Origin: Acidimicrobiales bacterium
GTDB taxonomy: Bacteria; Actinomycetota; Acidimicrobiia; Acidimicrobiales; SHLQ01
Length of the DNA stretch: 64,000 bases
Assembly (NCBI GenBank): GCA_965216815.1
Contig: OZ244202.1
Location: 872,963-936,962 of the forward strand
Direction of reading: 5' to 3'
The notes beneath the pieces are model-generated. The model saw only the letters and a program-made list of their open reading frames with translations. It searched no databases and was not told the origin of the DNA. Below, in pieces: positions 1 to 64,000 of this stretch (position 1 is its first letter; every line of letters begins with the position of its first letter). The translations under genes were made by a program, and so were the position numbers.

Positions 1-345
1 GCCGATTGCGAGCGCTGCAAGCGCGTTCCCCGCCGAACCCAGTAGCGGTTCGGCGGCAGGCTCGATGCCGCCGTCCTCCGCCGGTTTGCCCGAGGACGCG
101 AACGACGTCAGAAGTGCTGCGACCGCGACATAGGTGGGGATCACGGCCCACCAGCGATACAGACCCAGCAATGCGAGCGTCTGGGTGACGCCCGTGACCA
201 CCACCGCGACGCCGAGCAGATCGATCAGCAAGCCGGAAGCGCCCGTCCAGGCAGGCAGGAGCACCCGTCGCAAGCGACGCAACGCGTAGCCGAGAAGACC
301 GAACGTGGCGACGAACGCCACCAGCCCGATCAGGTGACGGACCAT
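1..345 (-). CDS. Membrane protein, N-terminal part (runs off the window edge)
   Basis: ATG at 345 with GAAGG upstream; frame MVRHLIGLVAFVATFGLLGYALRRLRR... stays open to base 1 with several hydrophobic segments; not in the ORF track because there is no stop. Confidence 0.6.
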   Translation of the reverse strand, partial: MVRHLIGLVAFVATFGLLGYALRRLRRVLLPAWTGASGLLIDLLGVAVVVTGVTQTLALLGLYRWWAVIPTYVAVAALLTSFASSGKPAEDGGIEPAAEPLLGSAGNALAALAIG

Positions 346-534
346 CGGCACCTTCTGCTCGCTGCGACCGTCACCGTCTACCTCATCGATTCGACCCACA
401 CCGCAGATCGGGGTGTGGCGACACAGCCACGCAGAGTACCGCCGCGACCGCAATCGGAGAAAGGTGGACCATTCCCGTCTGTCGACGGAAACCGACTGGG
501 GCCGCTCGGCCTTCCCGGCTTGAAGTCGGCGGCG

Positions 535-1697
535 TCAGTGAAAGTCCATGGCACTGTTGCCGCCTACGACGTGGTCCATCACCCGGTGGTAATGGGTGAG
601 CTTGCACTCCCGCGCGGAGAAGACGTTGGCCTCGTAGGCCATCGAGTTCCTCGTTGAAGCGAGCTCCTCGAATATGAACACGTCCTCGCCTACGACCCGC
701 TGAAGGATCGACCAGTGCGCCATCGCCGCCCGCTGGTAACTCGCGAACTCATCATCGTCATCGCCGTCTGGTCCGTACATCAGCTCCCAGCAGATGAAGC
801 GCGTCCGGTCGACATCGAGCGGAACCGGTTGGAACAGCTGAATCTGGTCGGGGTTGTTGTTGAACACCGTGTTGGGAAACACGACGTAGTGGCAGATGGC
901 GAACTGCTGATGATCGCCGGTGGCGGCGAGATCGTCGAAGTCCTGGGGTCTTGGCACGAACATCATCGAGTTCGGACCGGCGATGTGAAACGTGGATGAG
1001 CGAGCAGCGCGTGTGAACGCCGGCTCGACTCCATGCAGTTCGGTTGCGTGGTAGACCTCGTTGAACCCGTCGACGACGACCTTGTAGTTCACCGGCACGT
1101 CGAACACCAGTTTGTCGCGCAGTTCCATGTCCTCCATGCGAAAGCGACCGAGGTCGACCGCGATGTCGTCGCCGATCCAGTCGACCAGGTCGGGGGCGTC
1201 GGCTCCGTCGAGGTTGATCCACACCCAACCACCCCATTCGGCGACGGCGATCGGCGGAGTGTGCAGGTCGTCGAGTTGGTTGGCATCGAAGTCGTCTCGG
1301 TCGGGCACTCCGACGACCAGACCGTCTTCGTCGTAGACCCAGCCGTGCCACGGGCAGATGAAGCGGCGGTCGCAACCCGAGATCTCGCCTCGGGTCAATC
1401 GAGCTCCGCGGTGGCGGCACACGTTGTGGAAGGCGCCGGCGGTGCCGTCCTGGCGACGGTTCACCACCACGGTCTCGCCGTGGCCTCGTAGAGCGCCCAG
1501 TCGCCGGGCTGGGCGATCTCGCTACTCCGTGCGGCGATAAGCCACGAGGTACGGAAGACTTGTTCTCGTTCGGCCTCGAACCGGTCCGGATCGCGGTAGA
1601 CGTCGGCGTCGAGCACAGACGGGTCGATGTCTGGAAGCGAACTGACCGTGGGTCCGACACGTGCCGGTGCCTCACCACGAGTTGGCCGGTAGACCAT
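535..1697 (-). CDS. Rieske aromatic ring-hydroxylating oxygenase alpha subunit, frameshifted near 1483
   Basis: Rieske motif CRHRG...CPWHGW and EVYHATELH iron site in ORF 535-1470. The N-terminus (DVYRDPDRFEAEREQVFRTSW) lies in another frame (1461-1853); adding one G (GAG GGC CAC GGC GAG) joins the two. Confidence 0.85.
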
Positions 1698-1778
1698 GGC
1701 GTTCTCCGATCGTCGATAGCGATCTTGGCAGCCCACCCGGGCCACGACCACACCGCCGCAGCGTGACAAGCTGGCGGC

Positions 1779-2624
1779 ATGACAACCCGGAGCCCGCGTC
1801 AGCTGGATGCCGACGACCTTGTGTTGAGCTTTTTCACTCTCGGTCGACGCCACGACATCGTCGATCGAGTTGTGAGTGCTGCTGCCGCCGGGTACGCCGG
1901 CATCGGGCTCTACGTAGGGGAGTACTACTCCCTCGAGCAGTCGGGCTTCGCTCCCAATGGCCTCGCCGAACTGCTCGAGGAAAACGATATCTGCTTAGCC
2001 GAAATCGAGGTTCTTCAGGGGTGGGCAGATCCGGAGGTCGCGACTACCGACCGCTATAGAGGCACCGAGGAGACGGCCTGGCGGATGGCTGACAGTTTCG
2101 ATTGCCGCTACGTCCAGGCAATCGGCCCCTACGTCGGTTCCATCGACGATGCCGGATCGGCGTTCGGATCGCTGTGCGACCGCGCCGGCGATCATGGCCT
2201 CGTCGTCGGTCTCGAGTTCGTCCCCTTCACCAACATCGTCACGGCAGCCGATGCACTAGCGATCGTGGAGAATGCCGATCGTGACAATGGCGGAATCTGT
2301 GTGGACATCTGGCATCACGAACGCGGCGCAGCTGACCTCGATCTCATCCGTAACATCCCGGGGCCGCGCATTCTCGGTATCCAGATGAGCGACGGGTCGC
2401 TGGAGCCACGCGACGGAAGCTATTTCGATGACACGCTGCGCAATCGGGTTCCGCCCGGCGAGGGTGAGTTCGACGTCGGCGGGTTCATCGCGGCGCTACG
2501 TCATGCCGGCGCATCGGTTCCGTGGTCGGTGGAGGTCTGTAATGACGACGTCTGGGAGAGCGGCGGTCGCGAGCATGTGGCACGGTGCGCTGAAGCGATG
2601 CGCGGGCAGCTGGAGGGGGGCTAG
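1779..2624 (+). CDS. Sugar phosphate isomerase/epimerase (xylose isomerase-like TIM barrel)
   Basis: GLEFVP, DIWH, QMSD, RVPPGEG and SVEV metal-binding motifs. Confidence 0.85.
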   Translation: MTTRSPRQLDADDLVLSFFTLGRRHDIVDRVVSAAAAGYAGIGLYVGEYYSLEQSGFAPNGLAELLEENDICLAEIEVLQGWADPEVATTDRYRGTEETAWRMADSFDCRYVQAIGPYVGSIDDAGSAFGSLCDRAGDHGLVVGLEFVPFTNIVTAADALAIVENADRDNGGICVDIWHHERGAADLDLIRNIPGPRILGIQMSDGSLEPRDGSYFDDTLRNRVPPGEGEFDVGGFIAALRHAGASVPWSVEVCNDDVWESGGREHVARCAEAMRGQLEGG

Positions 2625-2781
2625 TGCGGCGCGGACCTCGAACTCCGCGCCGTCGTCCGTGGCGGCGGCAGGGTGACGCTGGCTAGGACTGGAGTGGGTT
2701 AGCGGATCGTGCCACGCAGGGAGCCGGAGAGACCCCTCTGGCCGGCACCAACCGCCGGAGCGCCCGGTTAGCCTCGAGCCG

Positions 2782-3759
2782 GTGGATACGGTGCCGGTGA
2801 TCGACGTGAACGGCTTGGTGGAAGGTGACCTCGCCCCGGTGGCCTACGAGATCGACCGTGCATGTCGGATCAGCGGGTTCTTCGGCATTAGAAGGCATGG
2901 GGTCGATCCCGACCTGGTCACCGACCTAGAACGAGTGGCGAGGGAGTTCTTCGCTCTTTCTGACGCCGAGAAGTCAGAGGTGTCCATGGGAAGAGGTGGG
3001 TCCGCCTGGCGCGGATGGTTTCCTGTCGGATGTGAGCTCACGTCGGGCGTGCCTGATGCAAAGGAGGGTTACTACTTCGGCGAGGAGCTTCCCACCGACG
3101 ACCCACGCGTGAGCGCTGGTCTTCCGCTTCACGGGCCCAATCTGTTTCCGCAGCGACCTACCGAGCTCGGTCCGATCGTGCTCGCGTGGATGGATGAGAT
3201 GCACGGCTTGGCTCAGCGGTTGATGGAGGCCGTTGCGGTCGGATTGGGGCTCGCGCGCGATCACTTCTCAGGTGGTCTCACCGCCGAACCGACCGAGTTG
3301 TTTCGGATGTTCCACTATCCACCCGCTCCGCGCGGGTCGAAGTGGGGCGTCGCAGAGCACACCGACTATGGACTGTTGACCATCTTGGCCCAGGACTCGA
3401 CAGGCGGGCTCGAGGCGATGACTCCCGATGGAAGGTGGGTTCCCGTGCCGCCGGATCGGGATGTGCTCGTGGGCAACCTCGGCGACATGCTCGAGCGCTT
3501 GACCGGTGGTGTGTATCGCTCGACGCCTCACCGAGTCCGCCCGTCGGCACCAGGCACCTCGCGTCTGTCGTTCCCCTACTTCTTCGACCCGGGTTGGAAC
3601 TCGCGACCAGCTCGGTTGAATCTCGGTGAAGCGGCCCGCGCGCATAGCCGGTGGGACGGAGAAAACCCGCTGCTGTTCGAGGGAACCTATGGCGAATACC
3701 TAATGTCTCGGGTCGCCCGCGTGTTTCCACACCTGTTCGACGAATCGATCGGACAGTAG
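2782..3759 (+). CDS. 2-oxoglutarate/Fe(II) oxygenase, isopenicillin N synthase family
   Basis: VPVID N-terminus, HTDYG, STPHRV and RLS motifs. Confidence 0.9.
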   Translation: MDTVPVIDVNGLVEGDLAPVAYEIDRACRISGFFGIRRHGVDPDLVTDLERVAREFFALSDAEKSEVSMGRGGSAWRGWFPVGCELTSGVPDAKEGYYFGEELPTDDPRVSAGLPLHGPNLFPQRPTELGPIVLAWMDEMHGLAQRLMEAVAVGLGLARDHFSGGLTAEPTELFRMFHYPPAPRGSKWGVAEHTDYGLLTILAQDSTGGLEAMTPDGRWVPVPPDRDVLVGNLGDMLERLTGGVYRSTPHRVRPSAPGTSRLSFPYFFDPGWNSRPARLNLGEAARAHSRWDGENPLLFEGTYGEYLMSRVARVFPHLFDESIGQ

Positions 3760-3819
3760 GTCGGTCGCCCGGAGCCGGCGCGCGTTGCCTCCAGCATTTG
3801 GCGCCGAACTGACACCAGT

Positions 3820-3865
3820 GTGGAGCTGGCGGGAATCGAACCCGCGACCCCCTGCTTGCAAAGCA
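3820..3865 (-). repeat. att site: duplicated 3' part of tRNA-Ala
   Basis: gtggagctggcgggaatcgaacccgcgaccccctgcttgcaaagca, identical to 15425-15470. Confidence 0.97.
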
Positions 3866-3968
3866 CAAAGAACGCGGCTCGCTGACCGGGCGTTTTCCGC
3901 GAAAGCCCCTGTCAGGGGGTGTTTTGGGTTGCCCGTTGGTGCCCGCCCAGCACCGTTGTTTTCTGTTG

Positions 3969-3991
3969 CTACGCGCGCGATACGCGCGCGG
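3969..3991. promoter_or_regulatory. Putative integrase arm-type binding site
   Basis: ctacgcgcgcgatacgcgcgcgg matches 15321-15343 with one mismatch; tandem TACGCGCGC units. Confidence 0.7.
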
Positions 3992-4033
3992 GAGTCCCGT
4001 CGCATTCGACCGTCTCATCCGTCGGCACCGCGG

Positions 4034-4426
4034 TCATTCATCGAGCGGACGAATTCGCTCATCGAGCCACATAGACAGCTCAGCGACGTCGATTTCGCCG
4101 GCTGCTACCGCCCAGATGATCGCGACGGCTTCGTCGGTTTCGGCGGCCAACTCACGGCCGTTGATCGCGCAGAACATCGTCGCCGCTTGCCACGCGAGCC
4201 TCTTGTTGCCATCAGGCAACGGATGATTCCGGGCGATGTGCACAGCGAGGACAGCAACCTTGTCGGTGAAGTCCTCGTAGAACTCGACTTCACCGAATCC
4301 TGCCTGGGGAGCATGCAAGGCCGAGTCCAACAGATCAATCCGCGAAGTGCGCATCAGTGACCGCGCGTCGGTCCTGGTCACTGCGGCGGCAACGACTAGA
4401 GCTTCGGCCAGTGTCAGATACCTCAT
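4034..4426 (-). CDS. Doc/Fic family toxin
   Basis: HPLPDGNKR Fic/Doc motif; MRYLTLAE N-terminus; LDSALHAP. Confidence 0.9.
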   Translation of the reverse strand: MRYLTLAEALVVAAAVTRTDARSLMRTSRIDLLDSALHAPQAGFGEVEFYEDFTDKVAVLAVHIARNHPLPDGNKRLAWQAATMFCAINGRELAAETDEAVAIIWAVAAGEIDVAELSMWLDERIRPLDE

Positions 4427-4635
4427 TCAGCCAGCCGGTCGAGGATCTCCTTGTCGCGCTCGGTGAGCCGTTTGAGCTGTGACATGAACTCGGCGTCTTC
4501 CTTGACGCGTTCAAGCTCCGCTGTCAGCGCCTCGAGCATGAGCGCGTTGACACTGACCCCGCGCCCGCGCGCGACCATGTCGGCCTCTTCGGCGAGCTCT
4601 TCGGGCATGCGCACTGTAGTTGTCCGTTTCGCCAT
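4423..4635 (-). CDS. Ribbon-helix-helix (CopG-like) antitoxin
   Basis: MAKRTTTVRMPEELAEEA...RGVSVNALM; C-terminal EILDRLAE; 4-nt overlap with the toxin start. Confidence 0.8.
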   Translation of the reverse strand: MAKRTTTVRMPEELAEEADMVARGRGVSVNALMLEALTAELERVKEDAEFMSQLKRLTERDKEILDRLAE

Positions 4636-4796
4636 GCCATCACGATACCACGACGGCAAGACGGCGTCTGGTTTCGTCTGGCGTGTCACTCGCCGACTGG
4701 GGTCCCTGGTTGGTTCGAGGGCCCGCTGCGACTCTCGCGGCGTTGTGACGTTGGCTTCTGTCGCGTGAGGGGCGTTTCGGTGTCCCTGGTTGGGGT

Positions 4797-4982
4797 GTGG
4801 GAGATCGACTGCTCAGTGTTGATGAGGTCGCCGAGCTACTCGGCGTTCGTCCTCGCTTCGTCCGCCGGCTCGTCGACGAGCGCCGGATCCGCTTCTGCAA
4901 GATCGGACGGTATGTCCGCTTCGATCCCAGCGATGTCGAGAGCTTCATCGAGTCCGGCCGAGTCGACGAAGTCGTGCGATGA
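4797..4982 (+). CDS. Excisionase-family HTH DNA-binding protein
   Basis: LLSVDEVAELLGV...VRRLV...KIGRYVRF, 61 aa, inside the element. Confidence 0.88.
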   Translation: MGDRLLSVDEVAELLGVRPRFVRRLVDERRIRFCKIGRYVRFDPSDVESFIESGRVDEVVR

Positions 4983-5109
4983 CATCGCCAGCTACCGGCC
5001 ATCTCCCGGAGCCCGTTCCGTTGTCGCGTCTATTGATGACAGACGGGTGCAATGTCCTCCCGGCCCATCTCCCGGCGCTCACCTACCGCTCACAGTCGGG
5101 GGTCGGGAG

Positions 5110-8100
5110 ATGACGGCTCGGGTGACGACGCTCAAGGGGCCCGAGGCGGGCGCCTATTACGTCGAGGCGTTGCCCAGCTACTACCTCCAGTCAGGTGAGC
5201 CGCGGGGTCAGTGGCACGGCCGCGGGGCTACCGAGCTTGGGCTGTCGGGCCAGGTGGAGGATGCGGGGTTTCTGGCGTTGATGGCCGGCGAGCATCCGGA
5301 TGGTTCGGGTGTTGCGCTCGGCCGCGGTTACGGCGAGAGCTCGGTGCGGGGGTTTGATGTGACGTGTTCGGCGCCCAAGTCAGTGTCGATTCTCTTTGCG
5401 GTCGGCGACGCCGAGACGCGTGCGGCTGTGTTGGAGGGTCACGACCGGGCGGTGGCGGCGGTTGTGGAGTGGGTCGAACGGAACGCGTTGACGCGCTACA
5501 CGATCAACGGGGAGGTCGCGGTGGTCGACGCGGAAGGGATCACAGCCGCGACGTTTCGACAGCACACGTCGCGGGCTCTGGACCCGCAGCTCCACACCCA
5601 TGTCGTTGTAGCGAACCGTGTGATGTCGCCGGATGGGCGATGGCTTGCTCTGGATGCCCGGGGCTTGAAGTTGGATCAGCGGACTGTGTCCGCGGTCTAT
5701 CACGCATCGCTGCAGGCGGAGTTGACGCGGCGGCTTGGTGTGGAGTGGGTCGAGACCGAGCACTCGATCGCAGAGATCGGCGGTGTTCCGGTCGAGGCGA
5801 TCACGGCGTTCTCTCAGCGAACCGACTCGATCCGCCGGCGGGTCGATGTGAAGGTCGACCGGTTCATCGACACCATGGACCGTGAGCCGTCACCTCGGGA
5901 GCGGTGGCGGCTCGAACGCGAAGCAGTCATCGACTCCCGACCGGCCAAGACCTCGGCGATGAACGCGGTGGAGCTGCACACGGTGTGGACTGGGCGGCTC
6001 GAAGACGTCGGCGTCACCGCCGGCCGGCTTCGGTGCGACTGCATCGACCGCGAATCTGCCCTACCGCTGTATCCCGATGTCGCCGAGGCCGTGATCGCTG
6101 ACGCTGTGGCGGTGTTGGAGGAGTCGCAGTCGTCGTGGCGGGAAGCGGAGGTGACACGCGAGATCGCCCGCCAGCTACCCACCAACATCGGCCACCACCC
6201 AACCGGACTTCTCGACCTGCTCGAATATCTCACCGCCACGGCTGTCAAGACCCGTTGTGTCGATATCTCGCGGCCGGTCCCGGCAGGTGCGCTCGTGCGG
6301 TCCGATGGCCGCCCGCTGACCGAATCGGTCGCGGATCGGGCACTGACCACCCAGCAGATTCTCGACCAAGAACGAGACGTGTTGGCCTGGGCGCAGCGCC
6401 GACTGGACTACCCAGGCGCGGACAACGCAGAGGTCCACACCGAAACAGCAGCGCGGCTCACCCCGGCCCAGGCCGACGTCGCCGCAGCCGTCGCAGGCAC
6501 CAGCGACCTGGTCCTCGTCGTCGGCCCCGCCGGCACCGGAAAGACTTCCGCGCTCGTGCCTGCGGTGCGCGAGTTGGCGATCGATCGCCGCCACGCCTTC
6601 GGCGTGACACCATCCGCTGCGGCCGCTCAGGTGCTCGAGATCGAAACCGGCATTGCCGCGGACACGTTGGACAAGCTCCTCGTTGAACACGACGGCCGCA
6701 GGCCACCAGGCCGGGCCTACGACCTGCCAGTGGGTGCGACTGTGATTGTGGACGAAGCCGGCATGGTGTCTACCGACCGACTCGCCGCCCTCGCCGCTTT
6801 GTCGGACCGCAAGGGTTGGCGAGTCGCGCTCATTGGCGACCCACTGCAATTCTCCGCTGTCGGTCGCGGGGGCATGTTCGCTCATCTCATCGATGCCCAC
6901 AGTGCGATTGAACTCGACCGAGTCCACCGCTTCACCAACCACTCGGAACGACAAGCCTCCCTACGCCTACGCGTCGGCGATCAAACCATCGCCGACGTCT
7001 ACGACTCCCACGGCCGCATCCATGGCGGCACCGCCACGCGAATGGAAACCGAAGCACTCGAAGCCTGGGCGACAGCCCGCCAACGTGGTGAGAGCGTGTT
7101 GTTGTCGGCGCCGTCGAGCGACACCGTCCAACGTCTCAACACCGCCGCCCAACAACAACGAATCACCTTCGGTGAGATCAACACAGGCAGCCCGACCGTG
7201 GAAACCAGGGACTACCGGATTTTCGTTGGCGACGAGATCGTCACCCGACGCAACGACCGACGGATCCTGACCGACCAAGGCCACATGATCCGCAACCGCG
7301 ACACCTGGACAGTCACCAACATCGACCGTGGCACCATCACCGCCGCCGGCGGATGCGGCGCCGTGAAGCTCCCAGCCTCCTATGTCGCCGAGCATGTCGA
7401 GTTGGCGTACGCGCAGACCAGCCACGCCACCCAAGGCCGAACCGTCGACCGATCCATCCTCGTCCTCGACGGACCCACCGACCTGCGAGGCCTCTACGTG
7501 CCACTCACCCGCGGACGCGAATCCAACGACGCCTACATCGCCACCGTCGGCAACGACACCGCCGTCGACATCTTCCGAGCCTCGATGGCACGAAGCTGGA
7601 TCGACCAACCCGCCCACCAGCGGATGGCAGAACTCGCCGAGTCGGCTGCTCATCGGCCCGGCACCATCCCAACCCCCGACCTACGAGCCCTGTTCGCCGA
7701 AAGCGGCCAAATCACCAACACCTTGCGCGACCTCGACTACCACCTGCCCCGGCTCCCAGATCGCATCCGGAATCAGGAACACGTCGTCGATCGAACCCGC
7801 ACCGAACTCGACCACTGCCACCAAAAGCTCAACGAAGCCAACAACACCCTGGCCCGGCTCGACCGACCAGTGAAACGGTGGCTGCACCGCACCGAAATCC
7901 ACAACGCCGAAAACATCCGCGACCGATACACCGACCAGGCCGCGAAAGCCCAGACGAAGTACGAACAGGCGGCCGAGGAGCTCGCCCGAGACCGCGCCGA
8001 CCTAGCAGCCGCCAACGACCTCCACCAACAGCGGCCCGCGCTCGAACACCGACTCGACACAATCATCCGAACCCTCGACACCGACGCCAACATCCGCACT

Positions 8101-8382
8101 CACGCACTCGGAGCAGAGCCGCCCGAAGCCATCACCCAAACACTCGGGAACCGGCCCGTCGAACCCGACGCCGTAGCAGCGTGGGACCAAGCCGCCGGAC
8201 GACTCGACCAACACCACACCTGCTACAACGCCAACCGCTTCCAACGCTGGGACCTCCCACCCGAGATCAACGCCAGCGCCATCCGGGTCCGCGGATCAAT
8301 CGACACGCTCGCCACCCAACTCGAACCGCGCACCCCGAAACGCCAACTCAGCGACGACAACGCACTCGGCATCAGCATGTGA
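5110..8382 (+). CDS. MobF (TrwC-like) relaxase-helicase
   Basis: AYY...SYY catalytic Tyr, FDVTCSAPKSVS, DPQLHTH His motif, Walker A GPAGTGKT, DEAGM, HATQGRTVD; ATG 5110 after GGGAG. Confidence 0.93.
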   Translation: MTARVTTLKGPEAGAYYVEALPSYYLQSGEPRGQWHGRGATELGLSGQVEDAGFLALMAGEHPDGSGVALGRGYGESSVRGFDVTCSAPKSVSILFAVGDAETRAAVLEGHDRAVAAVVEWVERNALTRYTINGEVAVVDAEGITAATFRQHTSRALDPQLHTHVVVANRVMSPDGRWLALDARGLKLDQRTVSAVYHASLQAELTRRLGVEWVETEHSIAEIGGVPVEAITAFSQRTDSIRRRVDVKVDRFIDTMDREPSPRERWRLEREAVIDSRPAKTSAMNAVELHTVWTGRLEDVGVTAGRLRCDCIDRESALPLYPDVAEAVIADAVAVLEESQSSWREAEVTREIARQLPTNIGHHPTGLLDLLEYLTATAVKTRCVDISRPVPAGALVRSDGRPLTESVADRALTTQQILDQERDVLAWAQRRLDYPGADNAEVHTETAARLTPAQADVAAAVAGTSDLVLVVGPAGTGKTSALVPAVRELAIDRRHAFGVTPSAAAAQVLEIETGIAADTLDKLLVEHDGRRPPGRAYDLPVGATVIVDEAGMVSTDRLAALAALSDRKGWRVALIGDPLQFSAVGRGGMFAHLIDAHSAIELDRVHRFTNHSERQASLRLRVGDQTIADVYDSHGRIHGGTATRMETEALEAWATARQRGESVLLSAPSSDTVQRLNTAAQQQRITFGEINTGSPTVETRDYRIFVGDEIVTRRNDRRILTDQGHMIRNRDTWTVTNIDRGTITAAGGCGAVKLPASYVAEHVELAYAQTSHATQGRTVDRSILVLDGPTDLRGLYVPLTRGRESNDAYIATVGNDTAVDIFRASMARSWIDQPAHQRMAELAESAAHRPGTIPTPDLRALFAESGQITNTLRDLDYHLPRLPDRIRNQEHVVDRTRTELDHCHQKLNEANNTLARLDRPVKRWLHRTEIHNAENIRDRYTDQAAKAQTKYEQAAEELARDRADLAAANDLHQQRPALEHRLDTIIRTLDTDANIRTHALGAEPPEAITQTLGNRPVEPDAVAAWDQAAGRLDQHHTCYNANRFQRWDLPPEINASAIRVRGSIDTLATQLEPRTPKRQLSDDNALGISM

Positions 8383-8812
8383 ACCACTGCGGCCAAGCCC
8401 GCCCCAAGGGGCGGGCCAACTCCAGTATCAACAACCCTCCGTCGTCAAGGGACGGCTCCGGGACGCCGCTCCGCTCCGTGTCCTCACCTCCGACCTACGG
8501 CCGGCCCTTGACCCCTTGTGGGACCGAATACTGCCTGATACGCGGCAGAGGACCGCGGGCGGGCGTCGCCTCCGGTTGTCGTGCTCTGTCAGCCTTCGGA
8601 CCTAGAGGCGTCTTATCTCCAGTCCTGGCTCGGGAACGACCCATCGAACTATTTGCGATCTGCGGCCCTGTCGATTCGCACGGTGATTTCATGTTCAAGA
8701 CAGGCGTGAGTTGGATGTTGAGCTGCTTCCCATCGACCACTCTCGTGGGCAATGCCGTCTGAGGTGCTTCCGGCGGTTTGCTTCACATCGAGGATCGAGC
8801 CGACGGTAGGAT

Positions 8813-9757
8813 CTATCCGAGTGCCTCACAGTGCTCCCGGAATGTGCTGAGCACATCTGGTATTGGCGTGTTGGGCATGGCCGCGCAGCGCTCGACTGGG
8901 TCAGGATTACTGAAATCTGCCGCGCCGACAAAGACCCATTCGTCGTCAGGTCGCTCGAAGCCATAGGCCACGTTCCTAGCAATCCAATCATCATCGTCGA
9001 AGTTGATGAGGCGACGGCGATCACCGCAGATTGACACGAAGTACGGCGGTTGCTCATCACCGAAATGGCTTATCACCGCGTCAGCGATCCCATCGCCAAG
9101 GCATTGCCGGTCGAACTCTTCGAGGCGATCGCTATACGAGTCGAAAGGAAGGATCACAACCCCATCGGGAACATGCCCCTCAATCCTGTCTCCACCATTC
9201 AAAGGGAGCGCTCCAAGCGCCACGATATAGTGCTCGTCGGCAACGTGCCAGAGAGAGGGCCCCGGTGAGTATTTGCAGGCCTCGTATTCACCGCCAGCGC
9301 TTAGAGTCAGCCGAAAGCACTTTCCAACACTTTCGTTTGCTCCTGGGGGCGGAACGCCCCTATTGGGAATGGCAGTTACGGTCAGGTCATCGATGCTGAA
9401 CAACACCTGACCTGGCTCTGTCGACGAGGCGGGCGTTGGAGTGTTCGTTGTCACCGATGTGGCTAGTGTTGTCGTTGAGACTGCTGCGGGCAGGGCGGAG
9501 ACGGATTGTCCTTCTGGGCGACTGTCACCAACTACGGTCGTGTCGCCCGAACTACTGCGCTCGATCAGCAATACTCCGGCCACAACGGCGGCCATTATGC
9601 ATCCAACGGCCACGGAGCGGCGTCTACGCGTCGCCTTCCTCTGGCGAAGGTCGGCCTCTGCGGCCACAGAGGCCCAGGACCTCCGCTGGGTCGTCTCCTG
9701 GCGACTGGGCGGTTCGCTCAGTGATGCTAGGAAGACCCTGAGCTGATCCTCATCCAT
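8813..9757 (-). CDS. Single-pass membrane protein, putative anti-sigma factor
   Basis: Short basic N-terminus, TM helix, Thr/Ser linker, Cys-containing extracellular domain; directly downstream of the ECF sigma gene. Confidence 0.6.
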   Translation of the reverse strand: MDEDQLRVFLASLSEPPSRQETTQRRSWASVAAEADLRQRKATRRRRSVAVGCIMAAVVAGVLLIERSSSGDTTVVGDSRPEGQSVSALPAAVSTTTLATSVTTNTPTPASSTEPGQVLFSIDDLTVTAIPNRGVPPPGANESVGKCFRLTLSAGGEYEACKYSPGPSLWHVADEHYIVALGALPLNGGDRIEGHVPDGVVILPFDSYSDRLEEFDRQCLGDGIADAVISHFGDEQPPYFVSICGDRRRLINFDDDDWIARNVAYGFERPDDEWVFVGAADFSNPDPVERCAAMPNTPIPDVLSTFREHCEALG

Positions 9758-9767
9758 GACTCACCTT

Positions 9768-10274
9768 TCACCGGTCGGTGCTGATTGCTGATAGTCTTTG
9801 TAGCGCTCTGTGAGCGTGTCGCTTCACGCTTCCAGTGGAGATGCCGAGGATGCCGGCTGTCTGATCAACAGAAAGGTCAAGCCAGTATCTCAGGAAGATC
9901 ACCTGCCGTTGTCTGCGAGAGAGCTGTGAGATCTCGTTTACTAGCTCGCTTTCAAATGACTCCAACGGATACCGTATGGGTTGCCTATCCGGTGAAATAG
10001 AGCCAGCATCCGGGCGTCTTCTTGCAGAGTTGAGTCGATTCGCCTTTCGAGCTTCGCCCCGGCACAGATTTGTTATCGTTACGACCAAGTATCCTCGTAG
10101 TTCGTTGTCCGTCAGGTCTTGTGGTGAAGCGAGATACGTTCGAACGAAGGCTTCATGAACGATTGCCTGTGGGCTTCCAGAAGCCCCCGCAAAATGCGCT
10201 GCGAGGCGTTCGAGTTCGGTGAGCTTCGTCCGATATATTCGCTCGTACTGATTCCATTTGTCTGTAGCACACAC
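9768..10274 (-). CDS. ECF RNA polymerase sigma factor (SigE-like)
   Basis: IVHEAFVR...YLVVTITNL region 2 and LSRRQRQVIFLRYWLDLSVDQTAGILGISTGSVK region 4; start uncertain. Confidence 0.85.
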   Translation of the reverse strand: MCATDKWNQYERIYRTKLTELERLAAHFAGASGSPQAIVHEAFVRTYLASPQDLTDNELRGYLVVTITNLCRGEARKANRLNSARRRPDAGSISPDRQPIRYPLESFESELVNEISQLSRRQRQVIFLRYWLDLSVDQTAGILGISTGSVKRHAHRALQRLSAISTDR

Positions 10275-10975
10275 GGTTAAATCAGTCTACTCAGCGGTCT
10301 TGGCCAGCCACGAGCCTTGCATTCCCTGTTCTGGGAGCTATCCGCGCCAAGGAATATTGGGCCCGAGCATAGTTGACGAGCGTCACCTACATCTATACAA
10401 CGCGTAGCCCGGGTTGCAGGTTGACACAAGGCAGGATCTTTCTCGAACCGGCGTGCCACCCCGGCACGAGTACTGCGTTCTCCGCGAGGAGTTCGCTGCC
10501 TGGCGAGTGCTGGCGCGACGTGAGGCGGTTGGCCTGCTCTGACCGGCACCCGCGGCTACAGACTCTGGACGCGCGCCAAGCGACGGTCATCGTGGCCCAA
10601 GTCCCATTGAGGCGCATGAGCACGTTTTCTCGGCGTCGGTGGGGCGTTGTCTTCGCGTCCGATTTCCGCAGCTACCCGGAGTTGCGACGAAGCATGTGCA
10701 CCAGGATGTCATACTCCGAAGGGGAGGACAGTCTGCACCGGGAGCCTCTCCGCGGTAGGAGGTGGAGAGTGCTGCCAGTAACTAGACGGTTGACGGGAGG
10801 GATGCCGCATGCGATAGCAGCGTCGCGGGGTCCGACGCGCATCGCTGACAACGGCTGATGCTCCGCTCCTTCGCAGTCGGCGGATCGAGGCGCTGCGCCA
10901 TTGATCCGCGGCTACCCCTAACGTAGGCTGCGGCTGCGAGTTCGACCAAGCAATCGGCGTCTCCAAGGGCAACCT

Positions 10976-11686
10976 GTGTCAACCTCCCAAGTCACGATAG
11001 ACGGCCGCCGCCTCACGGTTGCCGGCGCTCTGACCGGCCAGTTCTATGGAACTGCGGTGCTTCGACCTGCGGGATCTTCACCGGCACTCTCGCAGGGCCG
11101 ACAGGATCTCAACTACGGCCCTTCCTCGCTTCTGTCCGGTTCAATTCGACGAAATGAACTCCATGTGCGTGACCAAGTAGATCTCGCTATTGGCACAGTT
11201 TCGTTGCTCGAGATTCCTCCGAGCCAGTCTGCGATCGGGAACCTCCCACCTGATTCGCGGGTGGGGATCTTGGAGGGTCAATGGTTTAGCGCCTTCGCCT
11301 TCTTCTATCGGCCGCTCAACCGCCTCTCAGATGTGATCGACCACTTTCTGGCAATCGCGCCGGTTGAACATCCCGACGGGATGGTTGCGTCCGAGGGCTA
11401 CGACGTTGTCGAGCAGGCATACTCAATGGCGCTTGATGCTGGTATGGCCGTATTGACTGAGCCCCAGGGCACGCCATCGGTCTCGTACACGCAAGTACGG
11501 GCTGGCCGCGTGTGGCGCGAGGGTCACCACGTCTACCTCGAGGGGGATGAGGTGCGGCTGATGGTCACTCCCTGGGCTCACCCACAGAGCCGTGACCCCC
11601 TGTCCCATCGCACTCCGTCAAGCGACTCGCTTGACGACGTCTACATGGTACTGAGTTCGATCGAGCGGATGGCTTGGCGTGGCTGA
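10976..11686 (+). CDS. Hypothetical protein, first gene of the cargo operon
   Basis: 236-aa ORF ending 21 nt before the next gene; start uncertain. Confidence 0.6.
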   Translation: MSTSQVTIDGRRLTVAGALTGQFYGTAVLRPAGSSPALSQGRQDLNYGPSSLLSGSIRRNELHVRDQVDLAIGTVSLLEIPPSQSAIGNLPPDSRVGILEGQWFSAFAFFYRPLNRLSDVIDHFLAIAPVEHPDGMVASEGYDVVEQAYSMALDAGMAVLTEPQGTPSVSYTQVRAGRVWREGHHVYLEGDEVRLMVTPWAHPQSRDPLSHRTPSSDSLDDVYMVLSSIERMAWRG

Positions 11687-11707
11687 CCGCACAGGCAGGA
11701 AGGTGAA

Positions 11708-12301
11708 GTGATGTGGATCGCGTTTGGGGTACTTGGGCTGTGGCTACTACTGATCACGTTTGCTCTGATTGGTCACAACACGCGACAAGCCATTCTGCAA
11801 CAACAGGTCCGTGCACTTCGGACGACAAGCATCACTCCGCAGCGTCAATCGGGGTTCGTCGAGGCGACAGAGAACGAGAAGCGCTCCGATCTAGAACCCG
11901 GATCAGCTGTGCTTCTCGTCAGTGAGACGTGCCTTGGATGCAATCAGGCGATTGAATCGGCTCGTCAATACGTACTCGGTGGCAGTCCAGGCAGCTTCTC
12001 CCCACTGTATGTCCTGACACCAAATCCTGGCGACGGTCGCATCGTACGACCACTCGTGAGACTGCACGACGATGAGCTTTACCGATCGATCTATCCGGGA
12101 GCGGCACCAGCGTTGTTCGTAGTTGGTGAGGGAGGTTCGCTGACCTTAGTCCCACAGGGCTCAGAACCCCTCAACGTTCAGGACAGCCTCGACGGTGAAT
12201 TAGGTAGTCAACGGCCGGCGTCCCCGATTCAAGACGTCATCCGCAATGTCGCTTCACAGCCCGGTTCGCTTCCCAACACACAGGAGGACATAGCGAGATG
12301 A
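11708..12301 (+). CDS. Membrane-anchored thioredoxin-like protein (MauD/TlpA-like)
   Basis: N-terminal TM helix, LLVSETCLGC CxxC, AAPALFVV putative cis-Pro loop; RBS AGGAAGG. Confidence 0.7.
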   Translation: MMWIAFGVLGLWLLLITFALIGHNTRQAILQQQVRALRTTSITPQRQSGFVEATENEKRSDLEPGSAVLLVSETCLGCNQAIESARQYVLGGSPGSFSPLYVLTPNPGDGRIVRPLVRLHDDELYRSIYPGAAPALFVVGEGGSLTLVPQGSEPLNVQDSLDGELGSQRPASPIQDVIRNVASQPGSLPNTQEDIAR

Positions 12302-12822
12302 GTGACCACCTGATTCCAACATACTCGCCAACGTCGGGCGAGGCGATGCAGAAACCCAGGCGGAGTTCATCCAGCTCACGACGAGAATTCCTCGCATTGG
12401 CGACGATAGTGCTTGGCGGAATCGGCCTTGCCTTTTCAGATCTACTTACGACAGTGTTCAACCGAGTTGGAGCCTCACCGTGCACAGGCGCCGGGTGTTA
12501 TCAGAAATGGTCTACGTGCCAGAATTTCCATAGCGAAAGTCAGATTTGTTCCCCATCAAATCGGTACATGGGATCCGATCTCTGCCAAGGTAGCTGGCAC
12601 AAGGATCACCAAACAAGCTTCTGGACCAACTCTGGAATAGACTACAAGGCTCACTACGAACACTCATCGGGCGCGTGCGCCGGGCGGAACGCGTGGACCT
12701 GGAGTGAGGGCGGCACTGATACGATCTGTTCTGATGGAAGCAAGGTGCGTTGGCGCAAGGAGGGTGGTCAGTGGGTGGTCGACTATCCGCTCTCGGCCAC
12801 GATTTGCCGGACCTCGTCTTGA
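12298..12822 (+). CDS. Tat-exported Cys/Trp-rich small protein
   Basis: SRREFL twin-arginine motif, hydrophobic stretch, probable VGA|SP cleavage; mature ~115 aa with 8 Cys and 7 Trp; RBS AGGAGG. Confidence 0.8.
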   Translation: MSDHLIPTYSPTSGEAMQKPRRSSSSSRREFLALATIVLGGIGLAFSDLLTTVFNRVGASPCTGAGCYQKWSTCQNFHSESQICSPSNRYMGSDLCQGSWHKDHQTSFWTNSGIDYKAHYEHSSGACAGRNAWTWSEGGTDTICSDGSKVRWRKEGGQWVVDYPLSATICRTSS

Positions 12823-12902
12823 CGGCGGTCTACCCTGCCTCCGACGCTTCGCAGCAAATGGTGAGAGTGCTCGGACTGCCAGACCTTAAGGAGCCCTAGA
12901 TC

Positions 12903-13523
12903 TTGCATAACACTGTTCTGCTGGTGGCTGGACTCGTTGCAGGTGTCTCGCTTAGCAGCTCCCCTTGAAGTATCAATAGTTCAGCTCGACTAGTTAGTCG
13001 CGGACGACGAGTCTACTTCGGACTTGGACTGCTCCTTGGCGCTCTTACAACGGGCCTAGGTCTGTGTGCCCTTGGAGTGTTCGTCCTTCGACTTGGAGTT
13101 GATGCAGGCATCTTTGCAGTTGTCATCGTGGCCGGGCTAGGCATCGTGTCGTTCACCCGCTTCAGCGGGCGGGGGTGGTACCCACAGCGCCGACGGCAAA
13201 CGCCAAGCTGGATCACGGAAACGCACACTTCTGGTTTCGCCTATTTCGGATTCGAGATGGGTACGGGCCTACGCACATACTCACCCACGATGTTGCCGCA
13301 CTCGCTCGGCGCGATGATCCTAGCGAGCGCACGCTTGTGGCCCGCAGTGCTGGGTGCCGCCGGCTTCGCTTTGGGAAGATACGCGAGTCGGGGGGTCTTC
13401 TTACTCGGCACAGCTGATGGTGGGGTGCAGCGAGATTATCGGTTCCCCCGATACATTGAAGCAGGCCTAGTAGTCGCCAGTATGGTAGCAATCATTGTTT
13501 CGGGCTCAGTGATTGAGTCATGA
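12903..13523 (+). CDS. MauF/CcdA-like membrane protein with an in-frame UGA (12966-12968); candidate Sec/Cys recoding
   Basis: TAAGGAG 9 nt before TTG 12903; reads MHNTVLLVAGLVAGVSLSSSP*SINSSARL..., continuing in frame into ORF 13077-13523 (GFEMGTGLRTYSPT). Confidence 0.7.
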
Positions 13524-14119
13524 TTCATCCCAGAGACCTTACCTCGATGAGGATTGCTAGTCGTAGATATGGGCTTCAACCAGCTGATCGGCTCGACATC
13601 ATGGCCCGCAAGATGGCCGATGAACAAGCTTCGGTTAGACGCTTCTATGCGTCCGATGAGGAGATCAGGACAAGCGACGTCTACGACTACCTGTCCAAGT
13701 GCAGCCTTGTGCTTGCGGTGACGACAAGACGCGGTGACTTGGCGGGGGGAATCTACGTAACAAGCCGAAATACGTATACGCGACAGTGCTTTCTGTCGGT
13801 GTATGCGTTTCGTGAATATCGCAATCAACGGCTCTTCTTTGAGAGTGTCATTCTTGGCATCGACCTGCTGTTCACATCTCTTCCTCTGCAGCGCGTCCGC
13901 TTTGATGTTGCCGAATACAATCTGCACCAGTTCGCCAGCATACGACGGTTTCCGGGCGTAGATCTAGAAGGAGTTCGCAAGGATTGGAGTTTTGTCGGTG
14001 GCCAGTATTGGGACTGTCATCTGTTCTCAATCAGCGAGCTTGGGTGGAGTCGGCGGGGTGCCCATCTGGCGACGCGGCTAGCGACAAGCCGTGGTCGCTT
14101 GGTCGAGGGTCCGGAATGA
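13520..14119 (+). CDS. GNAT acetyltransferase (RimJ/RimL-like)
   Basis: LQRVRFDVAEYN...LEGVRKDWSFVGGQYWD; ATGA overlap with the upstream gene. Confidence 0.75.
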   Translation: MIHPRDLTSMRIASRRYGLQPADRLDIMARKMADEQASVRRFYASDEEIRTSDVYDYLSKCSLVLAVTTRRGDLAGGIYVTSRNTYTRQCFLSVYAFREYRNQRLFFESVILGIDLLFTSLPLQRVRFDVAEYNLHQFASIRRFPGVDLEGVRKDWSFVGGQYWDCHLFSISELGWSRRGAHLATRLATSRGRLVEGPE

Positions 14120-14165
14120 CGTCCAACGGTGGCGTGTCCAGCCGAGGTGCGCCAGCTTCGCGTTC

Positions 14166-15296
14166 TCAATCTGCCTCGCCGCGGGCAGCGGGCGAACTCC
14201 GCAGGAGTTCGTTGACTCCGGCGGCGATCTCCGTATCGCGTTCGGCTACAGCGTGTTGATAGCGGAGCGCGGCGTCGGGTGAAGCGTGACCGAGTCGCGC
14301 CATCGCCTCCTTCGTCGTCGCACCGGCGGCGGCGTTGAGGGTGCCGGCGACGTGGCGCAGATCGTGGAACGTACAGTCGACGTTGGCTTCGGCGCGGGCT
14401 TTGTTCCAAGCGCGGCGCCACACGGTCTTGGTCGGCGTGTCCCCAGAATGAGCGGCCGTGAACACCAACGCATCGGCGTCGTCGGCAACAAACTCGTCGA
14501 GATGCGCCTCCAGTTCGGTGACGAGAACGCCAGGGAGCACGACACGACGGACACCGGCGGTGGTCTTGGGTGGCTGGAAGATCAGCCCATCGGCGTTCGT
14601 TTCGACCCTCGATCGCTCGACCGACACCATCGGTGAAGCATCATCGAGGCGCAGATGCCGCCGTGCAAGTCCGAAACACTCGCCTCGGCGCAGCCCTGCC
14701 AACGCGGCGGTCAACACCATGGCGCGATATCGCGGCTCGATCACATCGGCCAACCGCGAAACATCTTCTAGCGATGGGATCTGCCGCTCAGCGCTGCGCT
14801 CCATCGCGGCTCCCTTGATCCGGCAAGGATTCTCCCGGATCAATCGGTCGTCCACCGCTGCCTGCATGATCTGACGCAACAACCGGTATGCCTTCGCCGC
14901 CGTCGTGTCACTGATCGACCCGGCTCTGATCTTCGAGTTCCATCGCCGAACCGACGCGGTGCTGATCCTGACGACAAGTACATCACCGAACGTTGGGAGC
15001 ACATGCGACTCGAGCAGATAGGCGTAGAGCTCTCTGGTCGCCGGGCGAAGCTCGGTCTTCGCTTCCAGCCACGACCGGGCGTACTCACCGAAACCAACCG
15101 AACGACCCACCGGATCCAGATCGTCGCCCCGGTGCAGGTCGGCCTCGACCGTCGCCAACCAGCGAGTCGCATCAGCCTTGCTCGTAAACGTCGTCGGGCC
15201 AGTCACCCGCTGCCTCGAAATCGGGTGCGTGTAGAGGCCCTGCCAGCGGCCCGATCGCAGCTGCCGCACACTCCCAAACGTCCGTCGGCCACCCAT
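14166..15296 (-). CDS. Tyrosine recombinase/integrase
   Basis: GLRRGE, PKT, FHDLRH, RLGH, ALRYQH catalytic residues; N-terminal FGSVRQLRSGRWQ arm-binding domain. Confidence 0.95.
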   Translation of the reverse strand: MGGRRTFGSVRQLRSGRWQGLYTHPISRQRVTGPTTFTSKADATRWLATVEADLHRGDDLDPVGRSVGFGEYARSWLEAKTELRPATRELYAYLLESHVLPTFGDVLVVRISTASVRRWNSKIRAGSISDTTAAKAYRLLRQIMQAAVDDRLIRENPCRIKGAAMERSAERQIPSLEDVSRLADVIEPRYRAMVLTAALAGLRRGECFGLARRHLRLDDASPMVSVERSRVETNADGLIFQPPKTTAGVRRVVLPGVLVTELEAHLDEFVADDADALVFTAAHSGDTPTKTVWRRAWNKARAEANVDCTFHDLRHVAGTLNAAAGATTKEAMARLGHASPDAALRYQHAVAERDTEIAAGVNELLRSSPAARGEAD

Positions 15297-15320
15297 CGAG
15301 TCGACCGTACGGCATCGTTT

Positions 15321-15343
15321 CTACGCGCGCAATACGCGCGCGG
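15321..15343. promoter_or_regulatory. Putative integrase arm-type binding site
   Basis: ctacgcgcgcaatacgcgcgcgg, counterpart of 3969-3991. Confidence 0.7.
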
Positions 15344-15425
15344 CGATAGATCGACGGCCGAAAACGGTCAAGACCGCAGGCCATTGACCCGCGGTCTCGA
15401 CTGCAATTGCAGTGATATCTGTTCG

Positions 15426-15499
15426 TGGAGCTGGCGGGAATCGAACCCGCGACCCCCTGCTTGCAAAGCAGGTGCTCTAGCCAACTGAGCTACAGCCCC
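15426..15499 (-). tRNA. tRNA-Ala (anticodon TGC)
   Basis: GGGGCTGTAGCTCAGTTGG...CCTGC-TTTGCAA-GCAGG...GGTTCGATTCC...AGCTCCA cloverleaf. Confidence 0.97.
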
Positions 15500-15547
15500 G
15501 AACGTCGGCTCACAGATTACAGGTATGGCGTCCACTCCAGGAGCGGT

Positions 15548-16429
15548 TCAGCGACAGCGCCCGATTCGGGCTATGACCGTCAGCGGAGAGCTTTCCGAAG
15601 GATCAGACTCCCAAACACCCACGACGCTGGAAACTGCAAATCTGTAGCGTCCGTTTCCTGCATTGATCTCGTGACTGTAGGCGGTCTGGTCGCCTGGCGT
15701 GGTCGCGATCTCCTGGTAGTTCGTGCCCCCTCCGGGGGGATCTACAAGCACCCTGTAGTTGGTTGCGGCCGGAATCGGATCCCAGGACAGATCGATGACG
15801 ACGCTGCCTGGTGACGCAGCGCCACAAGTCGCTTTGATTCCTGTCGGCGCAGCTACTGCTGACGTGGAGATGCTCGACTGGGCAACCGTGGTCGGGCGAG
15901 TCCATGCGCCCGAGGTAGTGGTGAACGTCGCGAACGCGACGGTGCCGACTAGCACTGCAACACCGGCTGCGGGTCTGGAGCGGACCGCAGTGGCAACGAT
16001 GGAAAGCAGCCCGATCGCCACGAGAATCGTCGTCGTCCCCCACAGCACCGGCATGCCGATGAACGGCACGACCAGCCGAGCGCGCCCGATGATGCGATCC
16101 TCACCGAGGCTGCCTGAGTCGTCGACCTTGTTGGCGTCTCCGCGCGTCTTCAGGGCACCTTCCTCAGTGGCTCCGACAACGCGGTGCACCACGGTGTCGT
16201 CGCCCGCTGTGAACGCGATGATGTCGCCCTCACCGACCGGGCTTCCCCGATCGATCAGAACGACATCGCCTGCTCGGAGGCTTGGACTCATCGAACCCGA
16301 GCTGATGACCGAAGGCTGCCACCCCGTGATGAGTGTGGGTACTGCCACCCACAGCGCCATCGCGAGGATCCAGCAACCGACGACCCAGGCGCAGAAGCGG
16401 CCTATCTCCTCGAGTCTCCAGCCACGCAT
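15548..16429 (-). CDS. SipW-type (S26B) signal peptidase with C-terminal FN3-like extension
   Basis: SGSMSP, VVHRVV, TRGDAN, DD motifs (Ser-His type); extra TMs and a beta-rich C-terminal domain. Confidence 0.85.
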   Translation of the reverse strand: MRGWRLEEIGRFCAWVVGCWILAMALWVAVPTLITGWQPSVISSGSMSPSLRAGDVVLIDRGSPVGEGDIIAFTAGDDTVVHRVVGATEEGALKTRGDANKVDDSGSLGEDRIIGRARLVVPFIGMPVLWGTTTILVAIGLLSIVATAVRSRPAAGVAVLVGTVAFATFTTTSGAWTRPTTVAQSSISTSAVAAPTGIKATCGAASPGSVVIDLSWDPIPAATNYRVLVDPPGGGTNYQEIATTPGDQTAYSHEINAGNGRYRFAVSSVVGVWESDPSESSPLTVIARIGRCR

Positions 16430-16448
16430 GGCATTTGTCCTAGGCAGG

Positions 16449-17075
16449 TCAGGACTGGACTTCCCACACGAATGCGAGATCGGTCACGCTCGAGTCCTGC
16501 ACAGCGTCGGTCGCCGTCGCCGGCAGTTCGACCTTGATGCGGTAGACCCTCGACTCCGGGGTTGCGCTGGGATTCCAGTTGCCGAGGCCGGTCGCATAGT
16601 CGGTTGCTGCGGCGTCGAACCCGCTCAGGACATCGTTGTAGAGCCTGCGCTGACGGTCGAAGCCGGTGCAGTCGGTGAAGTCGCCACCTGATGTGGCGCT
16701 GCCCTGGTCGATCGTGACCAGAAGCTCGTCGCCGAGCGTTCCGGAATCGGTGTAGCCACCCGAATACATCTTGACCAGGTCGGGATCGGCGATCGAACCC
16801 TGGTATGTGACCTTGATGCAGCGAGTAACCGAATCGCCGGGTGCCATGTCAGTCACGGCGAAGGCGGCGACGCCGCTGTCATCGTCGGCTAGCTCAACGT
16901 TGCCGGTTGCAACCGAGTTGCCGGAGTTGTCGGTCGTGTCGGTGAACGCTGCCCGTGACGTGCTCAAGACCGCAACGCCCGAAAGGACGAAGGCGATGAT
17001 CACTGCGTAGGCCACGGGGATGCGCCGCCGTTTGACCGAATGTTGTGGTTCGTAACGCTTGAGTGGGTGAGTCAT
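16449..17075 (-). CDS. TasA/CalY-like SipW-dependent secreted protein
   Basis: Signal peptide ending TSRAAFTDT, then N-x-V-A-T-G-N-V-E-L and MAPGDS; adjacent to the sipW-like gene. Confidence 0.8.
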   Translation of the reverse strand: MTHPLKRYEPQHSVKRRRIPVAYAVIIAFVLSGVAVLSTSRAAFTDTTDNSGNSVATGNVELADDDSGVAAFAVTDMAPGDSVTRCIKVTYQGSIADPDLVKMYSGGYTDSGTLGDELLVTIDQGSATSGGDFTDCTGFDRQRRLYNDVLSGFDAAATDYATGLGNWNPSATPESRVYRIKVELPATATDAVQDSSVTDLAFVWEVQS

Positions 17076-17169
17076 AGTGCTTACTTCGGCGCGCTAACGC
17101 GCAGAGTGAGCAAAGCTCCAAGATTTCTCCTGAGGCCCGAACAAATTGCGTAGAGCCGACGGCCAACCT

Positions 17170-17952
17170 TCAGCCGTGCGCAGCTCGGTTCACGTGGGAG
17201 ATGACGTGGTCGGTCCAGGTGCCGACGTCAGCGAGCTGGTCTGCCACCACAAGTGTGGAGTTGGGGATGAGCTCGTCGAGGCGTTGCGCGGTCGACAACG
17301 GGTGGCCGGGGTCGGTGTCCCAGGCCAATATCAGCGTCGGAATGCCGATCGTCGATACGGCGATCGGTTCGGGTAGGTCGCTGTCGGCGGCGCCGCGCAA
17401 CACCGACGGCAACAACTCGGGCGCCACCGCAGGCACGAACCGGTAGACGTCCTCGAGCCCCGTGAGGATTTCTGGGATCGGGGCTTCGTCGATCAGCGCG
17501 ACGTAAGCGTCGAAGCCCTCGGCCTCGATCAGGTCGGCACCGGCTCGATAGAGGTCACCTTGCCCGGCGCGAGTTTCGTATCCGGTCGGTGGCAGGGCGA
17601 GGATGAGCCCGTCGACTCGGTCCGCCTCGTCGACTGCGACGTGCAGGGCTGTGGCTGCGCCCATCGACACGCCTCCCAGGACGAAGGTCTCGATATCGAG
17701 AGCGTCGGCGAGCGCCACGACGTCGTGGCCCATCCGGTCCCAACGGTAGATGTCGGGAATCGGCTCACCGTCGGAGTCGCCATGGCCTCGGGCGTCCCAT
17801 CGGACTACACGGAACCGTTCGGCCATTCGGTCCCAGTCGAACATCGCCGCCGACGCGTCTGTCATCGATGAGGTCAAGCCGTGACCCCATAGCAGCGCAG
17901 CGCCTTGGCCACGATCGTCGACCGCCAGCCCGTGTACCCGTCGAAGCGCCAT
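17170..17952 (-). CDS. Alpha/beta hydrolase
   Basis: HGL, DARGHGDS, GVSMG nucleophile elbow, DPGHP. Confidence 0.9.
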   Translation of the reverse strand: MALRRVHGLAVDDRGQGAALLWGHGLTSSMTDASAAMFDWDRMAERFRVVRWDARGHGDSDGEPIPDIYRWDRMGHDVVALADALDIETFVLGGVSMGAATALHVAVDEADRVDGLILALPPTGYETRAGQGDLYRAGADLIEAEGFDAYVALIDEAPIPEILTGLEDVYRFVPAVAPELLPSVLRGAADSDLPEPIAVSTIGIPTLILAWDTDPGHPLSTAQRLDELIPNSTLVVADQLADVGTWTDHVISHVNRAAHG

Positions 17953-17976
17953 GTCCGGACGCTACCCGAGCCGCGA

Positions 17977-18885
17977 TCAGGGGGCGAGAGGTCTGCCGAA
18001 GGGGAGGGACTCCTGCCACGTCGAAAGAAATGCTTCGGCGCGATAGCAGGCTGCCATGAACGGCCCCTCCTGATGGTCTGCGACGTCGTCGAGAACCGAT
18101 GACACGGTGTCGGCGGCGTCGGCCAGTCTGGCGTCGTCGTCTGAGCCGTCGGCGCGCCAGGTAGCGACATCGCCTGCCGTCGTCACGAAGTCCGGCAGCA
18201 CGGCAGCACCTGAGCGCTCGAGCACGGCCAGGGCGCGGGCAGTGACGGGCAATGAATCCCACGGAACCACCGCCCGTGTCTGGATCCGCTCGGCGAGCCT
18301 GTGATCGACCACGCCGACCTTCGAACCGACGACGACCACGTCGGCGGTGACCTCGGTGGTCAGATCGGGTTCGGTGATCGTGGCGCCGGCGTCGGACAGC
18401 AGGAGGCGCACGGCGTCGGGTACACCGCCGGTACCTTCGACCGCCACCGACGCTGGATCGAAACGGTGCACCGCCGCGACGACGCCCGAAGCGATCGCCC
18501 GATCGCGCAGTGTCGCTCCCTCGGCTGCTGCGCTGCGAGCAGGTCCTCGAGCGTCGACGGCTCTCAGGCGAGCGAAGTCGTCGGCGCTGAGCCCTTTCGC
18601 AGGGTCGAGCATGAACTCGCCCGACTCGACCAGCGGCACCAGCTCGGCGACCAGATTGGCAACGGTCGCGTCGCGGTCGTCGCCGTCGGCGTTGAACCCG
18701 CCCGACACCCCAGAGATCTTCCGCTCGAGGCTTGCCATCTGGTACGTGACCGCGCGTGCCAGATCCTTGGCGCCGCTTTGGAGGATCTTGCGCGCACAAC
18801 GCACGACGCCGATGCCCTGCTCGGCGTCGTCGAGATCGATAGCGATGAACCCAGCCCCGTCGCCGATCTTATGAATGCGCCCCAT
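17977..18885 (-). CDS. Glu/Leu/Phe/Val dehydrogenase-like protein (divergent)
   Basis: GFIAID, LARAVTY, VAVEGTGGV, VLPDFVTTAG resemble this family. Confidence 0.55.
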   Translation of the reverse strand: MGRIHKIGDGAGFIAIDLDDAEQGIGVVRCARKILQSGAKDLARAVTYQMASLERKISGVSGGFNADGDDRDATVANLVAELVPLVESGEFMLDPAKGLSADDFARLRAVDARGPARSAAAEGATLRDRAIASGVVAAVHRFDPASVAVEGTGGVPDAVRLLLSDAGATITEPDLTTEVTADVVVVGSKVGVVDHRLAERIQTRAVVPWDSLPVTARALAVLERSGAAVLPDFVTTAGDVATWRADGSDDDARLADAADTVSSVLDDVADHQEGPFMAACYRAEAFLSTWQESLPFGRPLAP

Positions 18886-18922
18886 GACGCCGCCACCGTA
18901 CTCCGGATCGCCGGCTTTTCAG

Positions 18923-19033
18923 GATTTCTGAACCCTGGGGTGTCATATACCGCACCGGACGGTTCAGAAATCTTCGGCGTCAGGATTTCTGAACCCTGGG
19001 GTGTCATATACCGCACCGGAGGGTTCAGAAATC
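18923..19033. repeat. REP-like doublet (2 x 50-bp palindromic units)
   Basis: GATTTCTGAACC...GGTTCAGAAATC units at 18923-18972 and 18984-19033; same family inverted at 59908-60020. Confidence 0.9.
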
Positions 19034-19052
19034 CCGAAAACGACCGCGGATC

Positions 19053-20633
19053 TCAGCCTTCGGCGATGAGGCGGTTGAGGACCAGATCGGGGTTTTCGGT
19101 TTCGACACGCTCGAGCCAGTAGGAGCTCTCGAACAAGGCGAGGCGCGTGCCGTCGGCGCGGAACAACACGTCGACGCCGCTCATCGAACGGAGCTCCTTC
19201 TCCGATGCCTCGTCGGTCTCACGTGCGACCGAGAACTTGGTGGGGCTCAGCTCGACAGGAGCACCGAACTCGTTCTCGAGCCGATGTTTCGCCACCTCGA
19301 ACTGCATCGGCCCGACCGCTGCGAGCACAGGAGCCTGATCGCCGAGGTCGGCGTCGCGCAGGACCTGCACCACTCCTTCCTCGTCGAGTTGAGCGACCCC
19401 CGACCGGAACTGCTTGAACTTGCCGGTGTCGGTGACGCGCGCCACCGAGAAGTGCTCGGGGGCGAAAGCCGGAACCGGAGGAAACGAAATTGGCTCGCCG
19501 ACCCACACAGCGTCGCCGATGCGCACGTCGTTGGCGTTGACGAGCCCGATCACGTCGCCGGGGTACGCGACCTCGACGGTCTCGCGGTCCTGTCCGAACA
19601 CCGAGTGCGCGTACTTCGTGGCGAACGGTTTGCCGGTGCGGTCATGAGTGACCACCATCCCGCGCTCAAACCGGCCCGAACACACGCGCAGGTAGGCGAT
19701 GCGATCGCGGTGGGCCTTGTCCATGTTCGCCTGCACCTTGAACACCATCCCTGAGAATGGTGAATCGAGCGGTCGGGCTTTGTCGTCGGCTCCCGACACC
19801 GGCGAGGGCGAAGGAACGAGGTCGACGATCGCGTCGAGGAGGTGGCGTACACCGAAGTTGGTGAGCGCCGAACCGACGAACAGCGGGCTCGATACACCGG
19901 CCAGAAAGTTGTCCTGTTCGTGATGGGCGGCGACCGCGTCGAGGAGTTCGAGCTCCTCGGTCGCCTTGTCCCACCACTCGCCCTCCTCGGCGGCAGCGCG
20001 GTCCGCGTCGACGATCTCCTCCGGCGCGATGGTCGAGCCGCGTGCGGTCCGCTCGAACCGGGTGAACACACCGGTGCCGCGTTCGATGACACCGCGGAAG
20101 TCGCCCGAGATCCCGACCGGCCAGGTCATCGGTGTGGGAGTCACGCCGATCTCCGACTCGATCTCATCGATCAACTCGAGCGGTTCGAGCCCGGGGCGGT
20201 CCCATTTGTTCAAGAACGTGAGCAACGGCAGACCCCGGTCGCGGCAGACCTCGAACAGCTTGAGGGTCTGCGGCTCGATGCCTTTCGCCGAGTCGAGCAC
20301 CATGATCGCGGCGTCGGCGGCGGCGAGCACTCTGTAGGTGTCCTCGGAGAAATCTCGGTGGCCGGGAGTGTCGAGGAGGTTGAGCACACATTCGCGATAC
20401 GGGAACTGCAACACGGTTGAGGTGATCGAGATCCCACGCTGTTGCTCGAGCTCCATCCAATCCGATGTGGCGCCCCGGCGACCGTCGCGGGCTTTGACCG
20501 ACCCGGCGCCCGACGAGAGCGCGCCGCCGTATAGCAGGCACTTCTCGGTGAGCGTGGTCTTGCCCGCGTCGGGGTGCGAGATGATCGCGAACGTTCGACG
20601 TCGCGCTGACTCCTCGAGCACCTCGGACACCAA
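19053..20633 (-). CDS. prfC: Peptide chain release factor 3
   Basis: RRRTFAIISHPDAGKTTLTEK, DTPGHRDFSEDTYR. Confidence 0.97.
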   Translation of the reverse strand: MVSEVLEESARRRTFAIISHPDAGKTTLTEKCLLYGGALSSGAGSVKARDGRRGATSDWMELEQQRGISITSTVLQFPYRECVLNLLDTPGHRDFSEDTYRVLAAADAAIMVLDSAKGIEPQTLKLFEVCRDRGLPLLTFLNKWDRPGLEPLELIDEIESEIGVTPTPMTWPVGISGDFRGVIERGTGVFTRFERTARGSTIAPEEIVDADRAAAEEGEWWDKATEELELLDAVAAHHEQDNFLAGVSSPLFVGSALTNFGVRHLLDAIVDLVPSPSPVSGADDKARPLDSPFSGMVFKVQANMDKAHRDRIAYLRVCSGRFERGMVVTHDRTGKPFATKYAHSVFGQDRETVEVAYPGDVIGLVNANDVRIGDAVWVGEPISFPPVPAFAPEHFSVARVTDTGKFKQFRSGVAQLDEEGVVQVLRDADLGDQAPVLAAVGPMQFEVAKHRLENEFGAPVELSPTKFSVARETDEASEKELRSMSGVDVLFRADGTRLALFESSYWLERVETENPDLVLNRLIAEG

Positions 20634-20644
20634 GCGAGTCTATG

Positions 20645-20687
20645 GAATTGAGTCCTTTTGGGCCCAGACCCCGACGGGACTCAATTC
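20645..20687. repeat. Intergenic hairpin/REP-like element
   Basis: GAATTGAGTCC...GGACTCAATTC arms with a GGCCCAGACCCC core; related copy at 58853-58897. Confidence 0.6.
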
Positions 20688-21732
20688 AGTGCCTTCGTTC
20701 GGAGACGAAGTGGGCGAGATCGACGAGCGGTTGGCGTGCTCGGTCCGCGATGGGCAGCGCGTCGAGCGCCTCGATTGCATCGGTTGTCAGGGACTCGATG
20801 TCGTCTTCGACGGCGGCGAGCGCGCCCGTGTCGATCATGACCCGCTGAATCGCTTGCACATCGGCATCGGTCGGTTCCTCCCCGACACGATCGAGCACCG
20901 CGCGCTGCTGCTCGTCGGCTGCGCTCCAAGCGTGGGCCAACAAGAGCGTCGGCTTTCCCTCGCGCAGATCGTCGCCGACCGGCTTGCCGGTCTCGTCGGC
21001 GTCGCCGAACGCGCCAAGCACGTCGTCGCGGAGCTGGAAAGCGGCACCCAGTGGTTCGCCGTAGGCGACTACGTCGTCGACAAGCGAATCGTGGCCGCCC
21101 AGCGCAGCGCCGATCTGCATCGGCCGTTCGATCGTGTACCGGCCCGACTTGTACTGAACGATGCGTCGAGCCGTGTCGGCACTCACAGAACGCTGCGCCG
21201 TGCCCGAGATGTCCAGGTACTGGCCGATGTTCAACTCGACACGCAGTTCGTTCCAAATGGAGCGAGCCCGACCGTCGATGGCTGCGGCGAGCACGTCGGC
21301 GTACGCGTGAGATATGTCGCCGAGCAGGATCGCGACGCCTTCGCCGAACCTTCGCGATTCGCCGCGCCAGTCGGTGCCTTCATGTGTCTCGGCAAAGCGG
21401 GAATGCAGGGTGGGCAACCCCCGGCGCCGCGGCGATCCGTCCATGACGTCGTCGTGAGCGAGCGCGAAGACATGGAGGATCTCGAGCGCCGCGCCCATGT
21501 CGAGCACGAGCGGATCGTCGGGGTCACCCCCCGCCGCTACGTTCGCCCAGTGACAAAACGCGGGCCGCAGACGTTTGCCGCCCAGGACGACCATGTCCTC
21601 GAGCGCCCGCAGTGGAGTCTCGAGCTCATCGTCGACTTCAGTCCAGCGCAGGACTTCGTCGTCGAGAAACGAGCGCAGGCGCGACGTGGTCCGTTGCGCG
21701 GGAACCGTGAGCGCCAACGGCTCCTGGTTCAC
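20686..21732 (-). CDS. Polyprenyl (GGPP-type) synthase
   Basis: GGKRLRP, HDDVMD, RRG, FQLRDD, GKPVGDDLREGK; GTG start overlaps the xseB stop. Confidence 0.92.
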   Translation of the reverse strand: MNQEPLALTVPAQRTTSRLRSFLDDEVLRWTEVDDELETPLRALEDMVVLGGKRLRPAFCHWANVAAGGDPDDPLVLDMGAALEILHVFALAHDDVMDGSPRRRGLPTLHSRFAETHEGTDWRGESRRFGEGVAILLGDISHAYADVLAAAIDGRARSIWNELRVELNIGQYLDISGTAQRSVSADTARRIVQYKSGRYTIERPMQIGAALGGHDSLVDDVVAYGEPLGAAFQLRDDVLGAFGDADETGKPVGDDLREGKPTLLLAHAWSAADEQQRAVLDRVGEEPTDADVQAIQRVMIDTGALAAVEDDIESLTTDAIEALDALPIADRARQPLVDLAHFVSERRH

Positions 21733-21956
21733 TCTTCGTCGTCTATCAGCTGGTCGAGATCGGCGACGACCCGGTCGACCTGCACCTGTGCGTCGGCGAG
21801 GCGCGACCGGCACAGCGCCAACAACCCAGCGGCCCTCTCGACGCGCTTTGCGACGACGTCGACGTCGACGTCGTCGGCATCGAGCTCGCTGAGGATCTCG
21901 TCGAGCTCGGCGAGTGCGTCGGTGTAGGCGATCGGCTCGTCGTCGTCGTCAGTCAT
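21729..21956 (-). CDS. xseB: Exodeoxyribonuclease VII small subunit
   Basis: YTDALAELDEILSEL...CRSRL; follows xseA. Confidence 0.9.
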   Translation of the reverse strand: MTDDDDEPIAYTDALAELDEILSELDADDVDVDVVAKRVERAAGLLALCRSRLADAQVQVDRVVADLDQLIDDEE

Positions 21957-23340
21957 CGGTGCGGCTCTCCTCGGTTCGCTCGACGAGGCTCCTGAGCTCG
22001 CCGTCGACCACCCGCGTGATGATGACATCACCGACGGATGCCGAGGCAACTTCGCGCACGACTCTGCCGTCGGCGGTTCGGGTGATCGTCCAACCGCGAG
22101 CGAACAGACGGGCGGGGTCTGAAGCCTTGATCGCCGTCTCACGACCGTCTAGCTCTCGGCGAGCCCAGCCGAGCACGCGCCTCGCTGCCGGCTCGATGCG
22201 TCGTGTTGGTGCATCGAGTCGGGTCGACGCCCGACGGAGGGCTGCGGTGGCTCGATCGCGCGTCCGGTCTGCACGACCGCGTAGTCGGGTGTCGGCGACG
22301 ACGATCGACCGGGCGGCACGCGCTTGCACGAGTCGAGCCGTCTCGGTCAGCCGGGCGTCGGCGCGGGTCACGGCTCGATGCGTGTTGGTTCGGTGCGCCT
22401 CGGCGCGATGGTCGAGCCTGCTTGCGGCCGTCGACATCGCCTGACGTGCATGAGATGCGATCGAGCGCGCCCGGTTGGCGAGCTCTCGGTCGAGTGATCG
22501 CAGCCGGTCGACGATCATCGTCGCGCACGCGGTCGGCGTCTTGAGCGAGAGGTGAGCGACCTCGTCGGCGACGCTCCGATCGATCTCGTGACCTATACCG
22601 CAGATGACCGGCACGGGGCATCGAGCGATCGCCATCGCCAGCTCCTCGGAGTCGTAGGGCGCGAGATCGCCGCGCGACCCGCCGCCCCGAATCAAGGCGA
22701 TGAGATCGACCTCCGAGCGGCCGAAGTGTTCGATCGCCGTCACAAGGCCCAGATGTGCGCCTTCGCCCTGCACCCGCGTGTGGAGAGTGTGGACGACGAT
22801 GGCGTAGCCGCTGCCGGCGAGCTCCTCGAGGAAGTCGTGCTCGGCAGCCGAGCCTTGCGATGTGACGAGGCCGATCTTCTGGGGCGCCAGGGGTGTGGCG
22901 AGAGCAGGCTGGCGTGCAGCGTGGCCGCCGGCTCGTAGCCGTTCGAGGAGCTGCTCGCGTTCGAGCGCGACCGCGCCGAGCGTGTATGTCGGATCGATCG
23001 ACGTCATCCTGATCTGCAGGCGACCCTGGGGTGGGTAGAAGTCGACGACCCCTCTGACTCGCACGGCCATCCCGTCGGTCATGCGGATGCCACCGACTCG
23101 TTTGAGCAGCTTGTTCACGATCGCCCGCGTCGAGTCGAACAATATGACCGATACCCGGGCGGTCGGTGCGTGGCCGGGCGCCGAGCCGGGCTGGACGAGG
23201 TCGAAGTACACGTGACCCGCGCGAGAGCGGGTGAGGTTCGATATCTCACCGATCACCCAGATGTCGTCGGGGAACAGCTCGTCGAACGTGCGTCCCAACA
23301 GCTCGGTGAGCTCGGCCACCTCGTAGGTGGGTTGGTCCAT
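21949..23340 (-). CDS. xseA: Exodeoxyribonuclease VII large subunit
   Basis: WVIGEISN, GHVYF, RGGGS, GIGHEID, TPTA. Confidence 0.95.
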   Translation of the reverse strand: MDQPTYEVAELTELLGRTFDELFPDDIWVIGEISNLTRSRAGHVYFDLVQPGSAPGHAPTARVSVILFDSTRAIVNKLLKRVGGIRMTDGMAVRVRGVVDFYPPQGRLQIRMTSIDPTYTLGAVALEREQLLERLRAGGHAARQPALATPLAPQKIGLVTSQGSAAEHDFLEELAGSGYAIVVHTLHTRVQGEGAHLGLVTAIEHFGRSEVDLIALIRGGGSRGDLAPYDSEELAMAIARCPVPVICGIGHEIDRSVADEVAHLSLKTPTACATMIVDRLRSLDRELANRARSIASHARQAMSTAASRLDHRAEAHRTNTHRAVTRADARLTETARLVQARAARSIVVADTRLRGRADRTRDRATAALRRASTRLDAPTRRIEPAARRVLGWARRELDGRETAIKASDPARLFARGWTITRTADGRVVREVASASVGDVIITRVVDGELRSLVERTEESRTDD

Positions 23341-25223
23341 CAGCCGACCGTCCCCGCCGGTTCCTGGCGAACGAGCGTGTCGTAGAGGTCGGCGTACAGC
23401 CCACCACGCGCGTGAAGCGTGTCGTGGGTACCGGTCTCGACGATTCGCCCCTCGTCGAGCACGACGATGAGATCCGCCGCTGTGATGGTCGACAGGCGAT
23501 GGGCAACCACGACCGCTGTGCGGCCCTCGAGCGCAGTGGCGAGCGCTCGCTGCACTAGGGCCTCGTTTTCGGAGTCGAGGTGGCTCGTCGCCTCGTCCAG
23601 GACCACGATGCGCGGGTCCTTCAACAGCATCCGCGCGATCGACAGACGCTGCTTCTCACCGCCCGACAGCCGGTAGCCGCGTTCGCCGACGACCGTGTCG
23701 AAACCGTCCGGTAAGGCTTCGATGACGTCGAGGATGCGCGACGCGTCGCACGCCGCGACGAGCTCGGCTTCGGTCGCAGACGGCCGCGCGTAGAGGAGGT
23801 TCGAGCGAACCGTCTCGTGGAACAGGTGTGGGTCCTGGTTGACGACTCCAATCGAGCGGCGAACGCTCGTGAGCGACGCGTCGCGCACGTCGACGCCGTC
23901 GATGCGAACGGCGCCTTCGGTCACGTCGTAGAGCCGCGACAAGAGGTTCGTGAGCGTCGTCTTGCCGGCGCCGGACGGGCCGACGACGGCCACCAGCTGG
24001 CCGGGCTCGATCGTGAGGTCGATGTCGACGAGCGCCGGCGCGAGTGGATCGCCCGACCCGCCTGTCGCACCCGGAGTCTCGAGCGAGGCGACGCTCACAT
24101 CATCGGGGCGCGGGTAGTGGAACCTGACGTGATCGAACTCGACCCGACCGTCGACATCGTTCAACTCGATTGGGTTCGGTGGATCGACGATCGGGTTGGG
24201 GGCGTCGAGCACCTCGAAAACACGGTCGAACGACACGAGCGCAGTCATCACGTCGACCCTGGCGTTGGTGAGGCTGGTCAGCGGCGTGTAGACCCGCACG
24301 ATCAGGAGGCTCATGGCGGTCAGCGTCCCGACCGTCATCGACTCGGAGATGACGAGGTGTCCGCCGACCAAGTACACAGCGGCTGTGCCGAGGGCGCCGA
24401 CGAGGGTCAGCGCGACCATGAAGGTGCGGCTGTAGAGGGCGCTGCGCACACCGATGTCGCGCACGCGACCAGCGCGATCGGAGAAGTCCTCGGTCTCGGC
24501 GTCGGCCCGCCCGAAGAGCTTGACCAGCATGGCGCCCGAGACGTTGAACCGCTCGGTCATCGTTGTGTTCATCGACGCGTTCAGGTCCATCGACTCGCGA
24601 GTGATGTCCGACAGCCGTCGGCCGACACGCTTGGCGGGCACGAGAAAGATGGGGAGGATCACCAGGGCGAGAAGGGTGAGCTTCCATTCGAGTATCAAGA
24701 GCGCGAGAAGCGTCGTGAGCAGGCTGATGAGACTCGACACCACCGAACCCAGCGTGCCGGTCAGGGCGCGCTGGGCTCCGATGACGTCGTTGTTGAGTCG
24801 ACTGATCAGCGAACCGGTCTGAGCTCGGGTGAAGAAGGCGATCGGCATGCGTTGCACGTGGTCGTATAGCCGCACGCGCAGGTCGTAGATGACGCTTTCG
24901 CCGATGCGCGCAGAGAGCCAGCGTTCGATCATCGATACCCCGGCCGCAGCGAAGGCGGCGCCGATGATCAGCATCCCGAGCGTGTTCAGCCACGAGCGAT
25001 CGGCGTCCTCGATGGCGCCGTCGATGATGCGCTGGAGCAACAGGGGAGGGACGAGCTGAAGCAGCGAACCGATCGTCACCATGGCGATGAACAGGGCGAT
25101 CATGGTCCAGTAGGGGCGGGCAAAGACCAGGACTCTGCGCAAAGTGGTTCGTTCGAGCCCGGCGTCGGCGTCACCGGCGTAGCTCATCGAATGCACCATC
25201 CGCATGTGCCCGCCGTGCTCCAT
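23340..25223 (-). CDS. ABC exporter, fused permease/ATPase
   Basis: TM domain, GPSGAGKT, LSGGEKQR, DEATSHLD. Confidence 0.93.
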   Translation of the reverse strand: MEHGGHMRMVHSMSYAGDADAGLERTTLRRVLVFARPYWTMIALFIAMVTIGSLLQLVPPLLLQRIIDGAIEDADRSWLNTLGMLIIGAAFAAAGVSMIERWLSARIGESVIYDLRVRLYDHVQRMPIAFFTRAQTGSLISRLNNDVIGAQRALTGTLGSVVSSLISLLTTLLALLILEWKLTLLALVILPIFLVPAKRVGRRLSDITRESMDLNASMNTTMTERFNVSGAMLVKLFGRADAETEDFSDRAGRVRDIGVRSALYSRTFMVALTLVGALGTAAVYLVGGHLVISESMTVGTLTAMSLLIVRVYTPLTSLTNARVDVMTALVSFDRVFEVLDAPNPIVDPPNPIELNDVDGRVEFDHVRFHYPRPDDVSVASLETPGATGGSGDPLAPALVDIDLTIEPGQLVAVVGPSGAGKTTLTNLLSRLYDVTEGAVRIDGVDVRDASLTSVRRSIGVVNQDPHLFHETVRSNLLYARPSATEAELVAACDASRILDVIEALPDGFDTVVGERGYRLSGGEKQRLSIARMLLKDPRIVVLDEATSHLDSENEALVQRALATALEGRTAVVVAHRLSTITAADLIVVLDEGRIVETGTHDTLHARGGLYADLYDTLVRQEPAGTVG

Positions 25224-25272
25224 CGCCGCAATCTACCGGTGTGGCCAATGCCCGCCCTTCGCGACCCCGGTG

Positions 25273-26961
25273 TCAGACCAGGTTTCGCGAAAGTCGTCCG
25301 GCTTCGAGGTGGACGACGCGGTCGGCGATCGCATGGGCGGCTGGACGGTTGGAGACCGCCAGCACCGTCGCGCCCGAGGCTCGCAGCGCCTTCCACATGG
25401 CGAGCTCGGTGTGTACGTCGAGCGCGCTCGAGAGGTCGTCGAGCACCAGTAGCTGCGGTCTGGTCGCCATCGCGCGGGCCGCCGCGACCCGCTGACGCTG
25501 TCCGCCGCTCAGCCGCGTGCCTCCGGTTCCGATCGTCGTGTCGAGCCCATCGGCGAACCCGGCCAGATCGCGAGTCAGCTGCGCGGTGGCGCAGACTTCG
25601 TCTATCGAGTGAGTATCGGTGAGGTCGAGCGCGATGTTGCGCCGAACCGTGTCGCTGAAGAGCTGTGGATTCTGCGGCAGATAGCCCACGGCCCCCGGCA
25701 CCATGAAGGCGCCTGGCTCGTCGATTCGGTCGCCGTTCCAGAAGATGTCGCCATGGTGGGGAACGAGGCCGAGCAGCGCGCGCAGTAGCGTCGTCTTGCC
25801 CGCCCCGATCTGACCGCCCACGATGACGACCTCGCCTGCGGCGATGTCGAGATCGATGTCGCGCAGCTCGAAGCCGTTGGCTGTCGAAGACCCGAATCCC
25901 CGCAGCGACATCCGTTCGAGAGGCGCGACCGCGATGGGTCGTCCCGCGACAGGCGAGCGCACATCGGCGCGGTCGATCGGTAGGTCGCGCTCGGCAAACA
26001 CGGCGTCGTGGTCCTCACCTGCGACGAGCTGTGACATGTGCTCGATCGAGGCTTCGGCCTGTCGGGCACGGGCGACCGAGAAGCCGACCATTCTCGGCAG
26101 GAAGCCCAGGAAGACGGCGTATGTCGAGAGGAGAGCGAAATCGCCGGCCGTCAGTTCACCCGCTGCGGCGGAGGCCGATGTGACGACGAGCGCGAGTCCG
26201 ACGGCCAGCGCTCCGACAGATTCGCTGAGAGATCGGAAACCCTCGGTGAGAACCCGGTCGCGAACCACGGTTCGAAGGCGTTGTGCGGTCGCTCGGTCGG
26301 AGATGACGGCGGCCCGGTCAGCGGCGTCGTGCACCGAAAGGGCTGCCGCACCTCGAAGCAGCTCGCCCATGGTCTCGGTAACGCGCTCGACCGCCAGTCG
26401 GTCGGCCTCGCGGGCGCGGTGGATCCAGGCACCGAGCATCCGCGCCACGACACCGATCAGCACGACCGGCACCGCGACAGCGATGGCGATGGCGGGGTCG
26501 ATGGTCGCCATCATGGCGACGGCGAAGATCGTGAACAGCGCAGCTCCTGTGACATCGACCCACGAGTCGACGTATTCGAGGACGTCGCGGGGTCCGTCAC
26601 GGAAATGGGCGATCGCCCCGGCGGGTGACCGAGTGGCGCGCCCCGCCTCGCTGCCGCCGCTCGCGACCTGCGCTCTCATGAGGTTGTACCGCTGGAGCGA
26701 CTCGCCGAGCACCCACCACCGCACCCAGGTGAGCGCCGCGAAATGCACGTCGATGGTTCGCACGACAGCGACTAGGAGTACGGCGAGGGCGAGCCAGTAG
26801 ACGAGCGGTCCGCCCGTGTTTGTCTCGAGCTCGTCGAACGCCCGCTGATAGATCGGGCCGACCACGGCGGGCGCGACGAAGAACACCAGCCAGAGCGACA
26901 CGCTGGTCAGGAACAGTCGTCGCCGGACCCGGGTGACGGCCGACACTGCGCGCAGGCTCAT
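25273..26961 (-). CDS. ABC exporter, fused permease/ATPase
   Basis: GQIGAGKT, LSGGQRQR, degenerate DDLSSALD. Confidence 0.9.
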   Translation of the reverse strand: MSLRAVSAVTRVRRRLFLTSVSLWLVFFVAPAVVGPIYQRAFDELETNTGGPLVYWLALAVLLVAVVRTIDVHFAALTWVRWWVLGESLQRYNLMRAQVASGGSEAGRATRSPAGAIAHFRDGPRDVLEYVDSWVDVTGAALFTIFAVAMMATIDPAIAIAVAVPVVLIGVVARMLGAWIHRAREADRLAVERVTETMGELLRGAAALSVHDAADRAAVISDRATAQRLRTVVRDRVLTEGFRSLSESVGALAVGLALVVTSASAAAGELTAGDFALLSTYAVFLGFLPRMVGFSVARARQAEASIEHMSQLVAGEDHDAVFAERDLPIDRADVRSPVAGRPIAVAPLERMSLRGFGSSTANGFELRDIDLDIAAGEVVIVGGQIGAGKTTLLRALLGLVPHHGDIFWNGDRIDEPGAFMVPGAVGYLPQNPQLFSDTVRRNIALDLTDTHSIDEVCATAQLTRDLAGFADGLDTTIGTGGTRLSGGQRQRVAAARAMATRPQLLVLDDLSSALDVHTELAMWKALRASGATVLAVSNRPAAHAIADRVVHLEAGRLSRNLV

Positions 26962-26965
26962 CCGA

Positions 26966-28696
26966 TCACCTCCGCCTGGAGGGCGAGCTCGACCGCGCGG
27001 CGAAATGGCTCGACGGATCGTCGAGGAGGTCGCGCCGTTCGCCGTGCTCGACGATGCGGCCGTCGTCCATCACCACGATGTCGTCGACGCGCTCGAGGGT
27101 GGACAACCGGTGAGCGATGATCATCGCGGTGCGTCCTTCGAGGAGACGGCCGATGGCCCGCTGCACGGCCGCCTCGGTGCTGGGGTCGACGCTGGCGGTG
27201 GCTTCGTCGAGCACGACGAGCCCGGGATCGCGGAGGAACAGCCGAGCGAGCGCGAGAAGTTGCGCTTGGCCACCAGAAAGGTCCCGCCCGCCCATCGCAA
27301 GCCGTCGGTCGAGGTCGCCCTCCGCGAGCTCGGACAGCTCGACGGCATGGAGCGCCTCGCGAATTCGGGCATCGTCGATCGAGTCGTCGAAGAGAGCTAC
27401 GTTCTCGCGAATCGAGGTGCCGAAGACCTGGACCTGTTGGGGCACGAGCCCTATGCGACTTCTGAGCGACCGCAATGAGATGTCGAGTAGGGGTTTGCCG
27501 TCGAGTCTGATCGCTGGACCGTCGGTGTCGATCTGACGTGTCAACAACCGCGCGAGCGTCGACTTGCCCGAGCCGGTGTGTCCGACGATTCCGACGTGTC
27601 GTCCCGGGGGAAGCTCCAAGTCGATGTCGTCAAGGACCGATTCTTCACCGTATGAAAAGGACAACTTGTCGACGGTGACAGCTACCGGGCCGGCGCCCAG
27701 GTGTTCGGTGCCTTCGTCGGCTATGTCGGGTTCGGTGTCTGCGAGCTCGATCACGCGAGTCATGCCGCCGGCGGCTTGTTGAACCTCTTCGAGGTTCTCG
27801 GTGAACATCTCCATCGGGCGACGGAGCATGAACGCATAGAGCACGAGGGTCAGCCCATCGCCGACGCTGATCGTGCCGGACCGGATTGCAAGCGCTCCAC
27901 CGACGATCATCAGCGCCTCGGCGCCTCCGAAGAACACGAAGAAGGTGTGCCACAACCGCAGGGTCGCTCGCTCGCGCTGGTACTCGGCTTCGAGGACCTC
28001 CGCGGACCGATCGGTGAGCCGGTTCAACGCGTAGGTTCCGCCTAGATTCGCGCGAACATCGTCGACGCCGACGAGGGTCTCCTCGATGGTCCCGTAGAGG
28101 GCCGCGTAGCTGCTGCGCTCATCGACGGCTTGGGCGACCGCGGCAGCCCGCTGGCGCGACAGAGCGACGACCGAGACGATCGCGTAGAGCGTGAACACGG
28201 CCCCGATGCGCACGTCGATCGTGAAGCTGATGACGATCATGCCGGCAGCCATGAGAGCGACCGAGATCGCACGCACGACGAAGGTCGAGATGAAATCGGC
28301 CACCGCCGTGCAGTCTCCGTCGACACGCTCGACGAGCGCGCCCGGAGACGTACCCATGTGGTAGCGGGTACCGAGCTCGAGCACGTGGCGGATGAGGCGG
28401 CCGCGCAGCTTGTTCGTCTCGACCCAGGCCAGGCGCGTGGTTCGCCATGTGAGAGCCACCTGTGTCGTCGTGGCAACAACCGCTATGCACAGGTAGACGA
28501 TCCCGAGCATCGCGAGCTCGTCGGCGTCGGCACCGCCCTGGGCCCGATCGACGAAGCGACCGATGATCATCGGACCTGCGAGGGGCAGCACCGATGCGAT
28601 CGCCATCCCGATTCCGAGGACGGCGATCTCGGTGCGCGCAGGGTCGATGAGGCGCGCGAATGCGCGCCAAGGCACGGCGGTCGTCGTCCCCTTCAC
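26966..28696 (-). CDS. ABC exporter, fused permease/ATPase (probable heterodimer partner of the previous gene)
   Basis: GHTGSGKS, LSGGQAQ, DEATASVD. Confidence 0.9.
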   Translation of the reverse strand: MKGTTTAVPWRAFARLIDPARTEIAVLGIGMAIASVLPLAGPMIIGRFVDRAQGGADADELAMLGIVYLCIAVVATTTQVALTWRTTRLAWVETNKLRGRLIRHVLELGTRYHMGTSPGALVERVDGDCTAVADFISTFVVRAISVALMAAGMIVISFTIDVRIGAVFTLYAIVSVVALSRQRAAAVAQAVDERSSYAALYGTIEETLVGVDDVRANLGGTYALNRLTDRSAEVLEAEYQRERATLRLWHTFFVFFGGAEALMIVGGALAIRSGTISVGDGLTLVLYAFMLRRPMEMFTENLEEVQQAAGGMTRVIELADTEPDIADEGTEHLGAGPVAVTVDKLSFSYGEESVLDDIDLELPPGRHVGIVGHTGSGKSTLARLLTRQIDTDGPAIRLDGKPLLDISLRSLRSRIGLVPQQVQVFGTSIRENVALFDDSIDDARIREALHAVELSELAEGDLDRRLAMGGRDLSGGQAQLLALARLFLRDPGLVVLDEATASVDPSTEAAVQRAIGRLLEGRTAMIIAHRLSTLERVDDIVVMDDGRIVEHGERRDLLDDPSSHFAARSSSPSRRR

Positions 28697-28776
28697 CGCT
28701 CCAGTGTCGCAGGCTTACCAGACCCGACGCGACGATTTAGTAGGACGCGGGGACAGACCCCCTGTCCTACTCGGCG

Positions 28777-29466
28777 CTAGCGAGCGGGCTTCTCGCGAGT
28801 TTCCCAGTCGCGTGCGCCGAAGTAGGGCTCGAACACTTGCCCGATGTGGGCGAGATCGGCGTCGGTCTTGGGGGTCTTGATCTCGTAGAGGAACGGAACC
28901 CGCTGGTAGGCGCAGGTCAGCTCCCAGAGAGCGAGAGCGTCATCGCCTTCGGGTGCGGGGGCGACGACCGGTCCGTACACCATCGACTCGGTGCTGTCGT
29001 CGTCGAACACGAGGGTCGGCACGCCGAATCCGCCGGCGTCGACGACCGCGTCGTGGTCGGCCTTGACCTCGTCGTGTGTGGTCGGGTCGGCAATCGCAGC
29101 GTCGACGACCAAGGGGTCGAGTCCGATGTCGTCGAGCAGCATCTTCGCGACCTCGGGTTCGTGCGGCTTGAGTCCGTCCTCGTGCAGCGCCCGTCCGGCT
29201 GCTTCATAGAAGCGATCGCAGTCGTCCATCGAGCTACGTCTGAGCATCGCGGCGACCCGCAACATGCCCCATCCATAGCTCCATGGCCGCTCCCAAGGGT
29301 GCTTCTTTCCCTCCTCGCGGTTGATTTCCTCGAGGGAAAAGAACCGCCAGTCGATCTCGAGACCCGTTTGGTCGCGGACCGTGCGGATCCACTTCGAGGT
29401 TTGATAGGCCCAGGGGCACATAACGTCGAAGTGGAAGCCGATGCGGGTGACGTCGTCGCTGCTCAT
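28777..29466 (-). CDS. DsbA-fold protein (Rv2466c-like mycothiol-dependent reductase)
   Basis: FHFDVMCPWAY, GFGVPT, YGPV. Confidence 0.8.
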   Translation of the reverse strand: MSSDDVTRIGFHFDVMCPWAYQTSKWIRTVRDQTGLEIDWRFFSLEEINREEGKKHPWERPWSYGWGMLRVAAMLRRSSMDDCDRFYEAAGRALHEDGLKPHEPEVAKMLLDDIGLDPLVVDAAIADPTTHDEVKADHDAVVDAGGFGVPTLVFDDDSTESMVYGPVVAPAPEGDDALALWELTCAYQRVPFLYEIKTPKTDADLAHIGQVFEPYFGARDWETREKPAR

Positions 29467-29476
29467 CGGTCCTCAC

Positions 29477-30265
29477 TCACATCGTGTAGCGGAGGTTTCT
29501 CGCGGCGTGCGCCCCGAGTTCGTCGTCGCCGCTCCAGGTGATACGCCCTTCGGCGATCGGCTGTTCGGGGTCGATGCGTCCGCATGCCAGCAGTGCAAAT
29601 GTGACCGAATCGGCGACGATCTCGACGTCGGGGTTGTCGATCGGGTCGACAGGTGCCGCGCGACCGTCGACCTTCACCGACATCGTTCGCTCGACCGGCC
29701 CGGTGAGTCGGAAGGTGATCGATTTCCCATCGGGGAGATCGATCTTCTTGCCGACGATGTAGCCCAACGATCCCTCGATCTCGTCTATCGACTGCTCGGC
29801 GGCTGGGCCGCCCTCGTGGCCGGCAACTCCGAGCGGCACCCGCATGTCTTGTTCGTGAACCCAGAAGTCGAAGACCCGAATCGCCATGAACTTGCCGTAG
29901 GTTGCGAGTCCGACCGGGGTGAGCGACGGGCTGTTGAACTGCTCGTCGGTGAGCGCCTCGAGTTCGGCCCGTCGCCCGTCGGCGATGGAGCGGATTCTGT
30001 CGACGAGTGCCTCACCGGAAACGGCCAGGATGGCTTCCTGGGCCGCTCCCATCTCTGCGAAGGGTGGAGGGTCGTCGGGTCCCGACGGGAGCCATCCGGT
30101 CATCACCTGTTCGAGACCGAACAGGTGACCGAGCACGCCATGGATCGTCCACTCGGGACACAGCGACTGCACCGAGAGCTGATCGTCGCTCAGGCCGTCG
30201 GCGAGGTCGAGCACCGAGTCGTAGCAAGCGTTGAGATTCGCGATGGTCGTCGTTCGCTCTGACAT
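29477..30265 (-). CDS. Maleylpyruvate isomerase family mycothiol-dependent enzyme
   Basis: SLCPEWTIHGVLGH, RVFDFWVHEQDMR. Confidence 0.88.
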   Translation of the reverse strand: MSERTTTIANLNACYDSVLDLADGLSDDQLSVQSLCPEWTIHGVLGHLFGLEQVMTGWLPSGPDDPPPFAEMGAAQEAILAVSGEALVDRIRSIADGRRAELEALTDEQFNSPSLTPVGLATYGKFMAIRVFDFWVHEQDMRVPLGVAGHEGGPAAEQSIDEIEGSLGYIVGKKIDLPDGKSITFRLTGPVERTMSVKVDGRAAPVDPIDNPDVEIVADSVTFALLACGRIDPEQPIAEGRITWSGDDELGAHAARNLRYTM

Positions 30266-30338
30266 GGTTCCCTTGTATCGCTGTCGCAGGTGGCTTCGTC
30301 AGTCTTTCGCGTGCATCGCAGGAGTGCGAGTCGTGTGT

Positions 30339-31178
30339 TCAACCCACAGCGATGAGGGCGGTTGCGGCTATCGCGGCTGTGCAGCCGGTCAGCTGGGCAG
30401 CGGTGAGTCGCTCATGGAGCACGGCTCGGGCCAACAACACCGTCGCCACCGGGTAGAGCGATGACAGCACGGAGACGATCGTGAGCTGTCCCTGGTCGGT
30501 CGCGTAAAGGAAGAGGACGTTCGAGGTGGTGTCGAGGACACCGGCGACGAGGATCAGCCCGAGCGCGCCGGGCGCGGACGCGACCAGCGGCCGCCGTGTC
30601 GCGAGGAGAAACACCAGCAGGGTGCCTGTCGTGATGGTGCGAGCCCCGACCGTCGGCCACGGCGCTGTTGCACCCTCGGTCGCATCCATGAAGATGAAGA
30701 AGATCCCGAACCCTGCGCCCGCAGCTAACGCCTCGGCGATCACCTGCGGAGTCACCGGGGCACTGTCGGCTTCGCTGTCAGCCGACGATACGAGCCCGAT
30801 GGAAACGATCGCCAGGCCAACGCCGGCCCATCCCGCAACGGTGAGGGAGTCGCCGCCGAGCACCCCCCACGCGGCCGGCACCGCAGCGGACGTGATCGCT
30901 GTGACAGGAGCGACCACCGACATCGGTCCTCGGCCGAGCCCGCGATAGAGCAGGCCGACCCCGATCCCGCCGAACGCACCGCCGGCCATTCCGAGACCGA
31001 AGTCGATGGCCGTGAACTCCTCGGCCAGTAGCAGAGCGGCGACCGTTGCTCCGACGAGACCGATTCCGTGCGATCCGAGCACGACCTGGGTGACCCTGGC
31101 CCTGCGCGTGGCGAGACCGCCGAAGAAGTCGCCGACGCCGAATATCCCAGCTGTCAGGAGCGAGAGCAATACGGCCAT
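30339..31178 (-). CDS. EamA/DMT family transporter
   Basis: ~10 TMs, GPMSVVAP, SSLYP, LHERL. Confidence 0.88.
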   Translation of the reverse strand: MAVLLSLLTAGIFGVGDFFGGLATRRARVTQVVLGSHGIGLVGATVAALLLAEEFTAIDFGLGMAGGAFGGIGVGLLYRGLGRGPMSVVAPVTAITSAAVPAAWGVLGGDSLTVAGWAGVGLAIVSIGLVSSADSEADSAPVTPQVIAEALAAGAGFGIFFIFMDATEGATAPWPTVGARTITTGTLLVFLLATRRPLVASAPGALGLILVAGVLDTTSNVLFLYATDQGQLTIVSVLSSLYPVATVLLARAVLHERLTAAQLTGCTAAIAATALIAVG

Positions 31179-31213
31179 GGCCGCCGAAGCTTACGGGGTG
31201 TTAGAACACGGGC

Positions 31214-32203
31214 ATGACGAAGATCTTCTACGAGGCGGACGCCGACATGAGCGTTCTCGACGGCAAGTCGGTCGCTGTGGTCGGGTACGGCAACCAGGGC
31301 CGCAGCTGGGCGCTCAACCTGCGCGACAGCGGAGTTGACGTTCGGGTCTGCGTTCGCAACGACGATTCGCGCCGACAGGCGATCGAGGAGGGCTTCGACG
31401 CGGCCGATCTCGAAACAGCGAGCGACGCCGATGTGTTGTGTCTGCTGGTACCCGACGATGCGATCCCCGAGCTTCCGATCGCACCGCGCGACGACGCGAC
31501 GACGATCGTGGCGTCGGGCTACACCCTCGCCTTCGATCGATTCGACCCTTCCGGAGACCAAGCGATGGTGGCGCCGCGCATGCTCGGACCGGAGGTGCGC
31601 CTCTGCTACGAGGAGGGTTGGGGTTTCATCACCGGTCTCGGAGTGCACAAGGACCGCACCGGTGAGGCGGCGGCGCGCAGCCTCGCGATCACACACGGCA
31701 TCGGGGGGCTTCGGCAGGGAGCGATCGAGATGTCGCCGCACCAGGAGGCTGTCCTCGACCTTGCGGTCGAACAGGTTCTGTCACCGGCGCTGACCCACAT
31801 CAACATGCACTTCGTGAAGCTGATGCTCGCCAACGACATCCCGTTCGAGGCGGTCATGGCCGAGCTGAACCTCTCCGGTGAGGTAGAGCGCAGCTATCGG
31901 TTGGTTCGCGAGCTCGGGTTCGTGGGCCAGCTCGGCTTCCATTCCCCGACCAGCCAATACGGTCAGCTGTCGCGACGCGGGGCATTTGACGACGTCGACG
32001 TGGCGACGACGATGGAGTCGCTGCTCGAGCAGATCACCTCGGGCGCATTCGCCGACGAGTGGGACGAACAACGAGATGCCGGTCACCCGCGACTCGCCGA
32101 GCTCTGGAACGAGCATGCGAGCGATCAGATCGCCGAGATGGAACTCGACCTGCGACGGCGGCTCGGCGAGAGGGTCACGCCGACCGGCCCGGCCCCGGCA
32201 TAG
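31214..32203 (+). CDS. Ketol-acid reductoisomerase-like oxidoreductase
   Basis: KIFYEADAD, GYGNQG, NLRDSG, HSPTSQYG; DLAVEQ in place of DLFGEQ. Confidence 0.8.
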   Translation: MTKIFYEADADMSVLDGKSVAVVGYGNQGRSWALNLRDSGVDVRVCVRNDDSRRQAIEEGFDAADLETASDADVLCLLVPDDAIPELPIAPRDDATTIVASGYTLAFDRFDPSGDQAMVAPRMLGPEVRLCYEEGWGFITGLGVHKDRTGEAAARSLAITHGIGGLRQGAIEMSPHQEAVLDLAVEQVLSPALTHINMHFVKLMLANDIPFEAVMAELNLSGEVERSYRLVRELGFVGQLGFHSPTSQYGQLSRRGAFDDVDVATTMESLLEQITSGAFADEWDEQRDAGHPRLAELWNEHASDQIAEMELDLRRRLGERVTPTGPAPA

Positions 32204-32216
32204 AGAAGCTCGGCCG

Positions 32217-33185
32217 ATGAGCGAAACCTGCGATCAGTGCGGCTTCGATTCCGACGAGTGGAACGACCAGGACACGGTCCAAACGCTCGGCTGCGCGCAT
32301 CGACTGGTCGCTTCGTGGACCGAGCAGCTGGATGACCGCCTCTACAACAAGCGGCCGAGTTCGCAGGTCTGGTCGGTCGGCGAGTACGTGAACCACGTTC
32401 GAGAGGTCATGTTCGGTCTTCGGGCGCTCACCGAGGTCGCTCTCGAGGGGCTCGGCACCGACCTCGGAGCACCGATCGAGCCTGGACCGCCCGGGGCGCG
32501 TGTCGATCACGACCCCGAGGAGTCGGCCTCTGCGCTCGCGACCGAGGCGCTCACGTTCGCTCGTCGTCTCGGTGAACTCGACGATCAGGCTTGGGGAGAG
32601 TGGGCGATCATCGGCGACAACCGACGCGACGTTCGCTGGGCATCGCGTCACGCGGTTCACGACCTCTGGCACCACCTGATCGACATCGCCGATGTGCGCG
32701 TGGCGCTCGGCGACGCACCGACCCGGCAGGTCGGCGAACTGGTGCAGATCAATCGATCGGGTGGCGGCGTGCCGAAACTCCCGATCGATTCGGCTGTCGT
32801 TGGTCATCGCGGAGTCGACGGTGATTCACAGGCCGCTCGTGTGCACCACGGCCGTCCGTGGCAGGCGCTGTGTCTGTGGAGCGCCGACGTGATCGAGGCC
32901 CTCGTCGACGAGGGCCACCCGATATTTCCGGGTGCAGCAGGCGAGAACCTCACGCTGCGAGGCATCGACTGGTCTGCTATTCGTGCCGGTCTCGTCGTCG
33001 AGGTCGGTGAGGTCGTGTGCCGCATCAGCGCCCCGGCCGACCCCTGCGCCCAGAACGCGCGGTGGTTCGCCGACGGTGACTTCGGGCGCATGGACCACAT
33101 TGACCACCCGGGTTGGAGCCGCTGGTACGCATCCGTGGAAGGCCCCGGCGCCATCCAGACGGGCGATCACGTTGTCGTTGCGTGA
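32217..33185 (+). CDS. DinB-domain/MOSC-domain fusion protein
   Basis: CDQCGF, WSVGEYVNH...HDLWHH (DinB-like); GGVPK, GAAGENLT, PC (MOSC). Confidence 0.8.
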   Translation: MSETCDQCGFDSDEWNDQDTVQTLGCAHRLVASWTEQLDDRLYNKRPSSQVWSVGEYVNHVREVMFGLRALTEVALEGLGTDLGAPIEPGPPGARVDHDPEESASALATEALTFARRLGELDDQAWGEWAIIGDNRRDVRWASRHAVHDLWHHLIDIADVRVALGDAPTRQVGELVQINRSGGGVPKLPIDSAVVGHRGVDGDSQAARVHHGRPWQALCLWSADVIEALVDEGHPIFPGAAGENLTLRGIDWSAIRAGLVVEVGEVVCRISAPADPCAQNARWFADGDFGRMDHIDHPGWSRWYASVEGPGAIQTGDHVVVA

Positions 33186-33245
33186 TTGCCCGACAAGACC
33201 GTTTCTACTAGTCATGGCGCCACACAACCAGGGAAGGCGAGAGCT

Positions 33246-34091
33246 ATGACGATGACGGTTACGCCGGTTGCCGGCGCGCTCGGGGTCGAGATCGGTGGGG
33301 TGGACCTGCGGGACCCCGATCTCGACTTCGACGCCGTTCACGCCGCGCTGTTGGAACACGAGGTCATCTTCTTCCGCGAGGTCGGGCTGAGCGAGGAAGA
33401 GCACTTCGAGCTCGGGCGGCGGTTCGGAACACCGAGCATCTTCCCGGTTGCGCGCATCATGGGTGCGACCGAGGCCTCGACGACGGTGATCGAGGATGGG
33501 CCCGACTCGGCCAACGCGGCCGATGAGTGGCACACGGACGTGACCTGGACCGCCGAGCCGCCCGCGTACGCACTACTGCACATGGACCTCGCCCCCGAGC
33601 GAGGCGGCGACACGCTGTGGGCCTCGGCGACCCGTGCCTATGAGACGCTGTCACCGGCGATGCAGGAGTTCCTTTGCGGGCTCACCGTCGTGCACGATCC
33701 CGAGGGGTTCATCCGTGGCGTCTACAAGAAGGCCGGAGACTCGGCCGAGGAGATCGCGTCCGCTCTACGCAGTGACTATGGGCCGGTCGAACATCCGATG
33801 ATCCGCACCCATCCCGAAACCGGCAAGCGGGCGATCCTCTATGCCGAGCGCTTCATCTCCCACATCAAGGACCTGACGCCGGCCGAGAGCGATGCCGTCC
33901 TGGCCTTCGTGGGCCGCCATGTGACCGACTCGTCGCTGCATTGTCGATGGCGCTGGACCGAGGGCGACCTGGCGATCTGGGACGAACGGTCGACGCTGCA
34001 CCGTGCTGCCGCTGACCACCACCCGCAACGCCGCCGCGTTCGCCGCATCGAGATCGACGGCGACCGGCCCTATTTCGATCCGTCGGCCTGA
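33246..34091 (+). CDS. TauD/TfdA family 2OG dioxygenase
   Basis: WHTD, GGDT, HPMIRTHPETG, IWDERSTLH. Confidence 0.92.
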   Translation: MTMTVTPVAGALGVEIGGVDLRDPDLDFDAVHAALLEHEVIFFREVGLSEEEHFELGRRFGTPSIFPVARIMGATEASTTVIEDGPDSANAADEWHTDVTWTAEPPAYALLHMDLAPERGGDTLWASATRAYETLSPAMQEFLCGLTVVHDPEGFIRGVYKKAGDSAEEIASALRSDYGPVEHPMIRTHPETGKRAILYAERFISHIKDLTPAESDAVLAFVGRHVTDSSLHCRWRWTEGDLAIWDERSTLHRAAADHHPQRRRVRRIEIDGDRPYFDPSA

Positions 34092-34095
34092 GCGT

Positions 34096-34905
34096 CTAAT
34101 CGGTCATGAACGACGCGAAGGCGCCCAAGAGGGCGGGCGCGGCAGGAAGCAGCTGTTCGACCGGTTGGCCGCGTCCCGACAGGGCGTCGACGAGGCTGCA
34201 CAGCTCGCCGTGCATCTCGGTGTGGGCGTCGGGTGTTTCCACGCTCGATATCCGACCGGACTCGTGGCTCGCTGTCACCGTGAAGTCGGGCGGTCCGGTG
34301 AAGGTGACGGTCGCTTCGAAGGGCTGTTCCATCATCCTGGTCGGCAACATCGCCATGAGCATCCCGTAGAGCGCAGAGAGTCGTTGCTCGTGTTCGGTCG
34401 ACTCGACGCTGAGTCCGAGCGGCAGAGCGGTGTCGCGCTCGTGTAGCCACGAATCCCAGAAACCGTGCACCACCATTACCGACCAGTGTGCGGGCCCGTA
34501 CACCGTTGCCCCGGTCGAGTCGTCGCCCGCGGCCAGTCGCTCACCGACGCGAGTCCGGAGCTTGGGCGCATCCCGGGCGTAGCGCGCCAGCGTTTGGTCC
34601 GGGTGGTCCGTGGCCGATGACGCGAGCCACACATCGGGGGTCGACCGCGGGTCGAAGCCGTCGACGCCCATCGGTGGCGGTTCGCCCAGGACCACTGCAG
34701 TCATCCGTTGCATGCCGTCGGCGACGTGCCGCGCGGTGTCGTGCACCGTCCAGTCCCGATTGCGCGAGCGGTGGGTCCACTGCTCGTCCGACAGGGATTG
34801 CCAAGTGTCGATCACCCGGGAGTGATGTGCCTCGAGGATGTCGACGAGGTGCTCGCCGCCGACATCGACCCCGCGTTCGGTCGACACGCTCCACCGCTTG
34901 GTCAT
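34096..34905 (-). CDS. Maleylpyruvate isomerase family mycothiol-dependent enzyme
   Basis: WTVHDTARH, FWDSWLHERD; overlaps the APH stop. Confidence 0.8.
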   Translation of the reverse strand: MTKRWSVSTERGVDVGGEHLVDILEAHHSRVIDTWQSLSDEQWTHRSRNRDWTVHDTARHVADGMQRMTAVVLGEPPPMGVDGFDPRSTPDVWLASSATDHPDQTLARYARDAPKLRTRVGERLAAGDDSTGATVYGPAHWSVMVVHGFWDSWLHERDTALPLGLSVESTEHEQRLSALYGMLMAMLPTRMMEQPFEATVTFTGPPDFTVTASHESGRISSVETPDAHTEMHGELCSLVDALSGRGQPVEQLLPAAPALLGAFASFMTD

Positions 34906-35810
34906 CGCCCGTTCCGTTCGGTGACAGCTTCCAGTGTGCGCCGGGCGATGGCGCGCATGAAGGCGTTGTCCGCTGACGACGAAACGATCGCCAATCCGTG
35001 CGACGCGCCCCAGCCGCGACCGCGCTCCCACATGGCATCGTCGATAGGTCGGGTAGGGGTGTCGGCTGCCTCCCGAAAGATCTCGCGTTCGGCGGAGTCG
35101 AACAGCGCCCAGGCGACAAGCAGGTCGGTCGCCGGGTCGCCTGCGGTGATGTCGCCGAAATCGATGACCGCCGAGATCGAGCCGTCGCGCACGATGATGT
35201 TCGCTGGGTGAAGGTCGCCATGGAGCCAGATCGGTGGCCCATCCCACGGTGGCGCTTCCAGCGCCGAGCGCCACGCTGCTTCAACCGCCGATCGGAAGTC
35301 GGGCTCGTCATCGAGGCACCCGAGGCGTTCGGTTGTGGTGTCGTCGCGCTCGGCGAGCGGCCCGCCGCGATACGGGTTCGGCGGATAATCGCCCGTGGCC
35401 GGTTGATGCAATGCAGCTACGAACTCGCCCAGCGAGCGCGCTACTGCGTCCGGGTGGTCGAGCGGTTCGGTGCCAATCGCAGTGCCCTCGAACCAGGGCA
35501 CGATCGTCCAACTCCACGGATAGTCGTCCGACGGCTCGCCGATACGCACCGGTGTCGGCACCGGGAGCGGCAGGTGCGGAGCGATCTCCGGCAGCCATCG
35601 GCACTCGTGCGCGACGAGGACCGCCGCCATCTCGCGTCGGGGGAGGCGCACCATCAGCTCGTCGCCGAGGCGGTAGAGGACGTTGTCCCAACCGTTGGCG
35701 ATCAGAACGAGAGGGAGATCTGCGAGATCGGGGTGCTGGCTCTCGAGGAGCGAGCGCACGAGCTCGGCGGTCACGTCGACCTCGGCGGCGGGCATGTTCG
35801 AGGCGACCAC
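34902..35810 (-). CDS. Aminoglycoside phosphotransferase (APH) family kinase
   Basis: GWDN, VRLPRR, HGDLHPAN, IDFGD. Confidence 0.9.
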   Translation of the reverse strand: MVASNMPAAEVDVTAELVRSLLESQHPDLADLPLVLIANGWDNVLYRLGDELMVRLPRREMAAVLVAHECRWLPEIAPHLPLPVPTPVRIGEPSDDYPWSWTIVPWFEGTAIGTEPLDHPDAVARSLGEFVAALHQPATGDYPPNPYRGGPLAERDDTTTERLGCLDDEPDFRSAVEAAWRSALEAPPWDGPPIWLHGDLHPANIIVRDGSISAVIDFGDITAGDPATDLLVAWALFDSAEREIFREAADTPTRPIDDAMWERGRGWGASHGLAIVSSSADNAFMRAIARRTLEAVTERNGR

Positions 35811-35912
35811 ACCACAACGCTAGTCAGGTCACGGCTCGGGTGCGTTCGCCGACGCGCCCGAGGGCCGCGTGCTCAGAGATCACGCGGCCGTCGGGAAACG
35901 TCCGTCGGGGCT

Positions 35913-36638
35913 TCAGCCGATGCGAGTGATCTCGTAGCTCACGACAGCACGCGAGAACCCCCATATCTCGGGATCGAGCAGCTCGGCGTTGGTACCGTCG
36001 TTGGTGATACCGCGGTGACGCCGGACCACACCGTTCTCAGCAAGGGCAGGGTCGGTTTCGCCGGTGCCCGTCGCACCCCCGGAGCACGGTGGCACGAGAT
36101 CTGCCAGTGCTTCTGTGTTGAGCTCGGTCCCAGCGTCGTATGCGCGGGGGCGGTAGGTGCGCGTATGACCGACGCGAGCCGGAAGACGCTTGCTGTCGAG
36201 ACCCGTGAACCCGTCGTTGGTGCACACCACCATCGAGAGCGAGGTCAACCGGCGCACGTTGGCCGGCACCGTGATCTCATACGTGCGGCTCGTGCCGGCT
36301 GGGATCGGACCGTCGGGTGCGACGCCGTTCGCGCGGACGTGCCGGCTGTTGGAGAACAGCTCGTCGAGCGGAGCGGTGTTGCCGTTCTCGGCGAGCTGCT
36401 GCAATTCGTACGACGCTGCGTGTCCACGTTGCACGAAATCTGCTCGCTGGGTGTGGGCCGCCCATACCGGCGGCGTCAGAATCTGGCCGTCGGTGAGATT
36501 CGTGACCGTGACCTCGTAGGTTCGGCCGTTCGGATAGTCGGAGCCCCCTGCGGAGGCAGGTGTTGCTGCGAGAACGGCGAGCGTCGCAAGCGCCGCCACC
36601 ACGCTCGAGGCGCGCAATCCCCATCTGGTGTTCAACAT
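35913..36638 (-). CDS. Secreted spondin_N-domain protein
   Basis: Signal peptide, YEVTVTNLT, LAENGN, TNDGF, YDAGTE. Confidence 0.85.
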   Translation of the reverse strand: MLNTRWGLRASSVVAALATLAVLAATPASAGGSDYPNGRTYEVTVTNLTDGQILTPPVWAAHTQRADFVQRGHAASYELQQLAENGNTAPLDELFSNSRHVRANGVAPDGPIPAGTSRTYEITVPANVRRLTSLSMVVCTNDGFTGLDSKRLPARVGHTRTYRPRAYDAGTELNTEALADLVPPCSGGATGTGETDPALAENGVVRRHRGITNDGTNAELLDPEIWGFSRAVVSYEITRIG

Positions 36639-36930
36639 TTGTCGTACCCTTTCGTTGGCAATGTGCCCCGGTCGGCGCACCTCGCGGCATCATCCATGGG
36701 GTGCGTCGCCTGGGCCCGCCCGCAACGCGCGGGCGACTCACTGACAACGTCGGTGGTCCTCGGAGGGTTCCCCGGTGGTCGCTCCACGGTGGTGTAGACC
36801 CCGTCTCGCCAGGGCATGCCTGGTGAGGTGGTGGAATGGAGACCATGAATTTCGACCCCCGCCGAGAATGTGACGTGGTCCAACCTCGGCCTCGTTCGCA
36901 CGTTGGGGTCTCACCCACCATCATGAGTAC

Positions 36931-37338
36931 GTGGCCGATCTCGCGAGCACGCGCAAGCAGTACCACCTGTGGCCGAGCGAGAAGGGCGACGGTTTTGATG
37001 CCTGGGACGTCGACCGCTTGATCGACCTCGCCGACGGTTTGGACATCGAGCAGGTCCCGATCGATTCGGTCGACGAGGTCGACTCGATCTATTGGTTCGA
37101 CGACGTGCACCGACCGACGGTTCGCGCAGTCGTCGCTCATGCTCGCCTCATCGAGGAGGTCGACACGAGCTACCCAATCATTCTCGGACCCGACGGTCGT
37201 GTCATGGACGGCATGCACCGCATCGCCCGTGCGCTTCGCGACGGAGCGTCACACATCAGCGCACGTCGACTCACCGAGCTGCCACCCCCGGACTATCGAA
37301 ACGCCCGTCCCGACGAACTCCCATACGAACGGAACTGA
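36931..37338 (+). CDS. Hypothetical protein with ParB/Srx-like motif
   Basis: YPIIL...VMDGMHR. Confidence 0.7.
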   Translation: MADLASTRKQYHLWPSEKGDGFDAWDVDRLIDLADGLDIEQVPIDSVDEVDSIYWFDDVHRPTVRAVVAHARLIEEVDTSYPIILGPDGRVMDGMHRIARALRDGASHISARRLTELPPPDYRNARPDELPYERN

Positions 37339-37368
37339 CTGCGCCATTCCGCTCCCGGATACCGCGTT

Positions 37369-37998
37369 ACCTGGTACGGGCAGGTGTCGCGGTGCGATTG
37401 GTCGTGGCAGTCTGGGATCATGACCGATGGCCACCTCATCGTCGTGACGGGAATCATGGCTGCGGGCAAGTCAACGGTCGCCGAGGCGCTTGCCGAACGC
37501 TTTCCGATGGGAGCCCACGTTCGTGGTGATCGCTACCGGCGCTCAATCGTTCGCGGGCGCCACGAGATGTCGCCCGAGCCTTCCGCCCAGGCCCTCGACC
37601 AGCTCCGGCTCCGATACCGTATGGCGATCGCTACCGCCGAGCAGTACCGCCAAGAGGGTTTCACGACGGTCCTGCAGGACATCATCATCGGCCCGATGCT
37701 CGGTGACTTCGTCGAGATGGTGCCCCATCGGCCCTTCTCCCTCATCGTTCTCACGCCGAGTCCTACCGAGGTCGCGATCCGCGAGCGGGGCCGGTCCAAA
37801 GAGGGATATGTCGACTTCACACCCGAGCAGCTCCACTCGACGCTCCAGTCGAACACGCCGAAGTTGGGGTACTGGCTCGACTCGACGGAACTCACCGTTG
37901 AAGAGACGGTCGACCTTGCCCTCGCCAATGTCGGCGGAGCGGCGCTCATCACCTGAATGAGCTGGTGCATGCGACACCTGGTACGGGCAGGTGTCGCG
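37369..37998. repeat. 23-bp direct repeats flanking one gene
   Basis: acctggtacgggcaggtgtcgcg at 37369-37391 and 37976-37998. Confidence 0.8.
37420..37956 (+). CDS. AAA-family small P-loop kinase/phosphotransferase
   Basis: GIMAAGKST Walker A, HVRGD. Confidence 0.85.
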   Translation: MTDGHLIVVTGIMAAGKSTVAEALAERFPMGAHVRGDRYRRSIVRGRHEMSPEPSAQALDQLRLRYRMAIATAEQYRQEGFTTVLQDIIIGPMLGDFVEMVPHRPFSLIVLTPSPTEVAIRERGRSKEGYVDFTPEQLHSTLQSNTPKLGYWLDSTELTVEETVDLALANVGGAALIT

Positions 37999-38017
37999 AT
38001 AGCGAGGCGTGCAGACA

Positions 38018-38071
38018 GCGACGTTTCGCCGGAGGCGAAACTCGGTTAGTGAGGCCGGAGGCCGAACGGCG
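38018..38071 (-). repeat. tRNA-linked repeat unit
   Basis: 54 nt directly 3' of tRNA-Ser(CGA), near-identical to 40992-41045. Confidence 0.85.
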
Positions 38072-38158
38072 CGGAGGGTAAGGGATTCGAACCCTTGGTG
38101 ACGCAAGCGCCACAACGGCTTTCGAGGCCGCCCCATTCGTCCGCTCTGGCAACCCTCC
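38072..38158 (-). tRNA. tRNA-Ser (anticodon CGA)
   Basis: GGAGGGTTGCCAGAGCGG...GCGGC-CTCGAAA-GCCGT, long variable arm, GGTTCGAATCC, ACCCTCCG. Confidence 0.95.
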
Positions 38159-38198
38159 GGCGACGAGGGTAGCGGCTCGGCAGCTTCGTGTGACCGGC

Positions 38199-38645
38199 TC
38201 AACGCCGTGAGGCGAAGAAGTCGGTGAGCAGGTCGGCACATTCGGCCGCTCGCACGCCGCCGACGAGCTCGAACTCGTGGTTGAGTCGAGGATCGGCCGC
38301 GATGTTGTAGAGCGATCCGCACGCTCCGGCGCGGGGGTCGTCGGCGCCGAAAACGACGCGGCGGATGCGGCTGTTGAAGAGCGCGCCAGCGCACATCGGG
38401 CAGGGTTCCAGCGTCACGGCAAGTGTCGCGGTTTCGAGGCGCCAGCCGCCGGTGGCGGCTGCGGCGTCGCGCAGCGCGAGGATCTCGGCATGTGCGGTCG
38501 GGTCGTCGGTGGTCTCGCGCTCGTTTCGTCGAGCTGCTACGACCTCACCGTCGATGACGACAACAGCACCGACGGGAACCTCTCCCGCCGCCGCTGCTTC
38601 GGCTGCCTGTTCGAGCGCGACACCGATCATCGACTCGTCGTCCAC
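38199..38645 (-). CDS. tadA: tRNA adenosine deaminase
   Basis: GEVPVGA, HAE, EPCPMC; start approximate. Confidence 0.92.
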   Translation of the reverse strand: MDDESMIGVALEQAAEAAAAGEVPVGAVVVIDGEVVAARRNERETTDDPTAHAEILALRDAAAATGGWRLETATLAVTLEPCPMCAGALFNSRIRRVVFGADDPRAGACGSLYNIAADPRLNHEFELVGGVRAAECADLLTDFFASRR

Positions 38646-38724
38646 ACCGGTCACGATACCGATGCCCGCATCGCTTCTCGGGAAACCACAGGCGAGCGGC
38701 CTCCGGCAACTACCGTTCGAGCCG

Positions 38725-40467
38725 ATGGGCGCATTGAAACGACGCAAGCTCGACGTGCTGTGGGCAGTCATCGCGGCGCTCGCGATCGGGTTCATCACCG
38801 CTATCGCAGCTGTGGCTGGCGACACCGAGCGCATCGCCACCTACTGGACGCTCGCCGAGATCGACGAGAACGGCGGAGCGCAGCTGACCGAGGTGATCGA
38901 CTACGACTACGGCGTCGAGCAACGCCACGGCATCTTCCGCGACGTCCCTGGTCTCGATGGAAACGACTCGATCGTCGTCGATTCACCGACCGCCCCCGAC
39001 GAGTTCACAGTGAGCCCAGGATTCGAGACCCAGATCCGAATCGGCGACCCCACACGCACGGTGTCCGGTCGGCACCGCTACACCATCGGCTACCCCCTCG
39101 ACAGCCTGCGCGACGGCGACCGAATTTCCTGGAACGCGGTGGGCACCGGTTGGCAGGTCCCGATCTCCCACGCGGTCATCCATCTCATGACACCGTTCGA
39201 TCTGACCGACTTGTCCTGCGACCGTGGGTCGTCTGGGGCAAACGGCGGATGCACGATCGTCGAAGACCGGCCCGGCAGGTTCAGGGTCGACGCGACACAA
39301 CTCGGTAGCCACGAGGGCATCACGGTGTCGGGAACCATCGGAGACCGGTTGCGCGAGCCGGTTCCGCCGCCGGAGATCCCTACCGGCCCCGCCGACGATC
39401 CTGGCTCGGGCGTCATTCGGGCCGCGCTGGTTGCCGCAGCGGCTTCGCTGGTCGGTGGCTTCGCGATCGCTCCGTTCATCCGTCGACGTGGCCGAGAGCT
39501 CGTATACGAAGGAGGAGCGGCCGACGCCGCGTTCGGCGACGACAAGCTCGGCGTGCGCGAGGCCGACTACGAAGAGCTCCACGAGATGGCGACGATCGAG
39601 TTCGCCCCTCCGAAGGACCTCAGCGCGACGCTCGGCGGTGTCGTCTATACCGAATCGGTTCGTCCTCACCACAAGGTCGCTTGGATGGTCGAGGCCGCGA
39701 TCCGCGACGAGGTCGAGCTCACCGAAACCGAAGATCGCAAGCCGAAGATGACGCTGCACAGAGGCGGTGCAGAGCCGAACGTCGAGGTGGCGCAGATCCT
39801 CGACAAGATGTTCGGCGGACGCGACGAGGTCGAGCTGGGCAAGTACGACAAGACGTTCACCAAGGGTTGGCAGAAGCTCGAATCACGCCTCGAGGATTGG
39901 CGCGAGACCAGCGATCTCTGGGACGAGGCAGGTGAACGACGCCGCAAGCGAGCGATCGGCTTCGGTGTGCTCGCATCGATCATCGGCGCGGGACTCGCAG
40001 CCCTCGGCGGTGTGCTCTCCAACCGCTGGAACGAGGCTTGGCTGCCCCTCGTCATACTCGGTGCGTTTCTCGCCGGCGGTGGTGTGGCGACCCTCGTTCG
40101 CTCCTGGGAGCTGGCTGTGCGGAGCCCCCGCGGGAGTGCGCTGTGGATTCAGATCGAGTCCTTTCGGAGGTTCATTCACGACTCCGAGGCGTACCACGCG
40201 CAGCAGGCAGCGGAGCGTGGCTATCTGCGCGAGTACACCGCGTGGGCGGTAGCCCTCGATGAGCTCGATCATTGGAACAAGGCGGTCGATGAAGCCGCCA
40301 AGACGATGGACGTTGCTCCCTACCGCAGTGACTTCGCGTTCGCCGCGGCCGCACCACATTTCGCCAGCGCCACACGCGCCGCGGGCACGAAGCCCTCTAG
40401 CAGCGGTGGCGGGGGTGGCGGTGGCGTCGGCGGCGGGGGCGGCGGCGGGGGCGGCGGCTCCTGGTGA
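38725..40467 (+). CDS. DUF2207-type membrane protein
   Basis: RHGIFR, WNAVGTGW extracellular domain, TMs, Gly-rich GGGGSW tail; start approximate. Confidence 0.82.
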   Translation: MGALKRRKLDVLWAVIAALAIGFITAIAAVAGDTERIATYWTLAEIDENGGAQLTEVIDYDYGVEQRHGIFRDVPGLDGNDSIVVDSPTAPDEFTVSPGFETQIRIGDPTRTVSGRHRYTIGYPLDSLRDGDRISWNAVGTGWQVPISHAVIHLMTPFDLTDLSCDRGSSGANGGCTIVEDRPGRFRVDATQLGSHEGITVSGTIGDRLREPVPPPEIPTGPADDPGSGVIRAALVAAAASLVGGFAIAPFIRRRGRELVYEGGAADAAFGDDKLGVREADYEELHEMATIEFAPPKDLSATLGGVVYTESVRPHHKVAWMVEAAIRDEVELTETEDRKPKMTLHRGGAEPNVEVAQILDKMFGGRDEVELGKYDKTFTKGWQKLESRLEDWRETSDLWDEAGERRRKRAIGFGVLASIIGAGLAALGGVLSNRWNEAWLPLVILGAFLAGGGVATLVRSWELAVRSPRGSALWIQIESFRRFIHDSEAYHAQQAAERGYLREYTAWAVALDELDHWNKAVDEAAKTMDVAPYRSDFAFAAAAPHFASATRAAGTKPSSSGGGGGGGVGGGGGGGGGGSW

Positions 40468-40521
40468 GCCGTTGGGCATCTGCGGTGTCGGAAGCCGCGT
40501 GACTGAAGGCACCAAAGCAGG

Positions 40522-40586
40522 GGTGTCAGGCACCGAGCTCACAACGCAGTTGGACCGAGTTCACTTTGAGCTCGGTGCCTGACACC
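40522..40586. repeat. Perfect 20-bp inverted repeat (REP-like or terminator)
   Basis: ggtgtcaggcaccgagctca / tgagctcggtgcctgacacc with a 25-nt spacer. Confidence 0.85.
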
Positions 40587-40724
40587 GCAGGGGTGTGCTC
40601 GCCCTCGAGCGTGATGGTCAGGCGATCGGCGGCCCTTGGGGCCGCTTGGAGTTTCGGCGAGCCGAAACTCTCTGTTTGCAGGGGTGTGCTCGCCCTCGAG
40701 CGTGACGGTCAGGCGATCTGCGGC
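40587..40724. repeat. 47-bp direct repeat duplicating the SRP RNA 3' end and flank
   Basis: 40587-40633 vs 40678-40724, two mismatches. Confidence 0.85.
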
Positions 40725-40811
40725 ACCCGACGGGTTCCGCTGAGAGCTGCTGCCTCCCGGCCCTGACTCGGTTCACGGGCCGTCGTTGCACAGGACCCGA
40801 CCGCCACACTC
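40698..40811 (-). ncRNA. ffs: Signal recognition particle RNA (4.5S)
   Basis: GTGAACCGAGTCAGGGCCGGGAGGCAGCAGC helix 8 motif; paired terminal stem; tadA/tRNA-Ser/dnaX context. Confidence 0.9.
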
Positions 40812-40906
40812 CAAGGCGAGCGTGCCTACAGGCTAGCGGTACCGCCCGGCGGCCACATCGCGACCGCTACCCTGTCGCAATGATCGCGCGCTCCGGCGCG
40901 CGCTCC

Positions 40907-40991
40907 GGAGAGGTGACCGAGCGGCCGAAGGTGCTGCCTTGGAAAGGCAGTGTGGTGCAAGCCACCGTGGGTTCGAATCCCACCCTCTCCG
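40907..40991 (+). tRNA. tRNA-Ser (anticodon GGA)
   Basis: GGAGAGGTGACCGAGCGG...CTGCC-TTGGAAA-GGCAG...GGTTCGAATCC...CTCTCCG. Confidence 0.96.
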
Positions 40992-41124
40992 CGCCGTTCG
41001 GCCTCCGGCCTCACTAACCGAGTTTCGGCTGCGCCGAAACATCGCCGCCGTTCCTCGCTTCGCTTGTCCCTAACCGAGTTTCGCCTCCGGCGAAACATCG
41101 CCGCCGTTCGGCGTCCGGCCTCAC
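40992..41124 (+). repeat. tRNA-linked tandem repeats (~2.4 units of 54-56 bp)
   Basis: cgccgttc...ctaaccgagtttcg...cgaaacatcgc units. Confidence 0.85.
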
Positions 41125-41139
41125 GCGTAAGCTTGGGCC

Positions 41140-41532
41140 GTGGCGCATCCCCAGATGTTCGACGACGACGATCCCCTGCTCGCTCGTGTACGTGACCTCG
41201 CTGCGACGTTCCCCGGATCGGCCGAGAAGGTCTCACACGGCAGACCGGCGTTCTTCACCAAGAAGGTGTTCGCCTACTACGGCGGCTCCCACAAGGTCGA
41301 CGGCGAATGGGTTCAGCACCCTCAGTCGATAGTCGTGCAACCCGATGGCGACGACCGGCCGGCGCTGGTTCAGGATCCCCGGGTCTACGTTCCCGCCTAC
41401 CTCGGCCCCTCGGGATGGATCGGGCTCGACCTAGCCGACGACGGCGACTGGGACGAGGTAGCCGAGCTGCTCGACGCATCGTTCAGGCTCACTGCGCCTC
41501 GACGCCTGGTCGCTGAGCTCGACGACCTCTAG
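41140..41532 (+). CDS. MmcQ/YjbR family protein
   Basis: EKVSHGRPAF, YVPAYLGPSGWIG, SFRLTAP. Confidence 0.88.
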   Translation: MAHPQMFDDDDPLLARVRDLAATFPGSAEKVSHGRPAFFTKKVFAYYGGSHKVDGEWVQHPQSIVVQPDGDDRPALVQDPRVYVPAYLGPSGWIGLDLADDGDWDEVAELLDASFRLTAPRRLVAELDDL

Positions 41533-41693
41533 GGCCCGCGATGGCGCGCTAGGTCTGCGAGCGTAACGGCCGTACCAGGTGCCGTTGCCGGCTATCGACC
41601 ACTGAAAGTGGCCGTCTAGGGGGATCGTCACTACTATCCACGGTCGAGGGATGTGGGCAGAGGGCGGAGTGCTCCAGTCTGCACATCACGGGG

Positions 41694-42972
41694 TTGGGTA
41701 CAGAACACGCCGAGAGGCCAGGGGATCCACGCTGGGTGCGTTCCGTAGACCACGCACCGCTACCCGACGCCGTGTTTCGCGATTCCAAGCGAGCCTTCAC
41801 GACTCGTCGGGTCCCCATCGATGCTGAGCGAGCGCCCTCGACGCTGATCACCGGTGCCGTGCGACCCCGGCCGGGAGATGTCGTGCTCGCCAAGGTCGTT
41901 CGGCTGGGTCACCACGGTCGACTCGAGTTGACCGATGGTCGGCGTGCGCGAATGAGCCCGGGCGATCAGATCATCGTCGCCTACGGCAACCGTTACGCAC
42001 CCGATCAGTTCGAGGCCGAAATCCCACGCGATCTCGGACCAACCGATCTCGTAGCGTCCGGCGGCGTTGCCGCGACCGTGCTCACCCGCCACGCCTCGAC
42101 CAAGAGAGCCACTCGTATCGCTCCGATCGGGCTGTTGGGAGGCTGCGACGGGTACCCCGCTGAATCTGCTCGACTTCGCCATGCCTCCGTCTCGACGTGG
42201 TCTGCGCCGACCGCCTGTGACCGTCGTCGTTGGGTCGTCGATGAATGCCGGCAAGACGACGACGGTCGGCTCGCTCGTTAAGGGGCTTCGCGCAGCCGGC
42301 GTCGTGCCAGGGGCTGCGAAGGTCACAGGAACCGGATCGGGTGCCGACTTCTGGGTCATGGTCGACGCTGGGGCAGACAGCGTGGTCGACTTCACCGACG
42401 CAGGTCTCGCGTCGACCTACCTCCTGCCTCCCGCGGAAGTGGAGTCGACCTTCGTTCAATTGGTCGACCACCTGACCGAGGTCGGTTCCAGCCACATCGT
42501 CGTCGAGATTGCAGACGGACTGTTCCAGCGCGAAACCGCACATCTTCTGGCTAGCGACGTGTTCTCGTCGACGGTCGATGGTGTGGTGTTTGCGGCCGCC
42601 GACTCTCTCGGTGCGGTGTTCGGCGGGTCGATCCTCCGCAGCCTCGGTCTTCCTTTGCGGGCGGTCTCGGGAGCGCTCACGGCGTCGGATCTCGCAATGC
42701 GCGAGGCGGCCCGTCACCTGGATGTACCGGTGTTGACCAAGGACGAGCTCGCCGAACCCGCCCGAGCGCTCGATCTCGTCTCGGTGGTTCACGATCTGCG
42801 CTTCGCAGGCGCGAAGGATTCGCGCGATAGCGCTATCGGTGACCCCGACACCGGTACAGGCACCGAGAGCGGCAACGGCAACGGCACCGGCGTCGACGTT
42901 GGTGACGTTCACGAGCACTCCGATCAACCAGTGTTGTTGCCTCCACGGGCCAAGACGACCGAAGCCGTCTGA
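41694..42972 (+). CDS. DUF1611-like P-loop protein, frameshifted near 42150
   Basis: N-part (YGNRYAPDQFE) in ORF 41694-42281 and C-part (GSSMNAGKTT, KVTGTG, EIADGLFQRET) in 42067-42972; removing one G from gacgggtacc fuses them. Confidence 0.75.
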
Positions 42973-44672
42973 TGTCGAGCGGCACGCCGCCACACATCGT
43001 GCTTCGACCGCCTGGTCGCGATCTGAGCCTTCTCGTCGCGATCGGCGCGGTTCAGGCGGCGGCGCTCGTTGCGAGCGTGCTGTTGCTGCGTCGCCTCGTC
43101 GACGATCTCACCGATGGATCCGGAACCGCATCCGACGCTCTCGCGGTCGCCTACGTGTTCTGTGCGGTGGGGGTCTTCCGGGCGGTCGCACGCGGGCTCG
43201 AATACACGGTGGCCGAACGCGTCGGCTACCGAATGGTCGCCCGACTACGGATGATTCTGCACGCGCACTTGCTCGACCTGCCCGCCCGGTCTGTAACTCG
43301 TTCATCCCAGGGCGCCGTTCTGTTGCGGTTCACGGGCGACCTCTCGACGTTTCGCACATGGATAAGCCGCGGTCTCTCTCGCGGCGTCATGTCATCGGTA
43401 ACCCTCGTCGGTGGCATCGCGGTGCTGATGGTCATCGATTGGGTCATCGGCTTGGCGGTCGTCGGAGTGTTGCTGACTGCCGCAGCTGGTTCGGCCATTG
43501 GCGGATACCACGTCCGGAGGGCAACTCGCGCGGTGCGCTGGCGCCGATCGTTGCTCACTTCCAACGTCGCTGAGCAGATCCGCAGCCTTGCGGTCGTGCA
43601 AGCATTCGGCCGAGCGGGCGGCGAGTCCGATCGGCTCTCTACGCAGAACGAAGACCTGTTGGGTGCGCTGGGGCGCGCGGCGGATGCGCGCGGACACCTC
43701 CGGTTTCTCGCGGCACTTGCCGGCAATGTCGCGGTCGGGGTCGTCGCGATCGTCGGTGTTCTGGAACTCGACCGGGGGCGGGTAACGATCGGAGGCATCG
43801 TCGCAGCGATGACCGCCGCTCGGTTCCTCACGACGCCGGTGCTCACCCTCGGTCGCTCCCACGAATACTGGCAGGCCGCGCAGGTATCGCGTCGAAAGCT
43901 CGACGACTTCCTCGCACGACCTCCCCGAGTCGTAGACGATCGTTCGTTGCCGCCGCTGCGCGTGCGGCGCGGTGAGATCGAGATACGGGGACTCGAGGTC
44001 GACGGTGCCCTTCACGGCGTCGACCTGTCGGCGTCTCCCGGTGAGATCCTCGCGATCACGGGTCCGAACGGCGCGGGCAAATCGACCTTGTTGTCGGTGC
44101 TGGCAAGGATCGCCACTCCATCCGCCGGGGAGGTGCTCATCGACGGCCAGAACATCGCCCACCATTCAACCCGATCGACGGTGCGAAACGTCGGCATCGT
44201 TAGCCCTGATCTGCCGTTGATGCGCGGCACGATCAGGCGCAACATCACCTACCGGCGTCGCCGCGCATCCGAGGAGATGGTCAACGAGGTCATCGCATCG
44301 TGCCGCCTTGACGAGGTCATCGACTCGCTCGACCAAGGGTTGTCGACCTGGGTAGTCGAAGGCGGAGCAAACCTGTCAGTAGGTCAACGCCAGCGTGTCA
44401 TGCTCGCCCGGGCGATTCTCGGTCGGCCGCGCATTCTCTTGCTCGACGAGCCGGTGGCGAACCTCGACCACGAGACCCGGACGGTGTTCCGCGAGGTCAT
44501 TGCCCGCTACGGCGGAACCGTCGTTTTGGTCACACACGATCCCGACGACCTCGCCATCTCCGACCGGGTCTGCTCGATCGACAACGGCCGTGTCACCGCG
44601 ATCACGCCAGTCGAGCAGATGCCGCTCGAGCTCGATCTCGAACCAGCGCTGCCACGACAGCTCACATGGTGA
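42972..44672 (+). CDS. ABC exporter, fused permease/ATPase
   Basis: LLRFTGDL, GPNGAGKST, LSVGQRQR, LLDEP. Confidence 0.9.
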   Translation: MSSGTPPHIVLRPPGRDLSLLVAIGAVQAAALVASVLLLRRLVDDLTDGSGTASDALAVAYVFCAVGVFRAVARGLEYTVAERVGYRMVARLRMILHAHLLDLPARSVTRSSQGAVLLRFTGDLSTFRTWISRGLSRGVMSSVTLVGGIAVLMVIDWVIGLAVVGVLLTAAAGSAIGGYHVRRATRAVRWRRSLLTSNVAEQIRSLAVVQAFGRAGGESDRLSTQNEDLLGALGRAADARGHLRFLAALAGNVAVGVVAIVGVLELDRGRVTIGGIVAAMTAARFLTTPVLTLGRSHEYWQAAQVSRRKLDDFLARPPRVVDDRSLPPLRVRRGEIEIRGLEVDGALHGVDLSASPGEILAITGPNGAGKSTLLSVLARIATPSAGEVLIDGQNIAHHSTRSTVRNVGIVSPDLPLMRGTIRRNITYRRRRASEEMVNEVIASCRLDEVIDSLDQGLSTWVVEGGANLSVGQRQRVMLARAILGRPRILLLDEPVANLDHETRTVFREVIARYGGTVVLVTHDPDDLAISDRVCSIDNGRVTAITPVEQMPLELDLEPALPRQLTW

Positions 44673-45847
44673 ATCCGACACTCGACCGCGTCCGAGCCCG
44701 AGCGGAACCCTCGACGCGCAAGACCTCGTATGGAAAGGGTAAGCGTGGTCAGCGGGGGCGTCGCAACGCCCGCCGCAACGCCATCGGATTCGCCTGTCTA
44801 GCGCTGGTGGCGTTCGGTGTTGTGGTCGTGGCCGTTCGCAGCACGTCGCCGGCCGGTCCACTCGCAGACGCGCCGACCATCGAGACGCTTGGGCCGGAGG
44901 TCTCGATCACGTGGCTCGGCGACACGCTCCTCGGCGACGAAGCCCAGCCCTATCTCGACAGGCTTGGCTACGGATGGTCGTTCACCTTGCTCGACGAGTT
45001 CGACGGCGACGTGGTCATAGCGAACGCCGAGGCACCCATCACCGCGCGCACCGTGCCATCCGACCCGTCTCAGCGGTGGTCCTACAACGCCGATCCCGCG
45101 AGTGCAGCGGCCCTGGCAGAAGCAGGCATCGATGCGATTTCGCTCGCCAACAACCACACGTTCGACCGGGGAGCCGACGGTCTGCGTGACACGATCGCGC
45201 ATGCTAACGCAGCGGGTATCGAGGTCTTCGGGGGCGGGGAGTCTCGGGCCGAGGCACGGCTGCCACTGGTCGTCGAGTCCAGGCACCAGCGCGTCGCGGT
45301 GGCTGCGTTCTCCGATGCCGGCGTCTCCAACGCTGCCTCGTCACAGCGCCCCGGTATGAGGCGGCTCAGCCTGGACAATCTGCGCGCTGACCTCGACCGC
45401 GCACGTCGTGGTGGGGCCGATCGCGTCGTTGCATTCGTGCACTGGGGCGAGAACTACCAACCCGTCGATGACCGTCAAGAAGAGTGGGCACGGCAGTTTG
45501 CGGTGGCCGGATATGACTTAGTGGTCGGTACTGGTCCCCACATCGCGCAGCCGATCGTGCGGGTCGACGGCATGCCGGTGATCTACTCGCTCGGCAACTT
45601 CGCGTTCGGTACGCCGGGTCGCTTCTCCGGACGGGCACCCGGTGAGGGTCTTGTCGTCACCACAACGCTGTGGCCGGACGGCCGTCTTGAAATCACAGCG
45701 CGCTGCCTCCTCATCGACAACGACCTCGTGCAATTCCGGCCCCGACCGTGTACTCGTTCGCAGAGCCACGCCTTGTTCGTGCGAATCACGCGCAGCATGC
45801 TTGTCTCCGACGGCGTCGCCTCGATGGAGCTGACCCTCGACAACTGA
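44666..45847 (+). CDS. CapA/PgsA family metallophosphoesterase
   Basis: GD, ANAE, LANNH, HWG, GPH, YSLGNF; N-terminal TM. Confidence 0.9.
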   Translation: MVNPTLDRVRARAEPSTRKTSYGKGKRGQRGRRNARRNAIGFACLALVAFGVVVVAVRSTSPAGPLADAPTIETLGPEVSITWLGDTLLGDEAQPYLDRLGYGWSFTLLDEFDGDVVIANAEAPITARTVPSDPSQRWSYNADPASAAALAEAGIDAISLANNHTFDRGADGLRDTIAHANAAGIEVFGGGESRAEARLPLVVESRHQRVAVAAFSDAGVSNAASSQRPGMRRLSLDNLRADLDRARRGGADRVVAFVHWGENYQPVDDRQEEWARQFAVAGYDLVVGTGPHIAQPIVRVDGMPVIYSLGNFAFGTPGRFSGRAPGEGLVVTTTLWPDGRLEITARCLLIDNDLVQFRPRPCTRSQSHALFVRITRSMLVSDGVASMELTLDN

Positions 45848-45881
45848 GTCTTGTGTCAGACCAAGGTTCAGCTGGGCGGTG

Positions 45882-46775
45882 TCAGCCGAACAAGAAGTCG
45901 GCGGCGATCGGTGCCATCGCCGCGTTCGAGTGCCCGACCCCAGGGGCCACCTCGAAGCGCCAGGCGAAATCATGCGACCCGGCCTCCGCGATCGATCGTG
46001 AGGATTCGAAGAACGACAGTCCCCGTTCGAAGCGGTTCGTTCCTTGCGCGTCACTGCCCGCGTCACGGCGAAGTCCCGGGGCATCAGGGTCGTCGTCGTC
46101 CTCACCTACGAGGACTGTCAACGGTGCCGCGAATGCTGCCTCGAGGTCAGCCGGTGGTGCACCGTCGATGCCGTAGGGGAACGCGATGTTCGGATCGGGC
46201 ATGGTGTACCAGCCGGCGTTCGCCGTGACCGCACCCTCGACGTTGCTTGCACCGGTGAACAACACATAGCGGTGAACGAACTGCGCACCCGCTGAATGTC
46301 CGTACAGCAAGAACCCCTCCTCGTCTCGGCCGAGGTCGGCTGCTGCGCGTTCGACGATCCCGTCGATCAGCCCGAACGTCCACTCACCGGGATCAAGTGG
46401 GCCGTCATCGCCGACGAGGTTCCCAAGGTTGTACTCCTCGAACGCGAACTCTTCCTCGGGGAGCTCGGGCACGAGCAGCAGAGCAGCGTTGGCGTCGGCG
46501 GCTTCGGCCCATTCGTCGCGGTAGTCCTGAGCGTTGCGTCGCCGACCTGGCATCACCACGAGGATCGGGGCGTCGTCGATCCCAATGCGCGGCGCCCTGT
46601 ACCAGACGTTCACCGGTCGGTTGGGCATCGGCCCAAACCCGGTCACCTCGAACACACCCTCTCGGTGGTCCGCCTCTATCAGCTGCCGCGGTGGCGCTTC
46701 GTCCGATCCACACGCGGAAACTAAGATCAGGGCGACGACGGCCAACACGATCCGGACCCGACGCGAGTGGCTCAC
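45882..46775 (-). CDS. Lipoprotein alpha/beta hydrolase (esterase)
   Basis: VSAC lipobox, GHSAGAQF, ANAGWY, GVGH; start approximate. Confidence 0.8.
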   Translation of the reverse strand: MSHSRRVRIVLAVVALILVSACGSDEAPPRQLIEADHREGVFEVTGFGPMPNRPVNVWYRAPRIGIDDAPILVVMPGRRRNAQDYRDEWAEAADANAALLLVPELPEEEFAFEEYNLGNLVGDDGPLDPGEWTFGLIDGIVERAAADLGRDEEGFLLYGHSAGAQFVHRYVLFTGASNVEGAVTANAGWYTMPDPNIAFPYGIDGAPPADLEAAFAAPLTVLVGEDDDDPDAPGLRRDAGSDAQGTNRFERGLSFFESSRSIAEAGSHDFAWRFEVAPGVGHSNAAMAPIAADFLFG

Positions 46776-46788
46776 CACGACCCCGATG

Positions 46789-47331
46789 TCAGACGAAGGG
46801 GTCGCGGTCGGCGGTGACGGCGTCAGCGATGAGGGCGGCCACCTCGTCTGGCGAGCGACGCCGTGTGTCGATCCGGCGGTATCGCGAGTAGATTTCGGCA
46901 CGCTTCTCGAGCAGCGCCTCGATGCGCGCCGCAGGATCCGGGTGGTCCAGCAGAGGTCGCTCCGCCGGGTCCTGGCCCACACGGCTGATGATGTCGTCGA
47001 CATCGGCGACCAGACAGAACACCGTTCCGGTGGCTTCGAGGGCGACGCGTGCGCGCTCGTCGAGCATCAGGCCGCCACCCGTGGCGATGACCAGCTCGCT
47101 GCCCGCCGCTAGCTCGCAGGCTACCGATCGCTCTAGTTCTCTGAATGCAGATTCGCCCTCTTCGGCGAAGATCGCCTCTATCGGGCCGTGCCGACTTTCG
47201 ATCATGTCGTCGGAATCGACGAACCCGTAGTCGAGCCGGTCGGCGAGCAGCCGCCCGACCGTGGTCTTGCCGGTGCCCATGAACCCGGTGAGAACGACGT
47301 TCGTGCCGAATTCGCTTCCGTTGCCCTCCAC
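46789..47331 (-). CDS. aroK: Shikimate kinase
   Basis: GFMGTGKTT, FRELE, ATGGG, RPLL. Confidence 0.93.
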   Translation of the reverse strand: MEGNGSEFGTNVVLTGFMGTGKTTVGRLLADRLDYGFVDSDDMIESRHGPIEAIFAEEGESAFRELERSVACELAAGSELVIATGGGLMLDERARVALEATGTVFCLVADVDDIISRVGQDPAERPLLDHPDPAARIEALLEKRAEIYSRYRRIDTRRRSPDEVAALIADAVTADRDPFV

Positions 47332-47406
47332 GTTGCGATCGTACTCGGAGCCCGCGCCGGAGTCGGACGAACGACGGGTGATCGGTTGTCTCCGTAGGCT
47401 TGGACC

Positions 47407-49194
47407 ATGGTCGACGTCGAACGTCGAGTGCGGGCTGCACTGCTGCGATACCCCATGACGTCAGGTCGGCGCTGGCTGCGTTTCGAGCAGCCGGTCGACA
47501 CGATCACCGCATGGCGGCTCAGCGAAGTGTCCGCAGCCGTCGAACGTGCGACCGCCGAAGCCGCACAGGGGCGGTGGGTCGTCGGTTTCGTCTCCTACGA
47601 CGCCGGACCTGCATTCGACGAGGCGCTCGAGAGCCTGCGCGACCCGACGGTGCCACTGGTCGCGTTCGGCGTCTTCGACGACGCGCACCCCTCCCGCGGC
47701 CCAGCCGGTGGACACTACGACCTCGGCGAATGGGACCGATCGCGCAGCCGCGCCGAGTATCTGGAAGACCTCGCTCACATCCGCGATCTCATCGCCTCGG
47801 GCGACACCTACCAGGTCAACCACACGTTCCGGCTCCACGCGGCTTTCGAGGGTGATCCGCTCGGGCTGTTTGCTGCGCTCACTCGAGCACAGCGCGGTGA
47901 ATATATGTCGTTCATCGACCTCGGCGATGCGGCTGCATGCTCGGCGTCACCCGAGCTCTTCTTGCACCGAGAGGGCCGGAGGGTGTTCACACGCCCGATG
48001 AAGGGCACCCGGCCGCGACATCCCGACCCCGCACGCGACGGGCAGCTCGCCGACGAGCTGGTCAGCTCCGCGAAGGACCGGGCGGAGAACACGATGATCG
48101 TAGACATGGTCCGCAACGATCTCGGACGAGTCGCTCGTGTAGGCAGCGTCGAAGTGCCCGACCTCTACACGGTCGAGCACTACCCGACGGTTCACCAGCT
48201 CACCTCCACGGTCGAGGCCGAGCTCGCCGACGTCGACACGGCCGAGCTGTTCGCAGCGACGTTCCCGGCGGCGTCGATAACCGGAGCCCCGAAGGTGCGC
48301 ACCAGTCAGATCATCGCCGAGCTCGAGACCGAGCCAAGGGGCATCTACACGGGCGCCATCGGCGCGATCGAACCCGGCGGCGATTTCGAGTTCAACGTCG
48401 CAATCCGCACGGTGTGGGTCGACACCCGGGCGTCGCGCGCCACCTACGGGGTCGGTGGTGGTGTCGTGTGGGATTCCGACCCGGCCGACGAGTGGGACGA
48501 AGCGCTCGACAAGGCGCGCATCCTCGAACGCTGTCGCGACGAGGTGAAGCTGTTGGAGACGATGCGATACGAACCGGCGGCAGGCGTGATCCTGCTCGAC
48601 AGGCACCTCGCTCGTCTGCGCCGGTCCGCAGAACATTTCGGCTACGACATCGACGTCGACGAGGTCCGTCGGTTCGTCAACGCCACGAAACCCGATGGGG
48701 CTTCGGTCATGCGCCTGGTCGTCGGCGGCGACGGCGCCTGCGACGTTGCGGTCGCGCCGCTTCCGGTGCCGCCATATCAGGCCTGGCGACTGCCGGTAGA
48801 CGACGTGCCGGTCGACCCCGAGGACGAATTCCTGTTCCACAAGACGACCCGCCGGGCACGCTACGACGAGGCCCGCGCCCGGTTCCCCGACGCGCCTGAC
48901 GTCGTCCTGGCAAACGCCGCAGGTGAGCTGACGGAGACCACGATCGGCAATCTCGTGTTCGAGCTCGACGGTAGGTACGTGACGCCGCCTCGCCGATGCG
49001 GCCTGCTGCCGGGGACGTTTCGCGCGGAGCTGCTCGATGCCGGCACGCTCGTCGAGAGCGTCGTCACGGTCGCCGACATCGAACGGGTCCGCGCGATGTG
49101 GATGATCAACTCGGTCCGCGGATGGGTCCCGATCGAGATCGTCGCTCCGGTGCTGCCACGTTTCGCCCCGAACGCCGATCGCCGCGTTCGGTAG
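47407..49194 (+). CDS. pabB: Aminodeoxychorismate synthase component I fused to ADC lyase (aminotransferase class IV)
   Basis: YQVN, SPELF, PMKGT, RNDLGR, SITGAPK; C-terminal FHKTT, GLLPGT. Confidence 0.9.
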   Translation: MVDVERRVRAALLRYPMTSGRRWLRFEQPVDTITAWRLSEVSAAVERATAEAAQGRWVVGFVSYDAGPAFDEALESLRDPTVPLVAFGVFDDAHPSRGPAGGHYDLGEWDRSRSRAEYLEDLAHIRDLIASGDTYQVNHTFRLHAAFEGDPLGLFAALTRAQRGEYMSFIDLGDAAACSASPELFLHREGRRVFTRPMKGTRPRHPDPARDGQLADELVSSAKDRAENTMIVDMVRNDLGRVARVGSVEVPDLYTVEHYPTVHQLTSTVEAELADVDTAELFAATFPAASITGAPKVRTSQIIAELETEPRGIYTGAIGAIEPGGDFEFNVAIRTVWVDTRASRATYGVGGGVVWDSDPADEWDEALDKARILERCRDEVKLLETMRYEPAAGVILLDRHLARLRRSAEHFGYDIDVDEVRRFVNATKPDGASVMRLVVGGDGACDVAVAPLPVPPYQAWRLPVDDVPVDPEDEFLFHKTTRRARYDEARARFPDAPDVVLANAAGELTETTIGNLVFELDGRYVTPPRRCGLLPGTFRAELLDAGTLVESVVTVADIERVRAMWMINSVRGWVPIEIVAPVLPRFAPNADRRVR

Positions 49195-49206
49195 GCTCGG
49201 CGTCGC

Positions 49207-51036
49207 ATGGCCTACCAGTCGCTCTACCGACGATTCCGCCCGGGTCGATTCGATGAGATCATCGGCCAGGACCATCTCGTCCGGGCGCTCCGAAACGCGG
49301 CGAGGGACGACCGCGTCGGCCACGCCTACTTGTTGTCCGGGCCCCGCGGCACCGGCAAGACGACAGCTGCGAGGGTCCTTGCCAAGGTTCTCAACTGCGA
49401 ACATCCCTCCGAGGGCGAGCCCGACTGCGAATGCGAGTCGTGCAAGGCGATCGAGGAAGGACGCTCGTTCGACTTACACGAACTCGATGCCGCGTCGCAC
49501 AACAAGGTCGACGACGTTCGCGACCTCCTCGCGAAAGTCGCGCTCGGCACGCCTGGCCGCACCAAGGTGTACCTGCTCGACGAGGTCCACATGCTCACCG
49601 CCGGCGCCGAGAACGCACTGCTGAAGACGCTCGAGGAACCGCCCGATCACGTCGTGTTCGTGCTTGCGACCACCGAGCCTCACAAGGTTGTCGAGACGAT
49701 TCGCAGCCGAACCCAGCACCTCGAGCTGAACCTCGTCGGAGCCGATGAGATGACCGAGCACGTGTTCCGGGTAGCCGAACTGGCCGAGCTCGACATCGCC
49801 GATGAGGACGTGGCGCATGTCGTCGAGGTCGGTCGCGGATCTGTGCGCGACACGCTCTCGGCGCTCGACCGGGTCGTTGCTGCCGGCGGCCGGGGGTCGG
49901 TCGACGACGGTCACGGTGAGTTGATCGATGCACTCGCGGCGGGCGAACCCGGAGCGGTGCTCGCGGCGGTCGCCCAATCCGTGCAGGCCGGCACCGACGT
50001 TCGAGTCGTAGCCGAACGATTGGTGGCGTCGATGCGCGACGCGTTCCTCGTCGCTCTGGGCGGCCCGACACCTCAGCTGGGCGACGCAGCGCGCGTGGCG
50101 GCGGCAGAGACCGCCAACGCTCTCCGTCCTGCGAAGATCACCAACATCCTCGATCTCGTCGGCACCGCACTCGTCGACATGCGGCAGTCACCCGACCCCC
50201 GCATCGACCTCGAGGTGGCTCTCGTTCGTGCGGCACGCCCGGCCGGCGGAGACGACGGGGGTGGCGGTGAACGCATCGCCGAGCTCGAAGGAAGAGTGGC
50301 GCAGCTCGAGGCTCGTATCGCCGACCGAGCGGTGGCAGCTGCAGCAACAGATGCTCCCGAGCCATCCGCCCCCGCACCTCCGGAGCCGCCTGCGAGCTCC
50401 GGCCCGGTGGCCAAGGCACGGAAACGACTCGCCCAATCGAAAGGGGCTCGCCAGCGCAGCGAGGCTTCCGACGAGCCGGCCGCACCCCCGCCGGCATCGC
50501 GGTCGAAGGCACCGACAACTGACGACGCGGCCGCGGTCGACGACGCGCCGTCGGCAACCGACGATCCCTCACCGCCGAGCGATCAAACGCCCACCGGCAC
50601 GACGGCTCCGGTGCTCGACCTCGACGCGCTCAACGCTCAGTGGTCCGAATCGGTGCTCGGCACTCTGTCGAACAAGGCCCGTGCCCGACTCCAGGCGGGC
50701 CGGTTCGTTTCCGTCGGCGATGGCACCGCCGAATACGCTTTGCCCAACGACATCCATCGCAAGCGGTGCGAGGAGTTGCTCGACGAGGTCCACGAGGCGA
50801 TTGCTGCACAACTCGGTGGCGCCGTGAGGTTGACGCTCACGGTCGCCGACGGCGAGCGGCCATCGCGCGTGAGCGAGCCCGAGACAGGCGAGGGGACTGC
50901 CTCCGGCGGCGCGACCGAAGCCGACGACGACGCGGTCGATCTCACCGATCTCACCGATGCCGACGACAGCGAAGGTAGTTTGCTTGAACAGGTCACCAAG
51001 GCGTTCCCCGGAGCGGAGGTAGTCGACAGTGAGTGA
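49207..51036 (+). CDS. dnaX: DNA polymerase III gamma/tau
   Basis: YQSLYRRFRP, GPRGTGKT, DEVHML, LLKTLEEP. Confidence 0.96.
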   Translation: MAYQSLYRRFRPGRFDEIIGQDHLVRALRNAARDDRVGHAYLLSGPRGTGKTTAARVLAKVLNCEHPSEGEPDCECESCKAIEEGRSFDLHELDAASHNKVDDVRDLLAKVALGTPGRTKVYLLDEVHMLTAGAENALLKTLEEPPDHVVFVLATTEPHKVVETIRSRTQHLELNLVGADEMTEHVFRVAELAELDIADEDVAHVVEVGRGSVRDTLSALDRVVAAGGRGSVDDGHGELIDALAAGEPGAVLAAVAQSVQAGTDVRVVAERLVASMRDAFLVALGGPTPQLGDAARVAAAETANALRPAKITNILDLVGTALVDMRQSPDPRIDLEVALVRAARPAGGDDGGGGERIAELEGRVAQLEARIADRAVAAAATDAPEPSAPAPPEPPASSGPVAKARKRLAQSKGARQRSEASDEPAAPPPASRSKAPTTDDAAAVDDAPSATDDPSPPSDQTPTGTTAPVLDLDALNAQWSESVLGTLSNKARARLQAGRFVSVGDGTAEYALPNDIHRKRCEELLDEVHEAIAAQLGGAVRLTLTVADGERPSRVSEPETGEGTASGGATEADDDAVDLTDLTDADDSEGSLLEQVTKAFPGAEVVDSE

Positions 51037-51403
51037 GCAGGACGACGCGAACCCATCGATGCCCGATCTCTCATCGCTCATGGAGTCGGCCCAGGAGATG
51101 CTCGCGGCCGGTGCACAAGCCGCCGAGGAAGTCGTCACCGGTACCGCCGGCGGGGGAGCGGTGAGCGTCGAGGTAAACGGGCGTTGGGAGTTCCAGTCGG
51201 TGTCGATCGCCCCCGATGCCATCAGCGCCAACGATCCCGACATGCTCGAAGATCTCGTCTTGGCCGCCTTGCGCGACGCCGCCGCTCGCATCGAGGAGAT
51301 GCAACTGACATCGCCCGGGGGCCTCGATCTCGGCAGCCTCGATCTGGGCAACCTCGACCTCGGCGGACTCGACATCGGGAAGCTTCTCGGCGGCGGTGAC
51401 TGA
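51029..51403 (+). CDS. ybaB: YbaB/EbfC nucleoid-associated protein
   Basis: [20 protein letters not shown]; between dnaX and recR. Confidence 0.9.
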
Positions 51404-51414
51404 CCGCGACCGGT

Positions 51415-52014
51415 ATGTACTCACCTCCCGTTCAGACACTCATCGACGAGCTCGGCCGCATGCCGGGTGTCGGACCGAAGTCGGCGCAACGAATCGCCTT
51501 CCACCTGCTCAAGGTGCCGGCCGAGGACGCACGCCGGCTCGCCGAAGCGATCATCGTCGTCAAGGATCGTGTTGCGACGTGCGAGCGCTGTTTCAACATC
51601 GCCGACGGCGCTCTGTGCGAGTTCTGCTCCGACGAGCGACGTGACTCGAGCGTCGTCTGTGCCGTCGAGGAGGCTCGCGATGTGGTCGCGGTCGAGCGGA
51701 CCGGCGAGTTCCGGGGTCGCTATCACGTGTTGCAGGGAGCGATCAGTCCGATCGAGGGCATCGGTCCCGATCAGCTGCGCGTCTCAGAGCTCGTTGCGCG
51801 CGTGGCCGACGAATCGATCGGCGAGGTGATCCTCGCGATGAACCCCAACATCGAGGGTGAAGCCACAGCGATGTACCTCGCGAAGGTGCTCGGCGAGCTG
51901 GGAGTCAAGGTGACGAAGGTGGCGAGTGGTCTGCCGGTCGGGGGAGATCTCGAGTACGCCGACGAGCTCACCCTCGGTCGGGCACTCGAGGGTCGCCAAG
52001 CCGTTGACAGCTGA
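51415..52014 (+). CDS. recR: Recombination protein RecR
   Basis: [11 protein letters not shown]4 zinc finger, [14 protein letters not shown]. Confidence 0.97.
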
Positions 52015-52043
52015 GCAGGACCCGTTGCTGGCCCTCTAGGTCG

Positions 52044-52190
52044 AAACGCGGAGCGACCCGACACCGTAGCTGGGGGGCCGGTGACGGGTCGCTCCACTCT
52101 CATTTGAGGGTGGTGGTGGGGATGAGAGCTGATTCGTTCGCGGATGCTGCGGGACCCACGCGCGGGCATTGCTGAGCCCCGCAGCACCAC
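52044..52190 (-). ncRNA. Candidate 6C-like sRNA
   Basis: Three consecutive hairpins, two with C-rich loops on the minus strand; AT-rich region upstream. Confidence 0.45.
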
Positions 52191-52196
52191 GACCAG

Positions 52197-52279
52197 ATGT
52201 TGCAATTGCATTACAACATTGCGATTACATTACAACAACGACACCATCATGACAAGAGTCATGGAAAAGAAAACATAAA
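52197..52279. promoter_or_regulatory. AT-rich promoter/operator region
   Basis: CATTACAACA twice, TGCAATTGCA palindrome, CATGAC-N4-GTCATG. Confidence 0.55.
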
Positions 52280-52294
52280 GCCGACCTCAGGGCG

Positions 52295-53212
52295 TCAGCG
52301 TTCCTTGAGCGCACGGCTCACCGCGTCGCGAACGACGGCGCTCAGACGATCGCCGCTCTCGTCGTCGTCGGATGTGGCGTCGTCGTCGTCACCTTGTTCG
52401 GCGATGTCGGTCTCGCCCGATGGGGATTCGGCATCGCCTCGATCGGCGTCGGATGAACCGGCCGGTTCGGTCAGGTCAATCTCCGCGTTCTCGTCTCCGT
52501 TTTCATCCTCTTCGATCCTGGGCGAGGGCGTGGTCGCGGCGACACCGACCTTTTCGACCGTTGCGCGAACCTCGTCGAGGGCCAGCTGGAGGCGCGACTG
52601 CACCCGCGTCTGTGCCCCCAGCAACGTGTCGAGTCTGCTCTGTGCGCCGGCGAGGATTTCGGTGCTTCGGGTCGTCGCTTCGTCCTCGGCGGAGCGGGTG
52701 ATCGCTTCGGCCTCAGCGCGGGCCTCTTCGAGGATCCGCTCGGCCTTGCGTTCGGCTTCGGACATTCGGGCCGACGACTTCTCTTCGAGCGCGAGTCGTT
52801 CGGCTTCGAGCGACTCTGTCACTTCGGCCTGCATACCCTCGGCGTCGGCGAGCAGCTGGCGAGCGTTCGCCGATGCTTCGTCGGCCGAGGCCTCCAGCGC
52901 CTCGGCTTCGGCGCGTGCGGCGTCGCGGATGGCGTCGGCCTCTTTTTCGGCCTCCGTGCGAACCCGCGCGGACCACTCCTCGGCCGAGCGCATGATCGAC
53001 GCGACGTCCCGTCCGGTTTGAGCGGCCGTATCGGCGTCGCCGCTCGGGCTCGCCGGCGGCGCCGGTCTCGGGGTTTCACTCGTCGCCTCGGCGACCGCTT
53101 GGATCTCGACCAGATGAGCCGCGACCGAGGCCAGGAAGGCCCGAACCTCGTCGCGGTCGTAGCCTCTGCGTGCGCGTGTGAATTGGCGCTCTGCTATCTC
53201 CTCCGGTGTCAC
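52295..53212 (-). CDS. DivIVA-domain coiled-coil protein
   Basis: VTPEEIAERQFTRARRGYDRDEVRAFL followed by an Ala/Glu coiled coil. Confidence 0.85.
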   Translation of the reverse strand: MTPEEIAERQFTRARRGYDRDEVRAFLASVAAHLVEIQAVAEATSETPRPAPPASPSGDADTAAQTGRDVASIMRSAEEWSARVRTEAEKEADAIRDAARAEAEALEASADEASANARQLLADAEGMQAEVTESLEAERLALEEKSSARMSEAERKAERILEEARAEAEAITRSAEDEATTRSTEILAGAQSRLDTLLGAQTRVQSRLQLALDEVRATVEKVGVAATTPSPRIEEDENGDENAEIDLTEPAGSSDADRGDAESPSGETDIAEQGDDDDATSDDDESGDRLSAVVRDAVSRALKER

Positions 53213-53360
53213 GGCTACCTCCAAATCGGCCCGACCAAGCCACAACCAGTGAGCGAGGAATCCTACTATTTCACGCTGCGCGTGTGAGTGGCGAGGCGAT
53301 CGGGGAATTCTGCTCGACCCGCGGCGGTAGCATCGGGCCACCACGATGAGAGGACCCGCG

Positions 53361-53762
53361 ATGCTGCTAACCGAGATCGACCACGTTGCCATAGCGGTTC
53401 GCGATCTCGACGCCGCCATCGACTACTACCGCGCTGCGTTCGGTGCCGACGTCGACCATCGCGAGATCGTCGACAGCGACGGCGTCGACGAGGCGCTGAT
53501 CAAGGTGGCCGACTCGTACATCCAGCTCACTGCGGCGACCCGCGACGACTCGCCGATCGCGGTGTTTCTCGAAAAGCGCGGCGAAGGCCTTCACCACATT
53601 GGCTACCGCGTCGACGACTGCGCCGAGGCGCTCGCCGCGATGGTCGCCGCTGGGGCTACCCCGATCGACGAAGTGCCGCGACCCGGCTCGCGTGGAACCA
53701 CCGTGGCGTTCATCCACCCGAAGGGCTCGCTCGGTACTCTCATCGAGATCGTCGAGGAGTAG
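53361..53762 (+). CDS. mce: Methylmalonyl-CoA epimerase
   Basis: IDHVAIAV, GEGLHH, AFIHPK...GTLIE. Confidence 0.9.
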   Translation: MLLTEIDHVAIAVRDLDAAIDYYRAAFGADVDHREIVDSDGVDEALIKVADSYIQLTAATRDDSPIAVFLEKRGEGLHHIGYRVDDCAEALAAMVAAGATPIDEVPRPGSRGTTVAFIHPKGSLGTLIEIVEE

Positions 53763-53767
53763 CAAAG

Positions 53768-54649
53768 GTGGAGGTACACCTCGTCGACGGCACCTATGAG
53801 CTCTTCCGCTACTTCTTCGCTCTGCCGTCACATACGACCGCCGATGGCCGCGAGGTCGCCGCGGTGCGCGGCGTACTCGGTTCGGTGGTCGATCTCGTCG
53901 AAAACGGCGCGACCCATGTAGGCGTCGCTACCGACCACGTCATCGAGTCGTTCCGCAACGATCTGTGGCCGGGCTACAAGGACGGATCGGGCATCGACCC
54001 GCTCTTGTTCGAGCAGTTCGGGCTACTCGAGGAGATGCTCGCCGCCGCCGGCTTCACCGTGTGGCCGATGGTCGAGGTCGAGGCCGATGATGCGCTGGCT
54101 GCAGCGGCGGCGGTCGCGGCGGCCGACCCTGAAGTGAGCCGAGCGATCATTTGCACCCCCGACAAGGACCTTGCCCAGTGCGTGCGCGCCGACGGCGCGG
54201 TGGTGCAGTTCGACCGCCGGAGGGGTGTGTTCTACGACTGGGATGGGGTCGTCGAGAAGTTCGGTGTCACCCCGCCGTCGATTCCCGACTACTTGGCGCT
54301 GGTCGGCGACAGCGCCGACGGATTCCCTGGTCTGCCCGGATGGGGGGCGAAGTCGACGTCGACGGTGCTGGCCGAATACGGGCACATCGAGCGCGTGCCA
54401 CACGACGGGGCCGAGTGGACGGTCTCGGTACGCGGCGGCGCGAAGTTGGCCCAGACGCTGCACGAGCACTTCGAGGACGCGCTCCTGTTCAGGCGCATCG
54501 CTACGACCGAGACCGAGGTCGACGTGGGATCGGTCGCCGACTGGGAGTGGCTCGGCCCGACACCCGGCTTCGACGAGTTGTGCGCATCCATCGACGCCGA
54601 CCGGATCGCGGACCGTGCCCACTCGCTCTCTCCAAAATTTGGCGCCTAA
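53768..54649 (+). CDS. 5'-3' exonuclease/flap endonuclease
   Basis: LVDGT, EADD, DKDL, LVGDSADGFPG. Confidence 0.9.
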   Translation: MEVHLVDGTYELFRYFFALPSHTTADGREVAAVRGVLGSVVDLVENGATHVGVATDHVIESFRNDLWPGYKDGSGIDPLLFEQFGLLEEMLAAAGFTVWPMVEVEADDALAAAAAVAAADPEVSRAIICTPDKDLAQCVRADGAVVQFDRRRGVFYDWDGVVEKFGVTPPSIPDYLALVGDSADGFPGLPGWGAKSTSTVLAEYGHIERVPHDGAEWTVSVRGGAKLAQTLHEHFEDALLFRRIATTETEVDVGSVADWEWLGPTPGFDELCASIDADRIADRAHSLSPKFGA

Positions 54650-54679
54650 CCCACGCGTGACGTGGGTTTTCCTCCCTAG

Positions 54680-54840
54680 GAGACTGCTGAGCAATACATG
54701 GCGGCGTCACGACGACCATTCATCCCGCCACTCGGCGTCCTCGCCATCGCCACTACGCTCACAAGTAGTGGCGAGGGCTGCGTCCTTGCATGGCGGGCGA
54801 CTGGCCGCCGTGCCAATCACCGGCATCGCTCAGCAGTCTC
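54680..54840. mobile_element. MITE (161 bp) with 16-bp TIRs, flanked by CTAG
   Basis: GAGACTGCTGAGCAAT / ATCGCTCAGCAGTCTC (15/16 match); CTAG at 54676-54679 and 54841-54844; no ORF. Confidence 0.75.
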
Positions 54841-55923
54841 CTAGAACCGAGGTTGGGCGGCGAGGACGGCGGCGAATGAGTAGGGAGCGGGTTCCTCGAG
54901 CTGGTCGTAGTCGCAGGACTCGGGCTCGCGGTCGGGCCTCCAACGGAGAAACCTCGTGGTTGCTCGGAAGCGCCCGTTCAACACCGACTGGTACTTCACC
55001 TCACAGACGAGGTCGGGCCTGACCGGTATCCAGCGGTGGTCCCGCTGCGATGCGCCCGACCAACGATGCGGCGCGCCCGGCATGCGGCCGTCGGAGTGAG
55101 CCTCCGCCTCGAGCCAATCGCTCCACGGGTGCTCGGAGAAGTCCTCGAGACGGTGGGGCGCCAACTCCTCGACCAACTCGGACCGCCGCTTGCGAGTGAA
55201 ACTCGCGGCGACGCCGACGTGGTGGAGCCTGCCCTCTGCGTCGTGCAGCCCGAGCAGAAGCGATCCGACCCCTTCGCCGTCCTTGTGGATGCGAAACCCG
55301 GCGACGACCGCGTCGGCGGTGCGCACGTGTTTGAGCTTGTACTGGGTTCGCTTGTTCTCCACATACAAACCGTCGACCGGCTTGCAGATGAGCCCGTCGA
55401 GCCCAGCGCCCTCAAAAAGCTCGAACCACTGCATCGCGAGCTCTCGGTCGGCCGTCACGGGTGTGCGGTGAACCGGCTCGGCGAAGTCGGGAGCCAGCTC
55501 GTCGAGCACAGCGCTGCGTTCGGCGAAGGGTGTCGTGCGCAGATCGTCGTCGTCGAGCGCGAGCACGTCGAACGCAATGAACCCGCTCGGAGTCTTCTCC
55601 GCCAACATCTCGACCCGGCTCTCCGCCGGGTGAATGCGCTGCTGCAATGCGTCGAAGTCGAGGTGGTCACCGGTCGCGACGACGAGCTCGCCGTCGACGA
55701 CGACCCGATCGGGCAGCGACGTCAACAGAGGATCGATGATCTCGGGGAAGTACCGCGTGAGGGGGCGCTCGTTGCGGCTCCCCAACACGACCTCGTCCCC
55801 GTCTCGAAACACGATGCAGCGAAAACCGTCCCATTTGGGCTCGAACAGAAGATCAGCTTCGGGCATCTCCGGCATCGCCTTGGCGAGCATCGGCTTCACC
55901 GGCGGTGTGACAGGCAGGTTCAT
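54841..55923 (-). CDS. ligC: ATP-dependent DNA ligase (LigC-type)
   Basis: PMLA, EPKWDGFR, SRN, KHVRTAD, VGSLLLG, RWRPDR. Confidence 0.88.
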   Translation of the reverse strand: MNLPVTPPVKPMLAKAMPEMPEADLLFEPKWDGFRCIVFRDGDEVVLGSRNERPLTRYFPEIIDPLLTSLPDRVVVDGELVVATGDHLDFDALQQRIHPAESRVEMLAEKTPSGFIAFDVLALDDDDLRTTPFAERSAVLDELAPDFAEPVHRTPVTADRELAMQWFELFEGAGLDGLICKPVDGLYVENKRTQYKLKHVRTADAVVAGFRIHKDGEGVGSLLLGLHDAEGRLHHVGVAASFTRKRRSELVEELAPHRLEDFSEHPWSDWLEAEAHSDGRMPGAPHRWSGASQRDHRWIPVRPDLVCEVKYQSVLNGRFRATTRFLRWRPDREPESCDYDQLEEPAPYSFAAVLAAQPRF

Positions 55924-55970
55924 CAACTGCGAGGGTAGTCCCGCGCCAACAACCCGACCGAGGAGCAGAC

Positions 55971-57116
55971 ATGGCCGATCCGGCACCGTTCACGATCGAT
56001 ATTCCCGATGCCGATCTCGATGATCTGCGTCGCCGGATAGAGCAGACGCGCTGGCCCGATGCCGAGGTCGTCGACGACTGGAGCCAGGGCATGCCGCTGG
56101 CGTACGCGCAGGAGATGGCGGCCTACTGGCTCGACGAGTACGACTGGCGGGAGCGCGAGGCCTATCACAATAGGCTGCCGCAGTTCTTGAGCACCGTCGA
56201 CGGCATCGACGTCCACTTCATCCACGTGCGCTCGCAACACGAGAACGCCCGTCCCCTCATCATCTCCCACGGATGGCCGGGGTCGGTCGTCGAGTTCCAC
56301 AAGGTCATCGAGCCGCTCGCCGATCCGACATCCCACGGCGGATCGGCAGACGAAGCCTTTCACGTCGTGTGCCCGTCTCTCGTCGGTTACGGGTTCAGCG
56401 GCGCAGCGGCCTCGCCCGGCTACGGCGTGAGCGCCATGGGCGACACGTGGGCCGCGCTGATGGCAAGCCTCGGGTACGACCGATACTTCGCGCAGGGAGG
56501 CGACTGGGGATCGATGATCACAACGATGATTTCGCTCCAGGACCCCGACCACTGTGCGGGCATCCATCTCAACATGCCGGTCGCCGGCCCCGACTCCGAC
56601 ACCTTCGGCGACCTGACCGATACCGAGTCGGCGGCCCTGGAACGGCTCACCTACTACGACCAGTGGGACTCGGGCTACTTCAAACAACAGAGCACGCGCC
56701 CACAGACGCTCGGCTACGGCCTTGCCGATTCGCCGGTCGGGCAGATGTGTTGGATCGTCGAGAAGTTCTGGAGCTGGATGGACTGCGGCGGCCACCCCGA
56801 AAACGTGGTGACCAGGGACGAACTGCTCGACAACGTCATGTTCTACTGGTTGACCAACACTGCAACGTCGTCGGCGAGGCTCTACTGGGAGAGCGCGCGC
56901 AACACCGAGCTAGGCGAGGTTCCGGGTCCGACTGCTTGTAGCCGCTTCCCGCTGGAGATCCTCGCCACATCGCGCCGCTGGGCCGAGAAACGCTTCACCG
57001 ACATCCGCTACTGGAACGATCTCGAAACCGGTGGCCATTTCGCCGCCTTCGAACAGCCCGAGACCTTCGTCGCCGAGATGCGAGCCGCCTTCGCGGCTAT
57101 CGACGGGACCAGTTAG
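55971..57116 (+). CDS. Epoxide hydrolase
   Basis: HGWPGS, QGGDWGS, GGHFAA. Confidence 0.93.
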   Translation: MADPAPFTIDIPDADLDDLRRRIEQTRWPDAEVVDDWSQGMPLAYAQEMAAYWLDEYDWREREAYHNRLPQFLSTVDGIDVHFIHVRSQHENARPLIISHGWPGSVVEFHKVIEPLADPTSHGGSADEAFHVVCPSLVGYGFSGAAASPGYGVSAMGDTWAALMASLGYDRYFAQGGDWGSMITTMISLQDPDHCAGIHLNMPVAGPDSDTFGDLTDTESAALERLTYYDQWDSGYFKQQSTRPQTLGYGLADSPVGQMCWIVEKFWSWMDCGGHPENVVTRDELLDNVMFYWLTNTATSSARLYWESARNTELGEVPGPTACSRFPLEILATSRRWAEKRFTDIRYWNDLETGGHFAAFEQPETFVAEMRAAFAAIDGTS

Positions 57117-57126
57117 CCTGCGCGCC

Positions 57127-58683
57127 ATGACCGACCATCCGCTCCGTGAACGGCTCGATGAACTGCTGAAACGCCGCGACGAGGCGCTGCACGCAGGCCC
57201 GCAAAGATCCGTCGACCGTCAGCACGAGAAGGGCAAGATGCTCGCCCGCGAGCGCATCGAGTACCTGCTCGACGACGGGTCGTTCCACGAGCTCGACATG
57301 CTTGCCCGCCACCGTGCCCACGATGCGGGCCTCGACGAGCGCCCGTACACCGACGGCGTGATCACCGGCTGGGGAACCGTCGACGGCCGCAAGGTGTTTC
57401 TGTTCAGCCAGGACTTCACGGTGATGGGTGGGGCGCTCGGCGAGGTGTTCGCCGAGAAGATCCACAAGGTCATGGATCTCGCTCTCTCGGTCGGTGCGCC
57501 GATGATCGGTCTCAACGACGGCGCCGGGGCGAGAATCCAAGAAGGCGTCGTCAGCCTCGATGCCTACGGTCAGATCTTCCACCGCAACGTTCAGTCGTCG
57601 GGGGTCATTCCCCAGATAAGCGTCATCCTTGGCCCCTGCGCGGGCGGCGCCGTCTACAGCCCGGCGATGACCGACTTCATATTCATGGTGCGAGAGAAAT
57701 CGCACATGTTCATCACAGGCCCCGATGTCGTCAAGACCGTCACCGGCGAAGAGGTGACCCTCGAGGAGCTCGGTGGCGCGAAGAGCCACGCGTCGAAGTC
57801 GGGTGTGGCGACCTTCGTCGGTGACAGCGAGGAAGAGGTGCTCGACGACGTCAAGTACCTGCTTTCGTTCCTGCCGGAGAACAACCTCGAGGAGGCGCCG
57901 GTCAGCGCCCCCACCGACGACCCCGATCGGCTCTGTGCCGAGCTGCTCGACGTGTTGCCCGACAGCGCCAACATCCCTTACGACATGCGGACCGTCATCG
58001 AGTCGGTCGTCGACGACGGTGACTTCTTCGAGTACTTCCCCAACTGGGCGCAGTCGATCGTGTGCGGATTCTCACGCCTCGACGGCCACCCGGTCGGAGT
58101 CGTCGGCAACCAGCCGCTCGTGTTGGCCGGCGTGCTCGACATCGAGTCGGCGCAGAAGGCGGCACGGTTCGTCCGCACGTGCGATGCGTTCAACATCCCG
58201 ATCATGACGTTCGTCGATGTTCCAGGGTTCCTGCCCGGCGTCGATCAGGAGTACGGCGGCATCATCCGCCACGGCGCCAAGCTGTTGTACGCCTATTGCG
58301 AGGCGACGGTGCCGCGAATTCAGATCATCACACGAAAGGCTTACGGCGGTGCCTACGTGGTGATGGATTCCAAATCGACCGGCGCCGACCTTGCGTTTGC
58401 GTGGCCGTCGGCAGAGCTCGCGGTGATGGGACCCCAAGGCGCCGTCGAGGTGCTGCACAGGAGGGAGCTCCAGCAGGCGGTCGATCCGATCGCTCGGCGC
58501 GACGAGCTCGTCGAGGACTACACCGAACGCAACGCGAACCCGTACATCGCGGCCGAGCGTGGCTACGTCGACGACGTCATCGATCCGACCGAGACGCGCC
58601 GGAAGGTCATCGCCGGGTTCCGCATGTTGCGTTCGAAGCGGGAGAACCTGCCGAAACGCAAGCACGGGATCATCCCGCTGTGA
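57127..58683 (+). CDS. pccB: Acyl-CoA (propionyl-CoA) carboxylase beta subunit
   Basis: GARIQEG, GPCAGGAVY, DVPGFLPG, RKAYGGAY. Confidence 0.88.
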   Translation: MTDHPLRERLDELLKRRDEALHAGPQRSVDRQHEKGKMLARERIEYLLDDGSFHELDMLARHRAHDAGLDERPYTDGVITGWGTVDGRKVFLFSQDFTVMGGALGEVFAEKIHKVMDLALSVGAPMIGLNDGAGARIQEGVVSLDAYGQIFHRNVQSSGVIPQISVILGPCAGGAVYSPAMTDFIFMVREKSHMFITGPDVVKTVTGEEVTLEELGGAKSHASKSGVATFVGDSEEEVLDDVKYLLSFLPENNLEEAPVSAPTDDPDRLCAELLDVLPDSANIPYDMRTVIESVVDDGDFFEYFPNWAQSIVCGFSRLDGHPVGVVGNQPLVLAGVLDIESAQKAARFVRTCDAFNIPIMTFVDVPGFLPGVDQEYGGIIRHGAKLLYAYCEATVPRIQIITRKAYGGAYVVMDSKSTGADLAFAWPSAELAVMGPQGAVEVLHRRELQQAVDPIARRDELVEDYTERNANPYIAAERGYVDDVIDPTETRRKVIAGFRMLRSKRENLPKRKHGIIPL

Positions 58684-58844
58684 CCCTCGCTGCGATCACG
58701 CCCGAGCCCACCGACGAGGAGGTCGCTGCGATTCTGGCCGCCGGCCAGGTCGTGTTCCGGCCGACGGTGGAGCCGGAGTCGAAGGCTAAGACCCCGCGCT
58801 GGCGCTTCTCCGGTCGCAGCTGGATGGGTGACCGCTTCGCCTAG
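58680..58844 (+). CDS. Acyl-CoA carboxylase epsilon subunit-like small protein
   Basis: PTDEEVAAILAA...WRFSGR; GTG overlaps the beta-subunit stop. Confidence 0.7.
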   Translation: MTLAAITPEPTDEEVAAILAAGQVVFRPTVEPESKAKTPRWRFSGRSWMGDRFA

Positions 58845-58852
58845 CCCAACTC

Positions 58853-58897
58853 AGTTGAGTCAAAAAGGGTCAGGCCCAGACCCCATCGTGACTCAAC
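58853..58897. repeat. Hairpin/REP-like element between convergent genes
   Basis: AGTTGAGTCA...TGACTCAACT with a GGCCCAGACCCC core. Confidence 0.6.
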
Positions 58898-59845
58898 TCA
58901 GGTTCGGAGCGTGGCGGCGTCCTGTTCGAGAAACCACCGATAGGTGAGCTCCAGTCCTTCGCGCAGACCGTGTTTGGGTTCCCAACCGAGGGCGTTGAGC
59001 TTGGACGTCTCGAGTACCTTGCGGGGCATACCGTCTGGCTTCGATCTGTCGAAGACGATCTCGGCCGACGGGTGGATGATTTCGGCGAGGGTCTCGGCGA
59101 GCTCGGCGATGGGGAGATCGACGCCGGTACCTACGTTGATGTGTTCGGAGTCGCTGTAGTTGTCCATGAGAAACACGCACGCATCGGCGAGGTCGTCGAC
59201 GTAGAGGAATTCCCTCATCGGGCTGCCCGTGCCCCATACCTCAACCTTGGGTTCGCCTTTGATCCTCGCCTCGTGGAACTTGCGCATCAGAGCGGGTAGG
59301 ACGTGTGACGACTCGAGGTCGAAGTTGTCGCCGGGACCGTAAAGGTTCGTCGGCATCGCCGAGATGAAGTTGGAGCCGTACTGGTCGCGGTAGGACTGGC
59401 AGAGTTTGATACCGGCGATCTTGGCCAGTGCGTAGGACTCGTTGGTCGGCTCTAGCGGACCGGTGAGAAGCTGGTCTTCGGTGATCGGCTGTGATGCATG
59501 GCGCGGGTAGATGCACGAGCTGCCGAGATAGAGCAACTTGTCGACTCCGGTCTGGTGGCTCGCATGCACGACCGTGCCGTGGATCATCATGTTGTCGTAC
59601 AGGAACTCGGCCGGGCGCGTGCTGTTGGCCAGGATGCCTCCGACGGTGCCAGCGACGAGGTACACGAAGTCGGGTCGATTTGCATCGAACCAGCGGTTGA
59701 CGGCCGCCTGGTCTCGCAGGTCGAGCTCGTCGCGTGTCGCGGTGAGTATGTTGCCGTAGCCGGCCTCGGACAGGCGCCGCAGAATGGCGGAACCCACGAG
59801 ACCCCGGTGCCCCGCCACGAAGATGCGTGCATCGGTTGGAACCAT
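58898..59845 (-). CDS. fcl: GDP-L-fucose synthase
   Basis: GHRGLVGS, LGSSCIYP, YALAK, PTNLYGP, KPDG. Confidence 0.95.
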   Translation of the reverse strand: MVPTDARIFVAGHRGLVGSAILRRLSEAGYGNILTATRDELDLRDQAAVNRWFDANRPDFVYLVAGTVGGILANSTRPAEFLYDNMMIHGTVVHASHQTGVDKLLYLGSSCIYPRHASQPITEDQLLTGPLEPTNESYALAKIAGIKLCQSYRDQYGSNFISAMPTNLYGPGDNFDLESSHVLPALMRKFHEARIKGEPKVEVWGTGSPMREFLYVDDLADACVFLMDNYSDSEHINVGTGVDLPIAELAETLAEIIHPSAEIVFDRSKPDGMPRKVLETSKLNALGWEPKHGLREGLELTYRWFLEQDAATLRT

Positions 59846-59907
59846 GGCCCTGCTTCTCTTTCGAAGATGACGCCGACCATGCTACTGGCGACCCATCGCC
59901 CGTTGGA

Positions 59908-60020
59908 GATTTCTGAACCGTCCGGTGCGGTATATGACACCGCGGGGTTCAGAAATCCCCAGACGCCGGAGATTTCTGAACCGTCCGGTGCGGTATATGA
60001 CACCACGGGGTTCAGAAATC
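59908..60020. repeat. REP-like doublet (2 x 50 bp)
   Basis: Units 59908-59957 and 59971-60020, reverse complement of the 18923-19033 family. Confidence 0.9.
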
Positions 60021-60034
60021 CCCAGCGTGGCGGT

Positions 60035-60868
60035 TCAGTCGGCGGTTGCGACCTCGATGCGGTCCTGTCGCCAGTCCTTGGCCGACTTCAGCGCGGAGGC
60101 GGCCTGCTCGAGCAGCCGGTCTCGATCGAAGGCGTGTGCCGGATAGCAGGCCACTCCGGCCCACATCGTGACGCTCTCGTAGTTGGACGACAGGTGGCGG
60201 CGGATCCGCTCGATCGTCCAGATCGCCCCGTTCTCGGGCGTGTCCTCGAGCAGCAGGGCGAACTTGCCGTCGGCAAGTCGACAGGCGGTGTCGGAGTCGC
60301 GCAGGGTCGCCTTGATCGAGTCGGCCACCGGCTGAGGTTTGGCGGGTGCCGATTCGGGGGTGTCGATCGAGTCGACGAGGTCGAGCAGCACGACCGACAC
60401 CGGTCGAAGATGTCGGCGGGCTGCGGCTATGCGGGTGTGGACCGACACGGTGAAGTAGTGCTCGTTGAAGAGCCCGGTGTCGCCATCGAGAATCGATCCG
60501 TCGGTCGTGACGTCGCGAGCGTTCGTCGACGCCGGCTTCTTCTCTGCTCGAGCGAGTTGATCGCCCAGGCTCGCCGCGGTCTCCTCCGCTGTCATGCGCG
60601 CCTGGACCTGCGTCGCGACGACGTCCTCGAGCTCTTGTGCCTGCAGCCGGCTCGCGGCCAACCGATCCTCGAGTTCGTCGGCTTCGTTCGAGGCCAGGAG
60701 CGCGAGGAGCGCGGCGAGGCCGCCACAGATACCGGCACCTACGCCGATGAACGCAGCATCGGTCACGACGCAAACGACCCCAAGGGTCAGCGAGGCGACT
60801 CCAGCGGCGAGTGGCAACAGACGGGATCGAGGAATCATTGGTGTCTCTGTCGGGTCAAGGGTGGTCAT
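60035..60868 (-). CDS. Membrane GGDEF-domain protein (degenerate active site)
   Basis: Two TMs, coiled coil, DGDTGLFN, LRDSD...RLADGKF in place of GGDEF. Confidence 0.8.
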   Translation of the reverse strand: MTTLDPTETPMIPRSRLLPLAAGVASLTLGVVCVVTDAAFIGVGAGICGGLAALLALLASNEADELEDRLAASRLQAQELEDVVATQVQARMTAEETAASLGDQLARAEKKPASTNARDVTTDGSILDGDTGLFNEHYFTVSVHTRIAAARRHLRPVSVVLLDLVDSIDTPESAPAKPQPVADSIKATLRDSDTACRLADGKFALLLEDTPENGAIWTIERIRRHLSSNYESVTMWAGVACYPAHAFDRDRLLEQAASALKSAKDWRQDRIEVATAD

Positions 60869-63378
60869 GGGACGACGGTGAACGTGGCGTTCGCCTGGTG
60901 GGTTGTCGCGTCGCGAAAGCGCGTCCGCATCGTGATCGTGTGCGCTCCGGGCGCCAGGGTAGAGGTATCGAGTCCGTACTGGGGGCCCTTGCCGAAGTCG
61001 TAGAAGGGCTTGCCCTGGGTGTTGACATGGGCGCCGTCGAGGAAGAACTTGACGTAATTCACCTGTGAGGCATCCCACACCGGGTCCGCGAAGATCCAGA
61101 CCCATCCTCTCAGCTGCTCGCCGTGCAGCGGGCTTCCCGCCGAGTGGTCGTTGGTGCGAGAGACGAGGATCGTCGGGCCGTAGACATCGATCGCGACCGA
61201 AGCGGCTGCCGACGCTTCCGATGGGTCGCGCACCTCATAGTCGACACGTGCAGCGCCGATGAATCCCGACGGTGGGGTGTACACGATCTTGCCATGGTCG
61301 ACCGACGCCTGGCCGGCGGTCACCCCTGTCACATGGAGAGTGATCGGATCGCCGTCTACGTCGCCGTCGTTGGCCCGCGCGTTGATCGTCACAGAGGTGT
61401 TGCGCATCGTCGAGGCCGAGTCGTCGAGAGCGTACGGGGCGTCGTTGCGCGACGACACCGTCAACAACACGTTGGCCGTGTCGTAGGCACCGTGTGGGTC
61501 GGTGACGCGGTAGGTGAGCTGGGTCGTACCCGACCAGTTCGCCGGTGGGTGGTAGGTGAACCCAGCGAACGACGTGTCGACCGACCCGACGTACGGTTGG
61601 TTCTCGACGGTGACCGTGAGGTCTTCGTTCTCGGGATCGCGATCGTTGTCGGTCATAGCGAAATAGGGGATGGCGATCGGTGTGTCCTCGGGGCCGGTGG
61701 CGAAGTCGTCGGCGGCTTCTGGCGCGTCGTTCACCGGCTGCACCGTGATGGCAACAGAACGGTCGACGCAGCTGCTGGGGAGACAAGCCCTGACGTTGAC
61801 GTGGTCGGTTCCGAAGAAGTCTCGATCGGGTGTGTAGATGCTGGTTCCCGCGGTCACGACCGCATCGGGTATCCGGCTGTCGGCGGTGGTCGGTGACGTG
61901 ACGGTGCCGTGGCGGGGTGTGCCCACCGTGGTTAGCGTCGCCGGTGCGTTGGCGCGAGCTTCGAAGACCAGCGAGATCGGGTGGTCTTCTTGTCCGGCGG
62001 CGTCGGTGACCACGAGAGACAAACCGATCGGCGGTGGGTTCGTAGGCGGTGGCGCTGGTGGGGTGGCGGGCACCTGGGGGGACGGCTCGTCGGACTCGGG
62101 AACCGATGAGGGTTGCGTGGTGCTGGGCGACTCGTCGGCGTCGCGTTCTGGCGTCGCGCCGTCGTCGCCGGACGGGTCGATGGTGCTCGTCGTAGTCGGC
62201 TGGACGTCGTCCGGTTCGGCGAATGCCGCGATCGGCGGCGATGCCTCGGCGGCTTCGGTCGGCCCCGTGGGGAGGGTCGGTCCGACGAACGCGCCGAGTG
62301 CGAGCGCACCGGCAGCACCGGCCGCCGATGCGAGCGGCGAGCCCAACGGAGCCAGCGGCGCAGCGATGCCGGGCAGATTCAACAGCCAGGTGAGCGGACC
62401 CATGAGCACGCGGCGCTCCGGAATCGACACGTTGAGAAATGCACGCGCCACCGCCGGGTCGAACTGCGTCCCGGCGCACCGCGCGATCTCCGCTCGGGCT
62501 TCATGATGTGGCACCGGCGCCTTGTAGCTGCGGGTGCTCGTCATCACGTCGAACGCGTCTGCAACGGCGACGATCCGTGCGCCGAGGTGGATGTCGACGC
62601 CCGAGAGGCCCCTGGGGTAGCCGGCACCGTCCCAGCGCTCGTGGTGTTCGCCCACCGCGCGAATCCAATCGCCCAGCCACTCGGCGATCGGTTCTGTGAT
62701 CTTCATGCCCTCGTCGGGATGGATCTTCACGACCTCGTATTCCTCGGCTGTGAGAGTTCCCTTCTTGTTCAGGATCTCCGCGGGCACCGCCAACTTGCCG
62801 ACGTCGTGGAGGAGTGCCGCCCACCGAAGCCGGTTGACGTCGTGTTCCGGTAGCTGCATCTCCGCGGCGATCAGGTCTGTGTAGGCCCGCACGCGTTCGC
62901 AGTGTCCACGGGTGAGGCGATCGTGGCGCGACAGGCTCGCGACCATCTCGAGCATCTGTTCGGCGAATGGCACATCCGGATCATCGATGAATCCGCTCTC
63001 GCGGAACCGCTCGACTCTGCGTTCGAGTTGACGGGTCGTCCCTGTTCGCAGCGCTATGCCGAACCGCGACGGCGCCTCGTGGGGGAAGATCAGGCTCATC
63101 TCCAGCAAGGTCGCGAGCGGCAGCAGTCGTCGCATCAATCGCTCGGTCGCGAGCATGATCGCTGTAGCGGCCGCGACGACAGCTATCCACCAGAACGCCA
63201 GGTTCATGTCATGTGAGTGCGGGGGGAGGTGGCGCGAAGCGAGCCAAGTGAACGTGAACGATGTCGCGATGGGTGCGAGCAACACCAGTCCGCGAACGCC
63301 CAACGCCGTCCGGCGGTGCCTGTCCCAATGCCGCGGCGGTGGGGTTCCGGTAGCGGTTGTCGAGCCACCCGAGTCCAC
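60865..63378 (-). CDS. HD-GYP phosphodiesterase fused to extracellular cadherin/Ig-like repeats
   Basis: HCERV, HDVGK, HHERWDGAGYP, TQFDP; TM; Pro/Thr linker; VNDAPxAxDD and YTP repeats. Confidence 0.88.
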   Translation of the reverse strand: MDSGGSTTATGTPPPRHWDRHRRTALGVRGLVLLAPIATSFTFTWLASRHLPPHSHDMNLAFWWIAVVAAATAIMLATERLMRRLLPLATLLEMSLIFPHEAPSRFGIALRTGTTRQLERRVERFRESGFIDDPDVPFAEQMLEMVASLSRHDRLTRGHCERVRAYTDLIAAEMQLPEHDVNRLRWAALLHDVGKLAVPAEILNKKGTLTAEEYEVVKIHPDEGMKITEPIAEWLGDWIRAVGEHHERWDGAGYPRGLSGVDIHLGARIVAVADAFDVMTSTRSYKAPVPHHEARAEIARCAGTQFDPAVARAFLNVSIPERRVLMGPLTWLLNLPGIAAPLAPLGSPLASAAGAAGALALGAFVGPTLPTGPTEAAEASPPIAAFAEPDDVQPTTTSTIDPSGDDGATPERDADESPSTTQPSSVPESDEPSPQVPATPPAPPPTNPPPIGLSLVVTDAAGQEDHPISLVFEARANAPATLTTVGTPRHGTVTSPTTADSRIPDAVVTAGTSIYTPDRDFFGTDHVNVRACLPSSCVDRSVAITVQPVNDAPEAADDFATGPEDTPIAIPYFAMTDNDRDPENEDLTVTVENQPYVGSVDTSFAGFTYHPPANWSGTTQLTYRVTDPHGAYDTANVLLTVSSRNDAPYALDDSASTMRNTSVTINARANDGDVDGDPITLHVTGVTAGQASVDHGKIVYTPPSGFIGAARVDYEVRDPSEASAAASVAIDVYGPTILVSRTNDHSAGSPLHGEQLRGWVWIFADPVWDASQVNYVKFFLDGAHVNTQGKPFYDFGKGPQYGLDTSTLAPGAHTITMRTRFRDATTHQANATFTVVP

Positions 63379-63479
63379 ACTCTCACATCGGCGCCATCGC
63401 AGTCTTCCTTACGGTTTTCCCGCCTTCTGGACGTCGGAATAGGCCATATGGCCCATGTGGAAATACGGCGAGGCCGGCC

Positions 63480-64000
63480 TCAGCCGAACCGAGCAGGGAC
63501 AGGTCGGTCGATCAGAGATCGGACGCGGCGGACGTACGTGCTTCTCGGAACCTGGGTGGCGCCGAGCGACGCCAGGTGGGGAGTACACCACTGGACGTCG
63601 ATGAGGCCGTCTGAGCCGACGATCTCGCACAACGCAACAAGTGCGACTTTGGAGGCATCTCGGCGGTGGTAGAACTTCGACTCCGCTGCGAATAGTCCCC
63701 CGACGGCGAGCCCGTAGAGACCACCGGCGAGGCCCAGGTCGTCGAACACTTCGATCGAGTGGGCCCAGCCCAGGCGGTGCAGTTCGACGTAGGCGTCGCG
63801 GATGCGGTCGTCGATCCAGCCCAGGGGTCGGCTCGGGTCGGCGCACCCGTCGACGACGTCGTCGAAGCAGGTGTCGACTCGGATCTCGAATCGACGTGTC
63901 GAACGCCGGAGCGAGCGGCTGACGTGGATGTGAGATGGCTCGAGCACACCGCGCGGGTCGGGGCTCCACCAGCCGATTGCCCCACCCTCGTCGATCGGCA
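63480..64000 (-). CDS. aat: Leucyl/phenylalanyl-tRNA-protein transferase (5' end outside the window)
   Basis: WWSPDPR, AHSIE, GGLYG, DASKVA, IDVQ. Confidence 0.92.
   Translation of the reverse strand, partial: PIDEGGAIGWWSPDPRGVLEPSHIHVSRSLRRSTRRFEIRVDTCFDDVVDGCADPSRPLGWIDDRIRDAYVELHRLGWAHSIEVFDDLGLAGGLYGLAVGGLFAAESKFYHRRDASKVALVALCEIVGSDGLIDVQWCTPHLASLGATQVPRSTYVRRVRSLIDRPVPARFG

Follow-up and report, generated by a model that had tools for sequence, protein, structure and literature searches.

The window, by which we mean the whole 64,000-nucleotide stretch of contig OZ244202.1 from an Acidimicrobiales bacterium, carries a conserved gene module, U-X-T-M, that probably works outside the cytoplasm as a mau-type thiol/selenol maturation system, with a new exported Cys-rich protein as its substrate and not methylamine dehydrogenase. 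The preliminary description of this DNA had proposed, as its core idea, a mau-like maturation and export system for a Tat-secreted Cys-rich protein, and our analysis bears this out. ORF listing of the window confirmed the set of five genes, and the features of the cluster and its neighbors are as follows.

10976..11686, + strand: U, 236 aa, devoid of Cys, no signal peptide seen, unmatched in Pfam/NCBIfam
11708..12301, + strand: X, 197 aa, membrane-anchored MauD-like thioredoxin-fold protein with an N-terminal hydrophobic stretch and CLGC
12298..12822, + strand: T, 174 aa, with an SRREFL twin-arginine signal, 8 Cys and 7 Trp
12903..13523, + strand: M, MauF-family membrane protein of 206 codons, with one in-frame TGA taken as read through
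12966..12968, + strand: candidate selenocysteine codon, TGA, in-frame, residue 22 of M
12987..13000, + strand: small hairpin, CGACU-AGUU-AGUCG, a weak candidate SECIS, 22-35 nt after the U of the UGA
13520..14119, + strand: G, 199 aa, GNAT-like (Acetyltransf_3)
9768..10274, - strand: ECF-type sigma factor, divergent from the cluster (Sigma70_r4_2 E 1.1e-15, Sigma70_ECF E 1.5e-5)
8813..9757, - strand: candidate anti-sigma factor (putative), 314 aa, downstream of the sigma gene, with no Pfam family

The cluster contains two ATGA overlaps (GAGATGAGTG at 12295 and GTCATGATTC at 13517), the second of which couples the GNAT gene translationally to M. Co-occurrence of the genes holds across related loci, with X accompanying M in 51/51 and T in 60/65, while U lies upstream of M in 34 of the 35 loci with room for it; the figure for T is inflated, since 15 of the counted loci were located through T itself. 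Alignment A3 omits L008 and L015 as near-duplicates. The GNAT gene follows M in only 9 of the 64 loci with room for it, so we regard it as an accessory of one subfamily, outside the core. Its naming as a GNAT stood in part, with the window protein reaching 17.2 bits against PF13302 (cutoff 25.4) and 4 of 7 homologues passing at up to 36.6 bits. Outside the window, another 13 loci combine the cluster with ECF sigma genes, and G000 has a second cluster, which is chromosomal; both observations suggest a housekeeping or envelope role. In the Streptosporangiaceae loci, sigma genes come after the cluster.

The resemblance to mau genes reflects real homology, as attested by profile matches that pair M with MauF and X with MauD. 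By hhalign, M (A5) aligned with Paracoccus denitrificans MauF at 97.3% (E 2.3e-11, 170 columns) and X (A6) with P. denitrificans MauD at 97.2% (E 4.2e-11, 159 columns), the latter over its full length with the anchor and the CxxC motif included. The profile of X also matches MPT53 (1lu4) at E 6.5e-5, and residues C75, C78, P134 and G143 do not vary among 27 sequences. In the P. denitrificans mau locus (NC_008688, 216737-220072), mauA comes directly after mauD, just as the small, twin-arginine, Cys-rich T comes after X, and MauF has Cys at the very site where M would have Sec; if this exchange of Cys for Sec between branches holds, the residue is almost certainly catalytic. There are differences, too: T shows no detectable likeness to MauA beyond the signal peptide, the window has no MauB, MauG or MauJ-like gene and no MauE in the cluster, and it contains an extra conserved protein, U. 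Nor is an amine dehydrogenase completed elsewhere in this genome (97.2% complete), where the MauA model PF02975 found nothing, the MauB model PF06433 gave a best hit of E 0.59 and 10 bits, and the MauG model PF03150 found nothing at E <= 0.01. With the cluster genes co-occurring and no such dehydrogenase in the genome, neither of the findings that would have spoken against the preliminary description was made.

MauE-family genes occur within the cluster in 34 of 97 related loci, and 5 of 6 candidates tested passed the Pfam cutoff, but the window cluster lacks one, as noted earlier, with no PF07291 match and no jackhmmer match in 8001-16000. A tblastn search of plasmids with a MauE protein gave no match, and one with M gave a single Nonomuraea record. 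According to a 2026 preprint (bioRxiv 10.64898/2026.03.05.709764), MauE replaces DsbB and, with a thioredoxin-fold partner, forms a general disulfide-forming pair outside methylamine metabolism, which fits the combination of MauE and X in the related clusters. A term search of the paper brought up neither MauF nor selenium, however, and the constant pair here is X with M, not X with MauE.

The case for selenocysteine in M starts from its reading frame. The mechanical ORF list gives M as 148 aa from GTG 13077, but these make up just the final part of a frame of 206 codons. The full frame begins at TTG 12903, with AAGGAG ten bases upstream, and stays open throughout only by readthrough of the TGA at 12966-12968. 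Of 96 related loci, 88 cover the homologous site, and every one of these has TGA there (in the remaining 8, a contig edge cuts the site or M is absent); this codon is also TGA in 14/14 Streptosporangiaceae loci, and no Cys codon was seen at this position in the related loci and close subfamilies. Conservation of the peptide extends to either side of the UGA ([SA]GS-x-U-[ST]-x-NS), with Ser codons that alternate between UCN and AGY. The window TGA aligns by hhalign with the Cys of STWSPCG in P. denitrificans MauF, and a third paralogue of M in G000 reads STWSP-U-G. Residue 22 is the sole invariant Cys/Sec column of M.

Downstream of the UGA, the family shares a hairpin at +30..46 with a GGUCU loop, in which 99.1% of cells are paired (38 sequences); pair 31:45 is UG in 18, GC in 10 and UA in 10, and the covariation score was reached by 0/500 shuffles. 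The window hairpin is short, over 70 nt the sequence folds no more stably than its shuffled versions (z -0.21), and the distance from the UGA is 8 nt less than for the hairpins of host selD, M2 and M3; Rfam returned nothing relevant around the TGA. The host possesses the Sec machinery, comprising tRNA-SeC, selA (375.7 bits), selB (266.1 bits) and selD (381.2 bits), with selA and selB about 20 kb from tRNA-Sec and no sel genes directly beside it. In addition, selA was found in 10/10 other carrier genomes tested, and 4 loci have a tRNA-SeC within about 2 kb of the cluster, joined in locus L004 by selA/selB-like ORFs recognised by eye. The conserved TGA, the covarying hairpin and the Sec machinery together lend strong support to the selenol envisaged in the preliminary description, and we surmise from these sequence features that Sec is inserted into M.

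M thus appears, on sequence grounds, to represent an overlooked selenoprotein family that is truncated in databases and common in soil actinobacteria. Public protein records of M begin 3' of the UGA at starts set by gene callers, and no Pfam or NCBIfam model covers M, the Pfam matches being scattered and weak. Among the 119 selenoprotein families of a 2026 inventory we found none that matches M, and the literature that we searched contained no report of a MauF-like selenoprotein. The membrane selenoproteins of PMC13188914 (SaoP permease, YeeE/YedE, MerT-like and the SO_0444 transporter) likewise place Sec in an integral membrane protein, but they belong to other families with the motifs GUxSG, UxC and C/SxxU, unlike M, and none of the domain IDs in the table of that paper was seen among the weak Pfam/NCBIfam matches to M. 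The window M has no extra N-terminal helix of the kind found in most relatives and sits on a very long branch (length 4.03) in a quick tree (75 of 78 rows used, identical sequences removed); given these two features, it could be a decaying copy.

The membrane protein had been called MauF/CcdA-like, of which the MauF half holds (97.3%). CcdA uses two Cys, in TM1 and TM4, whereas M has one Sec column only and a TM4 break, EMGTGxRT, without Cys. There is no significant match in sequence or fold, as the CcdA-type model PF02683 hit 1 of 46 M members at E 0.014 and the CcdA structure 5vkv, at rank 2 of the Foldseek results for M, had a non-significant E of 0.67; indeed, Foldseek gave nothing at E <= 0.001 for M, the AF2 model of which had pLDDT 82.4 and pTM 0.81. 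In general layout, the transmembrane reductant relay of CcdA/DsbD with ResA/TlpA still resembles M with X, combining a small polytopic membrane protein, its redox residue at a mid-membrane helix break, with an anchored extracytoplasmic thioredoxin-fold partner. To our knowledge, and from what we found, MauF itself has no assigned mechanism.

T carries the twin-arginine signal, 8 Cys and 7 Trp that had been read from the sequence, and 6 of these Cys are conserved across the family (32 representative homologues, of which alignment A1 omits four, P0016, P0018, P0023 and P0024, for odd length). Its mature part of about 115 residues is conserved in A1 and includes the motif C-x-GRNAW-x-W, with residues 105-173 predicted to be mostly beta-sheet. 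Pfam and NCBIfam yielded Tat-signal matches only for T, its profile searched against PDB sequences hit the signal region only (best E 0.15), and a word-based homologue search returned nothing; among 41 relatives, G000 alone gave a strong match, and there were two weak matches. Searches for a fold match to T gave nothing at E <= 0.001 (Foldseek vs. pdb) and a best Z of 3.8 (VIA wide), MauA being on neither list. Ten homologues of U had no Pfam match, and in the Atlas U fell only among unnamed actinobacterial clusters (best score 0.86). The proposal that U is a partner of T is weakly supported by a predicted U-T complex scoring 0.58 vs. 0.02 for the control; based on this model, U is a candidate partner or chaperone that may bind T.

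Putting these features together, we postulate that T is exported via Tat, possibly with or aided by cytoplasmic U, and that its six conserved Cys would then be processed by X from its membrane anchor, T thereby being the likely substrate of the module. X would partner M, the single redox residue of which would be the UGA-encoded Sec at a break in the first transmembrane helix; the direction of electron flow is one that we infer. In the related clusters with a MauE gene, this DsbB-like disulfide generator would complete the set, while the window copy would depend on MauE from another place in the genome. As for the GNAT, it would serve one subfamily only, and the module reached this genome on the mobile element described below. 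A counterpoint to a relay of this kind is that M has one redox residue vs. two in CcdA-type relays.

Among the other explanations that we weighed, an unlikely one holds that M is a transporter or carrier of metal or of selenium/sulfur, and that T is a metallo- or cofactor protein which, aided by U, is put together in the cytoplasm before Tat exports it folded. The invariant polar residues inside the membrane part of M (S20, U22, N25, S26, E118, T121, R124 and T125) speak for it, as do weak Pfam matches of M to the SfLAP and DsbD_TM families, which we take to belong to one transporter clan. Tat export more often marks proteins loaded with cofactor in the cytoplasm, and a signal-less U predicted to bind T would fit such assembly. 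The best VIA fold matches of M are NqrE and RnfA/E (Z 6.9, 6.5 and 5.8), which carry intramembrane Fe-S ligands, but these lie below the level that the tool deems meaningful for helical proteins; moreover, homology to MauF and a MauD-like CxxC protein in 51/51 loci point to thiol chemistry, and a metal-binding family was found for neither T nor U. We give somewhat less weight still to T being a secreted toxin, bacteriocin or RiPP-like product, with the GNAT as immunity or tailoring enzyme and the redox genes merely folding the product, which is the version put forward, with an effector as a further option, in the preliminary description and which our results did not support. The carriage of the cluster by a mobile element and the coupling of the GNAT gene to M would suit a product of this type, and the decRiPPter study (PMC7794033) lists Streptomyces candidate RiPP families in which mauE/mauD lie beside a gene for a precursor with 8 or more Cys, the genomes having no other mau genes, although its passages on MauE, MauD and methylamine mention no selenoprotein or MauF-like gene. 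The mature part of T is, however, conserved, mostly beta-sheet by prediction over residues 105-173, and not a short core peptide, the GNAT is missing from most loci with room for it, and the chromosomal cluster of G000, together with the sigma genes of 13 further loci, suggests a housekeeping or envelope role.

It is more improbable still that the TGA is an ordinary stop, making M a pseudogene, or a short upstream ORF followed by a separate 148-aa gene, with no need for selenium. The weak hairpin of the window, the long branch of its M and the gene callers that start the gene after the TGA in public databases are all compatible with such a stop. Yet the TGA is kept at one codon in 88 loci of many genera, the peptide to either side of it is conserved, and the 37 codons after it in the window include no start codon, so a chance or degenerative stop is unlikely; the Sec machinery of the carrier genomes tested and the Cys of MauF at this position argue likewise. 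Least probable, and very remote in our judgment, is that T is a distant MauA-type quinoprotein light chain, bearing a Trp- or Cys-derived quinone, with its dehydrogenase partner being U or encoded elsewhere. In the nearest ESM Atlas cluster to T (score 0.96), 11% of the members do carry PF02975, T and MauA share the type of twin-arginine leader, the Trp-containing C-x-GRNAW-x-W motif is conserved, and MauF/D/E-like helpers are present. Against this, and in accord with the earlier remark that T lacks obvious MauA motifs, PF02975 matched 0/29 members of the T family, and hhalign aligned T with MauA over the signal peptide only (32%). The genome is devoid of MauB and MauG, and U resembles neither MauB nor MauJ (hhalign 0.2% each).

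Beyond maturation of T by the mau-type module, we speculate, with some reserve and at less than even confidence, that MauF-type proteins are intramembrane thiol/selenol oxidoreductases, of which a large, apparently obligately Sec branch in soil Actinomycetota was missed both by Cys/Sec-pair screens and by gene callers, since all of its records begin 3' of the UGA; such proteins would work with a MauD-like thioredoxin, and usually with MauE, in the maturation of a new class of Cys-rich proteins that Tat exports and that leave the cell bound to a signal-less U. If true, a widespread membrane selenoprotein family would be added to the bacterial selenoproteome, MauF would gain a testable function, and MauF, MauE and MauD would constitute a reusable maturation kit for substrates beyond methylamine dehydrogenase, with the mau helper kit able to move on small mobile elements into Sec-competent hosts.

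The label "mobile" given to the cluster was justified, as it resides in an integrated element of 11.6 kb inserted in tRNA-Ala, with the following features.

3820..3865, no strand assigned: left att repeat of 46 nt, which copies the 3' part of tRNA-Ala and is a 100% identical direct repeat of 15425-15470
4034..4426, - strand: Fic/DOC family gene (PF02661 E 1.2e-9)
4765..8382, + strand: TrwC-type relaxase with helicase domain (PF08751 E 1.9e-77, residues 129-414; AAA_30 E 1.8e-46)
14166..15296, - strand: tyrosine integrase (PF00589 E 3.9e-11)
15425..15499, - strand: tRNA-Ala (tgc), called by ARAGORN, the 3' 46 nt of which form the right att repeat

With an integrase, att repeats at a tRNA gene and a relaxase all present, the element is integrative and mobilisable. 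The true start of the relaxase probably lies further downstream than 4765. The GC content of the cargo is lower, at 0.573 vs. 0.659 for the remaining window.

The membrane protein M appears to represent a predicted new, widespread family of MauF-type selenoproteins encoded within a conserved four-gene module. In the ORF listing, we recovered all five plus-strand ORFs of the preliminary description, and confirmed both of its ATGA overlaps as well as its tally for the Tat protein T (8 Cys, 7 Trp). These genes (U, X, T, M and the GNAT-like G) lie with a Fic/DOC gene and an ECF sigma factor between two 46-nt repeats, the features of the region being as follows:

3820-3865: left att repeat, exact copy of the 3' 46 nt of tRNA-Ala
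4765-8382: TrwC relaxase with helicase domain, between the repeats
10976-11686, plus strand: U, ORF of 236 aa
11708-12301, plus strand: X, ORF of 197 aa with hydrophobic N-terminus and CLGC
12298-12822, plus strand: T, ORF of 174 aa with twin-arginine leader SRREFL
13077-13523, plus strand: M tail as a plain ORF, its GTG at 13077 in frame with the longer M
13520-14119, plus strand: G, ORF of 199 aa
14166-15296: tyrosine integrase, between the repeats
15425-15499, minus strand: tRNA-Ala (ARAGORN)

The cluster-bearing unit is an integrated, mobilisable element of 11.6 kb, with a GC content of 0.616 vs. 0.573 in the five genes and 0.659 in the remaining window. Just inside both element ends (window 3965-3991 and 15317-15343), we noticed directly repeated 27-nt segments (93% identity), GC-rich and palindrome-like (CGCGCG...CGCGCG), which may be an integrase arm site; immediately outside the element, and outside the present finding, are minus-strand ORFs of 293 and 208 aa (15548-17075). 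Pfam and NCBIfam were nearly silent on the five cluster proteins, with T matching a Tat signal alone and G scoring 17.2 bits against the Pfam GNAT model, below the cutoff of 25.4.

The reading frame of M can be followed upstream from GTG 13077 to a TTG at 12903, ten bases 3' of AAGGAG. Twenty-one codons after this TTG comes an in-frame TGA (12966-12968), read-through of which yields a 206-residue polytopic M. In the Streptosporangiaceae loci, tblastn alignments of M continue through a stop at this position, with TGA at the homologous codon in 14 of 14. A motif search found [SA]GS-x-TGA-[ST]-x-NS in 88 of 96 loci; among those without it, one lacks M and six have an M match starting at or near the first bases of the contig, and the search also did not find the motif in loci L080 and L111. 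None of the loci covering the TGA site showed a Cys codon there, and the window M retains 18 of 18 family-invariant residues. In most M relatives, an extra N-terminal helix is encoded directly 3' of T; the 80-nt T-M gap of the window (12823-12902) has no counterpart of this helix and its frame is shut by a TAG at 12897, which may reflect a deletion in the host lineage.

A large protein collection contained 123 M homologues at E <= 1e-5, the best 120 of which are 120-231 residues long. Among the matches listed, every name assigned by NCBI or JGI is 'hypothetical', and all eight records inspected start a few residues past the UGA (e.g. MLSSPVWR..., MNSAAVLLPP...). The stray UniRef names among database proteins P0034-P0153 were MauF, MAPEG and urease accessory protein; because of the single 'MauF', we fetched the mau cluster of Paracoccus denitrificans (mauR, F, B, E, D, A, amicyanin, J, G) for comparison. 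In profile comparisons, M aligned with MauF over 170 columns (97.3%, E 2.3e-11), and the UGA column falls on the Cys of MauF STWSPCGYSS, such that M resembles MauF with its candidate selenocysteine-codon site being a cysteine there. Likewise, X aligned with MauD over 159 columns (97.2%, E 4.2e-11) spanning the anchor, CxxC and cis-Pro region; its profile also matches DsbE/TlpA-type structures (MPT53, E 6.5e-5; DsbF, E 5.4e-4). In contrast, T is unlike the P. denitrificans MauA outside the signal peptide, to which the alignment between them (32%) is confined, and the profile comparison of U matches neither MauJ nor MauB. MauA, MauB and MauG had no match in the host genome, and the window cluster has no MauE gene, in line with the preliminary description of the cluster. 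In its AF2 model (pLDDT 82.4, pTM 0.81), M has helices broken at the predicted selenocysteine and at an invariant EMGTGxRT stretch. A fold search with M gave NqrE (Z 6.9) and RnfA (Z 6.5), below the level meaningful for helical proteins, and Foldseek placed CcdA at rank 2 with a non-significant E of 0.67.

The host genome carries tRNA-SeC (ARAGORN) and selA, selB and selD, all above NCBIfam cutoffs. Its selD (C1:1660377-1661297) has one in-frame TGA (HGAG-U-GCK), and hence SelD is also a selenoprotein. All 10 of the other carrier genomes tested have selA, as do 34 of 41 host relatives, the latter indicating that selenocysteine use is commonplace in the host lineage and thus non-discriminating there. 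In four Streptosporangiaceae loci, tRNA-SeC lies ~2 kb past the cluster, and in Nonomuraea ferruginea, selA- and selB-like ORFs, identified by eye, adjoin it. Across several Streptosporangiaceae genomes, tRNA-SeC (L004, 9239-9332; L011, L014 and L015, ~9100-9380; L019, 878-973), with selA/selB-like ORFs in L004, is no more than ~2-5 kb from the cluster. Two hairpins 3' of the UGA are common to 38 distinct main-subfamily sequences. For the second (+30..46, loop GGUCU), 99.1% of cells across these sequences are paired, with pair 31:45 being UG in 18, GC in 10 and UA in 10, and the covariation score of the whole structure was 0.210 vs. 0.114 in shuffles, with none of 500 shuffles as high. The loop of this second hairpin is presumably similar to that of the E. 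coli fdhF element, which is of the GGUC type. GC-rich hairpins at ~+30..46, with loops containing GU, are likewise present in host selD and in the two other host M paralogues. For the window M, the sole candidate hairpin is one of 5 bp (+22..35, loop AGUU), and the fold of its 70-nt segment does not outperform shuffles (z -0.21). Given this weak hairpin, together with the missing N-terminal helix, the lack of MauE and a long branch, the copy in the window may have lower fitness than related ones.

Scanning for the pattern in a single genome of each species yielded 16 loci: 14 from Streptosporangiaceae, one from Marinactinospora and one weak Nonomuraea locus (L019) in which M was not found. The order U, gap, T, M, sigma was seen by tblastn in 14 of the 16. 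When metagenomes were scanned with the alignment of M, 132 relatives emerged, 80 of which were retained, and iterative ORF searches over 97 loci found T in 75, X in 64 and U in 50. Where enough sequence lay 5' of M, X was present in 51/51 loci, T directly upstream in 60/65 and U in 34/35; 15 of the counted loci had been located via T itself. Among the five without upstream T, two have it downstream (X-M-U-T) and in three T was not found. U-X-T-M is a conserved four-gene module. Of the 97 loci, 34 carry a MauE-family gene (5 of 6 tested exceed the Pfam cutoff). Every one of the 14 Streptosporangiaceae loci has it 3' of M; in many others, GNAT-bearing ones included, it is placed between U and X. 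GNAT lies 3' of M in only 9 of 64 loci, with 4 of 7 homologues above the PF13302 cutoff; the earlier reading of a toxin or RiPP product with the GNAT as immunity enzyme is the less likely one.

A full HMMER scan with T (1.84 billion proteins, E <= 0.001) returned 32 representative homologues, and alignment of T with 28 of them (29 sequences) displayed a twin-arginine leader, six near-invariant cysteines (C74, C84, C96, C127, C144, C170), a conserved H101 and the motifs C-x-GRNAW-x-W and CSDG. The predicted U-T complex scored 0.58 (runs 0.58, 0.64, 0.58; best control 0.02), with partner pLDDT of at least 57 and contact agreement of at least 65%; by the calibration of the predictor, most passes of this strength are wrong for pairs that were not already likely, and the conserved adjacency of U and T makes this pair somewhat likely beforehand. 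The model weakly suggests a U-T complex. The preliminary proposal of a mau-like thiol/selenol relay proved right in its core, as exemplified by the MauF homology of M, the MauD homology of X and UGA conservation. Alongside the observed homologies, gene linkage, UGA conservation and hairpin, we infer a chemistry, its direction and T as its substrate: Tat would export T, and U would either leave the cell with it as a partner or assist it in the cytoplasm as a chaperone; X would swap disulfides with T outside the membrane; MauE, where present, would supply oxidizing power from quinone; and M, with a single mid-membrane selenol, would exchange with X via a selenylsulfide, serving either as the arm that reduces (proof-reads) or as a redox link independent of MauE. 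According to a 2026 preprint, MauE is able to replace DsbB, and MauD is treated there as a DsbA-like partner (bioRxiv 10.64898/2026.03.05.709764); the decRiPPter study describes, in Streptomyces, mauE/mauD adjoining genes whose products have at least 8 Cys (PMC7794033).

Our literature search did not find any paper describing selenoproteins of the MauF type. Prokaryotic selenoproteins are grouped into 119 families in a review from 2026 (PMC13188914), and its table, as far as covered here, includes no MauF-like protein or SGSxU membrane protein, nor any domain ID found among the weak Pfam/NCBIfam matches to M. According to another study, selenoproteins can be detected by searching for Cys/Sec pairs (PMC12013277), an approach that a branch lacking close Cys forms would escape.

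The host harbors two further paralogues. A second, chromosomal cluster (C1:2454160-2458067; L112, 4160-8067) has the order U-MauE-X-T-M-G, with a MauE-like gene at 22.3 bits, below cutoff, a GNAT at 36.6 bits, an X with CTSC and an M with TGA, the latter showing LMGTGLFT in place of EMGTGxRT and so missing the otherwise invariant Glu and Arg. The third is a MauF-like X-M pair (C1:601877-602512; L113, ~6854-7540), a MauD-like CxxC gene followed by an M with the motif STWSP-TGA-GES, without U or T and with a MauE gene (58.4 bits) ~2.8 kb upstream; loci L114 and L115 are of the same motif type. This third M matches MauF directly (E 1e-4) and clusters with it in a quick tree. The M profile matched in 26 of 41 relatives, the host included, and matches similar to the third paralogue were present in 21 of 24 host-family genomes.
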